Positions 1 through 64,000 of a stretch of DNA of 64,000 nt are shown one piece after another. The notes below the pieces were generated by a model that worked only from the letters and a program-made list of their open reading frames with translations, did not search any database and had not been told where the DNA came from. A program made the position numbers and the translations under genes. Numbering within the stretch: the stretch's first letter is position 1; each line of letters opens with the position of its first letter. The stretch spans positions 248,001 to 312,000 of the forward strand of contig JAHLTZ010000012.1 of assembly GCA_025786725.1 (NCBI GenBank), read 5' to 3'. Origin of the DNA: Syncephalis fuscata S228. Taxonomy: Eukaryota; Fungi; Zoopagomycota.

Positions 1-858
1 GTGCCTACTTTTCTGTTTGTTGGCTATTTCTTAAACGTATTTTTACACCTTGACTAACAAAGATACGTGACAACATAGTCGATTCTAAAGAACAATAAAT
101 CTACTAGCTAAATGGCCAATGCTATTGCTTACCTAAGACGCCAGGAAATAATCTTGCCGAATAAACGGTAAATGGATTTGATACGGTGGATTTTAACCAT
201 TTTACCATAGTGCTAGTGATTTTTTTGTCTATTAGTAAACTTACTGCTAACCACCATTTTACTTACCCTACACGTTCATACAAAAGAAAATGAATGCAAA
301 ACATGCCTGGCCGTTTAACGCCTAGATCGGGAAAGATAAAGAATATGTGTCGTTCCTCAGACTCTTCAGAACTACGAAGCAAATAAGCAGCGGAGGCCCA
401 AGTGCCAACTGCCGTGCTCGTGTGCGTTGTTGTATCTCTATGTGCGCCATTCATAGCATTGGGTTGTTTGTTTTTCAACTCTAACGCAGACGAATGATCC
501 CAACTCGATGCAGGCATTAGCACGGCAAGAGCGATATACTTAGTACAGTCTTCGGCGACGGGTGTTGTCGATGATAATTGTAGTTTTAACACAGGTGGCG
601 GATCGACCGCACGACGCTCAGCTATAGTTACACATAACATTGAACGACCATAATAACCATGTTACACAATAAAAGCTTAAGTAGTTACAAAATAACGATA
701 GTAGATTGTGACTTACTTGCATCTTTGCTATTGGCAGCACGGGCACGCTGTGGCTGTTGGAAAACGACAAAATTGTCGTTATCATTGCGCTCTATCATTT
801 TTGGCGCGGTAAAATAAGGTCGTGTCGATAATTCTTCGACACGTGAGCGGAGCGACAT
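1..858 (-). CDS. Velvet-domain transcription regulator (VelB/VosA/VeA family), spliced, 3' end runs off window
   Basis: Exons give FVVFQQPQRARAA..ERRAVDPPPVLKL..FFIFPDLGVKRPG..SNPFTVYSARLFPGVLESTMLSRIFVSQGVKIRLR, which are velvet hallmark motifs; exons are separated by GT-AG introns. Confidence 0.9.
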
Positions 859-1288
859 GATGAGCCCAAGCAAACAAACGGTTTATCAAGAAAGAGCGAG
901 CGCGAGTGGGTGAGAATGCGTGGTTTTTACAGCATGAATACGATACGAACAAGATTAATAAATTGCTTGGTGAGACAGAGTGCGGATTAACGGTAATAAA
1001 CAAATGTGATAATTGGCATAAGTGTACGTGGTATATACAAAAAGACATGATTCGCAGCTCATTGTTTTGGTTTAAATGGAGACTGGTATGCAGATGTGCG
1101 TACGTGGTATGTAGTCTATACGAGTGGCCATGCCATCTTGTGTTGTGGTCTATCTTCGTCCATCATTAGAGCTTTGCCCTCGCCCCTTTTCCATTGGCCT
1201 GCGTGTTTGCTCGGCCACGAGGCAACGATAACAGGGAAAAGGAGAATTTGGTCCAAACATGGTGGCCACTAAAAGGAGATGTTAATTA

Positions 1289-1302
1289 CGCGCGCGCGCG
1301 CG
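1289..1302. repeat. (CG)7 dinucleotide run upstream of velvet gene
   Basis: cgcgcgcgcgcgcg read directly. Confidence 0.9.
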
Positions 1303-1487
1303 GGGTGAGCGGACAAGGCCTGACCCAGCGGTAGATGGGCAAGGTGCGTTGTCATTGGCTCTAGTTCCAAAGTCACAAATTTACTTTCATTTATTTGCTA
1401 TTCATGTCTAATGTGCAACGACGACTCAGCCGACAAGCAACATATGCAGCGATCTATTTCACGGCGGATGCGGCGATGATCCAGTCT

Positions 1488-1865
1488 CCTCCTCTTCTTT
1501 CCCCTCTTTCTTTTCCTCCTCGTCTTCTTCTTTTTTCTTCCTCCTCGTCGCCGGTGTTACCATCGTTCTCCTCGTCCTCGTCCTCGTCCTCCTCATCCTT
1601 CTATTAATTCTACTCCTTCTCCTTCTCTTTGCTAGAGATCCGGATGGTATTATCCGGTGTTGCACGTGTGTATTTGGTTACTATGTGCATTATGATTGTA
1701 CCATTGTATCCAACAATAATAACAATAATAGTATAGTAATGATAACAACAACAATATAGTAACAATAACGGTAATAACAATAATGGTTGTAATAATGGTT
1801 GTAATAACAATAAGGATGGTAATGATAAATAAACAAACAACAATAATGACTAATAATAATAAATA
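1488..1865. repeat. Low-complexity tract: CTC/CTT-rich followed by TAA/CAA triplets
   Basis: Directly visible degenerate trinucleotide repeats; the overlapping ORFs are homopolymeric artefacts. Confidence 0.85.
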
Positions 1866-3839
1866 TTACTAATGATAATTGGTATGAAATATACCTTTCT
1901 GGATATCGTTGTTATTGTGTTATATTTCATGGTGGATGGACATTGATGATCAATAACGTAAGCAACATACCATCATTTATATGAGTATGTAATTTTATTA
2001 ATTTTGAATCCAATAGCTTTATTATTATGTTTTGACTTGAATGTAATAATATTGTGTACGTTATTGGCAATTATTATATTGTGATTACATGCTATAATAA
2101 AAAGGTCATTACTTGCAGGTATGTCTTTAGTATACGCTGCTATAAACATTAATTTACGTTTTTGTTATTAATAGATTGGCTAGGAATGGTCGTTAATTTT
2201 CCTTTTACGCTATAAAAATCTGTTATAAAAGTATTACAAATCTTTTCTTTTTCTTGGCAAAGGTGGTTTATTACAAAATTATTTGGGCTACGATTAAAAT
2301 GCACCCCATCAATTAATCTATTTATTTTTATCATAACATGCAAAATAGATATTTCCTAAAAAGGTATCCACTTTATGTCGAGCAACACCATTTTGATCTT
2401 CGCAGAACTTTGTGGATATTCTGTAAGGCTCTGTCTTGGTCATTCAAACTTTTAAGCTGTTGCAAAAGTTATGCTCTATGCCTAGCATCAACTATGGCCA
2501 TATTAATCGTAGTCATAGCAATAAAAGTACTGATGGCAGCAATAGCCATATTCATTATGGTATATTTGATTGATGTAATAAACTATTTTAGAATAAAAAT
2601 AATCAAATGCTTAATGCATGCAAAAGATGCAATATGTAGCAATACAAAAGTATGTAGATATTAAAGAATAGAGGGCCAAAGACACGCTACATCTTTAACA
2701 TAGGAAATATATGCATCTATTAGTCATAAATAACAAAGGTGGTTCTTTGCAATGCAGCAAACCGGCGTTTATCGCCTCGTCTTTAATATAAACAAACAGC
2801 TTTAATTTCATAAAACCGGTTACATTAATGCCAACCTGATAACAACGCGGCATTTTACAACAAAACTGCTGCATATTAAGTGACATCTCTAGTAAGTAGA
2901 ATGCACATAGGTAATCAATATAATATGAGCCAAGCGTGTCATATCCACATTGACTCAAATATTCGGCAATAATCATAGCCGATTGTAAAATTCCCGAAAG
3001 TGTCACTCTGGGCATTGTATACCTGCAAATTAATGGAAAATAGCATCTTTATTCCGTATATGATATCAATAGAGTGGCAATGGCCATATGATGCCCAGAA
3101 CGTTTAAACAAACAGTAGACTATGAACATGGTTTCTCTTTTGACTTCTATTTGTAAAATGGAACATTCTGTGGAACTCGTCCATCGCTATTAAGCGAGCA
3201 GTGTTGTTGTGGGTATCATCATGTTGTGTCGGTGACAAAAGGGAAACATGAGCGCAAAAGAGGCCAGTCACCACGAATGGATTCGCAGAATCTTCTTTAA
3301 TGGACAACAATAGCATGATCACCTCATGCCAGATCACATTATAGAAGGTCTAAACGAACAGACACGCACACAAGCACACGCACATTTGGCAACTATGAGC
3401 AAATAGCAGTATCGAGAACGAACGAACAAGCGAGCAATTCAGACACACACACACATACACACGCATGGATAGGTCGGCATATGCTTGGCTGGCTTGGATG
3501 CGAAAGCATGCTTATTTGTAGTAGATATATATCTACACCCATATAACACACACACCTACGCACCAACTATTGATTCATTTCTCTCTCTCTCGTTGATACT
3601 CTTTGACTTTTGTACTTGAACTAGTTTACACTACACTACTTTGTTTTTCTTTTCCAACTACTCTCTTTACCTAGGTAACTAACACTAGCACTACTACTAC
3701 TACTACTCTACTACTAGCACCATTATCGACCTAGTCGCCACTTCTACTTTGTTATTTCCACGTACTGTAACAAAAGAGTACACGGTACTTTATTCATTTC
3801 ACGGTTTATTCGCGCCTATCTTCGTTTCGTAGTTTCATC

Positions 3840-4795
3840 ATGGGTAAATCCAACAGCAAACTCTCTGCTGAACAAATCAAGGATTTGCAAGAATGCACCT
3901 ATTGTAAGTATTACTATTAGACGGGTACTAAGGACGATAACGCGTAACCAGGCGTGATCCTACGACAGAGATAGTCAATAGCATGCTATGGTGTATAATA
4001 TTGCTAGAGGCGTAACTATGCAATAGCACGTTTGAAACTTATTAACTAAGGGAATGTACGCTAACTATATGCTTTTATTGTTTATTTGGTTAAATAGTCG
4101 AAAAGAAAGAGTTGCAGCAATGGTAAGTTGCGACCATTGCCAAGCATTGGGTAACTGTAACCAATACTAACACCGGCTATTGTGTTGTCTATTAGGTATA
4201 AAGGCTTTAAAAAGGACTGTCCTTCAGGCCAGTTAGATCGGGCCGGCTTTCAACGCATCTACAAACAATTCTTTCCCTTTGGTGATCCAACTGTATTTGC
4301 CGAACATGTCTTTAAAGTGTTTGACAATGATCAAAATGGCACAATTGAATTTAAAGAATTTATTTGTGCTCTATCTGTCACATCACGCGGTAATTTGGAT
4401 GAGAAATTAGAATGTAAGTTTGTATATTGAGGTTGTTTCTTTATATAGTGTTAACACCGACACAATCATAGGGGCCTTCCAATTGTATGATATTGACAAC
4501 GATGGCTACATTACACGAGAAGAAATGCGACAAATTGTCGAGGCCATTTATAAAATGGTCGGTTCCAATAGTAATGTACCAGTCGAGGAGGACACGCCCG
4601 AGAAACGCGTCGATAAAATATTTGCCATGATGGACAAGGTAGATTGATTGATTTGTCAATTGTAATAGATTTTAACTTTTATTGTTTATATTTCAGAATA
4701 ACGACGATAAATTGACATTGGAAGAATTTCAAGAAGGCAGCCGACAAGATCCATCGATTCTACAAGCATTGAATCTTTATGATCATATTGTATAG
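3840..4795 (+). CDS. NCS1: Neuronal calcium sensor-1/frequenin, N-myristoylated EF-hand protein, 5 exons
   Basis: [71 protein letters not shown]. Exons 3840-3903, 4098-4122, 4196-4413, 4472-4638 and 4697-4795 sum to 573 nt. Confidence 0.97.
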
Positions 4796-5039
4796 AGACG
4801 CTGACTGCGCCATCCATTCAATGTCATTTCTTATTTGTCATTCCTTTTATCTGAATATATACACAATAACCTATGATGACTATAGATAGCATTGGTTGCT
4901 ATTATTATGTCTTTACTACTACTACTACAACTCTACTCTACTACACACACACACAAAATGATAATAATGATGATCACGATGAAATAAATGCATTATGTTT
5001 TAGTTGTCAAATATCCGTTTTGTTTGTTTGTTTGTTTGT

Positions 5040-6150
5040 TCAAAACACAGTTATCAATGCGAATAAAGTATACAGCAGGCCAATAGGATAAGCGACTAAC
5101 CAACGCTGCTGTGACATGTCAAGCACCGTGACAAACATACCCGATGCGGCAAATGTACACCATATAACCGAGATGGATGATAGCATATATCCTACCCAGT
5201 TACTAATAGGTACAAGTTAACTCATCTATACCATCTAGACTACACGGATAGAATACTTACTTTAATTGTACGGTCACACCAATACCACTAAGAGCAACCA
5301 ATGGCAGCATGGAGTAGCCAAGTACACTTGCTGTACGGTAGATATCAAGACCGGATTCACTCATTAGATTAAGAATTGCATAGGAAGCGAGACAGCCCAA
5401 TACAGCCGCGCCATAAATGTAGCCAAAATATGATTTGGCCGACTAGAAATAAAGTGTACATTTATCCGTCATATAACCATTAGCGACATATTGTTAATAA
5501 CATGACTAAGATACACTTACCAAGAGTAGAAATACACCAAAGAGTAGACAAAAGATAATAGGACCCATAAGATCAGTATCGTCCATGATATGTCGATCAA
5601 CACGTCGTAATGGATTTAATACAGCAAAGCTTTTCTCTTTAATGTGACCGAAATTAACGCCAAGTTCTATTAAACAGATAGACAGAGTCATTAATACTCG
5701 ATAGACTACATATATCTATATATATCTATATATCTATAATCTACCTTCAAGTAGTGGTGGTTCGCCGGGAATATTACCCGTGCCAAATGCTGACCAGAAA
5801 CTGCCTTGAACAGCCTAATAATAATAATAATAATAACAGTAACAACAATCAATAGCCATTAACAATAAATACGTATCCATTATTTGCTAAAATATAGCCA
5901 TACTTACTGGTCGTCCATAAGCACCACTACTAGCCGGTGCCGCATAATAGTCAGCACCCATTGAAGAAGAGGATGCAGCATACGCGGTACTGGTACCTGA
6001 CTGACCATACGTGGTCTGGTAAAACTGTAGACCCTCTGAGCCGTGGTGTCCTGCTGGCTGCTGTCCTCCATAGGCTGGCCCGCCTCCCACTGCATCTTGA
6101 TTATATAGATCTGATTGATCAAACAACACCGAATGAACTGGCTGTGCCAT
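5040..6150 (-). CDS. YIP1: Yip1-family ER-Golgi membrane protein (YIPF5/7-like)
   Basis: [68 protein letters not shown] after splicing. Confidence 0.93.
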
Positions 6151-6477
6151 GACTGACTAGAAAACAGATAGACTACACGTAATACTGTAGAAGGTGTGCA
6201 ACTCTACAGACAAGAGAGACCAATCGTGGAGTTTAATTGAGTGAAGAATGAACAAAATACGACATATCCATAAGTGATCCATCAGAATTACTATTATTAT
6301 TAAACATTTTATTATTATTAACACGCTGTCCTTTCTCTTTGGCGTTTTCTTTTCTGGTGTTGACGTTGGATGTGCATGCCAAAGTCTTACGTTTTCTTGT
6401 TTATTAAGCTATCTTTCTTTTTGGGTTTTCTGGCACGATTAGGCACTTAATAAGCGTATACGCGTACGATCGTTAGA

Positions 6478-9472
6478 ATGTCGGCGTCTTTGACCGAAGG
6501 GCTGTTCGCGAACGACAGTCATGGTGCAGACGAGCTTAGTCCGGCCAATCAAGAACAAATCGACCGTATAGTACTAACCTACCTTAAGCGAAAAGGCTAT
6601 CGAACCGCCGAGGATGCATTTAAGCGAGAGGCACGACTTCAAACACTCGGTGAACTTTCCTGCGAGCTGCAACCGGGCACTGACGCCTCCATAACTGACT
6701 ACGTGCTCTATTACAGTCAGGCTGAACAAAGCGATCCACGTGTATATCAGCGTAGTTTTGCTAGTCTATTACGCTGGCTCGATACGTCATTAGATATGTA
6801 TCGTGTAAGTATATCGCTATGTATTTATATTAGAGCTATTGATTAACCCGTGTTTATGTTGTAGCCTGAATTACGAGCTACACTATTCCCTATATTTGCG
6901 CATGTTTATTTGGAAATGCTATCAAAAAATCTTACCGAAGAAGGTCAGTATCTAATGGATGAATAATAGTACATAGTAAATACTGACGCGTCTTTCTACT
7001 AATTATTACAATTATCGATTAATAGCAAGTCAATTTATGCTTGAAAATGGCGAAGAAATTAGCGATGAACATCCAGAAGAGATGCGTCAACTGCGTACAA
7101 TTACTACAAGTCAACATGTTAAAGAAAGTGAATTTACGAAAACATTATTATCAGAAAAATACAATCTACGTATGTCAGATGTGGCACTACGTTTACTTGT
7201 TAGTTTTCTATTAGATCAGAAACACATGTTACTATTACGTATTGTTAGTCAACGACTTAACATTCAAGGTAGCTTACCATCTATCGATACCGCTATTTAA
7301 TACTAATTACTACTAATAACAATATAGTATTGAGTGACTATGGTGATGGCATTACCGATGATTTAGGTGTTATTGGACAGACCGCCATGGAAATGGATAG
7401 TATGAATCAGAAACCAGTCCAGCTTGCCAAACCAGCATTAGATGCCGCTTTATATGAAGAAATAGAACAAGCATTACGACAAGCTGATCCAACAGTTACT
7501 AAAACGGCACCTACAACGACGCCACAAGACAAAGAGGTAACTAATTGATAGATAGCCGATTACAGTCATTTATCTCTATATCCATTCATGTATTAATAGA
7601 TGGGATCACAAGAGCCGGCACCCACTGCACCACTACCACCACCACCACCATCTGTACTTGTAGATAAATTTAAGGCATTACAGAAACAATCAACTACACC
7701 AGGTGTAGAATCAATTCCACTACCTCCACCGTAAGTATCAATAATAAGTATCGCTGAATACCATTAATTGAATATTATTATTATGATAACTACAATAGAA
7801 CGGAATTTGATATTCGAGTTGAAGTTGATCGTATTAAAGACTTGGCCAAACAGACAGCACTTAGTTCTCATGCCCTACCATCTATTTGTTGTTACACCAT
7901 GCATAACACAAATGACAAGTAGGTAGATGATATGTTATAATTTAATACTTATTCTACCTAGTCTTAATTGTATGGCCTTTTCGGATGATCTAGCCTTAAT
8001 GGCCTGTGGATTCTCTGACTCATATGTACAGTTATGGAGTCTTGACGGACAACCATTACGTGGACTACGTAATGATATATCACTTGATCAAATGAAACAG
8101 CGTAAATATAATGAAATAGTTACGATTAAAACTAATACTGTTCATGTTAAATAGCGTCAGACTTGACGAAGGCTCGAGATGATACGACACAGAACCATCG
8201 TCGATTAGTTGGTCATTCAGGTCCAGTATATGGTGCTAGTTTCAGTCCAGATAATCGATTTCTAATTACATCATCAGAGGATAGTACAGGTGAATAATAA
8301 CAATAATAATCATTTATATAATATTTACTAATATTTACTAATATTCTATAGTTCGACTATGGAGTCTGGATACTTATTCAAATGTTGTCTGTTACCGAGG
8401 ACATAATTACCCCGTATGGGATGTAGAATTCGGTCCTTATGGTTTCTACTTTGCCACTGCCTCACACGATCGCACAGCCCGTCTATGGAGTACTGAGCAT
8501 CCGTATCCACTACGTATATTTGCCGGTCATTTATCAGATGTCGATGTGAGTTAAATGGCATCTATGAATATAAATATAGATACATATATATTTATACATT
8601 CTACTGACATTGTATTGATAGTGTGTTAAATTCCATCCCAATTCCCGCTACTTACTTACGGGCAGTAGTGACCAGACTGTACGTATGTGGGATGTACAAC
8701 ACGGTCAATGTGTTAGAGTATTAAAAGATCACCGTGCACCCATTTACGCACTTGCCACTTCATCTGATGGACGACTCGCTGCATCAGCCGGTAAGTAGAC
8801 GGACTAGATTATAGTGATCATTATTGGTATTGATATGAATATAATAATTTGATAGGAGCGGATAAGATTATAAGACTATGGGATTTGGGATCAGGTCGTT
8901 TAATGAAGCGATTCCATGGTCATCAAGCGTGTGTCTATTCATTGGCATTCAGTGCAGAGGGTAATATTCTGTGTTCGGGTGCAGCTGATCAAACTGTACG
9001 TGTATGGGATGTGACACGGGAACCCACTGAAGCCGAACAACTTGAAGCGAAAGAAGCGATGAAGGCAACACTACGGGGCACCAAACGATCCAGAGAATCA
9101 AAAACGACTACTAATACGAATAGCACTACAGCAACAGCAACAACAAGAAAAAATTCTATTAAAGGTGCAACACTAGCCAATGCAGCAGCAACAGGAGCAG
9201 ATGCCACAGCAAATACGAATCAAGGTACGCATAAAGATACAACAACCGCAGCAACATCTTTATTGCCATCAACATTTGAAAGGTAAGTCAATATAACTAG
9301 TCCATTATATATGGTTATTAACCTATTTATTATATATATATGTATATATACTATTTATAGTGGTGATCTATTAGGCACATTCCCTACTAAATCAACTCCC
9401 ATTTATAAAGTACAAGTAACTAGACGTAATCTAGCTGTTGTGGGTGGTGCATTTCTACCATCACCGCCATAA
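6478..9472 (+). CDS. TAF5: TFIID/SAGA subunit TAF5 (LisH, NTD2, WD40 repeats)
   Basis: [11 protein letters not shown] (LisH); [12 protein letters not shown]; [16 protein letters not shown]; [26 protein letters not shown]; [18 protein letters not shown]; about 12 exons. Confidence 0.95.
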
Positions 9473-9601
9473 TTGGCGTTAAAAGACGCCATACACTATT
9501 GGTGTGTTTGTGTTTTCTTTCAATTAATTATATATAAAGACAGTTATGGATCATAGTTCTTACCTTGATTATTAATATGTATTTATATATATATATATTA
9601 T

Positions 9602-11108
9602 TTACCAGTTAGTATAACCTTCTCCTTCCCATTGTAGTCCATAAGATTGATCAGTATCTATAACTGCAGGATCACCTGCATAATGATTAAATGTTGATTC
9701 ATTATTATTATTATTATTATTGTTGTTGTTGTTGTATGTAGTTCGATTATTCTGCCATGACCTATTGTTGCCTCGACCACGAGATGATCTATTATTATTA
9801 TTATTATTATTATTATTGCATAATGTTAATATTTAATACAATAGATTAATATATATATATACCTATTTTGTGTAGCACGTCCACGATAACTAAAAGTATT
9901 TTTACTACCTCTACTATAACTAGTATTACTTGTCGTTGTTGTTGTTGTTGTTGTTGAACTGTAGTCTAAAGGATTAAACTCATTGGATGTTGTATTGGAT
10001 GGCATGCTTGGTTCAATGGAAAATTGATTGAAATAGCCTTCAAGTTCAGGGAATCGTGTTCGTGCTTCGTGTAGATTAATAAGACCTTCAATTGGCGATA
10101 ACTGTCCTGATAACAATATTTCTTCGTTATATTGACCTGGATTATTACTACGCGTAGTTGATCTACTTGTACTAGTAGTATTAGCGATAGCTATAGGACG
10201 TATAGTTGAATTAAAAGGCGGTGTTGTTGGCTGTTGTTGTTGTTGACTAAGTATTTCTAGACCAGAGGGTCGATCATCAAACCAGTCATCGTGTTCATCA
10301 TCTGAAATAAATATACTTTGATCAAGATCTTGTAACTCGGCCAATTGAATATTATTAATATCATTAATGTTATTAGATGTAGATGAGTGTGGGTTTGATA
10401 TAATAGTTAGAGATTCGTCTTTTTGATAACTTGTACTGTTAGTACTACCATCATTATGATGGATATCTTCATCTTCAGCATCTAATTGGCCTAGTTCTTC
10501 ATTGACATGTTGTTCCAATGTGGCTAATGGAAAAGATAGGCCACATACTGGACATATACCTGTTGTATCTATATCATATCATATCATATCATATCATATA
10601 TTATAAATTATAGGTATATTAACTAGTATGATTTATATTACCTTGTTTTGGTTCTTGTACTTGACAATCAGCGACATGTGCTTCAATAGAATGAATATCA
10701 AATGTATCACAGCAAATAGGACATGCCGTCTATTTAATATAATATAAGTGTTATAAGTATTATGAGTGTTATTAGACGCGTTATTTTATTTACCGTTGAT
10801 GGTGTATTAATTCATGTTCAGGTGTTAATGTAATACGCGTCACTGTATTATTGCTATGACTTGACAAAGGCATTTCTTCATATTCGTCGTCAAATTCATC
10901 GTTATTTTGTTTACGGCGACGTTTTGTCGATGGTCTTATGGTCTAATAAGAAATACAAGAATAGATAAGCAATACTGAACTCATCAGCAGTAGTGTCACT
11001 ATGATTTACATTACGTGTACGTGTAGTAGCAACAGGAGTGATATCAAAAGGTGCTTGAGTAAAAGCAAACTCTTCAAATAGATTGTCTTCTTCGTCACTA
11101 GTCAACAT
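9602..11108 (-). CDS. Low-complexity protein with two UBZ-type (Rad18-like) zinc-finger motifs
   Basis: ACPICCDTFDIHSIEAHVADC and GICPVCGLSFPLATLEQHVNE lie in spliced exons; Asn/Thr-rich remainder; ends GLQWEGEGYTNW*; one apparent 1-nt frameshift near 10810. Confidence 0.65.
10571..10598. repeat. (ATATC)n pentanucleotide microsatellite in intron
   Basis: atatc repeated about 5-6 times. Confidence 0.85.
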
Positions 11109-11314
11109 CGTATTTGTATGAAATATCGTTATTTAATATAACGACACTTGATAAAAGAAAAGAAAAAGACCATTAGTAAATATCTATAATGTATACATTG
11201 TTATTTAATAATAATAATAATCACCGATTTTATTACACAATTTACTAATCAATGAGTAGAAATGGTTTCTTTTTTTCTTTTTTTCTTACTTGATCTACAT
11301 TACTCGTCTATACA

Positions 11315-13055
11315 ATGGCGACCTTTTCACTATTATCGATGGCTCGAACCGGTTCACGTATGATGGCAATGCGTGCACCGTCGATGCTTTGTGGTATACA
11401 GCTACGTACAGCGGCATTTGTGCCAAGACGAGGTCGCGTAAACCAAGATACAAGTCGACCAGGTAGAAAGTTGACGGCAAAAGAGAAACAGGATATGCGA
11501 CGTCGAGCTCGTATGTAAGTAGTCTGAACAATAGTACTAGTAGTATTAGTAGTCATATTACTAGTACCAGGACTAGTTAATAATAGTTTATTGGTGGATA
11601 TAAGATACAAACACACACACATATATATATATATTGATTGGTTTGTATAAACAACTTTACTAATACTCCACCTATGAATTAGTGAACGATTTGCTCCAGC
11701 TGAAGAAGAAATTGTCTATGGCATTCAGTAGTGTTGGCTGCGTTACAAGGTGGACGACGCGATTTACGTACACTTTATTTAAGAGAAGGTCCAGAAAGGA
11801 CCGTAAGTTAAGTGAGTTATCATGGATATTAATGAATAAACAAATAAAAATGCTAACCATAATAATAATAGGCCAATTACCGATCTTATTCGTACTACAG
11901 CTGAGGATATGGAAGTGCCAATTGAATATGTCGATAAAATTGAATTAAATGAATTGACATCAAATCAATTGCATCAAGGTGTTGCATTACGTGTCAGTGG
12001 ACTTGAGCCTACACATCTTACTTCATTGACACAGTATAATAATGGACGGTAAGTAATTAGATATAGTAATATATCGATTTGTATTATAGATAAATGTGAT
12101 ATAAATTAATCGTACTTATCACTATTGCGATAATAGATACTATGGTGTAACACCACCAACAAAACTGGTTGAATTTACGACTAATGGCGCGCACCTGTAT
12201 GGTTGGCACTTGATGAAGTGCAAGATCCACGTAATTTAGGTGCAATTATTAGGTAAAGATCGATAATAAATTTCATATATGTATTAATATTAATAATTGA
12301 ATGTTTAGATCAGCACACTATTTTGGTATTGATGGTGTTCTTGTTTGCCGTAAAAATAGGTTAGTAAATAATTATAAATAGTTTATTATAAATATCTAAT
12401 CTATGCTTTTATTGATTCAATTAGTTCTCCATTCTCTCCTGTATGCAGTAAAGCAAGTGCTGGTGCATTGGAAGTAACTGATTGTACTATACAAATAAAA
12501 TGATGAAATTCTTACGGGCAAGTACAATTGATAGAATACAGTCAATAGAACTGACATTTAACAATATTTAATATAATTAGGCTGCGCGTACTAATGGATG
12601 GGCAGTGATTGGTGCTACAGCTGCACCTCGTTCACAAGATATTCAGCCTAAATCGTTGATACCTATGAACAAGTTGGGTAAAACAGAACAAGGTGTTATT
12701 CTAGTACTTGGCAATGAAGGTAACAAATATGTATATATATATGTATATATGTATATAATTTAACTATCAGTATTATTGACTAACAATAATAATACTATTA
12801 GGTTATGGTCTACGGGCTATGGTGCGTAAAAAGTGTTCACACCACGTAGCAATTCCCTCAACAAACGAGCATCGATCACCATTAATTGATTCGTTGAACG
12901 TCAGTGTGGCCACGGCCATTCTACTTAACTCATTTATGCGTAATCGATTGGAAGGAAAACTTGAAGAGTTTGAAAACATGGTACCATTGCCTAATCCATT
13001 GAATATCGACAGCTTAGAAGACGATATTGATGAAGAGGAAGACGATGACGAGTAA
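11315..13055 (+). CDS. MRM1: Mitochondrial rRNA 2'-O-methyltransferase (SpoU/SPOUT family)
   Basis: Arg-rich presequence; WLALDEVQDPRNLGAIIRSAHYFG; SKASAGALE; LVLGNEGYGL; IDSLNVSVATAILL; some apparent frameshifts. Confidence 0.9.
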
Positions 13056-13266
13056 AAAAAGGTTAAATAGTAAACGATTACAAAATTTATTTGTAGAAAA
13101 TAAAATAACAAAGCATTATACCTACAGATCCATACAGAATACACAACTACATGTATATAGATTGGATCCAATTCGATCTAGAATATAGAATGCATTAATG
13201 TTTGTCTAACAAGTAACTTGGTAAACTTGAATAAAAATGGTTAGCTAATACACTACAGCCAACTAG

Positions 13267-14412
13267 CTATTGTCGACCACATCGCTCTTTTGTGCCATCA
13301 GTCAACATCCAAGCGGGATGATAGTCTTCCTCAGGTGTTGTTGATCGTAATAAAGCGGGATTTCTATGTGTATTATTAATGCCATCTAATGAAGTAAATC
13401 TATAGCGATGATAATGATGATATACAAGTTAGTATTGCATTTGTAGGTTGATAATATAAGGCTAAATTGGTCATTGCCCGTGTGTATTTACCCATAGTCG
13501 TATAGAATACAGTAAGGAACGCTACATTCACGTAGATATGTCCAAATATCGGTGTAGCTCCAGTCGAGAATCGGATGGACGCGCATGAATGCCGGCCAGC
13601 CTGCATCGGTTGATTGAAATGCCGTTAATGTTTCTAAATAAACTAATTAACGAGGATAATAGTATTAGTGGTCAAAAGGCTTACCGGCATATGGATCGGT
13701 ACGTCGTGTACCAATAAGAATTGCTTTAACGTGTGGATAAGCTGTCGCGAACTTTTCAAGACCAGTACGCATTGAGCCTTGTTTGCGACAAAGCTGTAAA
13801 CCAAATTTGCGTGCAAATTGCTCAGTAAATGCATCAACCTGCGGAAATGGCTCACAAGCACATACATAAACGGCTGGTACCTGTGCTTCATGTAACTGTG
13901 CCACAATATCTTTATCTGTATTGCCTGTCTTGCGCAAATGCCGCATTACAACTGCAGTCCATAAATGCAATAGCACAGTACAATCTTTACCGCCATTAAA
14001 GCTTACGGCGACACCATTGAGTCTATAAGTGCATGCAGCGTTATTTCGTTAGCTATTCGGCTACTAATTATACTATTTAATATATAGCTATATAGCGCTT
14101 GGCAATTATTACTTACCCATAGCGATCGATTGCTTCTTCAATTATATTTAGTGCCTCTCTTACTCGTTCGGAAAGATGGGACGATATTGGCGATGCGTTT
14201 ACGTGATACTGGGCCTTTTCATAGGCACTACGCTCGACTTGTAGTAAGCATACAGACGATAGATTACCATTGGAGACGATCATGCTGTCATTTAGCTTTG
14301 CTAACGGTAACTCTGAACCTGAATTCGCTGTAGACGAGCTTGCATCGTTACTAAGCATATCTGTGCTTGACGGACTTGATTGATAGGGATGTTTTAGAGA
14401 TGAAGGTGACAT
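13267..14412 (-). CDS. FAD1: FAD synthetase (PAPS-reductase family)
   Basis: [16 protein letters not shown]; [12 protein letters not shown]; [19 protein letters not shown]; [16 protein letters not shown]. Confidence 0.92.
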
Positions 14413-14672
14413 AGCGCACAATTGCAGTAGCAATTATTTAAAATAACAAATCCAGGGGCAAATACTAGCTTGTCCACTGTAATAGGTACAAGAATAGAAA
14501 GGTTAAACTGTTTAACAGTTATAATGACGGTAGTGTTTACGTGGTAAATAAAAGAATCGAGTTAGAATAGCGTAACTAAAGTTAATAGAAGGAGAAAAAT
14601 GGCATGTGAATCAAAACATAAATATTTTAATTCATCGTTATTTATTATGTCCTACCAAAAATACGATGGCAT

Positions 14673-16172
14673 TTACTCGGCATTAAATGCCGGTGGCGCA
14701 TCGGTCGCCTCATTCATTACTTCGTCTTCGTGGCTGCTTGCCCTGTCGCCATTCTCGGCCGACCGGTGCTCGCTACGGCTATGATTGCTAGGCGAGCGAG
14801 AGCCACGACGTGGGGAAGGAGAGCGCGAGTCACGACGGCGTGTTGCTATCGGTGAACGAGATCGAGAGCGGGAATGGCGCCGGGGGGATGGCGAGCGGCT
14901 ACGTACAGGTGAGCGAGAGTAGCGACGGACGGGTGAACGAGAGTGGCGGCGAACGGGTGAACGGGAATAGCGGCGAACGGGCGAACGCGAGTAGCGACGC
15001 ACAGGTGATCTAGAACTACTACGGCCACGACCGCCATAACCTCTACCACGATCATCATCGCGGCGACGGCCATAACGTCGAGGGGACCGAGATCGGGATC
15101 GGGAATAATAGCGGCCACGCGAACGTGAACGTGAACGTGAGCGGGACCGACTCCTAGTGACAAATAAATTATTATTGTTAATTAATTATTAATTAGATTA
15201 CTCATCCGACCCCATAATTATAATAGCCGTTTATAATTAATAATATTTACCTGTAACGACGACGTGGTGAACGCCCACCGCCTCGTCGACTCGATCGTCC
15301 TTCGCGGTCACGCATTTCGTGCGGCGCTATTAATAACACATAACGTCAAGACCGATAATCTACTAACCATATGCCAGCTATTGCCATTGCAACTTACTTT
15401 TACGAGCACCTTTGGCCCATTCAACTGTCAATGTGCGGCCATTCAAATCAAAATTCTCCATCTTATCATAGGCAGCATTCGCATCGCGTTCCTCGTGAAA
15501 TCTAAATAAATAACAACATCCAGGCTAAGGACATTAAATGCTAATACTAAACACACAACAGCATATTTGCTTATCGTTCAACAATAAACTCTAATTGTTC
15601 TATTCACTTCCCCTCCCATCTCTCCACTTAATGCATGCTACTACATCGCAATATATCAACTATTGCGTAAAAGGCAGCATACAACCCAAGTGAGGATACA
15701 CAGTGCCTTGGCGATCCCACTTGTTTTGTAGCCTGCACTGAGCTTGTTATACCGCGCTGATACTTGTCAACCACCATTAACGCAGCGCTTGCCCATCGCT
15801 TTATGCTGTTAGTCTTTAACGCACTCTCGCACTACTTGAAGGATACTGGATATAGGCGAATCCGCGAATTTCTTTTGAGTAGTAATCTTTGGGCAAATAC
15901 ACTATAGAATAAAGATAGATAGAAGTAGAAATATACAAAGAAAGTGCAGCGTGAATTACGCAGTGTTAGACTGACTAGCACTATAATAGCGTAGTGTATA
16001 TACCGCGTACCATCCTTGATCTTTCCATGTTTCTCAAAGGCTTTCTCCAGATCCTCGGCTCTATTACAGCAGGTAAATCATCGGCTGTGTTGTCTGTACC
16101 GCGCTATTTACCTAGTAGATTTGTCGAGATTGCCTACATAAATAGAGGGACATTGCCCTCTCCGCGCGGCAT
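14673..16172 (-). CDS. SR splicing factor, single RRM plus RS domain (SRSF10/SRSF12/SCL-like)
   Basis: Spliced RRM SIYVGNLDKSTRAEDLEKAFEKHGKIKDVYLPKDYYSKEIRGFAYIQFHEERDA..VEWAKGARK, followed by RS/RSP repeats. ATG 16172 needs a 1-nt correction to be in frame. Confidence 0.9.
14906..15001 (-). repeat. Coding 24-nt tandem repeat, (RR[Y/H]SRSPV)x4
   Basis: Seen in the translation of ORF 14673..15002. Confidence 0.85.
15502..15846 (-). other. Putative U12-type (minor spliceosome) GT-AG intron, 345 nt
   Basis: 5'ss GTATCCTTC; branch-like TCCTTAGC at 15531-15524, ~22 nt from the AG; phase 2 within the Q codon of RGFAYIQ|F. Confidence 0.8.
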
Positions 16173-16629
16173 CTTGTGTCCGTGATTCTCCAGTAAGATG
16201 TAAACGCGTCAAACACCTATTGTAGCCGTGTCTACACTTGTGGGGAAACCGATAAAACAGCACAAAGGATAAACAAAAGTCTAAGCCACTGTGGACAGAT
16301 GCAGCACGTAGAAAGAAAAAAGTAAAACTGATTAATTTAGGGTGTACTTGATGTTAATAACCTCTACAAATCAACTAAATGGCCATTTGTCAGCGGTCGC
16401 AAGTTTAAAAGCACCACGTCTAAAACTGCGTTATTTCTTTGCTTCACTACGTCACTACTGCCTAGTTTGTTGTTTAAGTCGTTCTTTCCTCTGCTTCCTA
16501 TCACTAGCACTGCTGCATATCAGTCTATTGCCGGCACCATAACCAAGTGACTACCACAACGAGCCATAACTATCGATTTTTTCTATATATCGTTTAGACC
16601 TTGGTCGATTAAAGGATAAAAACGTAGGC

Positions 16630-18517
16630 ATGGTGTTGTTATATTCGCGTTATTCCGCTGGGGTGTTACTAGGCCATGGTGCAAAGTACCAGCGTGCCAC
16701 TTCTTCCTTTTCTTCAATACGTTCCTTGCTAACCACGCGTTTTATATATTGTGTCAGTAGTAAACGTGCCATAAACACGACGATATCTACGCGTTTAACA
16801 AGCAACAGCGATAGCAACACAAGTATCATGTCAGCATCAACTGATAACCAACCAAAGATCCTTAAGTGGGCCTCCAAGGATGGCGAATTCCGTCGACAGC
16901 AATCCAGCTTCCGTGATTTCGTATCAAAGGACCCAAATGCAAAATTTGTAGCCGAAAAGTAAGCTATTTAGTGTTAGAGAATAAGCTAAACTACTTACTA
17001 CTACCATTGAAATGATTATTTATTACAATAGAGATCGCTATCATCTTTATGTGAGCTATGCTTGTCCATGGGCCCATCGTACACTTATTGTACGAGCTCT
17101 AAAGAACTTGGACTCAATCATTAGTGTATCAGTAGTTGATGTAAGTAATAAATACCTATAAATACCTATAAACGACTATAGATAACAGTAATTAATCTAT
17201 TTATTTGCTTATCTATTCTATGTTAGTATCTATTGCAAGATAAAGGCTGGAAGTTTACTGATCCATCCGAGACACCAGGTGCCACGTTAGATCCTATCAA
17301 TAACGCACAATATCTGCGTGAAATCTACTTTAAAGCCAATCCTGAATACTGCGGTATGTTGTATTATAAAACTGATGTTACTTAACTAATAATTGATACA
17401 TATATGTGTGTGTGTGTGTGTGTGTATATAATAGATCGCTTTACTGTACCAGTACTATGGGACAAAAAAACAGAAACCATTGGTAGGTTGTAGCATAGTT
17501 AGCAAATATAATTATCCAATTAACAATATACATTGTTTTAATAGTTAGCAATGAAAGCTCCGAAATTATTCGCATGTTAAATACTGAATTTAACGAACTT
17601 GTTTCGGAAAAGTGTGAGGTTGATCTTTATCCAAAGGAACTGCAATCACAAATCGATGAGATGAATACGTGGATCTATGATACTGGTAATTAGATCATTG
17701 TAGTCTTAATTCAACTAACAACCTATCATATCTTTAGTTAATAATGGTGTATACAAGGTTAGCCATTAATAATATTAAGCACTATTAATACAAACGCAAT
17801 ACTAATACCAATACTATTTACTGTTACTAATAGTGTGGATTTGCTACTACCCAAGAAGCTTGTACGTATATAATAGCATTATATATTCCTATTACTATTC
17901 TATTCATATCTAACTATATATTTATATTAGATGAAAATAATTGTGGACCATTATTCAAGTCACTCGATAGAATTGAAGACATTTTATCCAAAAATAAATT
18001 TTTATTGGGCACTCAACTGACCGAGGCTGATGTTCGTCTTTGGACTACTATTATTCGGTAGGATATAATAGACTAGATGATTGTTTGTTACTGACCTATT
18101 TATTGCTATGTTCACTATTTAGATTTGACCCCGTCTATCATGGTCATTTCAAGTGTAATGTAAAGTCAATTGAAAAGGACTATCCACACACTCTTCGTTG
18201 GGCCCGTCTAATCTATCAATTACCTAAAGGTAAGCTAACTAGTCACTTATTTATTAATACGTCCATTAATATTTCCACAACGCATATTAATACACCCCAT
18301 GTTTTGTATAGTGGCCGAGACTGTGAATATGACGCATATCAAACGCCATTATTATATGAGCCATCTCCAGATCAATCCTACCGGCGTGGTACCACTCGGC
18401 AATGGCCCAGGTAAGTGAAATAGTGCCACATGAATAGACACGTTGAACTAACACGATATCAACACGGCACGGGTTTGTGTTATGTTACAAGATCTATCGG
18501 CACCTATCGGCAACTAA
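16630..18517 (+). CDS. ECM4: Omega-like glutathione transferase / glutathionyl-hydroquinone reductase (Ecm4/YqjG family)
   Basis: [12 protein letters not shown]; [18 protein letters not shown]; [10 protein letters not shown]; [16 protein letters not shown]; [13 protein letters not shown]; [25 protein letters not shown]; second in-frame ATG at 16828. Confidence 0.92.
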
Positions 18518-19359
18518 TAAAGTTTTCGTAGTCGGAAGTATAAACCCGCTACTACCGATCCACACCTTAGCCACGTGGTTATTAAATAGTGCAATAATAA
18601 ACCATCATTACACTAATAGACATGACTATTGGCGATTAATATTGCTACATTACTATTTTGACCACATTATATCGCCGATATTATAATGGCTTAGCTGGCT
18701 TTTGAGTACTAGTGATCCGTTGTTATGCTTATTATTCCAATACAATAGAACTGCCAAACGTTCTAACATGTGTATCAGAAAGTGTTATGCTTTCTATTTT
18801 TTATTCATTTAAAAGCTTTTATCAGAATATGTAGTACAATGGATTTTATTTTTCACAATAAGCTATATATCGGACATAATGGCACCGTTAATATCGGATC
18901 GGTTACTATCGGGTAAACAACAGCTACATCCGTGCACATAATTTATTTGATAAGCGCCCAGGAAAGAAGGGAAAAAAGTCGCGGTGTTTTGAGTTACCGA
19001 GTAAAATGGTGAAAAAAAAGAAGGAAGGAAAAGGCCTAGACCACAATGATGAACAGTAACAAATGTCATACTCCATTACTATTACTGTCCCTATGGTTAT
19101 TTACTATCAATATCCATTTACCTGTAACCAGTCAAACACACCCACGTGCCAATGCCTCTACTCAATTATTGTAACGCAATATCATCACAGACCAATAGTC
19201 GTTAAGTGTTTCTCTTTTGATATTCATCATAAATACCCCAGACTAAATTGAACTTCCGCAGTTGAATTATTCACTTCTCTAGCAACTACTGCTCCTTCCG
19301 TTATTGTTACTACTGTTCTACAGTACACCTACATATTCATTGGCTTGCTTACCTACATC

Positions 19360-21594
19360 ATGACACTCCAAGCTCCATTCAGTGTTCCGGTTATTGATCC
19401 TGTATTGTCAAATGAAGGACCAGTCCATCGTTCGGTTGCGCAACCTTACTCGCTTATTGAGCGTCCCAATAACGATGTACACACGCTTTTCGACCTTATG
19501 AATTATGCCGCTCGTACGCACAGCGACATAAAAACATTTGGTACGCGTCCGGTGATTGCCGAGATTGAAGAAGAGAAGGAAATCGAGCGCAATGGCAAAA
19601 AAGAGATCAAAAAGTGGAAGTATACGCAGTTGGGCGCCTTTGAATGGCAAAACTATGGTCAAGTAGCCGCACGTTCTCGTCATATTGGTGCTGGTCTGCG
19701 TGCAAAGTGCCAGATTCAAAAGGACGATCGTGTACTGATCTTTAACTCCACCAGGTAAGTAGTGTGAATATGCGTAATAGCAAGCTATATTCCTAATAAC
19801 TTATATAATATTGTGTATTTATTGCGTTTATTATAGTGCTGACTGGGTTATCTTTGCTCATGGTAAGTGAATAAAGCATGGCAATTCAGGTTGCTATATG
19901 TTTTATAGAACTGTTTGTTAATTGCTGCTATTTGTTTATCTATAGGTTGTTTCTCTCAATCGGCCACCATTGCCACGGCCTATGACACGCTTGGTGTTGA
20001 AGGCTTGTTACATGCGCTTAATGAAACGGAAAGTCAAATCTTATTTGCACATGCCACTCTTTTGCCTGTAGTGGCAAATTGGGCGATCGTGTCCCTGCAC
20101 TACGCTATATTATCTACAATGGCGATAAGAGTGACAATTTGCCTAATATTTCTAATGTTGAAGTGCTACACTTTTCAGAGCTTGAGGAGGCAGGCAAGGC
20201 TGCCGAGGCCGACTATCCACCAGTGCCACCCACTTCTGACAGCACTGCTTGTATTATGTACACGAGCGGTTCAACCGGTAATCCAAAGGGTGTCATGTTG
20301 ACACACGGCAATCTTATTGCAGCTGGTAAGTTATTCAGCAATGTGTTGACTAAATAGTGTAATATTAACTTGTATTATTAGTTGGTGGCACGGCCACATT
20401 ATTACAAAATTACATCGATGGCACTGATGTCATTCTAGCGTATTTACCGCTTGCTCACGTACTAGAGTTTGTTGTTGAGCACATCTGTATATTTTGGGGT
20501 GTTCAGATTGGCTATGGTTCGCCACGTACGCTTACCGACACTAGTGTCCGCAACTGCCGTGGTGATTTGTGCGAGCTTAGTCCTACAATTATGACGGGTG
20601 TACCAGCGGTCTGGGACACCATCCGTAAAGCAGTACTAAGCAAGCTACAATCGGCTAGTAAAATAGTCCAGAATATATTCTATGCGGCATTCCAGCTTAA
20701 ATGGACGTTGATGCAAGCCGGTCTACCCACCGGATTCCTTGACCCAGTGTTCCGCCAGATTCGTGAACAAACTGGCGGTCGTCTACGCTATGCACTTAGC
20801 GGTGGTGCTGCTATTAGTGCTGCCTCACAGCAGTTCCTCAGTGTAACCATCTGTCCAATCTTGCAAGGCTACGGTATGACTGAAAGCTGCGGTATGTGTT
20901 CTATTCTGTCGCCGGAAATGTTCCAGCTTAAGGCTAGTGGCGCACCGGTGCCTTGTGTTGAAGTGAAGCTTGTCGATGTACCTGAAGCCGGCTACTACGC
21001 AAAGGCCGATGTACCTCAAGGTGAAATTTGGGTACGTGGACCAGCTGTCGTGCAAGGCTACTACAAGAACCCAGAAGTTACCGCGGAAGCCTTTACAAAG
21101 GACGGCTGGCTTATGACCGGCGATGTTGGCCAGTGGAATAGCGATGGTACTTTATCGATCATTGATCGTAAGAAGAATCTGGTTAAGCTTTCTCATGGCG
21201 AATACATTGCTCTTGAAAAGATTGAAAGTACCTACAAGACAGCACATATCGTGGCCAATATTTGTGTGTATGCCGATAGCTCGCGCAGCCGTGCCGTAGC
21301 TCTTGTTCACCCACCAGAAAAAGAAATCTTGCGTATTGGTGGCGAACTTGGTCTATCCGGTAACTTGGGCGAGCTTTGCGATCAACGTGCCGTACGTGAT
21401 CGTGCTCTGCAAGAGATTCTGACCGAAGCCAAGACCCAAGGGCTGCGTGGCGCCGAACTTATTGGCGATGTATACCTATGCGAGGAAGAATGGACGGCTC
21501 AGAACGGCCTTTTGACTGCTGCCCAGAAATTGAAGCGTACCATATCTACCGCCAGTTTAAGAATGACATCGATGAAATGTACGCTAATGAATAG
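19360..21594 (+). CDS. Long-chain fatty acyl-CoA synthetase (FAA/ACSL3-4-like)
   Basis: [20 protein letters not shown]; [10 protein letters not shown]; QGYGMTE; TGDVG; [21 protein letters not shown]; LTAAQKLKR; frameshifts near 20078 and 21540. Confidence 0.95.
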
Positions 21595-23012
21595 ACCGCT
21601 TATTTTATTATATACACATACTTGTGTATTTTGCTGCAGATGATGGATCTGTAGCAATTGAGTTTGTAGTAGTTGCCATTACAATTTTTTAGAATTAATG
21701 GCAGGATGTGACTTACTCAGTATTAATAATGGCTGTATTTGCTATTATGACTGTAGTAATTTATTCATCTCTATCCATTACTTCCTCATGCTTTCTGTTG
21801 ATATGATTAATAAACTTTTTTGTTTACTAACTAGCTAGTTTGTTCATTTAAATATATCGATTATTATTAAATAATTTGTATGTGTTTAATTAATATTAAT
21901 AATAATAATAGTTGGTCATTAAAAATGTTATTGCTTTAGTTAAATGTTATATAATTATTGATTTTTATTTCTAGCATTATTTGCAATGCTATTCTTTTAG
22001 CGAAATATTATGGCATTTAATAAAACTAAAAACGTACTTTGCTACAACTTGAATGTCAACCAGCATAGTTACATGGTGCCTGTGCGTGAACCATAATAGT
22101 AATGCCATATTTTAATAATAAAACTGACTGATCAAAATAGTATTTTTTTTATCCGATAAGCTTATAATAACAGCTATGACAGTATTCACGATTATTGGAT
22201 TGAAACGAAGCATAGTAAAACAACGCTACTATTCTAGAGAAGGGGTATGCAAGATTTACCTAGAAGTGAGTAGTGATTAATAATAATTTATTCTATTCTA
22301 CAGTTTTCTGAAGGGCAAACTGTATAATGGCCTAGTTCACTACTTGTTATATAGTGACTCCAATAATATTTTTAAAACTGCCTTAATCCAGTGTACTACA
22401 CAGAATTATTTGCTTTGAGAGCTATTTTAATGTCTGTGCATTGCATATTGTATTGATTATTGTACGATTAATAAAAGATAAAGCTAACAATGTAGCTTGA
22501 TCGGCCATATACGCTGTATATCAGACATATAATAGTTTTTAAAAATAGATATCGGCAATTTTGAATACCAAACATTGCATCACTTTGCAAACACCTGCCA
22601 TTCTGTAAACAGAAACACACCAAAACTTGTTTGTTTGATATAAACGTAATTATTCATGTGTGCACCAATAACAGCAACTTCCGTCAAGCATATAGCAATC
22701 TACAGATTTAGTAACAGTATTCAGCAAACATTGTTAGATAAAAGGTATAATGTTTAAGAAGATATTAAAATATATGGCTGACACGCGGCAGACAGGTCCC
22801 ACTACGGAGGCCATGGGCTCAAACAAAAAAATGTTTATTTGTCCTAGCGTTACAAAATATTTTTAGTGCTTTTATATAAATATTGATTAGTACTAGCCAT
22901 CTTTTAAAGGATAAACATAGCGCAACAATAGCACCACCACCACTACTGCTACTATTATATAAACACACGTTTATCTAGTTCTCTCCAGCATTTTATAGAC
23001 TCATTATACACA

Positions 23013-24262
23013 ATGACCTATCAATCTTTATCCGAAGAGAATAGTCGTTTTTCTACTTTTAAACATGTCGTACAAGGCGCCATTTCTACGTTGAATCCAG
23101 TGCGTAAATCCACTCATCTTCGATCTCGGTCTGCATCAAATTCTAATTGGTTTAAAGCAGTCAATGTGATGGAAGAAACGCCACGACGTGCCATTTCATT
23201 ACGTGAATCATTAGCTTCACTCAAAATAACTCGAGCACGGTCTGTTTCAATGCCATTGCCATTCACCGAATCAACACCACTTATCAATATTAAAAACCCC
23301 GTTTCTTCCATCCGTGGAGTGCTGCGCACCTCCATTGAAAATCACCGCCGGTCGGCTTCGGCTTCGGCTTCGATTTCTGAGGTAAAACGATCTACAGGAT
23401 CAATGCGCCGCACGCGTTCTTACAGTAAGCCTCGAACACCCATCCCAACACCTCCCCGACTAAGCGTTTCCGGCCCAATTGAGTGCAGTAGTACAGGCGG
23501 TTTAGTTGACCGGCGACGTACTAGCCGCAATGAGTGGCTACGTTCATCAGAAAATGAAAACCGTAAATCCATATTTTTCCAGCATGTTGAGGATGGTAAA
23601 AAATACTTTCTCCAAAGTCTCCAATACAACGTACTGGTACTATTATGATTCAGCGCAGCATTGAACGGCACCGACAAACAACATCATTATACGATCCACA
23701 AATCAAGACGGCCTCATTAGCTCGATCGGTATCGATATCAACTGTGTATGTTAATAAAGGCGCTCCACCAAGTATACCATACCGCTCATCGTCACCTATA
23801 AGCCGTCCTAGCAGTGCGCCGATGAGTGGCCGCCGTGTTTCAACACTTGCTCGTCTGTGCGCAGCCGGATTTGTTCTCTCAGCAAGCCATTCCGAATCAG
23901 AAGCAGAAATTTCTGAAGATAAGTCAAGCAATAGTTTCGATTTGATTGATTTTGAAACTGATCTAGGATCGACTTTTTTGTTTGAGGATAAAAAGCCAGT
24001 GCCAGCCATCCCGATACGCGTTTCCCTTAACAAATCAAAGTTAGTGCAATTAGCGGTAGCACAAACAATCAAATTGGGCGATTTGAAAATGCGCATTAGT
24101 GCAAAGTTTTAGCAATGCGAAATCATAGATATCATCAATGACTTTTCACTTATCTATACTGATTCCGAAGGCTGCGCCGTTCTAATCAACAATCAAAAGC
24201 TATTAAATACTATTATGGAGATAGCTGATGGCCCACTTAGCTTCCGTATTGTTTTACAATAA
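23013..24262 (+). pseudogene. Ser/Arg-rich protein with C-terminal PB1-like domain; paralogue of 27502-29884; disrupted
   Basis: Shares VDRR..SRNEWLRS, ARLCAAGFVLSASH, RVSLNKS and LIYTDSEGCAVL with the paralogue. Frameshift in the A6 run at ~23600 and in-frame TAG at 24110-24112, with homology continuing to TAA 24262. Confidence 0.6.
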
Positions 24263-26714
24263 TTCAGTATTATATACTTATTCAGTTCAATGAACGCGTC
24301 TATAAAAATTTTGCGACTTTTACTGCAAATAGCTTATACTAGCTGGCTAGTAACTACTCACAATATGTATAAACTTTTATTTATGTTATGAAATGTGTTT
24401 ATTCGATTATAGTCATTATTTATCAATAAAATTATAATTTAAAGTGTTTGCAGATTTTGAGTCTTAACCTGGTAATTTTTTGTATCACACATCCCACTAA
24501 TCACTAGTGATCAACTAATTTAATAACATTTGTAATTGAACTGGAAATATGTTCTATTGAACATGTCACTAGATACTAAGTAACATTAGAGGCCAAAAAC
24601 ATTGTTATTATAGCTTTATAGTAGATCGACATTTGGCGTCAGATGGCATTTTTTAATTACTTTTCTTAATACGCTCTATTATATTAATGAACATTATTAT
24701 AAAAAGTAATTTTTGGTGTTAAATGACTTATTGTTTTAATAAGTTTATTGTTCAACATCTTTGATATGTTTTATGATGTACTAACATGTTGGATCAATTA
24801 ACTTTTATTCTTTTAATACACTTGATAACATATATCCACTACATATACTTGTACACTCCATATATACTACATAGATAGTATCAATGGTTGATTGACTACT
24901 AGTATAATTATATATTCTATGCTATGTCTTTGCATTGTTCTTTGTAATCTGACCTTCATTACTCCAATAATTGATATTGGCATTGTTGTTAACATAACAA
25001 GTATATTTTTGGCTTTACTTTATCTGTTTAGAATATGCTGTAAATTTCTTTATATAATTTGTTGTTGCTATGGATTGTTATTACAAGTTGTGCTGGTAAC
25101 AGCAAGTGCAATCTCAATAGTAGTAGGTTATGCTGCTGTACAACACAATTATTAGCATAATGATTGTATTGAATAGCTTCAATGTTACTTCTCCATTGAT
25201 ACAATAGTATATACTAGTATGGATGTATAGTGGAATAGTAGTAATAAATAAAATATACACGTGTGTTGGATAATGAATCTACGATAATAATATTTTAATG
25301 GCTGATGTCATTCATCATCTAGTTTCATGTTTGCTAGAAAGAATGTTAGTTCAATAAATAAAATATAATTAAACATAGTCATATGTCCTTTAAATAACCA
25401 TAAGTAGCTAATAGATTGCTTAATATGAATGCTGCTATCATCCTGATATGATAAGCAATAAGTAAATAGTTGTTTGTTGTGGATATATGAATAGCTATGT
25501 AAATTGATATACTGCACTAGTAATGAACCAATATAAAGTTTGTTTATTATTGGCTATGTTTACTGCAAATAATAATCTTATTTAATAGCAATAAAAAAAC
25601 AATAACCTTGTCTCATTTTATTTTGGTTAGTGTCATACAGTTTATTATATTTGAACTGCGATAATTAATGACCAGTACATTATATTTTAAGCATTTAGAC
25701 AAATCTTAGTACACATTAAATACTAACATTATAGGATAATGCCAGGATAAAGTGTAGCCTGGCCATCTAGGTTGTGATTTTTTAATCAGAACTGTAATAA
25801 TGTGATAAAATGCAAGGAAATTTAAATTTAAATTAATAAAACTAATTCACTTAATAAAACATTGCTAAAATTATGTATAACTTTCGTATAATGAAGCAAA
25901 TTATCTGATATTTTGCACAAATATGCACATAGCATATAAGTGACTATTGGCAAAGTTACCGTTATGTATTGCATTATGGTGTAATAACTGCAATAATACG
26001 CTAATAATGTGCAAAACAGCAATTTTATGCTGTTTATGACTTATATAATTAAAATACAGCAAAATGATTGCTGGATTCAAGTTCTCCGTGCTTAGTTATA
26101 CATATTGGTATAATTTATAAACAATAATTTTTGCAAAAATGTTGGTCAAAAATGCGATTTACGTGTTATTAGTTAATGAAAAGATTATTAGACTTCATGA
26201 TTTTAGAAAAATTAATATTAAAAACTCGATTTGGATCAAGTAAATTTGAAGTTCTCTACAATATTATAACAATCATAACAGCAAGCTAGTATGAGGAAAT
26301 ACCGATGCAAATTGACAATCTATGTCATATACATATACATAAAAATAATATATTTTGCTGTGATCATAGCTACCAGAAATAATAACATTACATTTCTACA
26401 ATAAACATATATGTTTAAAACAACGAATAGTTCAATCTACAATGCTTATAAATGTTGTGTATCAATGGTAAGATTTTAAGCATTATAAACTCAACACAAT
26501 TATTCATTCTATTTATCATTTATTCTGTAGTAGCCAAGTACTATTCATGACTATTGCCCGTTTGTCTCTAGTTCAATTATCAATAGACTTTGATTAACTT
26601 TGTTTATTGAGCCATATATACAGATGAAACAAACAATATGAGTATGCATAAACTTGTTGCTTAATTATAAATGTGTATTTGGTTAATCATTCATAGCTAT
26701 TAATTGCTAAACTA

Positions 26715-26885
26715 AATTAAATTGTATAATAATGTTAAATGATAATCAGTATTTTGTATGATGATACAGTTTATTTAATTCAATTAACAATTATTAAAAT
26801 TAAAAGTTAAAATGAATTAAAACATAGCATGTATATATTAGTGCAATAATAATAGCACAATCAAATAGAATAATTAACTAAATAA
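26715..26885. repeat. Dispersed AT-rich ~170 bp repeat, direct copy at 41294-41463
   Basis: aattaaattgtataataatgttaaatgataa..aacatagcatgtatatattagtgcaa..caatcaaatagaa is shared by both loci. Confidence 0.9.
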
Positions 26886-26949
26886 TTATTGATATGGTTG
26901 CTAAAATAGCTAATGTGGTTGTAATTGTAGCAAATATAGCTTATTGTAA

Positions 26950-27070
26950 TATGTTAATATTCCATCAATCTTTCTATACATGGCCAACAACAATAATGAT
27001 CGACCTTAAATGTTTCAAAGAAACCAATAGTATGGTACATTATGTATTTAAATCAATTTGTTAATAGCAT
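26950..27070. repeat. Degenerate repeat, inverted copy at ~37378-37492
   Basis: aacaacaa..atgtttcaaagaaa..tacattat..tatttaaa.caattt matches the reverse complement of the 37.4 kb segment. Confidence 0.7.
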
Positions 27071-27501
27071 TTTAATAGGAAGCAATATAATTATGTTGCG
27101 CATAGCAGCATAATTTCAATTGAAATGAATTTTGCTTTGAGGGCTCAAATAGAGAAGTAAAAGTATAATTCAGCCAGTATCACCATTACTGCGCTGTAAT
27201 TATGGAATAGTTAGTAGCAATATACTTGTCATACTGTTCAACACTGCATTGTTTAATGCTTACATATAATAAAAATAAAGTCTTTTAAAATCATAATTTA
27301 TAACCAAAATCCAGTTTATTCATTGGCTATTATACTACAATATAAGGGCGCTGAAAATGGTATTTATTGTGATTTAACAAGATAAAATCAATGCGTAAAA
27401 GCGAAATTCTAATGGTTGCTTAGATTGTTCAGCAACTAAAAATGCAAAATAGTGCAATAAAGATAAAGGATGATAGACATAGTATATAAGCAGATCAGTG
27501 A

Positions 27502-29884
27502 TTAAGCTGTAACGCGAAAAGTAAGCGGGCCATCAGCCATGGATATAATGGCTTCTAGCAGCTTTTGACTATTCACTAGTACAGCACAGCCATCTGAATC
27601 AGTATAGATAAGCTGTTGGTCATCGACAACAGCATTTATAACGCCACATTGATGAAACTTTGCATTGATACGCATTTTCAGATCGGTGAGGGTAATTTTT
27701 GGTGAAACGATAAGCTGTACTAATTGCGATTTGTTAAGCGATACGCGGACCAATATGGTTGGTGCTGAGCTATCGTTATCGCCATTACACATAAAGGTAC
27801 AGCTAGACGCGTTATCGTGGTCACATATCTTGAACTCTACGCTAGAATTTTTCTTATCTTCATTTTCATTATCATCTAGCTCGGGATGACTAGCCGAAAG
27901 AACGAACCCCGCTGCGCATAGACGGGCTACCATGGGAACGCGCTGTTCAACTGCAGCACCAGCGTTGACTCTAAAGGATTTCATTCGTTGCAAACGATCA
28001 GGCCTTGAATGCCCGGCAACTTGGACGGCCGACAACGAGGCAGATCTCTGAAGTGAGACGGGGCCACCGGACATGTATAGCGTATTCGTTTGCAGACGAG
28101 CCTCTTTAGTGCGCTGGACCATAATGGTAGCAGCGCGTTTAAGCCCCGGCTTTTGGGCCAGCACTTTCTCACCGTCCTGTACGTGTTTCAGAAAGGCGGC
28201 CTTGCGATCTTGGCTCTTGGCTGAACGCAGCCACTCGTTGCGACTAGGATGGCGACGGTCAACAATACCGCCGGTGCCGCCGCGAACAATTGGATCAGAA
28301 ACAACGAGGGGAGCAGGTGCAGAGACAGAAGCAGAAGTTGTAGGTGTGCGTAGCACTTGACGAACAGAGGAGGCACGTCGAATGGCTCCTTTAATAGCTG
28401 ATAAGCTACCACTTCGTTTTAGCTTGGGTGCTGACTTGGTTGATGCCGTGTCGTTAGCATCGTTAAGATGAGGATGCCGTGTTGTAAAATGACGGAATAA
28501 AGAAGTAGAGCGAGAGCGTTCATTGTAAACTTCATTGTTACTGGCAATAGTAATGGTTTGTTCATGACTAGTACGTGGTGTAGACAATGTTGTAATACTC
28601 TCGCTTGGGGTCGAATATTGCGAACCAGGCAAATAATCGGTAGATGTTTGTTTGACGCTACTTGCTGTACTGCTGCCGCTATAACGTTGCGAACGGCTTT
28701 TAGTCGAGGCAAGCGACAGTCTTGTTTTAAGTTTATTCGTTATATTGTTATTAAATAAAAGTGGGTCGGTTGTATGAATGTCTTTTGTCAAATCGGCTAG
28801 GCCGTAGGACTCCTCTCGTGGCATTTTGGTGTCGTTAATTTCAGCCGATTTTGAGGCTTGTTTACGATTGGTGGTTGGTAGGTTTGTATGACTAAAAAGT
28901 GTACCAACGCCCGGCGTTATAGAGAAAAGGACCCGCTTTAGTGTGTTACGAACACTTTTGTGCGGTGGGACTGAAATGCGTTAGTATTTATATAATTTTA
29001 GGTACAGCCAATAGCATGGCGCACTCACCTGTTTTGCACGATAATGGATTATTTAACTGTTTTTCTGAAACACCATGTGGCACACAGGTCTCTGTCGGTG
29101 ACGCCAAGCGTGAGATTGTAGTGGCACTTGTGTCTGACTTGGACTCACTCAAGTCCTTTACTTTAGTCGATGATTTAACCGACAAAGATTTTTCAACTAT
29201 GGTGATGACTGGTTCTTTGTGGATTTGGCCACTATTATGGCTTTCCTTATCATGTTTTAAGGCACCGTTAGCAAGGCCTTCAAATGCTGAATTGGCCTGA
29301 GATTGCATGTATAACAAAAATAGAATTAGCAGCAGTTTCAGCATTAAAGTCGCATTGATATTTGTTACCTTGTTCAAATGGTGAGCAGGCAAATAATTAC
29401 GTGGCAGAAAATATGATCCCATGACGCCGGTTGTCTCGTCCAACATGATTTGTTCCAATGAGCTGTATACATTACTTGACATGACTCCTCCAAGCTCATC
29501 AGCCGGTGTCGTTACTGTCGTGGTTGCGCAGGATGTTCCACAGGAAAAAGTGGATCCTAGTTGTAGCATTTCGTCATTAGGTGTAGTAACATCATATGAC
29601 GCTACTGTCACTGCTTCAGACAATGATAGCCTTTGAGCTAACGAGGTACTTTTCTCGGCCGCTTCTTGAATTGACGGCAGAATTGGACTATTCGTCATTC
29701 GAAGCGAGGATCGTTTACTTGACGGCACCGCCAGCGAATTTTGCGCCTCTAATGAGTGCGATAACAAGTCAAGCCACCAAGCTTGCGCTTCATTGTTAGC
29801 TGTTGGACTACCTGGCGCCCAGAAACATTTGGGCGTCGGTGTGTGCAAATGGCAAACTGCTGCACGATGATCTGAACCTGACAT
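27502..29884 (-). CDS. Uncharacterised Ser/Thr-rich protein with C-terminal PB1-like domain, 2 predicted introns
   Basis: ORFs 28988..29923 and 27502..28824 are joined by a GTGAGT..CTAAC..CAG intron (~29028-28972). C-terminus VRVSLNKSQLVQLIV..LTDLKMRINAKF..LIYTDSDGCAVLVNSQ..LTFRV. Confidence 0.75.
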
Positions 29885-31335
29885 ATTCACTAGGCAGCTA
29901 TTTAAAATAAAAACAAAGGCCAATAGAATGAATTTTGCAAGACTTTACGCGCAAAGAGTAGTCAAATGTAAAGGATGTTTAGTAGTGCACCAGTTTTTAA
30001 ATTGTAATATAACCAATTATATTAAAAAAAAGGCCACTGATGATCGTTATGCGAGTGTAGGCAAGGACAAGTAAAAGGGTGTACTACCAATATCAATAGC
30101 AAGACTAGACACAAATAAAGATAAATAGATAGATAGGCGAATAGAGAGAGAGAGAGCCAAGTAGTTTAACGATAACTCATTAGCATAAGTGGGTCGTTCA
30201 GTCCGTAATTTTAAAAGGATAGCTATTAAGGTGGGCAAAGTTTGCGTAAACGTTAATGGATAATACTTGGATACCGTTGAAATTCATAAAGCATATGGCT
30301 AAAGGAGAGAGTAGAACTGTGCATGTGCTGTGCCGATCGCTCCCGCATAATCAAGCTTGCATTATTATAGGCGTAGCAAAGGATGGTCGTCGACTGAGAA
30401 GAGAAGAGAAGAGTCGCGATTAAAAGGAGCCGCGTTCAAGCAAATCACACGTGTTGCTTCTATTCATAGCTCCGACAGTTACCGCTATTCCATAGAAGGA
30501 CACCTGTCGGAGTCATCTCATAGTACTGTTCTTCCTTATCTATGAATTCGCATCGATAGTTCAGTCTATTACGGGCTTACTATCACTACCGCGTCTACTC
30601 AATTCCGTGAGGCCTTGAGTGGATGTGATTGGATTATGGAAAATCATCTTGTCATATTTGGCAAATTGCGTTACTAACACATTCGGTCTAACCTCAACTG
30701 GATAAAACCCGCCTTTTCTGTCTCAATACTAGAATGTGAGTTGTCATTATGTGCTACCATCATCACTGTCGGCAGTGATAAACAATGCTGTTAGTTGCCG
30801 TATCCACGTGTTTTTAATACTGGATGTGGAGAGCAACGCGTCATGCCGCGTTAATGTCATAACGATAATTCCCGAAGAATCAAGGCGGCAAGTTGTAGAT
30901 ATCAAGTCCGCTAGCCATATAATCATTATAAGCTTATCTAATTTAGAAATAATATTACGGCTACCGTGTTCCACACAAGCCTGTGAGATCAGGCTGTAGT
31001 AAAAGGTGAGAAGAAAAAACTTGTTATCTTTATACAAAATAGTATATTTATTAAAAATAGCCTATGGATGAGTATTCATGTAAATACTAGTGTGTATCAA
31101 AATGATAAAAATAGTCATATCGCCAAAAGTAGTCAAGTTGAAGAAAATATGTCATTTGTAAAAACATCAAATAAAATAAAGAAGATTGTATAATGAATAA
31201 TAATAATAATAATACTGTACTTTACCAGAAAATACAAAGATAATACAAATTACTAAACTTTTGTGTAGTGTGTGTGTGTGTGTGTGTGCTATACGCTTAA
31301 ATGACGACCAATTTAAAACAGTTTGGAAATGAAAG

Positions 31336-34300
31336 TTACCAAACACGAAATATGGCAACTCGATCAACAGCGCGCGCCAATACACGACCAAGAGCGGCAT
31401 CGTTTACTACAAGAAGTGCCCGTCCATCGCGTTGTACGTAAAGTAGTTCACGTCCTTGGAGCGCTTGCTCCCGTTCTAAGCATCGCATAAATTTGTCCTC
31501 CGCTTGGTTACACAGTTCTTCTAGTGTGCATGAACGAGGAACAATCAGCCGGACAAGATTTTTACGATCCAAAGCAATCTGTACAACAATATCACCGGCA
31601 CGCTCTTCATCTTCAACGGGGAGGTCGCACAATGGGTCGATAGGCGACGGCGGAACAGCTGACCAGTAGTCATCAGCAGCTGGATGAACGTAGACTGATG
31701 GCGTAGGTGGTGATTGAAGCGAGGCAACCGACGAGTTGATAAAATTGGGCGAGCAAGGCGTGCCTGGTGCTGTTAGCGCTCTAAACAACTAAATTCGTCA
31801 GGTGAAAGCGATAGGCTGCTTGCATTGCTAAAAAGGCTTGATGTACTTGCGGTGCGTATTAGCGATTGTGGTCGTCGGGGCAAGTCGACGCGGGCACTTT
31901 GCGAACGAACAAGATTGGCCGTATGTACATCAACTGATAAACGAGAAGATGCTGTTGTTGTTTCGGTGCTGATCGTGGATGACTCGATAGATTACGGCGT
32001 GCATTCCATGGCGCCTCAGCCTGTAATTTGCCAAGAGCAGCACGTCGTTCGGATAAATTACTTGTGCTAGCACGACTACCACCACCTAATCTAATAGATG
32101 CCGGTGGTGTTGAGGACCGTGGCGTTGGCACCGTCATAGGACGAGGCTCAATGTCTGACAAATGGCCAGAATCAAACATGTCGGCGTCACAGCCTAGTAA
32201 ATCCGTATTACTTGACGTGAAACTGGCTACCCGTCGAGGGGCAACGGCACCACTTGTTTTTATCTCTGTGAGAGGCGCGGTAACTTCTACCGAAGGCAAT
32301 GGTGCATCTTTACTATCAGTTGATTCATCGGTGTTGACCGGCGAATTTTTTGATGTTGTTCGTTTCATAACACTTTTTCTTACTACACGGAATGATCCAG
32401 TTAAGCGACGGCTTAATCGAGATGATTCGCTAATAATACTGGCTGAATCACTGTTGTTGTTGACTGACAATTCTTGATTTGAGCTATCATTATTAGTAGA
32501 TTCTGTATTATCTTTTTGCTTTTTTCGGAATTTACGAATAGATAAAGAACGTCGCGTAGGTGGTGATGCAATTTTAAGACTCGATTGACTGCTATCGTTA
32601 GCACTTGAAATAAGTTCAAATGACGATGAGCATCGACTGCCTGTATATTTACTATTATTAGTATGACTATTTTTAATTAATCCTGTAGTAATTACCAGAT
32701 GAAATAGATGGTCCATTGCCACTATCACAGTCATTTGCTATAGAGTCATTGCTGTCATACTCAGTTGATACACTGTGTGTAGACATTGCCTTTCTAACAC
32801 TATTAGCAGCGTCGGCTGATGTTGACGATGAACGAGCCAACTTGGGTGTCATTTCATCGACATTCTCCCAGCTAGTAGCATGCGATAGCGATGGTCCATT
32901 TTGGACAACAGAGATATTAGATATATTATCTATAATTAAATATTAATTAATAGTTCAAATAAATTATTTTAGTGTCCATTATTATGCAATGACATTTGTA
33001 TTCTACTTACCATTGTTATAAATACTATTAGTGTTTGAGGGTAGTGTTTCTTTGTTTGGTGTTAAAAGTGGATTATTGGTATTATCCTGATTATTAGTAT
33101 TGGTCTGAGTGACCTTTTCCAATGCCGAAATAAGTTCGTCGGCAAATAATTTACCAATGGCTGGTTCGTCGGCATTAGATTGTGGCAATTCACGCAACGA
33201 AGGTGTATCACCGGCTATGCTGGATTGTTCAGAATCGTGGTCCGTTTGAATAGAAAGATTAGTAGAGGATTTGTTGCCAGTGGATGAATTATTAGCAAAA
33301 ATAGAACTTGCTTTACCAACTGCTTTGCGCATTGCTCGTATACCGACACTGGCCAGTACTGATTTGCTACGACGCAATGACGTAGAGCCGGTTGGTGCCA
33401 TTTCATTTTTAGAAAAAGCGCTCGACGTGTCTGTGATAGTATTGGGTCTATCAGGTGATGCTGGCACGGTTAGATCCATTGACCAAACAGATGCCTTGCT
33501 TGAGTAGACAGGCCGCTCTTCGTCAGCTGGTTTGTTTTGCAAGTCATCCCATGCATCAAACAACCATTAATATCGCTTGTAGCTTGTTCTAATTCCTCGC
33601 GTGTACGATCAGCTGGCCATTTAGAGAAAAATTCGGCAACTGAGCGTGATCCAAGTAAAGCGGCCTGTTCTGGACTAACGATAAGGAAAACATCTAGCAA
33701 CGCATGTACACATAAACGCTCAGCTTCGGGACATGCAGAGAAAATGTCGGTAGCCGCCTCGCGTAATGGCGCAATAATATTTGGTTTATCGAGAAATTCA
33801 CGATAAAGACCAACAATAAGTAGACGGAACTGATAGAATGTACGACGAACCATGTATGGCTCATCACTTGTGCAATCAGCGTGGTGTTGTTTTGTTTGTC
33901 CAGAAACATTATTAAATATGGATATGCCATCATTGGTTGATGCATTGTCATCTTCTTCGCCGCTACTATAACACTTGAATGAAAGACACGACGATGACAA
34001 GGACGATGCCAATACTAAGCCAGATGTTGTGGCTTCTTCGTGCTTTGCCGTATATAGCGTACTATTAGGTGATAAAGGTTCGGCGGCTACAATGCTTGCA
34101 GGTCGTCGCAGCGATGCAGGCCGTACAAGCACAATATACCAACGACAAGCTCCAGGATCGGCATGAGCGACATTAGCACGCATATTGATGCCTGAGTGTC
34201 TATTGGAGTGTGGTGCACGCGACTGTCGTACTACGCCCGGACGACGAGTCGTATTGACCGCTTTATTAGGATCATTTTTGCTTGCTTTATATTCGAGTTC

Positions 34301-34378
34301 AACACCAACTAGCTTTAATGGAGCAACTCTAAAATCAGACAAATCAGCGTAAGTCTCTCCCGCACCTTGAAAGAGCAT
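31336..34378 (-). CDS. Uncharacterised protein: PX-like N-terminus, long Ser-rich linker, PB1-like C-terminus
   Basis: Consecutive minus ORFs linked by an intron (~33009-32933) and frameshifts. WYIVLV..YMVRRTFYQFRLL..LLGSRSVAEFF is PX-like; VQIALDRKNLVRLIVPRSCTLEEL..LLYVQRDGRALLVVND is PB1-like and matches the paralogues. Confidence 0.65.
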
Positions 34379-35418
34379 CGTGTATTTGTTGTCACAGTTA
34401 TACGAGCAATTAATGGCGCTCTGTGTGATACAAACACATCAAACGCAGCACAGCTTTAATTTTAAAATTAATAATTTCTCAAAGTGTATATGCGAATTCG
34501 ACAATAATAATTTTGTTTTTGAATAATAACATCAACTAATGGAATGATGAGTGTTGAGCGGGTCTAGAAGAACGACAAACTATTTACTTCTAGTAGTTTA
34601 TGGCGGGAAATGCGTAGTAATATACTACGTAATTTGTATTAGTGGCAATAGATAGTAAAGAGGAAGAAAAGAATGGCATGTTTTTTAAGACTCAGGGAAG
34701 CACGCGTGAAAGATACTGCTTTCCATGGCACGGTGCATAAGAAGGCACGGCCAAGGCGATGGTGACTGGGCTGCCGACGATAATGAAACGATGGCTACGA
34801 CGACGACAACAGCAGCAGTGCCGGTAAGTAGGCACATGCTGCAAGGCATGCTGAGCGCATGGTTTCCTTTCACTGGCAGCACGCGGTTTTCTGGCTAGAC
34901 CTTATCCAATCAAATAAATTGGTTGCGATGGCTGTTAAGCAAGCAAAATAAACTGCACCAAATTCCATGCAATCTACTGGTTTGGTTTGCAGGTCGTTGG
35001 GTACAAATACTGTCGACGCCATCATGGCCAAGGCTTGTTGCGCTATTCAACATCAATCATTTGAAAGAAACAATGTAATTATTTAGTAAATCCATTAATA
35101 AGGATTATTGTTTTAGCGTTGTTTATTATTTAATATATGTTTGATATCCATTAAAAGTGTATCTATAATTATTGCTCTTTTTACACTAACAATAAATAAA
35201 TAAATTTAATAGTAATATTTTAACGAGCAACGGCATAGCTGTGTGCACAAGGCACCTTTGCATTATTTGTAAGAACACGATTGGCTGGGATTTATGCAAT
35301 GATCAGCAACACTTGTAACTTGTACAAAAGTAAAGAAGAATTATAAACGAGTAGCACTAAACTTTAGTTAATTTCATAATTAATTCATAAAGACAAAAAA
35401 GATAATTTCAATGTTTGG

Positions 35419-36166
35419 TTAATGATGGGTAACGCCACAGATAATAAATCCAATAACACAGCCGAGTGTTGCTTGAATAATCTCGACCGTGTAAGGTAGA
35501 ATAGTCATAGGTTTTGTGGGAGATGGCTCTGAGGTGTTTTTAGCTGCATTCTTTGCAGCAGAATTGAAATGCATCGACTTGCGTCGCTCATCCAACGAAC
35601 ATCTCACGTATTCGCTTGGATCGTCTACATTGTCTAGACCGCTTACTGATGGGTCAACAACCGTTTTCTTTAGGTCATTTACTGAATCTTTGTCGGTATT
35701 AGTGGTGGCTTGCATTTGCTGTGTAGGTGCTGGCTGAGCTACTTCGATGTTATCATCTAAAATGGGACCATTGGCACTAAAGACACGACTCAGTTTGGGC
35801 AGATTCGTAAGCGAGACATATGGTGGCGGTGTCGAAGGTGCTTTCAATGTTGCAGTATCTATTGCTTCGCCAGATTCAGTAGCAGCTGGTTCACTAGATT
35901 CAGTAGCAACTGGTTCACTAGATTCAGTAGTAACTGGTTCATAGATTCAGAGTTGGCTCGGTTGCTAGTGCTACAGCGCTGTCCGATGGACCAACAATGG
36001 CTGTTTTCAAGTCTTCAGTTGCTTTACAAGCCATCTCTTTGTTAGGATAAGGAGTCGAAGGTGTTTTGGGTGGTTTAGGCACCACTGTAGATGTTAAACT
36101 TTCTAACTTTGCTCTATCTCCCATGGATTCAGCAGCAACAGGGCGCTGGCTCTCGATTTGTGTCAT
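35419..36166 (-). CDS. Hypothetical Pro/Thr/Glu-rich protein with C-terminal hydrophobic anchor
   Basis: Two co-oriented ORFs broken at ~35940; C-terminal IIQATLGCVIGFIICGV. Confidence 0.55.
35872..35950 (-). repeat. 24-bp tandem repeat x3 (SEPVATES-like)
   Basis: agattcagtagc(a/g)ctggttcact-type units; the third unit is 23 nt. Confidence 0.9.
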
Positions 36167-38229
36167 AATGATGTGCTAGTATATCGTGATAGAAAATTGC
36201 TAATGATAGATATGTTCGTAAAACGGTTTTTTCATAAAAATGGTAGATGGTTTGTGTAAGAAGTGTGAATGTTAGCTATGCGCTTTTATCTAAGAAATCA
36301 AAACTTTCAGGAAGCCTGTCGTGAAAGCAGGAAAGCGGCGTTAAACGTAGAAAACGAAGAATGATATCGGTAATAAGCTGAGTTGGGCTGAGAAAAGACA
36401 ACTTATACTTGTAGTGCAAGCAATTGCTTTGTGGGCACTATATACAATACATGTTTCAAAGGAGCATGAAATACAAAACGTTTTACAAAAGAGGAAGGAA
36501 GCAATTGTGCTCCTATTAGGACAAGCACCGTTTCACATTCTATAAAAGCTTTCTTAGCTCAAAATAGTAGCCTTTTTCTATTGAGTTATCCTGAATCAGT
36601 TTATGCGTACACGTTCTTCCATGCCTAGGTGGCATCACGGGCTTGACCGAAATAACTAATGCGCATTGTGATCAGATTACCAGTTTGTTCAAATAACGGT
36701 AATCATGCATTGCCATTATTAGAAAAACACATATGCAGGAATATACGCATTTGCTATTACAAAACTGAGTAAACTGCTTCTCGAAATAAACAACAATCAG
36801 TGTACTTTTTACTACTATCATTATCTCGACCTTTAGCTGTATGTAGTATCCATAACATTGTTTTGTAGTTTTAGTCCATTTTTAATAACAATCAACGAAC
36901 GACATAATAATAGACTAATTATTCGACTTATAAAGAATCTTCAAACAGTCGTCCACAAATGGACTATAATGATAGGCTTGTCAGTAATTTCTAAACAAAT
37001 TTGATTCGTCGTTTCATAATGAATAACTTGTATATGACGCCCAATGACACTTTTATTATTTCACTTGCAATAGAATAATAAATAACTATTGAGCAATATT
37101 ATTTAATAATCAATAATGTCAAATACTCTGTATTTATAATAATCACAGTATTGCTTACTATCAAGTAATATGATTAACATACTTGAGTGCAAGAAATTGT
37201 GTTGAATAGCAACGTATACATAATATTCGTTACAAAAGTATCGTATTAATATAATAGTCAGTAAACGAAATAATGATTTCGATTCAAAATTAATTAATTA
37301 TAACTGAATTGGCCGACAGCTACTTTGCGCCTCCTACTTCAGCGCAGTAAACGATTTTACGCAATTGATTGCAATGAGTTAAATAAATTGCTTTAAATAG
37401 ATAATGTAACATATCATTTGATTTCTTTGAAACATTCAAGGCCATTCATTGTTGTTGTTAATCATGTTTACAAAAATTAATTGAATATTAATAGAAGCCA
37501 TATGATCGCGATTCTATGTTGTTTTGTATTTATTGTTATTGCATCTACGTACAGCATGAATTCTTGCATTTAAATAGTCTTTTCTATTTTCTAATATTCT
37601 ACTATTGTATTTTGGGCATATTTGTGATGTAATATCAAGATTAATATAACTATTATAAATGTCGCTTATTAAACAGCCACTTCCCCTATAGCCAATCTGA
37701 CTAAATAAATGACATTTTGAACAATTAATAGACTAATGAACTAATAAATAAATTAAAAAAGTGGCTTAAAAAGTAGAGTAAATGAATGAAGCTTTATTAG
37801 TAATACAACTAACAATAAACAATTAATATTTTGAATAAAGTACTTATGGGAGAGCATAAAATGGTACATAATAAAATGAATATCATGTTGGTTGTGTTGC
37901 TGAGTTGGATATGACTATTGTGTATTGGTCATTTGTACCATTCATTTGACTATTTAGTTATTTAAATTAATGCAACAATATGTGGTTGTTATAATTGCGA
38001 TAACATTGTTCATTAAGTATATGTAAATATTTAATATTCATTAGTGTATTACTTACAATAAGCGTTCTATTTCTTTGTATCAGATACAAGTCTAGAAATA
38101 GGTTTGTTATGTCTTGTTACCTAAATAACAATTTCTAACGATTAATATCTGTATTGAATTACACTAATTGCTAATGACTATAAGCTGATTTATTGATACA
38201 AAACAAACACAAAGAACTTAACATATGAA

Positions 38230-38902
38230 AAATAAAGGCTAGCCCGTTTAGAAAAACAAGCGGCTACCGTTCCCAGTCCCAGTTAAGTTCTATATTCGAA
38301 CAACAGGGCCCGGTGTACAGTGTCGCTTATTTACTGGTCCCGCCCCATAATAATACTATCTAAATTAATATTAGTGTTGTTCTATTTGGTTTATATATTT
38401 ACTTACCGTTATTTATAGTAGTGTACTTTTTTTTGCCTACAATAAGGCGAATTCGCGGCCGCCGGGTGGCCACCTTTTGAGTCGCTGGCGCCCTATCCTC
38501 CCCACTATTACTTACGCTCATTGGCGCTTGTACACTGGTGTTGCGCACCGCATCACAACGGCGCGATTTTGAAACGGCTATTTTGCGAGCCGCCCCATCA
38601 TCGTTTGATAGTGCCTGTGTAAGTTGGCACTTGTCGCTATACTCTACACCCTCCATTGGCACTGCCTCACAAGCAGCCCAATTTCACAAATAATAGTGAG
38701 TGGAGAAGCTGAACGTAGGTCCAGAATAGATTGGCGCCAACAAAGACCATACCAATCGTGACATAGTCTTTGTCACGCGGACCTTTTTCAAGTCCGTTTG
38801 TTTACCTTGTACAGTGTACGTTTCAAAAAATGTACGTTTTTGCACGCACAAAGGTAAAGTAGCAGCGTAAACACTGCCGCGCGTGTGATACGGAGTAGCC
38901 AT
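38230..38902 (-). pseudogene. Orphan MATP-family copy A, in-frame TGA at 38684-38686
   Basis: MATP..TR..VQK..F..LKKV.V..SR...LLAP..FSFS.HYY aligns to 49966..50442; GTAAGT intron at ~38406; a homologous 3' segment follows. Confidence 0.55.
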
Positions 38903-41260
38903 AATGAACTACTTTGGCTATAGCAAGACATACAAGACATATAATTAACGCCATGTAAACAATATATGAAACGCAAGCGACAAAGCAGTATAACCAGTCT
39001 ATCTATTCAATCCAAGTGGATGGATGATTTTACGCATGTGCCAAGGATGCACGGCGAAGTTGAACAAAGTAAACAACAAAGCATGCACACGCAGTGTTAC
39101 GTGACAGAGCAATTTGACGCAGCAGTCATAGTCTCATTTATTAACCAACGCAAACACATACGCAAACGCAACACTTGCTTACCTTTTTAAGGCGTTTGTT
39201 ATGACAAAAACTACAAGACTGTCGTATAAAGAAAAGATGAAGTGAAAATAAACAAGAGAAAAGCGTTATAGAACACTACAGATTGATCTTGCGCAGGCTT
39301 TTACACAGTAATCGCCACTCATAGCCACTCAACTATTTTTCACACACACACTAATACTTTGTATTATCTTTTATTTCTATTAAAGCGTTGTATATATAAC
39401 TTGTAGCATCTTCCTGTACTCATGCAGCCCAATACGACCTCACTAACCAAAACAAACCTCCATCGGACATGAATATTAAATGGCCCGTGTGCACCTTGCT
39501 AAACCGGTAAATAGTCCGATAAACTGGATGGCGTGATCACTACAACAAATAGACAAATAACACGTGATCTTGTGTTTACCTTTCATAAATACGCCACCAC
39601 CATGATTATCACGTATTAATAACGCGTGTACACGACTGAAACAATAACAGATCATTTATACAATACACGTAGCTGTAATAACATATAACGTTATTTATTC
39701 AAGCCACTTGTATATATTCTAATATTCATAATATACGGTTTATTTCTATTTATACGATTGTTTTGTTACTTATTTGATTGATTTATATTTCAGTATATCT
39801 GTATACTTTTAACAACCATAAACAATGCCAATGTTTTATACAGCACGTTTATATTGAAACTTGGTTTTAAAGGTGTTTTGTTAATAGGTGCTTTGTTGGT
39901 AGGTGTGTTGTAATCACATAGCCTTGTTACTCATGTAGATACATATCAGTTAGCTTATTGTAATCAGTTCACTACTACAACAGTTTGTAATGGCTTATTG
40001 TTTTGCGGTATCAACAGCTGCTAGTTCTGTTATATATAAAACACATGCATAGATGTGTATATCAATGTACTCGGTATGTATGGCTGTAACCTACTAGATA
40101 TACTAGACATAGTATTGCACACGTACTTGGCAGAGTACGGCAAAATAGTAATGTATATATGTCCAATTGTACACGTAGCTATACTCGACAACATTATAAG
40201 TAGAAGTTGCAACTGCTTTAAGTGCTGCAGCGTAAACCGTAAGCTGTCTGGCCATCAGTAACTTATTGCACACCAAGGACCCAATTTTTGAACATCGTGA
40301 CATCCGGACCGGCTGATATTATGCCAAAACACTCAGCTTGCTTTACTATCTCAAATGCCCAAGCATATTTATAATTTACTGACATTGCATTCTAAACAAC
40401 ATATGTTTATTACGCTATGTATATTGTAGTAGTATGCAAATTGCACTTAACTGTCGCTGTAATGTAGTAGAACCAATAATCAACGTACATCGTGATCAGT
40501 ATTATTGCCGATTCTATTGCTACTGTGTTTGTGCTTTATTATTGTGCTTGAATAGCTATAAAATACTTTGTGATTACTTTCTAATAAACAATACAGAATA
40601 ATTATAATACTTATATATGCTACATTCTTGGCCAATATTCATCCTATAATAGCTAGGTTTACTTTAAATGGTACATGGTTTTAACGAAGTTACATGAATT
40701 TATTTAATAAGCAACAGAGACAATTTGAGTCAAAATTTCAACAAATACAGCTAGCAACAAGCAGACAACTTTTACCAATAACGCTAGCTATTAGATTATG
40801 CAACGGTACAAGGCAAAAAAACAAAGCAAAATAAACATGTGTGAATAGCAGTGTTAACATTATAGCGTGTATATATGCATGAACAAATGAGCGAGATAAA
40901 CAAAAACAATAATGAGCAGAGCTAACGCCAGACGGCAAAACAGTTCCAAATAAATTGCAATCACTATATAATAGAATGAGTATACAACAGAGAAACGCGA
41001 GCAATGGTATTGAAGTTATAGTGCATATAGCCTAATGGGCAGAATGAGCAAAGTACTTTGAAAAATATAGCAAATAAAATGTATTCAGTACACCATAGAA
41101 TAGTATGTACTAATAGGAATATACAATTGAAATGGTGTGGATGGATAGAGGATATATGCATAATAGATAATAAATATATGATAATAAATAATTTGATGCC
41201 TAATGCCATTCAACACAGCGTTATATTCAATAAAGAGAATATTACTAAAAACAGTCATTT
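38891..41260. repeat. Left arm of 2.37 kb near-identical inverted repeat
   Basis: Reverse complement of 47609-49977; mirrored identical ORFs in the track (e.g. 40964..41209 and 47660..47905). Confidence 0.97.
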
Positions 41261-41293
41261 TATTATAATTATATTAAATGACTAATAAATTTA

Positions 41294-41463
41294 ATTAAAT
41301 TGTATAATAATGTTAAATGATAAGCAGTATTTTCTATGATGATACAGTTTATTTAATTCAATTAACGATTATTACAATTAAAAGTTAAAATGAATTAAAA
41401 CATAGCATGTATATATTAGTGCAACAATAATAGCACAATCAAATAGAAGAATTAACTAAATAA
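41294..41463. repeat. Second copy of ~170 bp AT-rich repeat
   Basis: Direct match to 26715-26885 with few substitutions. Confidence 0.9.
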
Positions 41464-41836
41464 AATTTAGTCCATAGTAAACTGTGTATTTAATTCAGTG
41501 TTAGTTTGGTTATATTTTTCTATTGATATAGACACGTAGCTGTAAAGTAAAACTAAGATCTTTTTCTTCTTAATTGTGCTCCACATATTTGTTAATATAA
41601 AATGGTACTGTTATTTTCCTTTAACATAAATCAATATTTAGTACAATTACTATGACGTTTTCTCTTAAACAAAACAAAATAAGAGTTAAATTATGCAATA
41701 CACACTTAATATTTACAATTAAGAAAATAATAAAATATAGTGAACAATTAAAGCCATTTATTGTTCTATTAAACAAGCACATTATTTAGTAAACTTGTGC
41801 ATCAATTGCATTGTGCCTGATTTGATTCCGCTGTCT

Positions 41837-44716
41837 TCACCTGTGACAGAAAGCTTGGTCATGACCGAGGTAGACTTGCCGGTGGTTTGGGGGAAATTCC
41901 TTGGCTTTGGGTAGATGCACCGTAAAGTGCGGCAATTCCTGTGACGTAATAACCGGAGAAAGCCATGTGTCGTATGATGAACGAACGTTAAGTGAACCAT
42001 CTGGCGAGTATGGACGATAGGTAAACAAGCGCAGTTTGTACTGCCCATCCTGAACAGGGGTGATGCTAGTTCCTGGCTGGTTGAAGCTAGGCATTGGCTG
42101 GATTAAACCATTCCAGTAGCACCATGTATCGTCATTAGGATCATCCTTAGTGGCATCCAATGGCCCACCATAGGCGTCGTAGGCCATACCAATAATGTTG
42201 CCGTTAAGATCTTCGACCGCAACAATAGCCCATGGCGATGGTGTGTCGAGACGGAAACGCACCGCCACGTAATCTCCGGCAGCAGTTACAAGGCGGGTAT
42301 TTGAATTGCTAGTAAAAAGATTACCACTAACATCCATATAATCGAGTCTAGGATAGTTATCATCACGACGAAGTGGACCAAGAACACGTTGAGCACCACG
42401 GGTTGTCTGATATGGAATATGACGAATGGTTTGTTTGCCGGTCTTAGCATCAGTATGTATCGCTTCAACAAGACCATTGAACACCATATAGTAGGTGGCA
42501 TCGGCTTCATATGGAGGATAGATGGTGATGCTGGTCTTCTCTGTACGACGTGTGTTGATGTTTTTAATTGTGCTAGCTTTGGTGATAGTAATCTTAGATG
42601 GATTAGCAGTGAACGTGCTTAATGCGCCATCAATAACATAGAATTTGCGTACACGGTTTGCCCAGCTGGATACAGCCCATGCTGGTTTGTGCTTGAATGT
42701 AATAGTGCCAGGAGGAATGTCACCAGTAAGAGTTACATCAAATGTGTATGCAGCATCTGAGCCACCGCTGTCTGAGCCGCGGAATCCAGCCGACAAAGGA
42801 TGAAGTCCCCAGTTTGTCTCGCTTGAATCTACCAAACGAGCAATACCGGCACCAGCGGACATAATAGGAGAGGTGTATGTATTTGAGTTGGTGGTAAGCC
42901 TTCAAGTTCAGGTGATGTCTGAGCGACTGCTGTTTGCATAAGCAAACGGCGAACAGCTTCAGGGCGTTCAGTGACAGATATAGTCGATCCAAGTCGTTGG
43001 ATTGTTGCGGCAGCCAAGCCAGCAACCTGTGGAGATGCCATACTGGTTCCACTTAAAATAGCGTACGAACCAAGTTTGGTGAGATATGTACTAAAGACTG
43101 TTTCACCAAATGAAGTAACTTCTGGCTTGATGTTGGTAATGTCAGCAACTGGACCATTGGAGCCGAATTTCGACCATTGATAGGTATTGTAAGCAGCGTC
43201 ATACTGTGTGACGGACTGGGTCCATTTGACTGTAATAGTATCACTGGTAGTTGGTAGCATCTTGTAAAGGCCCTGCCCTTGAGTGTAGCCAATAACAAGA
43301 ACGTGAATATTTACGGAGCATCGACAACTGGAAAGTTGAGCTCATCGGAATCATTAACGACTATAATACCAAGAGCGTTGGCGTTTTGTGCGTTAAGAGC
43401 CTTATCGGTAAAAGTACAGCTGCCACGATTAAGCACAACAAACTTGCCGCTGTAGCCAATGCCATAAGATGCACAGCCATCAGTATTGTTCTTCTCCACG
43501 CGCTTGATTGTTTAAAAGTAATGGCGGGTACAACAGTTTGATTTGCTGACAAGTAATACACATTGGTGCCGTCACTGTCCAGCTTGAATGAAAATGAGCT
43601 CAATTTCGGTCTTCCCATAGAGCCAACGGTAATTACATTTGGTGCAACACCGGGACTGGCTAGTGTGGTCAATCCACCAAAACCGTCATTACCGGCTGAT
43701 GCGACTACAACAATACCACGAGCAATTAAGCGTTGTGCAGCGTCGGCATCAGCATAGTCCGTGTAAAATTTGCCGGTACCAATGGAAATATTGACAACGT
43801 CCATACCATCGGAAGCGGCACGCTCCATAGCGCTTACAAGAATATCCATGGCCACACTTCCGGAGCAGCCAAAGACACGGTAAGCACCAAGTGTAGCGGC
43901 AGGAGCATTACCGGTAACAAGGTCAGAGCTGGCTGCAACAAGACCTGCAACGTGAGTGCCATGGCCGTTGCAAGTATCAAGCGGGTCGCTATCTGGAACG
44001 GGTTTCCATCCTGGAGCAGGATAGTCAGCGCCGGTGTAGGCATCACCGACAAAGTCCCAGCCATAGGCTACTTTACAGCCAGCACCAAAGCAGCCACCAA
44101 GAGCGGGATGTGTGTAGTCGATACCAGAATCAATGATACCGACTTTGACGCCTTTTCCGGCATTTGGATCAGGTTTACTCTCAACGGACTGGCGACGGCG
44201 CAAGGCTACGGCCTCGGTGCCAATGGCGTGAGCTACTGGTGCATGTTTGGCGCCACTGCCGATTGGCCGGACACTCTTGATACCAGAAAAGTTGGTAATC
44301 GAATTAAGGCCCCATTCACCATCGTCGAGAATATCCAATGAGACAGCGTTGAAAAGCAAATTGAAGTTTTGGCGGACTTGAACATTTAACTTTTGTTTAG
44401 CGTAGGCAAGAAAATCAGCTTGTTGTTTGGTAGCCGCGCTAGTACCAGGTGCGGCATCGAGTTCGAAAATGTAAGTGGTGGGCAGGTAGCCATATACAGG
44501 AGTTCCAGCTGATGTGGTATTGTCGGCACGGGCTATAAGCCTATGTAACAGATAAGACGAATCACGACGAGTGATGGCATTGGATTGAGTTTTCTTATGT
44601 TGAAGTGGACTAAATGGAAAGCGGAAACCATTTTTTGCAGCATCGCTTAGAGCAGCATTTGCAGTAACAGTAGCAATAATAATTGCCGAAAAAGAAACTA
44701 ACTTTGAAACAAGCAT
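41837..44716 (-). CDS. Secreted S8A subtilisin with PA domain and Fn3-like C-terminus (Vpr/Pr1C-like), intronless, 3 apparent 1-nt frameshifts
   Basis: Signal peptide; GIIDSGIDYTHPALGG (Asp), NGHGTHVAG (His), AGNDG, SGTSMASPQVAG (Ser); PA motif RGSCTFTDKALNAQ; WYWNG..DGQYKLRL tail. Confidence 0.93.
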
Positions 44717-47608
44717 TGTAACATATATATGTATGTAATAATTCTACACGATTATTAGGAAAGAAGGTATATTAGATATGAGGTTATTAGATAAGTGGCA
44801 CAGGCCGAACAACTGTGGTCTACGACAGTTGTTTATATAGCTGTAGAACATTATTAAATGGCGCGGTAGATTTCTTATAGAAATTTCTATTGTAAAGTAT
44901 GGAGTAGTCATTGAAAGATGTCATTTTTTACTCCGACAAAGCTCCGACCAAATGTCTTTGGGGGGAATAACAACACCATTTGCAATCTAGACACTATAAC
45001 ATAATGAAATGTTGGATTTTATTCAGCATAGATTTTAATCGTAGCTATTATTATATTGTAAATCTATTTAATGATAAATACAGCAAAATACAACATATAA
45101 AGTTGAATATTACTACAGCGCAATCGCCGTAACTATCCACGATCATCGTAGGTCATATGACGGTAAATATGTCTGATATTAAATTGCGCCTAATCTTAGC
45201 AATTAAAATATACACCGATAACCACACCCAAAGCGTCATTTGTCTATTGCTTTTATCGAATTAGGCTTTAGATGGCAAACTACACCAAATCTAAATAAAG
45301 CCGCTTCTAGCCAAGCATCATTTAAAAGTCAGTCAAACTACACAGTTTGAAGTATTAAATAATGTATTCAATATATTGTATATTAATTCTAAGTAAAACA
45401 ATGGATATATTTATTAATATACATTAAAAGCAGCCATCTTGATACTATTACTGCTGCTACTATGTCAATATTCTTTCGTTAGTTTTTTGCGTGTTACTAT
45501 ATATGCTAATTGCCATATATAGTAGTTACCATATATGTAGAACAATATATTTCACATAACTTGAAGTAACTATAAGCGGAATCACCATGGAAAAATATTT
45601 AAACGAAGTCATTAAGCATGGAAAGAGCGGCAAAATCAGCTATTCATGTTCGCACCCAGTTATTTTTCTTATTCTGTTTTGGCATGTACATATAAGACAA
45701 ATTCACCTCTATTAATAGTAGCATATTTTTTATATTTACAGATGACGAAAATTTTCCATTTGGGTATAAAACTATACACTTTTAAAATGCAGCAAAATAA
45801 AGAGACTCCATTGGTTAATTAAAATCGTTTGATTAAAATGTCTTTTATTTATTTCATTTACTACTTAATTAACTTATTAGCGCTGTGTTACAACTCAGTT
45901 TGTAGATACTGCAGCTTAGATGACTAAGCAACATTTATACTAATGCTTACTAACACTTATCTTGATACGCAGAATATAATGTATTGTTTTTGATAATAAG
46001 CTAAATAGTATGTATGGAATCAACTAGAAACAATATGAAACTAGAAATTGCTAACGTCTACTGTTATTAAATAAAACCACTATTTTATAGCAAACATATC
46101 TAATAACAGGGTTTAAATGGTTTTACTAGTTCATAATTTCCCAACTTATCAGTTTATTTAAATAGTTATATACCTCCAACTAACGAGTATTTTCTGAGTA
46201 TATGTTTGTAATAGTTGTTTTCTGTAGCAATTAATTCTAATATCCAATATAAGTGTTATTCTTGTTTGTTCACATGTAATTTCAATATGCCATTCAATCA
46301 CATGGTGTATTCCTTAATCACGTTATCATAATAATATTGCCATAATACCAAGATTGTAACAATGTATAGTCAATGATTTATCAGCGCATACTGTTTTACT
46401 ATTATACATGCACTATAACTATATTTAATATTAACTTTCAGTGTATCTATTGATTAATAGTATATAGCAATGCTATTAATTGGCTATTACAGTTGGTAAA
46501 TTGTAGTTAACTAATTAATTTACTTTTTGATTAGTATTTGTGTAGGCTTGTATTACCAAAATGGCAAAGAGGGGCAATTACAGCATTTTTTTATTAATTA
46601 AGCAAATTTCACCAATTTCTAATTCCACCAGTAATATAGCTAGAAATGTTTAATATCATTTGCTATGATGCATGATTTCGATACATTAAAATATATAAGT
46701 TATGTATTTCTGAAAAATTATGAGAAGGTGTTACAAATAAAACTGGCAATACCATTATTAAAAATGATTTAATTAATAATTTTGTTTAAAAAGTGACATT
46801 TTGGTAATTAAAATAAAAAGTATGAGGTTAAGTAACGACTGCAATCGCTCTTATTACTGGTCGACACAATTTCCTTACTAATTTATTGGCAGCAGTATCT
46901 TATGCTTTGATTTGCCATATTTTACACGAAGAGTTTTCAAACTACTGTTATTTTTTATTGTTAAAAGTATAATTTGCTGATACAATACTATGCCAACTCT
47001 ATTTAAATTAAGTTGAATCAAGGTTAATGAATACTGAGTGTGTATGAATAAAAATAGTAAGTAGTTTAATTTATTTACGATAAAGTATTTTATTGTTTTT
47101 TGTTTAGTCTTATTGCAATTTCTGTGTTAATATAATGGCATGAATTTGACTTCTTATAATGTGAAGTGGTGAAAAAATAAAATATTTTAATAACGCATTT
47201 GTTAGCATACTAATATACTGTGTATTTTTCTACTAATATTATAATCGTATTGCCATAACATATGCCTATTGTTATTTTTGCAGACAAGTATGCTATGCAT
47301 TGTAGCTGAATAGCCGTGCACAGTTTTGTACTTACTTAATACATGGTAAATGTATATTTATACATGAATCGTACTAAATTATTAGTGGAGTACCATTAGT
47401 TGCATTCAATACAACTACGCTCACATTATCTATTTTAAAACAATATCAATAGTTTATTTAATCAATTTTATTAATAATCTAGTATGATTTGGTCAAATAG
47501 CCGAATCTAATTATACCTACACAACTGAACTAACATCTATAGAACATGGATCAGGCAGGGGGAAATGTTAATGATTTGATTATCAAATCACGGTATGATT
47601 TAAGGACC

Positions 47609-49977
47609 AAATGACTGTTTTTAGTAATATTCTCTTTATTGAATATAACGCTGTGCTGAATGGCATTAGGCATCAAATTATTTATTATCATATATTTATT
47701 ATCTATTATGCATATATCCTCTATCCATCCACACCATTTCAATTGTATATTCCTATTAGTACATACTATTCTATGGTGTACTGAATACATTTTATTTGCT
47801 ATATTTTTCAAAGTACTTTGCTCATTCTGCCCATTAGGCTATATGCACTATAACTTCAATACCATTGCTCGCGTTTCTCTGTTGTATACTCATTCTATTA
47901 TATAGTGATTGCAATTTATTTGGAACTGTTTTGCCGTCTGGCGTTAGCTCTGCTCATTATTGTTTTTGTTTATCTCGCTCATTTGTTCATGCATATATAC
48001 ACGCTATAATGTTAACACTGCTATTCACACATGTTTATTTTGTTTTGTTTTTTTGCCTTGTACCGTTGCATAATCTAATAGCTAGCGTTATTGGTAAAAG
48101 TTGTCTGCTTGTTGCTAGCTGTATTTGTTGAAATTTTGACTCAAATTGTCTCTGTTGCTTATTAAATAAATTCATGTAACTTCGTTAAAACCATGTATCA
48201 TTTAAAGTAAACCTAGCTATTATAGGATGAATATTGGCCAAGAATGTAGCATATATAAGTATTATAATTATTCTGTATTGTTTATTAGAAAGTAATCACA
48301 AAGTATTTTATAGCTATTCAAGCACAATAATAAAGCACAAACACAGTAGCAATAGAATCGGCAATAATACTGACCACGATGTACGTTGATTATTGGTTCT
48401 ACTACACTACAGCGACAGTTAAGTGCAATTTGCATACTACTACAATATACATAGCGTAATAAACATATGTTGTTTATAATGCAATGTCAGTAAATTATAA
48501 ATATGCTTGGGCATTTGAGATAGTAAAGCAAGCTGAGTGTTTTGGCATAATATCAGCCGGTCCGGATGTCACGATGTTCAAAAATTGGGTCCTTGGTGTG
48601 CAATAAGTTACTGATGGCCAGACAGCTTACGGTTTACGCTGCAGCACTTAAAGCAGTTGCAACTTCTACTTATAATGTTGTCGAGTATAGCTACGTGTAC
48701 AATTGGACATATATACATTACTATTTTGCCGTACTCTGCCAAGTACGTGTGCAATACTATGTCTAGTATATCTAGTAGGTTACAGCCATACATACCGAGT
48801 ACATTGATATACACATCTATGCATGTGTTTTATATATAACAGAACTAGCAGCTGTTGATACCGCAAAACAATAAGCCATTACAAACTGTTGTAGTAGTGA
48901 AATGATTACAATAAGCTAACTGATATGTATCTACATGAGTAACAAGGCTATGTGATTACAACACACCTACCAACAAAGCACCTATTAACAAAACACCTTT
49001 AAAACCAAGTTTCAATATAAACGTGCTGTATAAAACATTGGCATTGTTTATGGTTGTTAAAAGTATACAGATATACTGAAATATAAATCAATCAAATAAG
49101 TAACAAAACAATCGTATAAATAGAAATAAACCGTATATTATGAATATTAGAATATATACAAGTGGCTTGAATAAATAACGTTATATGTTATTACAGCTAC
49201 GTGTATTGTATAAATGATCTGTTATTGTTTCAGTCGTGTACACGCGTTATTAATACGTGATAATCATGGTGGTGGCGTATTTATGAAAGGTAAACACAAG
49301 ATCACGTGTTATGTGTCTATTTGTTGTAGTGATCACGCCATCCAGTTTATCAAACTATTTACCTGTTTAGCAAGGTGCACACGGGCCATTTAATATTCAT
49401 GTCCGATGGAGGTTTGTTTTGGTTAGTGAGGTCGTATTGGGCTGCATGAGTACAGGAAGATGCTACAAGTTATATATACAACGCTTTAATAGAAATAAAA
49501 GATAATACAAAGTATTAGTGTGTGTGTGAAAAATAGTTGAGTGGCTATGAGTGGCGATTACTGTGTAAAAGCCTGCGCAAGATCAATCTGTAGTGTTCTA
49601 TAACGCTTTTCTCTTGTTTATTTTCACTTCATCTTTTCTTTATACGACAGTCTTGTAGTTTTTGTCATAACAAACGCCTTAAAAGGTAAGCAAGTGTTGC
49701 GTTTGCGTATGTGTTTGCGTTGGTTAATAAATGAGACTATGACTGCTGCGCCAAATTGCTCTGTCACGTAACACTGCGTGTGCATGCTTTGTTGTTTACT
49801 TTGTTCAACTTCGCCGTGCATCCTTGGCACATGCGTAAAATCATCCATCCACTTGGATTGAATAGATAGACTGGTTATACTGCTTTGTCGCTTGCGTTTC
49901 ATATATTGTTTACATGGCGTTAATTATATGTCTTGTATGTCTTGCTATAGCCAAAGTAGTTCATTATGGCTACTCCG
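47609..49977. repeat. Right arm of 2.37 kb inverted repeat
   Basis: Reverse complement of 38891-41260 with scattered substitutions. Confidence 0.97.
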
Positions 49978-50730
49978 CTCATTTATACGCGTAGTATCAT
50001 TTATGCTACAATGCCACCACCTACCGTTCAGAAATGCCTGTTTCAGAAAACAGGCATTGAGGCGGACAACAAATTGGCCTTGAAAAAGGTCAAGGTGCTA
50101 GAGCCTGCGTCGCGGCCAATACAGGCTCTATTGGCACCAACTGCCCGCTGCGTAGGGACACAGACGAAGGCTGCTACACGCAGCGTTGCTGTTCAAATTG
50201 AAGAGGTTTTGAGCAGTAACAAAGCAATCAACACAAAAATTACAAGCCTTTCTGGCTTTTCTTTCAGTAGTCACTACTACTTCTTCTTCTCTTCCTCCAG
50301 CCATGCCACCCCTATAAAGGGTGCGGAGTTTACCGGTGCCAATTTGAGGGCACCAACCCAAGCAACCGAGGCTGTTGTCACGACCGACAGCACACCTACC
50401 GAGACGGGAAGTGCCAACAGCGCTTCTTGCGCAATTCAGTGAGGCAAAGAGCCTTGCCGAATTGCAACTCCAAGACCGTGTCGTCGCACTAATGTGCACG
50501 GCGGCAAAATGGCTTAATTGCGTTTAATGACGCAATTAAGATTAAATTTGTATAATATGGTAAGTTAATATAAAACTAATTATAGCAATGCTAACTTTAT
50601 GCTAGGCAACAGTTTCAAGGGCGGGACCAAGCAAGCAGGCAATGCCGTACACCGGGCTCCGTCGTTCCAGGGTGGAACTCGACGGGGACTGGGAACGGCA
50701 ACTGCTTGTTTACAATGGGCTAACCTATAC
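49966..50730 (+). CDS. Orphan MATP-family copy B (158 aa ORF; downstream intron-like and homologous 3' segment; may be decaying)
   Basis: Homologous to copy A; GTAAGT..CTAAC..TAG intron-like element at 50560-50605; 50620-50725 matches the reverse complement of 38235-38345. Confidence 0.5.
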
Positions 50731-51591
50731 TTTTATATTTGTATTAGCGTATCTGTTCTTTATAATAAATTGCTTATCATAATCAGTAATAATTACTATT
50801 AAGCACAAATATTAACACTTTAATAGTCTCTATATAACGATGCAAAAACAAAAAACATGTTATTATTTCTCTTCATATTTAGCTTTCAATTATAAACTTA
50901 TTTAATTAAATCATTAAGTCAGTGTTTTACCTTATGAGATACGTTGATGCTGTTTCCGATCTATTTAATAAATCTGGATATTATGTTTTTACGTGAACTG
51001 ATTTAAAACAATATCAGTGGTTTATTTATTCATGTTATTATGCAATTTATTAACATTTAATGCTGTTTGAAAACCAAATGGCTAAACATAATGTTTACAC
51101 AATTAAACTGGCATTTGTTCTATCTTTAATAGAACTGAATGGTAAGTAGCGTCAGTCGTCAAAACACTCATTACTATAGATTGCTTATCCAATACTCATA
51201 TATCCTTTACTTATTACACACCCATACTAATATAATTTATTCTATAATATACTAGGTCACACACTATGCATTATAGTCCTCAATGCATCCTCGTATGCAT
51301 ATATGCAATATACTTTTATTTTATTCTATCATTCTTAAAAAGTAAATCAAAAAAATATCTTTTCATTTATGTAATCTATGTACTCATTATATCCTATTTT
51401 ACACCTTCTATTAATCTATGAATAAATACATAATATATGAAAAGCGGTGTTAAGAGTGTATTGTATTAAAGAAGCATGCAAATACATACTTTTATGTCTA
51501 CCACATTGGCTGGTAAACATAATAGTTACAAAGAAGAAGACATTGGTCAATAGAATGGAAACGCGCTTGAACAGAATGCAATTAATTAGCA

Positions 51592-53827
51592 CTATAGGAA
51601 CACTTGCGCAATGGACAGTGCTTCCAAACAAGGCACAAGCATAATGCTACTAACAAAATAAAATAAAATACCAAAAGCAATACTAATAGGTAATGCAGGC
51701 AATGCTTTTCTCCTAATAGCGAGCAAAAAGATGGTAGCATTAAGTCCCTAGCATAATAAAACAATATATTAGCATAAAATACAGCACTGATATACAAATA
51801 ACTTACCATCATAACCGCTACTGTACATGCCACGGTAGTTATCCAATCAAGCATAGCTAGTACCACACATAAAGTAATTAGATAATGTTACAACTTAATA
51901 CTATTAATACTATAGATGCAACTTACCAGCACGTGCAATAAGCACACTATAAAAAACAAAGTCACCTAAACCAAGCTTAATACCTGCTTCTTCAACTAGA
52001 TTAAGCCAAACAAATATAGTATTAGTATCTATATCCGTAGTCATTATCCTTATTCTTCATACTTACCCTCTTCGTCTATCTCTTCATTCTCCATTGGTTC
52101 ATTTCTTCCAGGTCGCGATGAATTACGTACAGAGCCCGATGTCGATTGACACAGTGGATGAGGTGTGTGATTGGACATTCCTTGGGCGGATGACATGGCT
52201 GGTTCCTTGCTCCAAGCCATATCCACACGTGACTCCATAGCAATATGTTCTACATGACTGTCCATGGCACTGGGTAAATGTGGAGAAGCAATAGCATAGT
52301 TGGGCACGGCTGTATGCGTGGACTGATAATCAGTCTCGGACACATAGTCGCGTTCATTAAAGGCCATCAGCCATACAGCATTAACTAGAAGTGGTTTAGT
52401 TTACACGTCACTATAATATACTAGTGATGGCTGCTTACCTGCATACAATAAAGCCGGCACCGGTTTAGATTGGTTCTTGGTGCTTTCGATCAACATCTTC
52501 AATGGACCAAATGGACACAAAACGGCAATCAAATCTAGAATGATATTGGTCAGCTAAATGTTCATTGCAATAGGCTATATACTAATCTACTTACCCCAAA
52601 TGGCCAATAGACCAAGTAGAAGCCAAGTAGTCCATTCAGCCAGACCCGTCAATGAGAAAGCCTTTATAATGACAGTGGTAATAACAATCAATATAGCTTT
52701 AATAAACTATTAGTCATTTGCTATTAAGCTTACCATTAATGATGACATGATAGTCAAATAAGCTTGTTGAACCCGAATTGGCCCTTTAGACCACATTACC
52801 ATGACAACACCGACCACTGCAAAGTTATAAAGACCAAAGGACAGCGTAAAATAGTCCATAGGAATAGAAAGCACATCAAGAATACTCATTTCAAGCAGCA
52901 ATCCCATACCGCCTAGCAACAAAGCAACTACCACCATAAAAAAGCCAAATAATATCTTAAAACAGCCATATTTGTATAGTACGAATATAACAATAGTCAT
53001 AACAATAATCTGACTTAGAATAATAGCAGCATTCGCTAAAGAACCAAAAAACCGGCTTGTTCCAGATGTAGCATTTGCTTCTGTATAAACTTGACCAGCT
53101 GATCCAGCAGGCCTAGCATTAGTATTATTAATTAAGTTCATTAGTTAATTAGCTAGCAACTATTCCTAAATGCTTACTTATAGTTACTAAGTATAGACAG
53201 TTTTACCCATAAAATCGATAACAATACACAGCCGAGTACAGGTTTAACAATTAAATAAATCTGTTTTACGTAAAAGCGCAATTCATCGGCCTTTTCTTCC
53301 TGCGTCATTTCATCCTCGTCTTCTTCGCCATTGGGCTGAAGAATGGTAGATTCACGCAGCTGTGTTTGATGTACACTGTTACGGCGTTGATTAATAACTT
53401 GTGCGGCACTGTAACGACTCATAGGACGGGATCGCACCGTCTCAATGTCGGACAGGGTGGCCATATCCGTATCGTAGCCACCCGTAAAGTTGTGCTTTTC
53501 ATTGTTTATACCACAAACCGTTTGATGGGTCGGCCAGTCTTGTGTTTGACATGATTCTGAGCAGTATTTGACGGATGGACCGCATCGAGCACACATAAAA
53601 TTGGCCGACTTGCCACAAAGTGCACAATAAGCCGAGTCATTGAGATCCACTATATGGAGAAATACACACACACACACAAATATTAATATAGAACCGCAAG
53701 TCTTGGCAATAAATTAAATACAGATACCGCACTTACCCTCTTCTGTGGCCATTGGTTCTGCTTGGTCTATCAGACGATCACTAGAGTCGTAAGTTCGAGA
53801 TGAGTCCGGCCGAATATGCCGTGGCAT
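51592..53827 (-). CDS. Presenilin (A22A intramembrane aspartyl protease) with N-terminal MYND zinc finger
   Basis: VLYKYGCFK; QQAYLTIMSSLM; EWTTWLLLGLLAIWDLIAVLCPFGPL; KLGLGDFVFYSVLIARA; KALPALPISIAFG; CALC..CARC..YCSESCQTQDWPTHQTVC lies in the same exon as TM1. Confidence 0.95.
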
Positions 53828-54562
53828 GTCTATGAATGAAAGGGGCTAGAGTGCACGCTCTTACCTGCCGTCTGTACTTGTAGTGGTGGCGGTGGCGGTA
53901 ACAGCAAAAATAGTGGGTCAAAAAGTCAATAGAAGGCGTGGTGTTAAAAAGAGCACACTAACTGGCACTCTTGGTAGTAAGTGTGCGGTGTACCAAGACG
54001 ACCACAGACAACGAAAGGATGAAAATAACCTGTAATAGTCTATACTTAAAGAAAACGAATAGAGTATACGAGCGAACAAAAGGACGAGAAATATAGTTGA
54101 AGAATACGAAAAAAGGATTGCCTTTTACACGCACGCACGCACACAAAGACGGATGACTGCAACAATAACGGTAATAGCAACGGTAACAATAAAAGCTTTT
54201 GCGGAGTAAGTAACCAGGCCAATATTGAAACAACGCTGACACGCTTCAATGGTCTGAAGTGACAAGAATGAAGTTTATATATAACATAGCCTACTAGTAG
54301 AGAGTAGATATATTATTGTTATTGTTATTATTAATATTATTGCTATTGCTATTAAGTATAATAAAGATAGCAACAAGGAACTAGGTGAATGGACAATGCC
54401 GGTTCAAGATGATAATAAAAATGTAGAAAGAGTAAGCGATGGCTGGTTCGCCTGTGTTCACGTGTAAAGTCTATCGTGCGATGTTGTTTGAGTGTCATCG
54501 CTAGTTAAAAGTACTCATTATTGGACAGACTATAATAATGGCGTGATTGATTAGCTGCAATA

Positions 54563-55448
54563 TTATTTGGATTGAATATATTCACTACGGATAGATAGAC
54601 CCACTGATGGGCCGATAAGACTAAGCCATGAAGCTATATATCGATTCAAGGGTAGACATGTCTGTTCGGTAACTGTACGCATTAAATCTGCACTGCCACA
54701 TGGATGTAGTTGATAGGAGGCTAGACCGCTAATGGCATAATCGCTATGAGTATATATCCTTGTTGGATATTAGTTTGCATTGAAGCTAGTTCCGCATTGA
54801 AGAATGGTGCCATTGCAGTCAAGTCAATAGGTGTGCCATCTATATAATTATATCAATTAATACAGGAATATACTATACTACAATATTATTATTGTATGTA
54901 ATTACTTACCTGCATGCCAACCGTGAAAATAAATGCCTGGTAAACGATAACTTGGCAAGTAAACAATATGATACTCCCAGGTAATCCACTCATTGTAATG
55001 GCCATTATTCTATTAATGAATTCAAGTTATTGCTCGTATTTATCGTTTGTCTATTTAAACTTGCATTGCTAGTGTTAATTACTGCTGCATCGTCATATTC
55101 ATCCTCTATCTTTATTATCATTATAAATTAGATACTATATTATTAAATACTACAAGACTAACTGTAACATCATCACGATTGTTTCTTGTTCGGAAACCGA
55201 TAACAAAACTTGTTGTACTTGGCGTAGTTTCAGATGGATACGTGTCGTATATACCGTCTATTAACAACATAAAAATTGGTACTTGTTTCAGTGCTGTATT
55301 TGTTATTATTGTTGCTATTATTATTATTATTACCTTTTCTTCTACAAGTTGCCATAGCTCGCCAAGTTCGGTAGCTCTATCGACAAAGTAACAGCAGCTA
55401 GATGAAACTCGTCACGGCTGAGAAATGGATATTCTTTTGGTGCTGCAT
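54563..55448 (-). CDS. ATG10: Autophagy E2-like conjugating enzyme Atg10 (not visible as one ORF; introns plus frameshifts)
   Basis: YPFLSRDEF; WEYHIVYLPSYRLPGIYFHGWHADGTP; YQLHPCGSADLM (catalytic HPC); YIASWLSLIGPSVGLSI. Confidence 0.85.
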
Positions 55449-55583
55449 TGCTAACAACACTTGCCAAATAGCTAGTCCACAAATTGAAACAAGAAAAAAT
55501 AGGATGACGTTTTGATGGGACAGCCAAGAAGAGACGCTCGTTTTCTCTTTTATGTTTGTTGCTAGTTGTAATCTTGCTTCAGT

Positions 55584-56245
55584 ATGTCGCTTCAATCGGA
55601 ATTCCATCTAACTACCGATACTGCTACGGCGGCCGATGTCTCTCGTCGGCCTGATCGTCTTGCCCTCGTAGATCTTACGATTAATAACGTGGGACAGCTT
55701 CGTTGTCTTAATCGTGTTCTATTTCCCATTCAGTATCCAGATAGCTTCTACGAGGCGGCACCCGACAATGATTGGTACAAACTAGGTATGTTGATCGCTT
55801 GCGTTGATCAATCAACGGCACACTAATGGGATGGCAATCACTAGGCTTTTTCAATGATGTTTGTGTTGCAGCCGTGTGCTGTCGAAAGGAGCCACATCCA
55901 ACAAAACCGAAAATGCATCGTGTGTATTTGATGACGCTTGGTGTACTTGCTCCTTATCGCCGACTTGGTATGGGTAGGTGGTTGGTTATAGTAGGATGGA
56001 GGTAGTTCATAAAACTATACCTAACTATTGTGGCAATGATAGGTGCCAAAATGCTAGAATATGCACTAGAGCAATGCCAGCAAGATTCAAGCGTTTCTGA
56101 GATTTATTTGCACGTACAAGAAGGCAACGATGACGCGCTTAATTTCTACAAAAAGCGTCAGTTCACGATTACAGAGTCAGTGACTGGCTACTACACTCAA
56201 ATCCAACCGGACACAGCGTATATTCTAACCAAGTCATTTGAGTGA
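55584..56245 (+). CDS. NAA50: N-terminal acetyltransferase Naa50/San (GNAT), 3 exons
   Basis: LTINNVGQLRCLNRVLFPIQYPDSFY; YLMTLGVLAPYRRLGMG; IYLHVQEGNDDALNFYKK. Confidence 0.93.
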
Positions 56246-57082
56246 TTATGGCTAGAAAAGATTTAGTATGAAGCTCAAGTGCACATTCATTTATTAAACG
56301 GAAAACGCGCTTTCTACTATTCTGGCCATCTATAAATACTGCGCGTAACAGTGGGATTATTTCTATTATGATAGATCAAAGGTTATATTTGTTTGATTTC
56401 AAATTAAGTTAACAGATTGATGATATTTAGTATTGAAAGTATACTAGCATCTACAAGCATAGTAGCAAGTAATAGTTAGCAAGTACACTAGACTGATAAT
56501 TGTATATGAACTACTATACTATTTGATTAAACTTATTATTATATTGCTTATATATAAGTATCGTATAATGGTGATTGAATTATTGGTACAACCAATTGTA
56601 GATTTATAATAAAGTGGGAAAGACAATATTTAGTTGGAATTATTATATTAGTAAAACGACAGTTGATGTGTAGCACAATATTTAAAAATAAACCTTTAGC
56701 CAAATTCGTCATATTCTTGACAACGAACAACAAATATGTTATACATTGGTGGTACAGCTTAATTCAAGTTTCGTTTAGCTTGAACGCAATGAGGCGTGTG
56801 TATATCATGGCTGTACAAGCTGTTTAGTTTTACAAAAAAATCGCTATTAGTTTGCGCTTTTGATCTTTGTTTCAACTTATAAAGTATAAAATATCTTCTG
56901 ATCCCTTGAAAACTTTCACAAGTTAATGGCTAGCTAGTCTTTGTTTATAGACGTCATCATACAATTAGTTCGTCATTTTTTAATGTACAAGCAAAGGCCA
57001 ATTTTCAGCTTCTTTGTTTAAATATAACATGGGTATTATGAACATTTGTTAATTGTCGCCACTTTTATCGTTACTTTACAAT

Positions 57083-59004
57083 ATGCATCAATTAACTGCC
57101 ATCTGGATACATTCAGTTTTCTGCATAGTGTTATTAGCGCAACTAACAACACTAGTCAGCGGAAAGCTCACTATCACTGACAAAAATGGCAAAAATAACA
57201 CTTATGATACACTTGATTATTTTCTTCTTCCACAGTCTTACTATCAGGACAGTGGGTATTTGCTAGCATGGAGATTTAAAATCGATGAAGCTTCAAGCTG
57301 CGTTCCAATGTCTGTTAATAAATCTAGTAACTATATTAAAGAAACAGTGAAAAAGGCAAATAAATATCCAAATTTGGCTTTAGTTATGAGCGCTAGTGAT
57401 TTCATTAAGGCTGGTTGCAAAACAAAACAACAAGTAAGACGAGCGAGTATACTCAATGTCGTCGTTAGCTAATAGATAGTGTCTAGGTGAACAATGCAGT
57501 CAAAAATATTACAGAGCAGTTGGAATCGGCCAATTTTCCTCCCATTAAACAGTTTATACTTTCTATGTTTCCTTCCTATGTTCAATGGAACTTTGATTTT
57601 ATGACTTATAGCCGAGAAGAACTATTTAAAGACCTGGCCTCTTCTTCATCAATGAGGTTTGCTATACTTGATGCAGACGAGAACCAATTAGCAAACGACA
57701 TTTTGTATTATGCACATGTCGATTATCCATATACTATAGAAGAAGGTAACAAAATATAATGTAAAAACTATAAATATCTGTTGTTAAGTGTTTTATAGAT
57801 CCTGGATTGAACACGATATTTTTAGCGCCTGGATTCTTAGCCTACAAATGGATTTACTTTATTTTAGTATGTACTTGACTATTTGTATCATCGCTAACCA
57901 TATATATATATATATATGTATATAGCTTTTAATTGCTCTAGTGTATGCCATTGTTCGTGCAATAATGCTAGCTAAGCTAAATAGGCTTAAAAAAGATCTT
58001 CTTGGTATATCATTTATTATTACTATTGCTTACTGCGTTTGTAAGCTACTATATAATGATTAATAATGCTTAGCCATTGACCATTGCTTTCCTAGTCTTT
58101 TTAATCCATCTGGCCAAGTTAATTGATTCATTTTCTCAGCAAAGTGCCGCTTATAGCTTTTTATCTAAAATCCTTTTTGATCTAATACTTTGGCATTGGT
58201 ATGTGTTAGTAATCATAATACCTTTCTTTGTTAACAGCATTTGTAGGTCAATCGTTGGTAAAAACTTATTTTCACGCAAATCTGTCATTTGTCTTCGAGT
58301 TATCATTTTGTTTGATTTTGCTGTAAATCTTTATGTGTTAATAGCCCGATTGATGGCCTACAGTAATGAGTATGGTAGCTTTACTGCAGTTTTATATCTT
58401 GTAAGAGCCACACGCTACTGCATGTCAGTAGCCATCTATGCTTGTATTGCTATTTTTGGTGGATTTAGTAAGTTAGTTCGTTAGAACTGTCAAATAACTA
58501 ATTAATATTAAAATACACTTATAGCCATTTGGTTTGGCGTTAATGCCCATAGACTACGTAGACATAAAGAAGGCAGTCATCGGTTTATTGAGGTAAGTAG
58601 CATTACAGTAGCTATAACTAAGTATTAAGTACTCTGCCATATACTTAGCTGGCATGTTTTACTGGACTGGGTTGTTTAACCTATATCATTATTGCTTGGT
58701 ATTTCATATACTTTTTTGAACTGGTGGCTCTCCTACACCGCCTCGCGTTGCCGTTATCGAAGGTGTTTATGATACAGCCTATTTGATCCGTGCATTTGTC
58801 TTCCTAGCAGCATTTGGTGTACGTTGGCCGGGCCAAGAAAAAAAGACCGAGCAGCACACGCCGCTTAGTGGCCTGACCACCATTGGACACGAAAAGGCTA
58901 CCGATGACGATGATAACAATGACCACCACCAGCCTTTACATCGAAGGCTAACGCGTAAATTTACAAAAATGGCTCAACGATACAATTATCGTGCATATGA
59001 TTAA
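57083..59004 (+). CDS. Lineage-specific multi-pass (about 6-7 TM) membrane protein with signal peptide and ~220 aa ectodomain
   Basis: Hydrophobic N-terminus; spliced exons; successive hydrophobic segments at 57830-58820; polar cytosolic tail. Confidence 0.7.
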
Positions 59005-59080
59005 CAATACAACAAATAGTTAATAAAATCTAGCAAACCCATTAATAGCTTCATTATTTCACAAAAATTTAATAAATAGC

Positions 59081-59638
59081 CTAGTTCATTAATAAAAAAC
59101 AAATTACTAACAGGATGCCATTTGGGCTAATTGATCCGCTGCTGCTGCTAAATCAAGCTCTAATTGCTTGGCTGCCTCTTCTTCGATACGTTTTCTATCC
59201 TCAATCGCCTTCTCCTCCGCCTCCAACTACGCAAATATAAAACTGGTTAGTTTTTGTTGTGTGTGGCAACATAGGCTGGCATATTTCTGGCCGTAATGGG
59301 ACCAGTAAATAGCAGTGCTGTTGTTGTTAACTCACCTTATCGGCTTGTTCTTGCCGACCAAACGCCAATTCTCTTGTTACTTGCGTCAAACGACGGTCCA
59401 GGGCTTCAAGCAACTCGGCGTCTGCCTGCTTCTTTCCTTGCTGCGAGCGCCGCTTGTTAAAAGCGTTGCGCTTTCCGCCGCCATTAAATAGTGTAGCCAA
59501 GTCATTACCAAACAAATCGCCGCTTGGCGAGCTGTTGGGTGTGCGTGTAGGCTCGACAACCCGACGGCCCAGGCCGCTAATTGGCCAGGCACTTGTCGTC
59601 GGCGGTTTACTTGGCCGTGTTCTAGCAAAACGAGGCAT
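59081..59638 (-). CDS. Small basic/coiled-coil hypothetical protein, 2 exons
   Basis: MPRFARTRPSKP..QADK|LEAEEKAIEDRKRIEEEAAKQLE joined via a GTGAGT..TAG intron; stop position uncertain. Confidence 0.6.
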
Positions 59639-59805
59639 AATAGGACGGTGAGGATGGTGTAGTATTGATGCTTAGAAAGAAAAAGGTAAGTAAAGAATTA
59701 ATTTAAAAAAAGTGCGAAAAACTCGATTGCAGTCCCCTCGAACTCTTTCTACTACACACAAAAGTGCCCATGCTTACAAGGTTCATGGTTTATTAAATTG
59801 GCAAG

Positions 59806-60697
59806 TCAATAGGAAGGAACAGCAGCGGGATCTATATTCATTGAACGCATACGGACAGCGATTTCAAACAGGTAGTCATAACACTCGCACATACACTTTG
59901 CCTGTTCCCAAGTATCTAATAGACACCAAATGAATAACAAGTAGCTATAAGCTCTTTTTACTTACCTCCCCACACATAAACACCATGGCGACGCACCAAT
60001 ACAGCACAAGCATCAGGGTACTTTTCCATAGCCTAGTTATATTCATTAGCATATCACAATAAACTATATATATATATATATTATTGAATATTTACCAATG
60101 CCATACTCTCTTGCAAGTCTTCTTCAAAACACGTATTTTCTACAATTGGCACCACTAGCTGTTCATCAAAGCGCAACGAGCGTTTCTCCGATGCCTTACG
60201 AATACCTTTAATCATTTCCTGGTGCGTAATAACGAATTTATCGTCATTTGTCGTTAGCGTGGCCATAACGGCATGCTGGGAATGCGTATGAATACAAGCA
60301 CCAGCATTACGCATTCGATATGCGTTATAGAATAAGGGTGTGCACGCCGATGGCTTATATGGCTTTGTAGGAAAGCGCAGAGGCGGTGCCGGATAAGGCT
60401 GATATGGCAGAACAAAAAGATCCTCTGGCTTTATACGCTCCTTTTGCACGCCTATATACAATGTTAGGAATAGCTGTTTGTAAGTGAATTCGGTCTACTA
60501 GAAAACACGCTACCTGAAGGTGCAATATAGACGAGTTCATTATGACGAATACTAATACCGCCACCCGTGCCAGTGACCCAGCCTAACTGGTAGAATAAAC
60601 GACATAGTTCTGGAATGAGATTAGCCGGGTGGTGTACGTCGGACGAGGTCACAAGCTCAGCGTTTGTATTCTTTATGGCTTGTTCTTGTTGCTCCAT
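59806..60697 (-). CDS. MDE1: Methylthioribulose-1-phosphate dehydratase (MtnB/APIP, methionine salvage)
   Basis: [28 protein letters not shown]; APSGVQKER; SACTPLF; GACIHTHS; [12 protein letters not shown]; ECYDYLF. Confidence 0.96.
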
Positions 60698-62239
60698 AGC
60701 TATTTTATTGAAAGGGTGTACTGAATACGCAAGAAGCAAATAAAAACTAAGGGAAAAGCTGCAAAGGTGTACGTGTACAGCTATTTCCCATGTGAGATTA
60801 AAATAGCCGACATGTGTCAATACTAACAATTCAATTAATTAATAGCATTGCGTTTGATATTATTACAATGCCAATGCTAGAAATTGTAATCGATAACTAA
60901 GCAACCAATAAAGAGAAAGGTAACGTAGATTATCTAATTATAATTGTATCGATTCAATAAAGTATAAGATTAATATTAGCAGCACTCTTATTTTAAATAA
61001 AACTATAATCAGTTATTCGTACAAAAGTCTCAACTGTTTAATTCTAATAATTCATGCTATATCAAAGATTAATGGTAGGAATATGTATGGGTGTGTGTTA
61101 TGTACAAAAGTTTTTAATCAAGATAACCAGCTATTATATAGGTTATGCGTTCATCTAGAATACTGACAATACTACAAATTGAACGTAAGTAACATTTGCT
61201 AGATGCACATAGCTCTATATTTGTCATGACTAAAATGACAATGCAGTTTAATAAATATTGGATATTATGTGGCAATTCAAGCGTAGCAATAATCATTACT
61301 AACTACTGGCTCACCCAATTGTAGCTAGAGTGCAAAGCCAAATGCATATAAATACTACATTATATTGCAACTAAATAACATATTGCCATATGTTGATGCA
61401 CTATTAAAAGATTGTAATATAGCAGTTAGTCTACGCCACGTTGTAATCAGCCGTCGAAATACCATCCAACTTCAATCACTAGGCCGAACATTATTCAATT
61501 TTTTATTTCGTACATCCTGCAACTTTCATCTTGCATAATATTTGAGACTAGCATTACTGTGGTTCATTTAACAATAATCGCAAGTAAATAGTTGGTAATA
61601 CTTAATACATCCACCCAAATGCTTTACATATCTCATCGATCTAGTGTTTAATGGTAGTATTCGGCAAGTTGGACATTACTACACATCTTCAGGACATGCT
61701 AAAGTGAGTGGAAACTAATATATAACCATTCATAACATGTTGTAACATGAAATGAGATTACCATACAACTTTATTAGACGCTGTTTATCTACGACGACAG
61801 ATGGTACATTACAGCATGCAGGTATGGCACAGAAACAATTATTGTCAATTAATAAAAACATGTATATGGTTGGATATAGTCAGTATTATTACAATCCCAG
61901 TTCCATGTTCAATTAAATAGATATTATTGAATTTGGCTATTTAGCCACCAAATCACAATAAATGTAATAATATAACACAGTTATTATACGTGGCAGTTAA
62001 ATTCATTATAGATCAAAAATAACATTAATACATTTGGAAAATTGTAGCAGTAATCTATTAATTTAAATAAATATGTATGGTATTTTTATTATCAATCTAT
62101 AAGACAATTCAATTTGATTATTAATATGGCAATAGTTTAATGCCACATTTGTCTTCTAGAGTGCAAAGCCCATTCCGATATGCATAAATGACCATGACGT
62201 AGTCAAAACAGGATAATTGTACTCACTTTACTTTGTTCT

Positions 62240-64000
62240 ATGATAGGCCTCGCCGCTTTTCGTCGTCAGCATCCGTTGGCTGCAGCAACCTATTTGAATA
62301 GCGCGCCTTCTCGTCTGTTCTCAAGAGGCTTGGTTATACTTCCCTTACTACAACACCGCTCTAACCACTCATCTCCCACATTGATCAAGCCGTACGGTAC
62401 ACCTTTCAAAATGACTGTAACTACCTGGACCTATCCCACTGTACGTCGCGATGAATCTGTGAAGGAGACGCTGCACGGCAATGAGGTGGCCGATCCTTAT
62501 CGTTGGCTTGAAGAGCCGGATAGCGAGGAGACAAAGGTTAGCCGGCATAGATAGCGTGCTATTTGCTACTTACTACGCATTGATAGGCATTTGTCGACGC
62601 AGAGAATGCAGTGACAACAGCCTATTTAAACCGCTGTCAAGAACGAGAGGCGTATAAGAATGCGTAAGCTAAATAAGCTATAAGTAACTTGCCACTAATA
62701 ATTATAATAAATATATTAGACTCACTAAAGTATATGATTACGAAAAGATGGGCACGCCTTTTAAACATGGCGACCACTATTATGTATTTCATAACAGCGG
62801 ATTACAAGCACAAAGCATTCTTTACCAACAGAAATCGGTCGATGGCGAGCGAACTGTATTCTTTGATCCAAACACATTGGAGAAAGACGGCACGGCTGCG
62901 CTTAGCACTTATTCATTCTCTGAATCTGGCAAGCTATTTGGCTATGCAATCAGCCGAAGTGGTAGTGATTGGGTCACCATACATGTGCGTTGTGCTGAAG
63001 ATGGCCCACAAGGCAAAGCTGGTGAAGATTTGGTCGATGAAATTCAATGGGCCAAGTTTACTGGTGTTGTTTGGTCGCATGATGAGCTTGGTTTTTTTTA
63101 CTTGGTAAGTATTAGCGATAGCCATACAATTAATACAGCATTTATTTATCAATGCATTAGCGCTATCCCGAGCCAAACGTTGGCAAAGATAAAGCAGGCA
63201 CTGAGACGGGAAGCAATCAGAACGCCACAACTTATTATCATCGTCTTGGTACACCACAATCAGAAGATCAGATAATTACTGCATTGCCGGAATTCCCCGA
63301 TCAAATGCCGCATGCTGTTATCACCGATGATGGTCGTTGGCTATTAATGTCTATTTCAGAGAGCTGTGACCCAGTTAACAAACTCTGGTTTGCTCGTTTG
63401 GATGAAGGTGGACGAGTACCCCAACAGCTAACATTTAACAAGGTTGTTGATAACTTTGATGCTCGTTATAGCTAGTAAGTGGAATAGTAGTAATGATTAA
63501 TATTAATTGATAAATAAAATGACTGACTAATTAACTAATTTACTAGTATTACTAATGATGGAGACCGTTTCTATCTTATTACAAATGCTAATGCACCTCG
63601 TTACAAAGTTGTCACGTATGATCTTGCCGCTCCAGAACAAGGATTTGTTGACCTTATTCCTCAACACGAAAAGGATGTTTTAGAAACGGCAGAAGTTGTG
63701 GCTGGCAACCATCTTTGTCTTCATTACTTGAAGGATGTTAAGACAGCGTTGTACATTCACCGACTCGAAACTGGTGAAAAGATTTGCGATATACCCATTC
63801 CTATTGGTACAATTGTTGAGTCGGCTGGTCGCCGTAAAGATCAAGAATATTTCTTTAAATTTTTATCTTACTTGAATCCAGGTGTCATTTATCGCTACGA
63901 CTTTACGACTAATGCTCTGTCGACCTTTTACAAGACATCATTAACCGGATTTGACGGCGACGAATTTGAAACACGTGAAGTGTTTGTTAAAAGTAAAGAT
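62240..64000 (+). CDS. Prolyl oligopeptidase (S9A), N-terminal/beta-propeller part, truncated by window end
   Basis: [30 protein letters not shown]; NSGLQAQS; [12 protein letters not shown]; SGSDW; WAKFTG; second ATG at 62411. Confidence 0.95.

Follow-up and report, generated by a model that had tools for sequence, protein, structure and literature searches.

The closest described counterpart of the gene examined here is mammalian Srsf10, in which the intron that lies between exons 2 and 4 is an AT-AC minor intron and serves autoregulation (Meinke et al. 2020, eLife, PMC7244321). Among fungi, Zoopagomycota keep minor introns and minor snRNAs and Dikarya have none (Larue and Roy 2023, NAR, PMC10639083); minor snRNA components have also been described in Zoopagomycota by Olthof et al. 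(10.1101/2022.10.12.511939). The SRSF10 intron is not named in the text, or in one supplement, of the survey by Larue and Roy, and the literature on minor introns in plant SCL or SR45a genes yielded nothing relevant.

The DNA analysed here is a 64-kb stretch, referred to throughout as the window. For a 451-amino-acid subtilase frame within it, the named proteins that match best come from Syncephalis pseudoplumigaleata (57%), Thamnocephalis sphaerospora and Syncephalis fuscata; given these matches in Syncephalis and Thamnocephalis, we assign the genome to a Zoopagales fungus. A first-pass annotation of the window had held that some early-diverging fungi retain the minor spliceosome and that Dikarya lack it, which agrees with the Zoopagales matches taken together with the published survey (PMC10639083). 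The window contains a gene for an SR protein whose third intron has the signals of a U12-type (minor) intron. In the following sections we describe this gene and its introns, compare their positions with those of animal-like SRSF10 genes, and consider how intron 3 may be spliced and where it may have come from.

Structure of the SR-protein gene and signals of intron 3

The gene lies on the minus strand and encodes one N-terminal RRM followed by an RS tail; six exons were read, from 16172 to 14673. Exon 1 (16112-16172) reads ..QCPSIYVGNLDKST- and includes RNP-2 (SIYVGNL), and intron 1 (16061-16111; 51 nt, GTAAAT...AATAG) interrupts an Arg codon in phase 2. Exon 2 (16011-16060) encodes AEDLEKAFEKHGKIKD and is separated by intron 2 (15902-16010; 109 nt, GTACGC...TATAG) from exon 3 (15847-15901), which encodes VYLPKDYYSKEIRGFAYIQ and holds RNP-1; the full RNP-1 motif, RGFAYIQF, spans exons 3 and 4. 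Intron 3 (15502-15846), the intron with U12-type GT-AG signals, is 345 nt long and in phase 2. The second half of the RRM (FHEERDANAAYDKMENFDLNGRTLTVEWAKGARK) is encoded by exon 4 (15398-15501; 104 nt), after which come intron 4 (15327-15397; 71 nt, GTAAGT...AATAG), of U2 type and in phase 1, and exon 5 (15251-15326), which reads TPHEMRDREGRSSRRGGGRSPRRRY-. Intron 5 (15154-15250; 97 nt, GTAAAT...CACTAG) is again of U2 type, and its removal restores the frame with an Arg codon, AG|G. Exon 6 (14673-15153) encodes the RS-rich C-terminal domain, 159 codons and a stop with RS and RSP repeats. Exons 2 to 6 are all open and have canonical sites at their joins.

The 5' end of the gene is less regular. 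Just one ATG lies nearby (16172-16170), offset by one base from the frame of the RRM, and none lies in frame upstream of SIYVGNL; with an extra base in the GGG/CCC runs at 16158-16147, the sequence would read MPRGEGQCPSIYVGNL. The frame problem (16172-16134) looks like an assembly homopolymer error, a non-AUG start or a real lesion. By their ORF translations alone, the neighbours are, upstream and in divergent orientation (16630-16962, plus strand), a Xi/omega-type glutathione transferase-like gene and, downstream (13665-14433, minus strand), a FAD synthase-like gene with a motif of 13 residues.

The gene is single-copy in the genome. Protein searches were run exon by exon, which limited the retrieval of orthologues. 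Exon 4 matches C-terminal RRM halves in PDB, and searches of PDB and the ESM Atlas with parts of the gene gave no name beyond 'RRM'; against the whole library, the 34-residue exon 4 query found multi-RRM proteins only and no orthologue. The matches of exon 6 were all to other SR proteins and came from the RS repeats, and its C-terminal tail without those repeats gave no match as a query.

Intron 3 separates exon 3, ending ...CGC GGA TTC GCC TAT ATC CA, from exon 4, beginning A TTT CAC GAG, and thus splits a Gln codon (CA|A) between RGFAYIQ and FHEERDA. Its 5' splice site, GTATCCTT (15839-15846), matches all eight positions of the U12-type consensus and has C at both +5 and +6, where the four U2 introns of the gene have G/A/G/A and T/T/C/T, respectively. 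The branch-site motif TCCTTAGC (15524-15531), in the context AATGTCCTTAGC, is the sole U12 branch-like motif in the intron. It departs from TCCTTRAY at one position, with G for the second consensus A, and this mismatch counts against a U12 reading; in pairing with U12 the first A can still bulge, and a G·U pair remains. The 3' splice site is the first AG after the branch motif (15502-15503), and the junction is fixed by homology to animal F[DE]D.RDA. The distance from branch motif to intron end is 22 nt including the terminal AG, with no other AG or AC between; this is among the longest spacings accepted, and the corresponding spacing in the other U12 introns of the genome is 9-17 nt. Alternative donors and acceptors near the ends of the intron break the reading frame: GTAGTG, for example, 11 nt past the donor, adds 11 nt.

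These signals are also complementary to snRNA candidates found in the genome. The donor GTATCCTT is complementary to the 5' end of U11 (AAAAAGGG) and to the AAGGAGAGA box of U6atac, and the branch context AATGTCCTTAGC forms a predicted 9-bp duplex (-11 kcal/mol) with UAAGGAUAU of the U12 candidate.

The first-pass annotation had described a 345-nt intron at 15502-15846 with this donor and branch motif, in phase 2 at RGFAYIQ|F, and every one of these features is present there. It had also found the donor at no other intron of the window, in keeping with the single occurrence of GTATCCTT in the 64 kb. Its figure of ~50-80 nt for neighbouring introns proved too narrow, as the other introns of the gene measure 51, 109, 71 and 97 nt, but all are indeed far below 345 nt. 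The donor motif needs to be interpreted cautiously: the degenerate form RTATCCTT occurs three times in the window against 5.5 expected by chance, and the remaining two matches (51200 and 54754) are without intron features. As the donor motif is not significant by itself, the weight of the assignment lies on the homology-fixed junction together with the branch-site motif.

Intron positions in animal-like SRSF10 loci

We scanned metagenome contigs with a degenerate DNA pattern that joins GFAY[VI]Q to RTATCCTT, and found 89 loci where about one was expected by chance. In 88 of these 89, an SRSF10-like RRM half lies upstream and ATATCCTT directly follows ...RGFAY[VI]Q. The next exon, which starts F[DE]D.RDAEDA, could be located in 50 loci. 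The introns so resolved are 547-3437 nt long and have CTTAAC 9-12 nt before the 3' end; 49 of the 50 end in AC and one in AG. The contigs carry no organism names, and we take the loci to be animal because their introns are long. Their assignment to SRSF10/12 is our assumption, based on the vertebrate sequence and on the literature on the Srsf10 minor intron. By their motifs, the 88 animal-like introns are AT-AC U12 introns at the codon and phase of fungal intron 3.

Several further observations concern the animal-like loci themselves. One locus (L070) has an AT-AG form of the SRSF10 minor intron instead of AT-AC. In two others (L055 and L096), the 26-residue peptide before ATATCCTT is identical to what we take to be the vertebrate one; these are possibly human or other mammalian DNA, or contamination, and were set aside after the first listing and left out of further analysis. 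In a large group (L027, L030, L039, L041, L043, L044, L060, L104 and others), a conserved ATATCCTTGAAAYTCAGGTAGCA..CCTGATG follows the minor donor; it brings a stop into frame as the third codon and forms a short inverted repeat (CAGGT/ACCTG), and a purine-rich GAGAAAGGAAAACTTAAC precedes the branch site. Both ATATCCTTGAAAYTCAGGTAGCA..CCTGATG and GAGAAAGGAAAACTTAAC are candidates for conserved regulatory elements in the animal intron.

The correspondence between the fungal and the animal-like genes extends beyond the minor intron. The exon that follows it is 34 codons long in both and gives way to the next intron at a|gtaagt (after ..GDRK in the animal-like genes and ..GARK in the fungus), so that fungal intron 4 and the length of exon 4 are those of the animal SRSF10-like genes. 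Fungal intron 1 shares its Arg codon and phase with the upstream intron of most animal-like loci. Intron 2 is absent from the animal-like genes, in which the flanking exons are continuous. Three shared intron positions (introns 1, 3 and 4) and the shared length of exon 4 make the fungal gene structurally orthologous to the animal-like genes, and support their common descent. It has both the RRM and RS domain architecture of the SRSF10/SRSF12 subfamily and the gene structure common to the animal members.

Two points raised by the first-pass annotation can thus be answered. It had placed a minor intron of vertebrate SRSF10 at the equivalent position, which is borne out by the 88 loci with ATATCCTT after RGFAY[VI]Q and by the published mammalian gene (PMC7244321). 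It had also proposed that intron positions be compared with those of SRSF10, and in this comparison introns 1, 3 and 4 coincide in both codon and phase.

Minor-spliceosome components and other U12 introns of the genome

The machinery was sought in the genome's own 29.4-Mb assembly with Rfam and Pfam models, with only pre-filtered candidates scored for snRNA. A U11 snRNA scored 47.5 bits (Rfam cut-off 39) and has the 5' sequence AAAAAGGG, an AUCAAGA loop and an Sm site; a U6atac snRNA scored 37.8 bits (cut-off 33) and has the AAGGAGAGA box and a U-tail. The U12 candidate is full-length, with an intact branch-binding GAGUAAGGA and an Sm site, but at 34.6 bits falls below the Rfam cut-off of 53, a low score that we attribute to insertions. 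Two proteins of the U11/U12 particle were found above their Pfam cut-offs, namely PDCD7 (U11/U12-59K; 29.2 bits) and SNRNP25 (25K), through its ubiquitin-like domain (Ubiquitin_4; 38.1 bits). For U4atac, the Rfam model at a relaxed E-value gave only a 21-bit partial match in this assembly, and three patterns built from the U6atac pairing regions (segments AGUUGGCG and CCCCCUGGGCAAGGACGGG) gave no credible candidate; as only pre-filtered candidates were scored, the missing U4atac is not evidence of absence.

The minor snRNA candidates (L001:1501-1672, L003:1501-1682 and L002:1501-1660) are all larger than the Rfam models. The U11 candidate has an insertion of ~55 nt in stem-loop I, the U12 candidate two insertions of ~20 nt each, and the U6atac candidate ~27 extra nt in its middle part.

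We searched the same genome with the pattern RTATCCTT-N20-100-TCCTTRAY and obtained 20 matches, compared with three in a reversed control. About 17 of the matches are unique, and nearly all of these have the appearance of genuine short introns; most are AT-AC, and at least two GT-AG cases are credible. Their 3' ends lie 9-17 nt after the branch motif. Identical matches occur on the contig pairs C24/C359, C328/C371 and C184/C350, which points to duplicated stretches in the assembly (haplotigs or redundant contigs).

The commonest branch context among these introns (L007-L025) is ATCCTTAAC, in ~10 of 16. The A before TCCTT in this context pairs with the U that the U12 candidate has after AAGGA, a position at which A is the Rfam consensus. 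This covariation between snRNA and branch site supports the U12 candidate, and the A/U pair is an apparent compensatory change between the U12 snRNA and its targets. One of the introns (L016) has the branch context AATGTCCTTA, which is that of the SR-gene intron. Intron 3 and the other U12 introns of the genome share the same donor and branch consensus and differ in other respects: the others are mostly AT-AC, 50-110 nt long and with a spacing of 9-17 nt, whereas intron 3 is GT-AG, 345 nt long, has a spacing of 22 nt and carries the G in its branch motif.

Of the U11/U12 machinery, which the first-pass annotation had expected to be functional in this organism, a large part is thus encoded in the genome. 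U11 and U6atac exceed their cut-offs and the 59K and 25K proteins are present; U12 is full-length but below cut-off, and U4atac was not found among the candidates scored.

Probable splicing and descent, and possible regulation, of intron 3

Taken together, the shared position and the complementarities described above make it highly probable that intron 3 of this Zoopagales SRSF10-family gene is an inherited GT-AG U12-type intron that is removed by the minor spliceosome. The U11/U12 di-snRNP would bind the donor GUAUCCUU through the 5' end of U11, and the GUAAGGAUAU sequence of U12 would bind the branch region AUGUCCUUAGC. U6atac, with its AAGGAGAGA box, would then displace U11 from the donor, and the 3' splice site would be the first AG downstream of the branch site. 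That the intron is in fact spliced, and that this depends on U12, we infer from the known mechanism of minor splicing together with these complementarities.

If intron 3 is retained, translation continues through QYPSSSARVR to a stop, 10 codons in and inside the RRM. As retention truncates the RRM, synthesis of the SR protein should depend on minor-spliceosome activity.

Being orthologous to the animal AT-AC minor intron, intron 3 probably goes back to the ancestor that fungi and animals share, and has had its terminal dinucleotides switched. AT-AC to GT-AG is a known kind of subtype switch among U12 introns. The retention of an ancient minor intron, as proposed in the first-pass annotation, accordingly gains from the codon and phase shared with 88 animal-like U12 introns and from the presence of the machinery in the genome. 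A minor intron common to animals and this fungus at one codon implies that the dependence of the regulator on the minor spliceosome is probably more than 1 billion years old.

Intron 3 is three to seven times longer than the other introns of the gene and than the other U12 introns found in the genome, and this length, together with some internal motifs, hints at regulation. It contains a second U12-like donor, GTATCCTC (15692-15699), a 7-mer whose chance of occurring in 345 nt is ~0.04. The only good U2-type donor is GTATGC (15682; intron position 165), itself a weak candidate, as is GTAGTG (intron position 12). A U2-type branch consensus (CTRAY) occurs just once, as part of an ACTAAC-AG (15806-15813), 34-41 nt after the donor, and 26 of 30 positions are purines in a stretch at 15600-15629, a value reached by 88 of 5000 shuffles (P ~ 0.02). 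The GTATCCTC donor, the ACTAAC-AG and the purine-rich stretch are candidate elements.

It is possible, but we consider it doubtful, that the intron doubles as a splicing switch, in which such internal sites would compete with the productive U12 splice and lead to isoforms carrying a stop, on the model of mammalian Srsf10. The unusual length and the four internal elements (the GTATCCTC and GTATGC donors, the ACTAAC-AG acceptor and the purine-rich element) speak for a switch, as does the mammalian precedent, whose competing sites and GA-rich enhancer, to which the protein binds, the fungal motifs recall (PMC7244321). The case is weakened by several results, however. The intron contains no AATAAA or ATTAAA, and the ACTAAC-AG lies too near any upstream donor for the two to be used jointly; the animal introns show no enrichment of internal U12-like donors, with eight observed against 11 expected; the intron has no Rfam match, and its predicted fold is no better than that of shuffled sequences (z = -1.4). 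For lack of that enrichment (eight against 11 expected), we rejected the second internal U12 donor as a conserved feature. A hidden RNA or structure in intron 3 was also rejected, as no Rfam family matched and z was -1.4 against shuffles.

A broader proposal is that the coupling between SRSF10 and the minor spliceosome, described only in mammals, dates to the animal-fungus ancestor, with the long fungal intron a working switch; we regard this as decidedly doubtful. If it were true, the sites at 15699, 15682, 15813-15806 and 15629-15600 would be expected to yield stop-containing isoforms at high levels of the SR protein or at low minor-spliceosome activity.

Intron 3 might be spliced by the major (U2) spliceosome now, with its U12-like motifs being relics of, or a stage in, a minor-to-major conversion. 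Such conversion is a known route. It is also discussed by Olthof et al. (10.1101/2022.10.12.511939). The GT-AG termini would fit a converted intron, as would the imperfect branch motif, unusually far from the 3' end compared with the other U12 introns of the genome, and the T-rich tract (GTTGTTATTTATTTAG) and TTAAT near the 3' end. Nevertheless, the donor fits all eight positions of the U12 consensus, unlike those of the four U2 introns of the gene; the sole CTRAY lies at the 5' end of the intron, the branch region and the U12 candidate are predicted to form a 9-bp duplex, and the genome has minor machinery and other U12 introns. On this evidence we consider a conversion to U2-type splicing improbable. 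That the gene is decaying or wrongly modelled, and 'intron' 3 not removed at all, agrees with the lack of an in-frame ATG in exon 1 but is very improbable, given that exons 2 to 6 are open with canonical joins, three intron positions and the length of exon 4 match the animal genes exactly, the gene is single-copy, and the start-codon problem would be accounted for by a single-base error within a homopolymer.

An inherited U12-type intron, spliced out by the minor spliceosome, is the reading that we carry into the comparison with known systems. The presence of a same-codon minor intron in an early-diverging fungus concerns the one SR-protein gene that is known in mammals to be gated by the minor spliceosome, and makes intron 3 a concrete conserved case for the question of why minor introns, most of which are lost, persist in a few cases. 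At 345 nt, it also offers a short natural version for minigene work.

The picture that Zoopagomycota keep the minor spliceosome is left unchanged by this finding, and the pattern reported for the group by Larue and Roy (PMC10639083) fits the present genome. U12 introns and their machinery were thus already known in Zoopagomycota; what is new is the positional identity of the fungal intron with the animal SRSF10 minor intron.

In relation to mammalian Srsf10 (PMC7244321), the two genes differ in the termini of the intron, which are AT-AC in mammals and in the animal-like loci (AT-AG in one) and GT-AG in the fungus. They differ also in its length, which is 547-3437 nt in the animal-like loci, and in its content: the mammalian intron contains a competing major donor and an alternative exon 3 that ends at its own poly(A) site, whereas in the 345 nt of the fungal intron the candidate donors are weak and neither AATAAA nor ATTAAA occurs. 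The fungal gene and mammalian Srsf10 nevertheless belong to a common gene family; the match in codon and phase is seen in 88 animal-like loci, and in both genes retention of the intron truncates the RRM.

What the first reader, a model, noticed from the sequence alone, without database searches (positions are those of the whole stretch)
15595..15815. Candidate poison exon / competing splice sites inside the U12 intron (SR autoregulatory switch)
Seen on the minus strand within the intron: GACTAACAG (branch plus AG, ~15814-15806), a second U12-like donor GTATCCTCA at 15699, a pyrimidine-led acceptor TGCCTTTTACGCAATAG ending 15660, and a GA-rich tract GTGGAGAGATGGGAGGGGAAGTGAA (~15627-15603). Intron read-through hits TAA within ~10 codons. 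Established: SR genes autoregulate through unproductive splicing, and SRSF10 uses major/minor splice-site competition with a GA-rich element. Inference: a fungal equivalent that couples SR levels to minor-spliceosome activity. I do not know of this being described in fungi.
Basis: partly seen in the sequence, partly recalled or inferred. Interest (0 to 1): 0.8.

Follow-up and report, generated by a model that had tools for sequence, protein, structure and literature searches.

The report
CAAG-rich retained minor intron, fungal SRSF10
The fungal counterpart of the splicing regulator SRSF10 often keeps one rare-type intron unspliced, and that intron carries a cluster of CAAG words shared with distant fungi and with invertebrate animals, which points to a very old self-limiting switch that works by retention rather than by the hidden exon first proposed.

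Summary
The four motifs exist at the stated places, but one RNA run shows only the canonical junction 15501/15847 plus an unbroken contig through the intron; no junction uses 15805, 15699 or 15660, and seven neighbouring major introns have no such contig. The branch-plus-AG, the acceptor and the GA tract are absent from seven Glomeromycota orthologues; the second donor lacks the +8 T that this genome's minor donors need. Two chytrids keep it in major-type introns, so coupling to the minor spliceosome is optional. Best reading: SRSF10 binds CAAG and blocks removal of its own weak minor intron, exposing a stop after 10 codons. Binding, feedback and decay are inferred. The scan had noted the intron itself (s1-634636) but no CAAG element.

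The parts
16112..16172 (-). Coding exon 1 of the SRSF10/SCL-like gene (ATG at 16172); the assembly lacks one base at 16145/16146 that the RNA has
16011..16060 (-). Exon 2 (RRM)
   Evidence: junctions
15847..15901 (-). Exon 3 (RRM, ends in RGFAYIQ, two bases into the codon)
15502..15846 (-). GT-AG minor (U12-type) intron, 345 nt; both spliced and unspliced forms present in RNA
15839..15846 (-). Used minor donor GTATCCTT
15707..15838 (-). CAAG cluster, six copies starting 15838, 15791, 15766, 15746, 15723, 15710; candidate SRSF10-binding element, the conserved feature
15816..15818 (-). In-frame TAA reached after 10 codons in any RNA that keeps the start of the intron
15806..15814 (-).
15691..15699 (-). 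Second minor-like donor with C at +8, 8 nt after the last CAAG; unused in the RNA; possible decoy or relic of the animal exon-3 minor donor
15672..15740 (-). Predicted local hairpin whose 3' arm holds the second donor (z -3.35, window chosen after the fact)
15660..15676 (-).
15603..15627 (-).
15524..15531 (-). Non-canonical minor branch motif TCCTTAGC, 22 nt from the acceptor (median 14.5 nt in other candidate minor introns here)
15398..15501 (-). Exon 4 (second half of RRM; Pfam RRM_1 positions 46-70, E 0.015)
15251..15326 (-). Exon 5
   Evidence: junction 15326/15398; 3' end from the sequence
14673..15153 (-). Exon 6, RS domain and stop codon
   Evidence: its acceptor is read from the sequence, not from an RNA junction

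Best explanation
The single SRSF10/SCL-type gene of this early-diverging fungus is limited by regulated retention of its ancestral minor intron. Shown: the intron is minor-type and spliced at its canonical ends; it is the only one of eight checked introns whose unspliced form assembles; retention gives a stop after 10 codons, inside the RRM; the intron is about five times longer than other minor introns here, has a weak and distant branch, and carries a CAAG cluster that is conserved as a word in fungal and invertebrate orthologues. Inferred: the SRSF10 protein binds the CAAG repeats, which begin at +9 of the donor (and abut the branch motif in Glomeromycota), hinders minor-spliceosome assembly, and so diverts its own message to an unproductive form that is held in the nucleus or decayed. 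Low minor-spliceosome activity would push the same way.
For: (canonical junction; one unbroken 405-nt contig 15472-15876; depth bins fully explained by exon-only contigs for seven major introns). (CAAG first of 256 4-mers over seven fungal lineages, z 13.7; window intron 6 vs 1.74 expected, P 0.0025, rank 3). (30 CAAG in 1094 nt of the minor intron vs 7 in 3160 nt of the other introns of the same Glomeromycota genes; 0 in the window gene's other four introns). (2 CAAG in 2054 nt of other candidate minor introns, median 71 nt). (0 CAAG in the stretch holding the long intron of the SRSF7-like paralogue). (CAAG ranks 1-3 in six of ten long invertebrate SRSF10 minor introns). (such clusters occur about once per 100 kb). 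Precedents: PMC7244321, PMC4379411, PMC4598772.
Against: One run, one study, contigs only; 30 exon bases on each side of the intron contig, one short of the tool's bridging rule; depths cannot give a true share. Minor introns are often spliced slowly, and no other minor intron could be laid as a control. CAAG is not the published SRSF10 motif (AGAGAV, AAAGACAAA; PMC8522700). In the mouse minigene, loss of SRSF10 raises retention (PMC7244321), the opposite direction. CAAG is weak in Rhizophagus and Funneliformis (P 0.05-0.07), not enriched in four invertebrate introns, and absent from two short orthologous introns (L010, L062). No close relative of this fungus was available.
Confidence: 0.5

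Rival explanations
1. The CAAG block works as an enhancer for the donor just behind it: SR binding shifts splicing from 15846 to 15699 (147-nt extension with the early stop), or the second site is a U11-binding decoy. Retention is what results when the switch stalls.
For: Second donor is rarer than chance and lies 8 nt after the last CAAG. The same order, CAAG block then imperfect minor donor, is seen in invertebrate loci L037 and L050; mammalian exon 3 has a rarely used minor donor (PMC7244321); Gonapodya has a strong major donor behind its CAAG block.
Against: No 15700/15501 junction. Donors without T at +8 show no excess next to a branch motif in this genome (6 vs 11 control; with T 42 vs 5). 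The site is predicted paired. None of seven Glomeromycota introns has a second donor.
Confidence: 0.15
2. One reading: a cassette poison exon or nested major intron using the AG at 15806 or 15660 competes with the minor intron, driven by the GA tract.
For: Motifs are present; exon 15805-15700 would hold five of six CAAG and shift the frame to a stop at codon 47; decay and contig simplification could hide such forms; it is the mammalian design.
Against: No junction; the intron contig is unbroken. The upstream intron would be 41 nt or less, with a minor donor and a branch 3 nt from the AG; the branch is variant in the RNA. Branch, acceptor and GA tract are absent from all seven Glomeromycota introns, which at 141-193 nt leave no room for an exon.
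Confidence: 0.1
3. No feedback: the intron is simply a weak minor intron that is spliced slowly, and the CAAG words bind some other factor or help the minor spliceosome instead of blocking it.
For: Non-canonical branch, long branch-to-AG spacing (22 nt here, 29-42 nt in Glomeromycota); mouse data show SRSF10 loss raising retention; binding untested.
Against: The word follows the SRSF10 gene, not the intron class: it stays when the intron becomes major-type (Gonapodya) and sits in the upstream intron where this one is lost (Cladochytrium); other minor introns lack it.
Confidence: 0.19
4. RNA structure: the GA tract and its flank pair with bases +3 to +18 of the intron and hide the used donor, causing retention.
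For: Pair probabilities 0.55-0.95 in three of four folds.
Against: Long-range; lost with a 150-nt span limit; whole-intron z -1.43; no consensus structure in orthologues.
Confidence: 0.06

Closest known systems
Mammalian SRSF10 minor-intron autoregulation (Meinke et al. 2020, PMC7244321)
   Same: Orthologous gene; minor intron at the codon position seen in invertebrate SRSF10 loci; stop shortly after the minor donor; repeated purine-rich word inside the intron; an unused second minor donor behind it.
   Different: GT-AG, 345 nt; no evidence of a competing major donor or an included exon 3; unproductive form is retention; the conserved word is CAAG; protein binding untested.
SRSF5/srp2 intron retention coupled to NMD in fungi (Lareau and Brenner 2015, PMC4379411)
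   Same: Animal poison-exon intron corresponds to an unusually long retained intron in fungi.
   Different: Another SR subfamily and a major intron; that intron's sequence was reported as not notably conserved, whereas here a word is conserved across fungi and invertebrates; NMD shown there, not here.
Arabidopsis SCL33 autoregulation through intronic GAAG repeats (reviewed in PMC4598772)
   Same: Sister subfamily; repeated xAAG words in a long RRM intron. The Brachypodium SCL intron fetched here has 14 GAAG and 7 CAAG.
   Different: Major intron at another codon; GAAG dominates; alternative splice sites are used.
USSE elements of SNRNP48 and RNPC3 (PMC8329584)
   Same: A minor-donor-like site not used for splicing.
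   Different: USSE is a conserved tandem of perfect sites that activates an upstream major acceptor; here one imperfect, unconserved site.

Membership tests
U12-type intron | RTATCCTT donor used as the splice site | tested here: met
U12-type intron | CCTTRAC-like branch close to the acceptor | tested here: inconclusive
   TCCTTAGC, 22 nt from the AG; orthologues have TCCTTGAC at 29-42 nt
U12-type intron | Minor snRNAs in the genome | tested here: met
   U11 47.5 bits and U6atac 37.8 bits over cut-off; U12 34.6 bits below cut-off with the branch-pairing motif visible; U4atac not searched
SRSF10/SCL subfamily | One N-terminal RRM with the YxPxDYY...RGFAY signature, C-terminal RS domain, shared intron positions | tested here: met
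   exon by exon, no tree built
SRSF10-type major/minor competition switch | Productive mRNA needs the minor intron; early stop behind the minor donor | tested here: met
SRSF10-type major/minor competition switch | Competing downstream major donor joined to an internal major acceptor (exon 3 inclusion) | tested here: not met
   no junction (rare forms can be lost); no room in orthologues
SRSF10-type major/minor competition switch | Conserved enhancer inside the intron | tested here: inconclusive
   GA tract not conserved; CAAG cluster conserved as a word; enhancer function not shown
SRSF10-type major/minor competition switch | Splicing responds to the level of SRSF10 | not testable with these tools
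   needs knock-down or overexpression
SR unproductive splicing by intron retention (srp2 type) | Long intron with early stop selectively kept in RNA whose other introns are removed | tested here: met
   one run, contigs
SR unproductive splicing by intron retention (srp2 type) | Retained form stabilised when NMD is lost | not testable with these tools
   no such data set
USSE | Conserved tandem of perfect minor donors | tested here: not met
   single site, C at +8, absent from Glomeromycota
Intron-hosted non-coding RNA | Match to an Rfam family or conserved structure | tested here: not met

The most novel reading that the evidence does not exclude
A CAAG-based SRSF10 feedback element already sat in this minor intron in the common ancestor of animals and fungi; animals read it out as a poison exon, this fungus and Glomeromycota as minor-intron retention (here with a relic of the second minor donor), and chytrids carried it into major introns after the minor intron was converted or lost. 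CAAG would then be the natural autoregulatory word of the SRSF10/SCL line.
Probability: 0.4. Interest if true: 0.72.

Novelty: new variant of a known kind. Interest (0 to 1): 0.57.

Why it matters
It would be a second case, after SRSF5, of an unproductive splicing event shared by animals and fungi, and one where the cis-acting word and a minor intron are conserved too. It gives a concrete candidate in vivo motif for SRSF10 orthologues and a natural series (minor intron, converted intron, lost intron) for asking whether the link between SR levels and the minor spliceosome is ancient or optional, in 140-350 nt introns that are easy to dissect.

Tried and rejected
Poison exon via 15806 or 15660 and GA tract as enhancer: rejected on RNA, spacing and conservation. 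Hosted non-coding RNA: no Rfam match, no conserved fold. DNA contamination as the source of the intron contig: other introns and the intergenic stretch have no depth. CAAG as a general feature of minor introns or SR introns: rejected. Word searches with the RS exon and with a relative's exon found no fungal kin, so the large profile search was used once because the verdict depended on relatives. Viral contigs gave only unrelated matches. No orthologue from this fungus's own phylum or from Mucorales was found. A search for fission-yeast srp1 autoregulation returned nothing. Loci L035 and L075 encode a peptide that I recall as the vertebrate one and may be human: after the first listing they were left out of every comparison.

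Full report
Gene and intron. The minus strand at 16172-14673 holds a six-exon gene for an SR protein of about 275 residues with one RRM and an RS tail. It is the only gene of its kind in the 29.4 Mb genome. One public run, judged RNA because its contigs skip introns and leave intergenic DNA empty, confirms the junctions 16060/16112, 15901/16011, 15501/15847 and 15326/15398, and supplies one base missing from the assembly at 16145/16146 that restores the frame from the ATG. The third intron, 15846-15502, starts GTATCCTT, has a TCCTTAGC branch-like motif and ends AG. The genome has U11, U6atac and a below-threshold U12 with the expected pairing motifs. A pattern for RGFAY[IV][QE] followed by a minor donor found 94 metagenome loci, mostly invertebrate SRSF10 genes with an AT-AC intron at the same codon and phase.

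All are present as described. Against shuffles and window tiles only the second donor is mildly unusual (P 0.005 and 0.023); the others range from 0.01 to 0.30 and were chosen after the fact. The proposed branch A lies 3 nt from its AG, while CTAAC sits 26-28 nt from the AG in confirmed major introns nearby, the intron upstream of it could be at most 41 nt, and the RNA contig carries a C>T change inside the motif. The second donor has C at +8. In this genome RTATCCTT followed by a branch motif occurs 42 times against 5 in the control, whereas the same pattern with any other base at +8 occurs 6 times against 11, so working minor donors here keep the T. The site is also predicted to lie in a hairpin arm.

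RNA evidence. No junction uses 15805, 15699 or 15659. Besides the canonical junction there is one unbroken 405-nt contig, 15472-15876, through the whole intron. Depth bins are exactly accounted for by exon-only contigs across introns 1, 2, 4 and 5 of this gene, two introns of the gene downstream and one of the gene upstream, so this is the only one of eight introns whose unspliced form assembled (my arithmetic on table 2). Contig depths are 468 against 1007 for the junction, which suggests a sizeable minority but is not a measurement. Limits: one run, contigs that drop rare forms, 30 exon bases per side, and no second minor intron laid as a control. Retention or use of the second donor both end in a stop after 10 codons; the 15805-15700 exon would stop at codon 47.

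Conservation. After two word searches failed, a profile of exon pieces and one further search gave fungal orthologues, whose loci were fetched. Seven Glomeromycota genes have the same intron positions in the RRM and a GT-AG minor intron of 141-193 nt at this codon. None has a second donor, a CTAACAG or a comparable purine tract. They do share CAAG words, including an invariant one that abuts the branch motif. Gonapodya has a 474-nt major-type intron at the same codon with 16 CAAG against 3.4 expected; Cladochytrium has lost this intron and carries 12 CAAG against 3.1 in a 459-nt upstream intron. Over seven lineages CAAG is the top 4-mer of 256 (combined z 13.7; the Glomeromycota are related, so this overstates independence). 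The window intron, left out of that sum, has 6 against 1.74 (P 0.0025, rank 3), all within its first 140 nt.

Controls. Other introns of the same Glomeromycota genes: 7 CAAG in 3160 nt against 30 in 1094 nt; the other four introns of the window gene: none. Twenty-seven other candidate minor introns of this genome: median 71 nt, 2 CAAG in 2054 nt (the patterns only reach short introns). The stretch with the long intron of an SRSF7-like gene: none in 656 nt. Six CAAG within 132 nt occur four times in 398 kb. In invertebrate SRSF10 minor introns CAAG ranks first to third in six of ten long introns, in a block that follows a major-type acceptor by eye, and in L037 and L050 an imperfect second minor donor follows the block directly, as in the window. 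That these blocks are the counterpart of mammalian exon 3 is inferred. Two short orthologous introns lack the word. A grass SCL gene has a long intron at another codon rich in GAAG and CAAG.

Mechanism. The word follows the gene, not the intron class, which fits a binding site for the gene's own product. In introns this short there is no room for the mammalian exon, so the simplest outcome is blocked splicing: binding next to the donor (first copy at +9) or the branch hinders assembly on an intron that is already weak, and the early stop removes half the RRM. That SR proteins bound just downstream of a donor repress it is my background knowledge, not tested. Against it: the published SRSF10 motifs are AGAGAV and AAAGACAAA, and in the mouse minigene loss of SRSF10 increases retention.

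Comparison with what is known. It works like the mammalian SRSF10 circuit and like srp2 retention in fungi, but fails the defining test of the former, a competing major intron. Six paper searches on SRSF10 or SCL showed no report of SRSF10 autoregulation in fungi or of a CAAG element; the pan-eukaryotic minor-intron survey cites SRSF10 only in its references. The library lacks most subscription papers. Verdict: new variant of a known kind, interest 0.57.

Operator rules. The spliced model was searched exon by exon and the joined search left out. Loci L035 and L075 may be human and were excluded.

Noticed in passing
window 16145-16146: The assembly lacks one base that the RNA contig has; without it exon 1 of the SR gene is out of frame. 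Assembly error or allele.
   Followed up: partly
L106 2056-2529 (Gonapodya): Major-type intron at the same codon with a weak upstream donor, 16 CAAG and a strong GTAAGT donor 63 nt before the acceptor; the public protein model stops inside this intron. Candidate alternative-donor version of the switch.
   Followed up: partly
L105 704-1162 (Cladochytrium): Orthologous intron lost; the CAAG block lies in the upstream intron, with an ATATCCTA motif near its end.
   Followed up: partly
L098-L107 (Glomeromycota): Branch motif 29-42 nt from the AG with a pyrimidine tract between, long for a minor intron; several public protein models mis-splice this intron (P0168-P0170).
   Followed up: partly
L164 (G000 contig C339), SRSF7-like gene: Intron of about 530 nt with repeated CTGC/GCTC words and no CAAG; likely that gene's own regulatory intron.
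   Followed up: partly
L155 806-1514 (Brachypodium SCL): 709-nt intron at another codon with 14 GAAG and 7 CAAG.
   Followed up: partly
L062 and L050: Orthologous minor introns that appear to end AT-AA and AT-AG.
   Followed up: no
window 16455-16760: Contigs of the opposite-strand GST gene reach to 16455, about 240 nt from the 5' end of the SR gene contig at 16219: a compact divergent promoter.
   Followed up: no
G000 C35 and C140; C13 and C109: Identical RRM-protein hits on two contigs each, suggesting duplicated or haplotype contigs in the assembly.
   Followed up: no

What the first reader, a model, noticed from the sequence alone, without database searches (positions are those of the whole stretch)
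53174..53650. MYND zinc finger fused to the cytosolic N-terminus of presenilin
Seen: one uninterrupted exon encodes C-x2-C-x7-C-x2-C-x6-C-x3-C-x7-H-x3-C (53626-53513) and then presenilin TM1 (ELRFYVKQIYLIVKPVLGCVLLSILW), so the fusion is not a gene-model artefact. Both catalytic Asp motifs and PALP are intact. Established: animal and plant presenilins have an unstructured N-terminus, MYND fingers bind PxLxP-type motifs, and presenilin is absent from yeasts and most Dikarya. Inference: a fungal gamma-secretase-like protease with a built-in protein-interaction module, possibly recruiting substrates or releasing signalling fragments.
Basis: partly seen in the sequence, partly recalled or inferred. 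Interest (0 to 1): 0.8.

Follow-up and report, generated by a model that had tools for sequence, protein, structure and literature searches.

The report
Fungal presenilin with MYND zinc finger
The membrane protease behind Notch signalling and Alzheimer amyloid carries, in most early-diverging fungi but in none of the other eukaryotes sampled, an extra zinc-finger docking domain, which gives a ready handle for finding what this protease does in organisms without Notch or APP.

Summary
The window is Syncephalis fuscata. One exon (53649-53178, minus strand) encodes a complete MYND finger, a 76-residue linker and presenilin TM1, inside an intact nine-exon presenilin gene with both catalytic aspartates and PALP. 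[quoted passage not shown] The fusion is not peculiar to this species: 88 of 119 fungal/aphelid presenilins retrieved carry it, and four of eight 'MYND-less' models checked have the finger just upstream, missed by gene callers. All MYND-bearing presenilins fall in one aphelid+fungi clade; Fonticula and the animal, oomycete and red-algal sequences sampled lack it. This fits one gain on the fungal stem and about three losses. The three peptide-binding residues of characterised MYND domains (Tyr, Gln, Trp) are invariant, so it is probably a tethered docking site for a proline-rich motif; the partner is unknown. Release of the finger as a signal is unlikely. Fungal gamma-secretase is already published, and the MYND co-annotation sits in one supplementary table (17 of 58 members), but I found no paper discussing it. 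Transcript data for this species could not be obtained. The scan had no earlier presenilin finding. New variant of a known kind.

The parts
53737..53827 (-). Coding exon 1 (likely start ATG 53827; alternative ATG 53752); short N-terminal peptide
   Evidence: GT donor at 53736, phase 1 fits exon 2; peptide upstream of Met 53752 conserved in Thamnocephalis and L013
53178..53649 (-). Exon 2: MYND finger + linker + TM1, one open frame
   Evidence: same exon content in L013 and Thamnocephalis L020
53513..53626 (-). zf-MYND domain (residues 39-76 of the 565-aa model); peptide-binding Tyr59, Gln65, Trp69
   Evidence: Pfam PF01753 E 3.4e-10; invariant columns; equivalents of BS69 Y540/Q546/W550 (PMC4742278)
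53381..53419 (-). Conserved short linker motif around AAQVIN, function unknown
   Evidence: found in 10 of 41 non-redundant MYND-bearing homologs from Zoopago-, Mucoro- and Chytridiomycota, 1 of 45 outgroup rows; conserved island
53201..53284 (-). Presenilin TM1
   Evidence: 89-96% identical in Zoopagales orthologs; Pro-Val column shared with animal presenilins; helix in model
52734..53112 (-). Exon 3: loop 1 and TM2-TM5
   Evidence: Pfam PF01080 E 9.4e-32
52595..52661 (-). Exon 4: TM6 up to the first base of the catalytic Asp codon
52439..52534 (-). Exon 5: rest of catalytic Asp337 (WD motif) and start of the cytosolic loop
   Evidence: PF01080 E 2.5e-9
52067..52384 (-). Exon 6: hydrophobic loop segment and large variable cytosolic loop
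   Evidence: open in phase; identical to S. fuscata protein P0201
51927..51995 (-). Exon 7: TM7 with GLGD (catalytic Asp486 at 51963-51961)
   Evidence: PF01080 E 9.9e-10
51807..51856 (-). Exon 8: TM8
51592..51747 (-). Exon 9: PALP (51699-51688), TM9, C-terminus and stop
   Evidence: PF01080 E 6.2e-14

Best explanation
The gene is the single, intact presenilin of Syncephalis fuscata and the catalytic subunit of a complete four-part gamma-secretase. A MYND finger was joined to the cytosolic N-terminus once, on the stem of aphelids plus fungi, and has been kept in most lineages that kept the complex. It hangs on a flexible linker from the N-terminal fragment and docks a proline-rich motif of a cytosolic partner through its conserved Tyr/Gln/Trp surface, bringing that partner to the protease. 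Shown: fusion, motifs, cofactors, distribution, conserved binding surface, independent folding in a model. Inferred: zinc binding, proteolytic activity, peptide binding. My preferred partner class (about 0.35 on its own) is the cytosolic tail of a membrane substrate or of the upstream sheddase, so that the finger adds substrate selection from the cytosolic side.
For: Fusion within one exon. Cofactors: nicastrin E 1e-18, APH-1 E 4e-12, PEN-2 E 1.5e-19. 88 of 119 fungal/aphelid rows carry the finger; hidden fingers in 4 of 8 loci checked. One clade, SH-aLRT 98, four state changes against 20.6 in shuffles; sister group with Fonticula lacks it. MYND 74-84% identical against 36-61% for the linker among Zoopagales. 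Tyr, Gln, Trp invariant in 28 of 28 diverse fingers; these are the binding residues in BS69, ETO and DEAF-1 (PMC4742278, PMC3555993). Model of the Basidiobolus ortholog: finger pLDDT above 90, linker below 50, core matches human PSEN1 with TM-score 0.89 by target. An ADAM-like gene with a proline-rich cytosolic tail and two CSL genes are in the genome.
Against: No ligand identified. No PxLxP or PPPL motif is conserved in fungal presenilins (7 of 41, against 4 of 16 in finger-less fungal rows) or present in the nicastrin and APH-1 tails; the ADAM tail motif is only a near match. Tyr, Gln and Trp are conserved in most MYND domains, so they show a working surface, not which ligand. The beta-1 strand (A-x-F-M) differs from DEAF-1/ETO, so specificity may differ. 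Monoblepharids, some aphelids and a probable gut-fungus lineage keep presenilin without the finger, so it is not essential.
Confidence: 0.6

Rival explanations
1. The finger serves a non-proteolytic, scaffolding role: it docks a trafficking or vacuolar/lysosomal factor, and presenilin acts as in Dictyostelium, where catalytically dead protein rescues endocytic and autophagy defects.
For: PMC6613883 shows protease-independent lysosomal and autophagy roles for the complex in an organism without Notch. No substrate is known in fungi. Flexible tether fits scaffolding.
Against: Both aspartates, GLGD and PALP are conserved across the fungal set, which argues for selected catalysis; Dictyostelium manages this role without a reported finger. 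Not exclusive with the best explanation.
Confidence: 0.3
2. The finger links presenilin to chaperone or ubiquitin machinery for assembly or turnover of the complex, as MYND adaptors such as yeast Mub1 (Ubr2 ligase), ZMYND10 and PHD2 (HSP90 co-chaperones) do (recalled from memory, not tested here).
For: MYND domains are general adaptors with differing specificities (PMC3555993). The genome holds MSS51-like and other stand-alone MYND proteins.
Against: The presenilin finger profile is closest to DEAF-1 and ETO among solved structures (E 1.5e-10, 1.7e-8), above ZMYND10 (4.5e-7); with 40 residues this ranking is weak.
Confidence: 0.2
3. The finger is cut off and travels, e.g. to the nucleus, as a signalling fragment.
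For: Many characterised MYND ligands are nuclear co-repressors; the linker is long and disordered; CSL genes exist.
Against: Presenilin self-cleavage lies between TM6 and TM7 and cannot free the N-terminus; linker length (10-160 aa) and sequence are not conserved and show no shared cleavage site.
Confidence: 0.05
4. The fusion is a neutral passenger or a gene-model artefact.
For: At least three lineages lost it; many public models omit it.
Against: Same exon as TM1; retained across five major lineages; far better conserved than its linker; omissions were annotation errors in 4 of 8 loci; an uninterrupted 557-aa finger+presenilin frame in four sequencing-run contigs of a mucoralean fungus.
Confidence: 0.03

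Closest known systems
Human presenilin 1/2 (peptidase family A22A, Pfam PF01080) in gamma-secretase
   Same: WD/YD in TM6, GLGD in TM7, PALP, nine-helix fold (TM-score 0.89 by target, 28% identity for the Basidiobolus model), large TM6-TM7 loop, nicastrin/APH-1/PEN-2 in the genome
   Different: Folded MYND domain in the cytosolic N-terminus; different TM1 signature (fungal F-Y-x-x-Q-I-Y); no Notch or APP substrate known; activity untested
Gamma-secretase of non-Dikarya fungi (Merenyi et al. 2023, PMC10406608)
   Same: This gene is a member; the paper reports loss only in Dikarya, Olpidium and Rozella-Microsporidia
   Different: The main text never mentions MYND; only a supplementary table lists IPR002893 on 17 of 58 members of the presenilin cluster. 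Stem origin, losses and mis-annotation are shown here
MYND domains of DEAF-1, ETO/MTG8 and BS69/ZMYND11 (PF01753)
   Same: Eight zinc ligands with the cross-brace spacing; Tyr/Gln/Trp peptide-binding residues; best solved-structure matches
   Different: Attached to a membrane protease instead of a nuclear regulator; beta-1 strand consensus A-x-F-M; ligand unknown
Dictyostelium PsenA/B and plant presenilins
   Same: Complete complex in organisms without Notch; proteolytic and non-proteolytic roles proposed (PMC6613883, PMC3788181)
   Different: No finger was seen on any non-fungal presenilin retrieved; these particular proteins were not individually identified in my set

Membership tests
Presenilin (A22A) | Pfam PF01080 above cut-off | tested here: met
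   exon by exon: 110.7, 36.8, 38.2, 52.0 bits against 34.3
Presenilin (A22A) | Y/WD aspartate in TM6 and GxGD aspartate in TM7 | tested here: met
   same in S. fuscata protein P0201; columns over 90% conserved
Presenilin (A22A) | PAL motif before TM9 | tested here: met
   51699-51688
Presenilin (A22A) | Nine-TM presenilin fold, closer to PSEN than to SPP/SPPL | tested here: met
   model of the Basidiobolus ortholog (not the window protein): PSEN1 E 7e-16 against SPPL2a 0.07
Gamma-secretase complex | Nicastrin, APH-1 and PEN-2 encoded in the same genome | tested here: met
Gamma-secretase complex | Assembly, endoproteolysis to NTF/CTF and intramembrane cleavage of type I stubs | not testable with these tools
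   needs biochemistry
zf-MYND (PF01753) | C4-C2HC ligand pattern and Pfam score | tested here: met
   40.2 bits against 22.7, profile 1-39; zf-HIT not reached
zf-MYND (PF01753) | Conserved Tyr/Gln/Trp ligand-binding surface | tested here: met
   invariant in alignment A4; reference residues from PMC4742278
zf-MYND (PF01753) | Binds two zinc ions and a PxLxP/PPPLI-type peptide | not testable with these tools
   no conserved such motif found in presenilin, nicastrin or APH-1 tails; binding needs experiment

The most novel reading that the evidence does not exclude
Fungal gamma-secretase selects substrates (or couples to its sheddase) from the cytosolic side through a built-in MYND finger reading proline-rich tails - a sequence-specific targeting module that animal gamma-secretase lacks - and so defines an unknown intramembrane-proteolysis signalling route acquired on the fungal stem and lost in Dikarya.
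Probability: 0.3. Interest if true: 0.85.

Novelty: new variant of a known kind. Interest (0 to 1): 0.6.

Why it matters
What gamma-secretase does in eukaryotes without Notch or APP is open, and fungi were long said to lack it. A small soluble domain, conserved across chytrids, blastoclads, zygomycetes, arbuscular mycorrhizal fungi and aphelids, is a ready bait for finding partners or substrates, and Mucor lusitanicus and Rhizopus microsporus carry it and are (from general knowledge) genetically tractable. It is also a candidate shared derived character of aphelids plus fungi, and shows a systematic annotation error: public models, including that of S. fuscata itself, often start inside or after the finger.

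Tried and rejected
The spliced model was searched exon by exon by reference; the joined protein was never assembled or sent to a search, and full-length work used database proteins (P0007, P0040, P0201). Metagenome scan with exon 2 found nothing; word search with exon 2 found one fragment only because of the length limit; Atlas gave only generic MYND clusters below 0.9. Paper searches for presenilin with MYND/zf-MYND and fungi found none relevant. A second presenilin on C246 was rejected (23 bits, below cut-off, low-complexity). Two nicastrin genes rejected: 99.6% identical over 6.9 kb. An internal PxLxP ligand rejected. 'Species-specific fusion' rejected. Three Pfam calls failed on frame slips (and 89) and were corrected or dropped. 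Kickxellomycotina, Entomophthoromycotina, named Neocallimastigomycota, other nucleariids and unicellular holozoans were not identified in the retrieved set, so their state is untested.

Full report
Observation. On the minus strand the window holds the stated Cys/His pattern at 53626-53513. Pfam zf-MYND covers its whole profile at 40.2 bits (cut-off 22.7, E 3.4e-10). The frame runs on without stop through a 76-residue linker into a hydrophobic helix (53284-53201) and ends at a GT donor at 53177. Nine exons with GT-AG introns and consistent phases give one frame with a single terminal stop; exons 3, 5, 7 and 9 each pass the Pfam Presenilin cut-off alone. The first catalytic aspartate (WD) is split by intron 4, the second lies in GLGD, and PALP precedes the last helix.

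Organism and gene model. Exons 3-9 and the last 139 residues of exon 2 are identical to protein P0201, named Syncephalis fuscata by NCBI. That public model (517 aa) starts at a Met inside the finger and loses its first two cysteines. The peptide upstream of Met 53752 is conserved in Thamnocephalis and in a metagenome ortholog, so ATG 53827 (565 aa) is the likelier start. Neighbouring genes are conserved as well: an ATG10-like gene upstream in the metagenome ortholog and an acetyltransferase upstream in Thamnocephalis.

The complex. The genome has one presenilin, nicastrin (two loci 99.6% identical), APH-1 and PEN-2. Merenyi et al. [quoted passage not shown]

Distribution. A profile of exon 3 against 1.84 billion representatives and searches with the Basidiobolus and Fonticula proteins retrieved about 330 presenilins. 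Of the 119 fungal or aphelid rows, 88 carry the finger (Pfam's precomputed domains agree for most): Mucorales, Umbelopsis, Mortierellales, Glomeromycotina, Calcarisporiella, Basidiobolus, Syncephalis, Blastocladiales, several chytrid orders and the aphelid Amoeboaphelidium protococcarum. Of eight finger-less models whose DNA I read, four (Thamnocephalis, Powellomyces, Bifiguratus, a metagenome contig) have a full finger (53-56 bits) just upstream of the called start; four (Gonapodya, Hyaloraphidium, Amoeboaphelidium occidentale, an aphelid-like contig) have none within 2.5 kb. Fonticula alba and a related contig have none within 3 kb.

Tree. In a 104-row FastTree all 41 finger-bearing rows lie in one clade of 57 (support 96) and none of 45 outgroup rows has the finger. 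A 63-row IQ-TREE run (LG+C20, quick search, SH-aLRT only) gives an aphelid+fungi clade at 98, sister to a Fonticula group at 97, with four state changes against 20.6 for shuffled labels. The simplest reading is one gain on the aphelid+fungi stem and losses in monoblepharids, some aphelids and an asparagine-rich lineage that is probably Neocallimastigomycota (name not verified). Limits: one named nucleariid, an outgroup that was not monophyletic, unicellular holozoans not identified, and rows chosen by similarity to fungal queries.

Is the finger functional? Among Zoopagales it is 74-84% identical against 36-61% for the linker. In 28 diverse fingers Tyr, Gln and Trp are invariant besides the zinc ligands, and the beta-1 strand has a conserved A-x-F-M. 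These three residues are the ones that bind proline-rich peptides in BS69, ETO and DEAF-1 (PMC4742278, PMC3555993). An AlphaFold model of the Basidiobolus ortholog shows a confident finger (pLDDT above 90), a disordered linker and a core that superposes on human PSEN1 (TM-score 0.89 by target). The linker varies from 10 to 160 residues (median 74), which fits a flexible tether and not a fixed contact with the core.

Mechanism. Shown: fusion, intact catalytic motifs, cofactors, conservation. Inferred: a working gamma-secretase whose N-terminal fragment carries a cytosolic docking site for a proline-rich motif. The ligand is not inside presenilin, nicastrin or APH-1, so it is probably an outside partner. 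I favour the cytosolic tail of a substrate or sheddase (about 0.35); the genome has an ADAM-like gene whose short tail is proline-rich with a near-match motif, a lead only. A trafficking or vacuolar scaffold role (about 0.3) follows the protease-independent functions shown in Dictyostelium (PMC6613883). A chaperone or ubiquitin adaptor role (about 0.2) rests on recalled MYND examples. Release of the finger (0.05) lacks a route, because self-cleavage is between TM6 and TM7 (PMC3788181).

Transcripts. Four consecutive sequencing runs of a mucoralean fungus yield short contigs with an uninterrupted 557-aa finger+presenilin frame, which is what spliced mRNA would give, but I could not confirm the library type.

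Novelty. No searchable paper holds presenilin with zf-MYND, or with MYND and fungi; other hits were unrelated. The co-annotation is present, uncommented, in the supplement of PMC10406608 (17 of 58 cluster members) and in automatic database annotation. Most subscription papers are outside the library, so a passing mention elsewhere is possible. The scan's notes held no presenilin finding.

Verdict. Real, ancient, widespread and apparently undiscussed: a new variant of a known kind.

Noticed in passing
window:53381-53419 (-): Short motif around AAQVIN conserved in an otherwise divergent linker across Zoopagales, Mucoromycota and some chytrids; unexplained, possibly a binding helix.
   Followed up: partly
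window:53737-53827 (-): N-terminal peptide with S-x-x-R-L-I/V conserved in three Zoopagales; resembles an acidic dileucine sorting signal in one ortholog only.
   Followed up: no
L035 (G000:C90:417500-421500): ADAM-like disintegrin gene ending in a TM helix and a short proline-rich cytosolic tail with a near match to MYND ligands.
   Followed up: partly
G000:C290:100875-101294 and C305:105663-106157: Two CSL/LAG1 DNA-binding genes in the genome.
   Followed up: no
L016 and L017 (G000:C54, C179): Nicastrin region present twice at 99.6% identity over 6.9 kb: allelic or assembly duplicate.
   Followed up: yes
window:54560-56245: ATG10-like gene (-) and NAA50-like acetyltransferase (+) upstream of presenilin; order partly kept in L013 and Thamnocephalis L020, where a GH18 gene lies downstream instead.
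   Followed up: partly
P0201, L020, L023, L025, L029: Public gene models often start inside or after the MYND finger, so database counts understate the fusion.
   Followed up: yes
P0047, P0250 (Batrachochytrium salamandrivorans); P0192 (Rhizophagus irregularis): Models with HEAT/ARM repeats or a PF06094 domain in front of the finger; probably merged neighbouring genes.
   Followed up: no
L030 (G000:C361:299200-302400): MSS51-like MYND protein; four more stand-alone MYND genes in the genome, none an obvious donor of the presenilin finger.
   Followed up: partly
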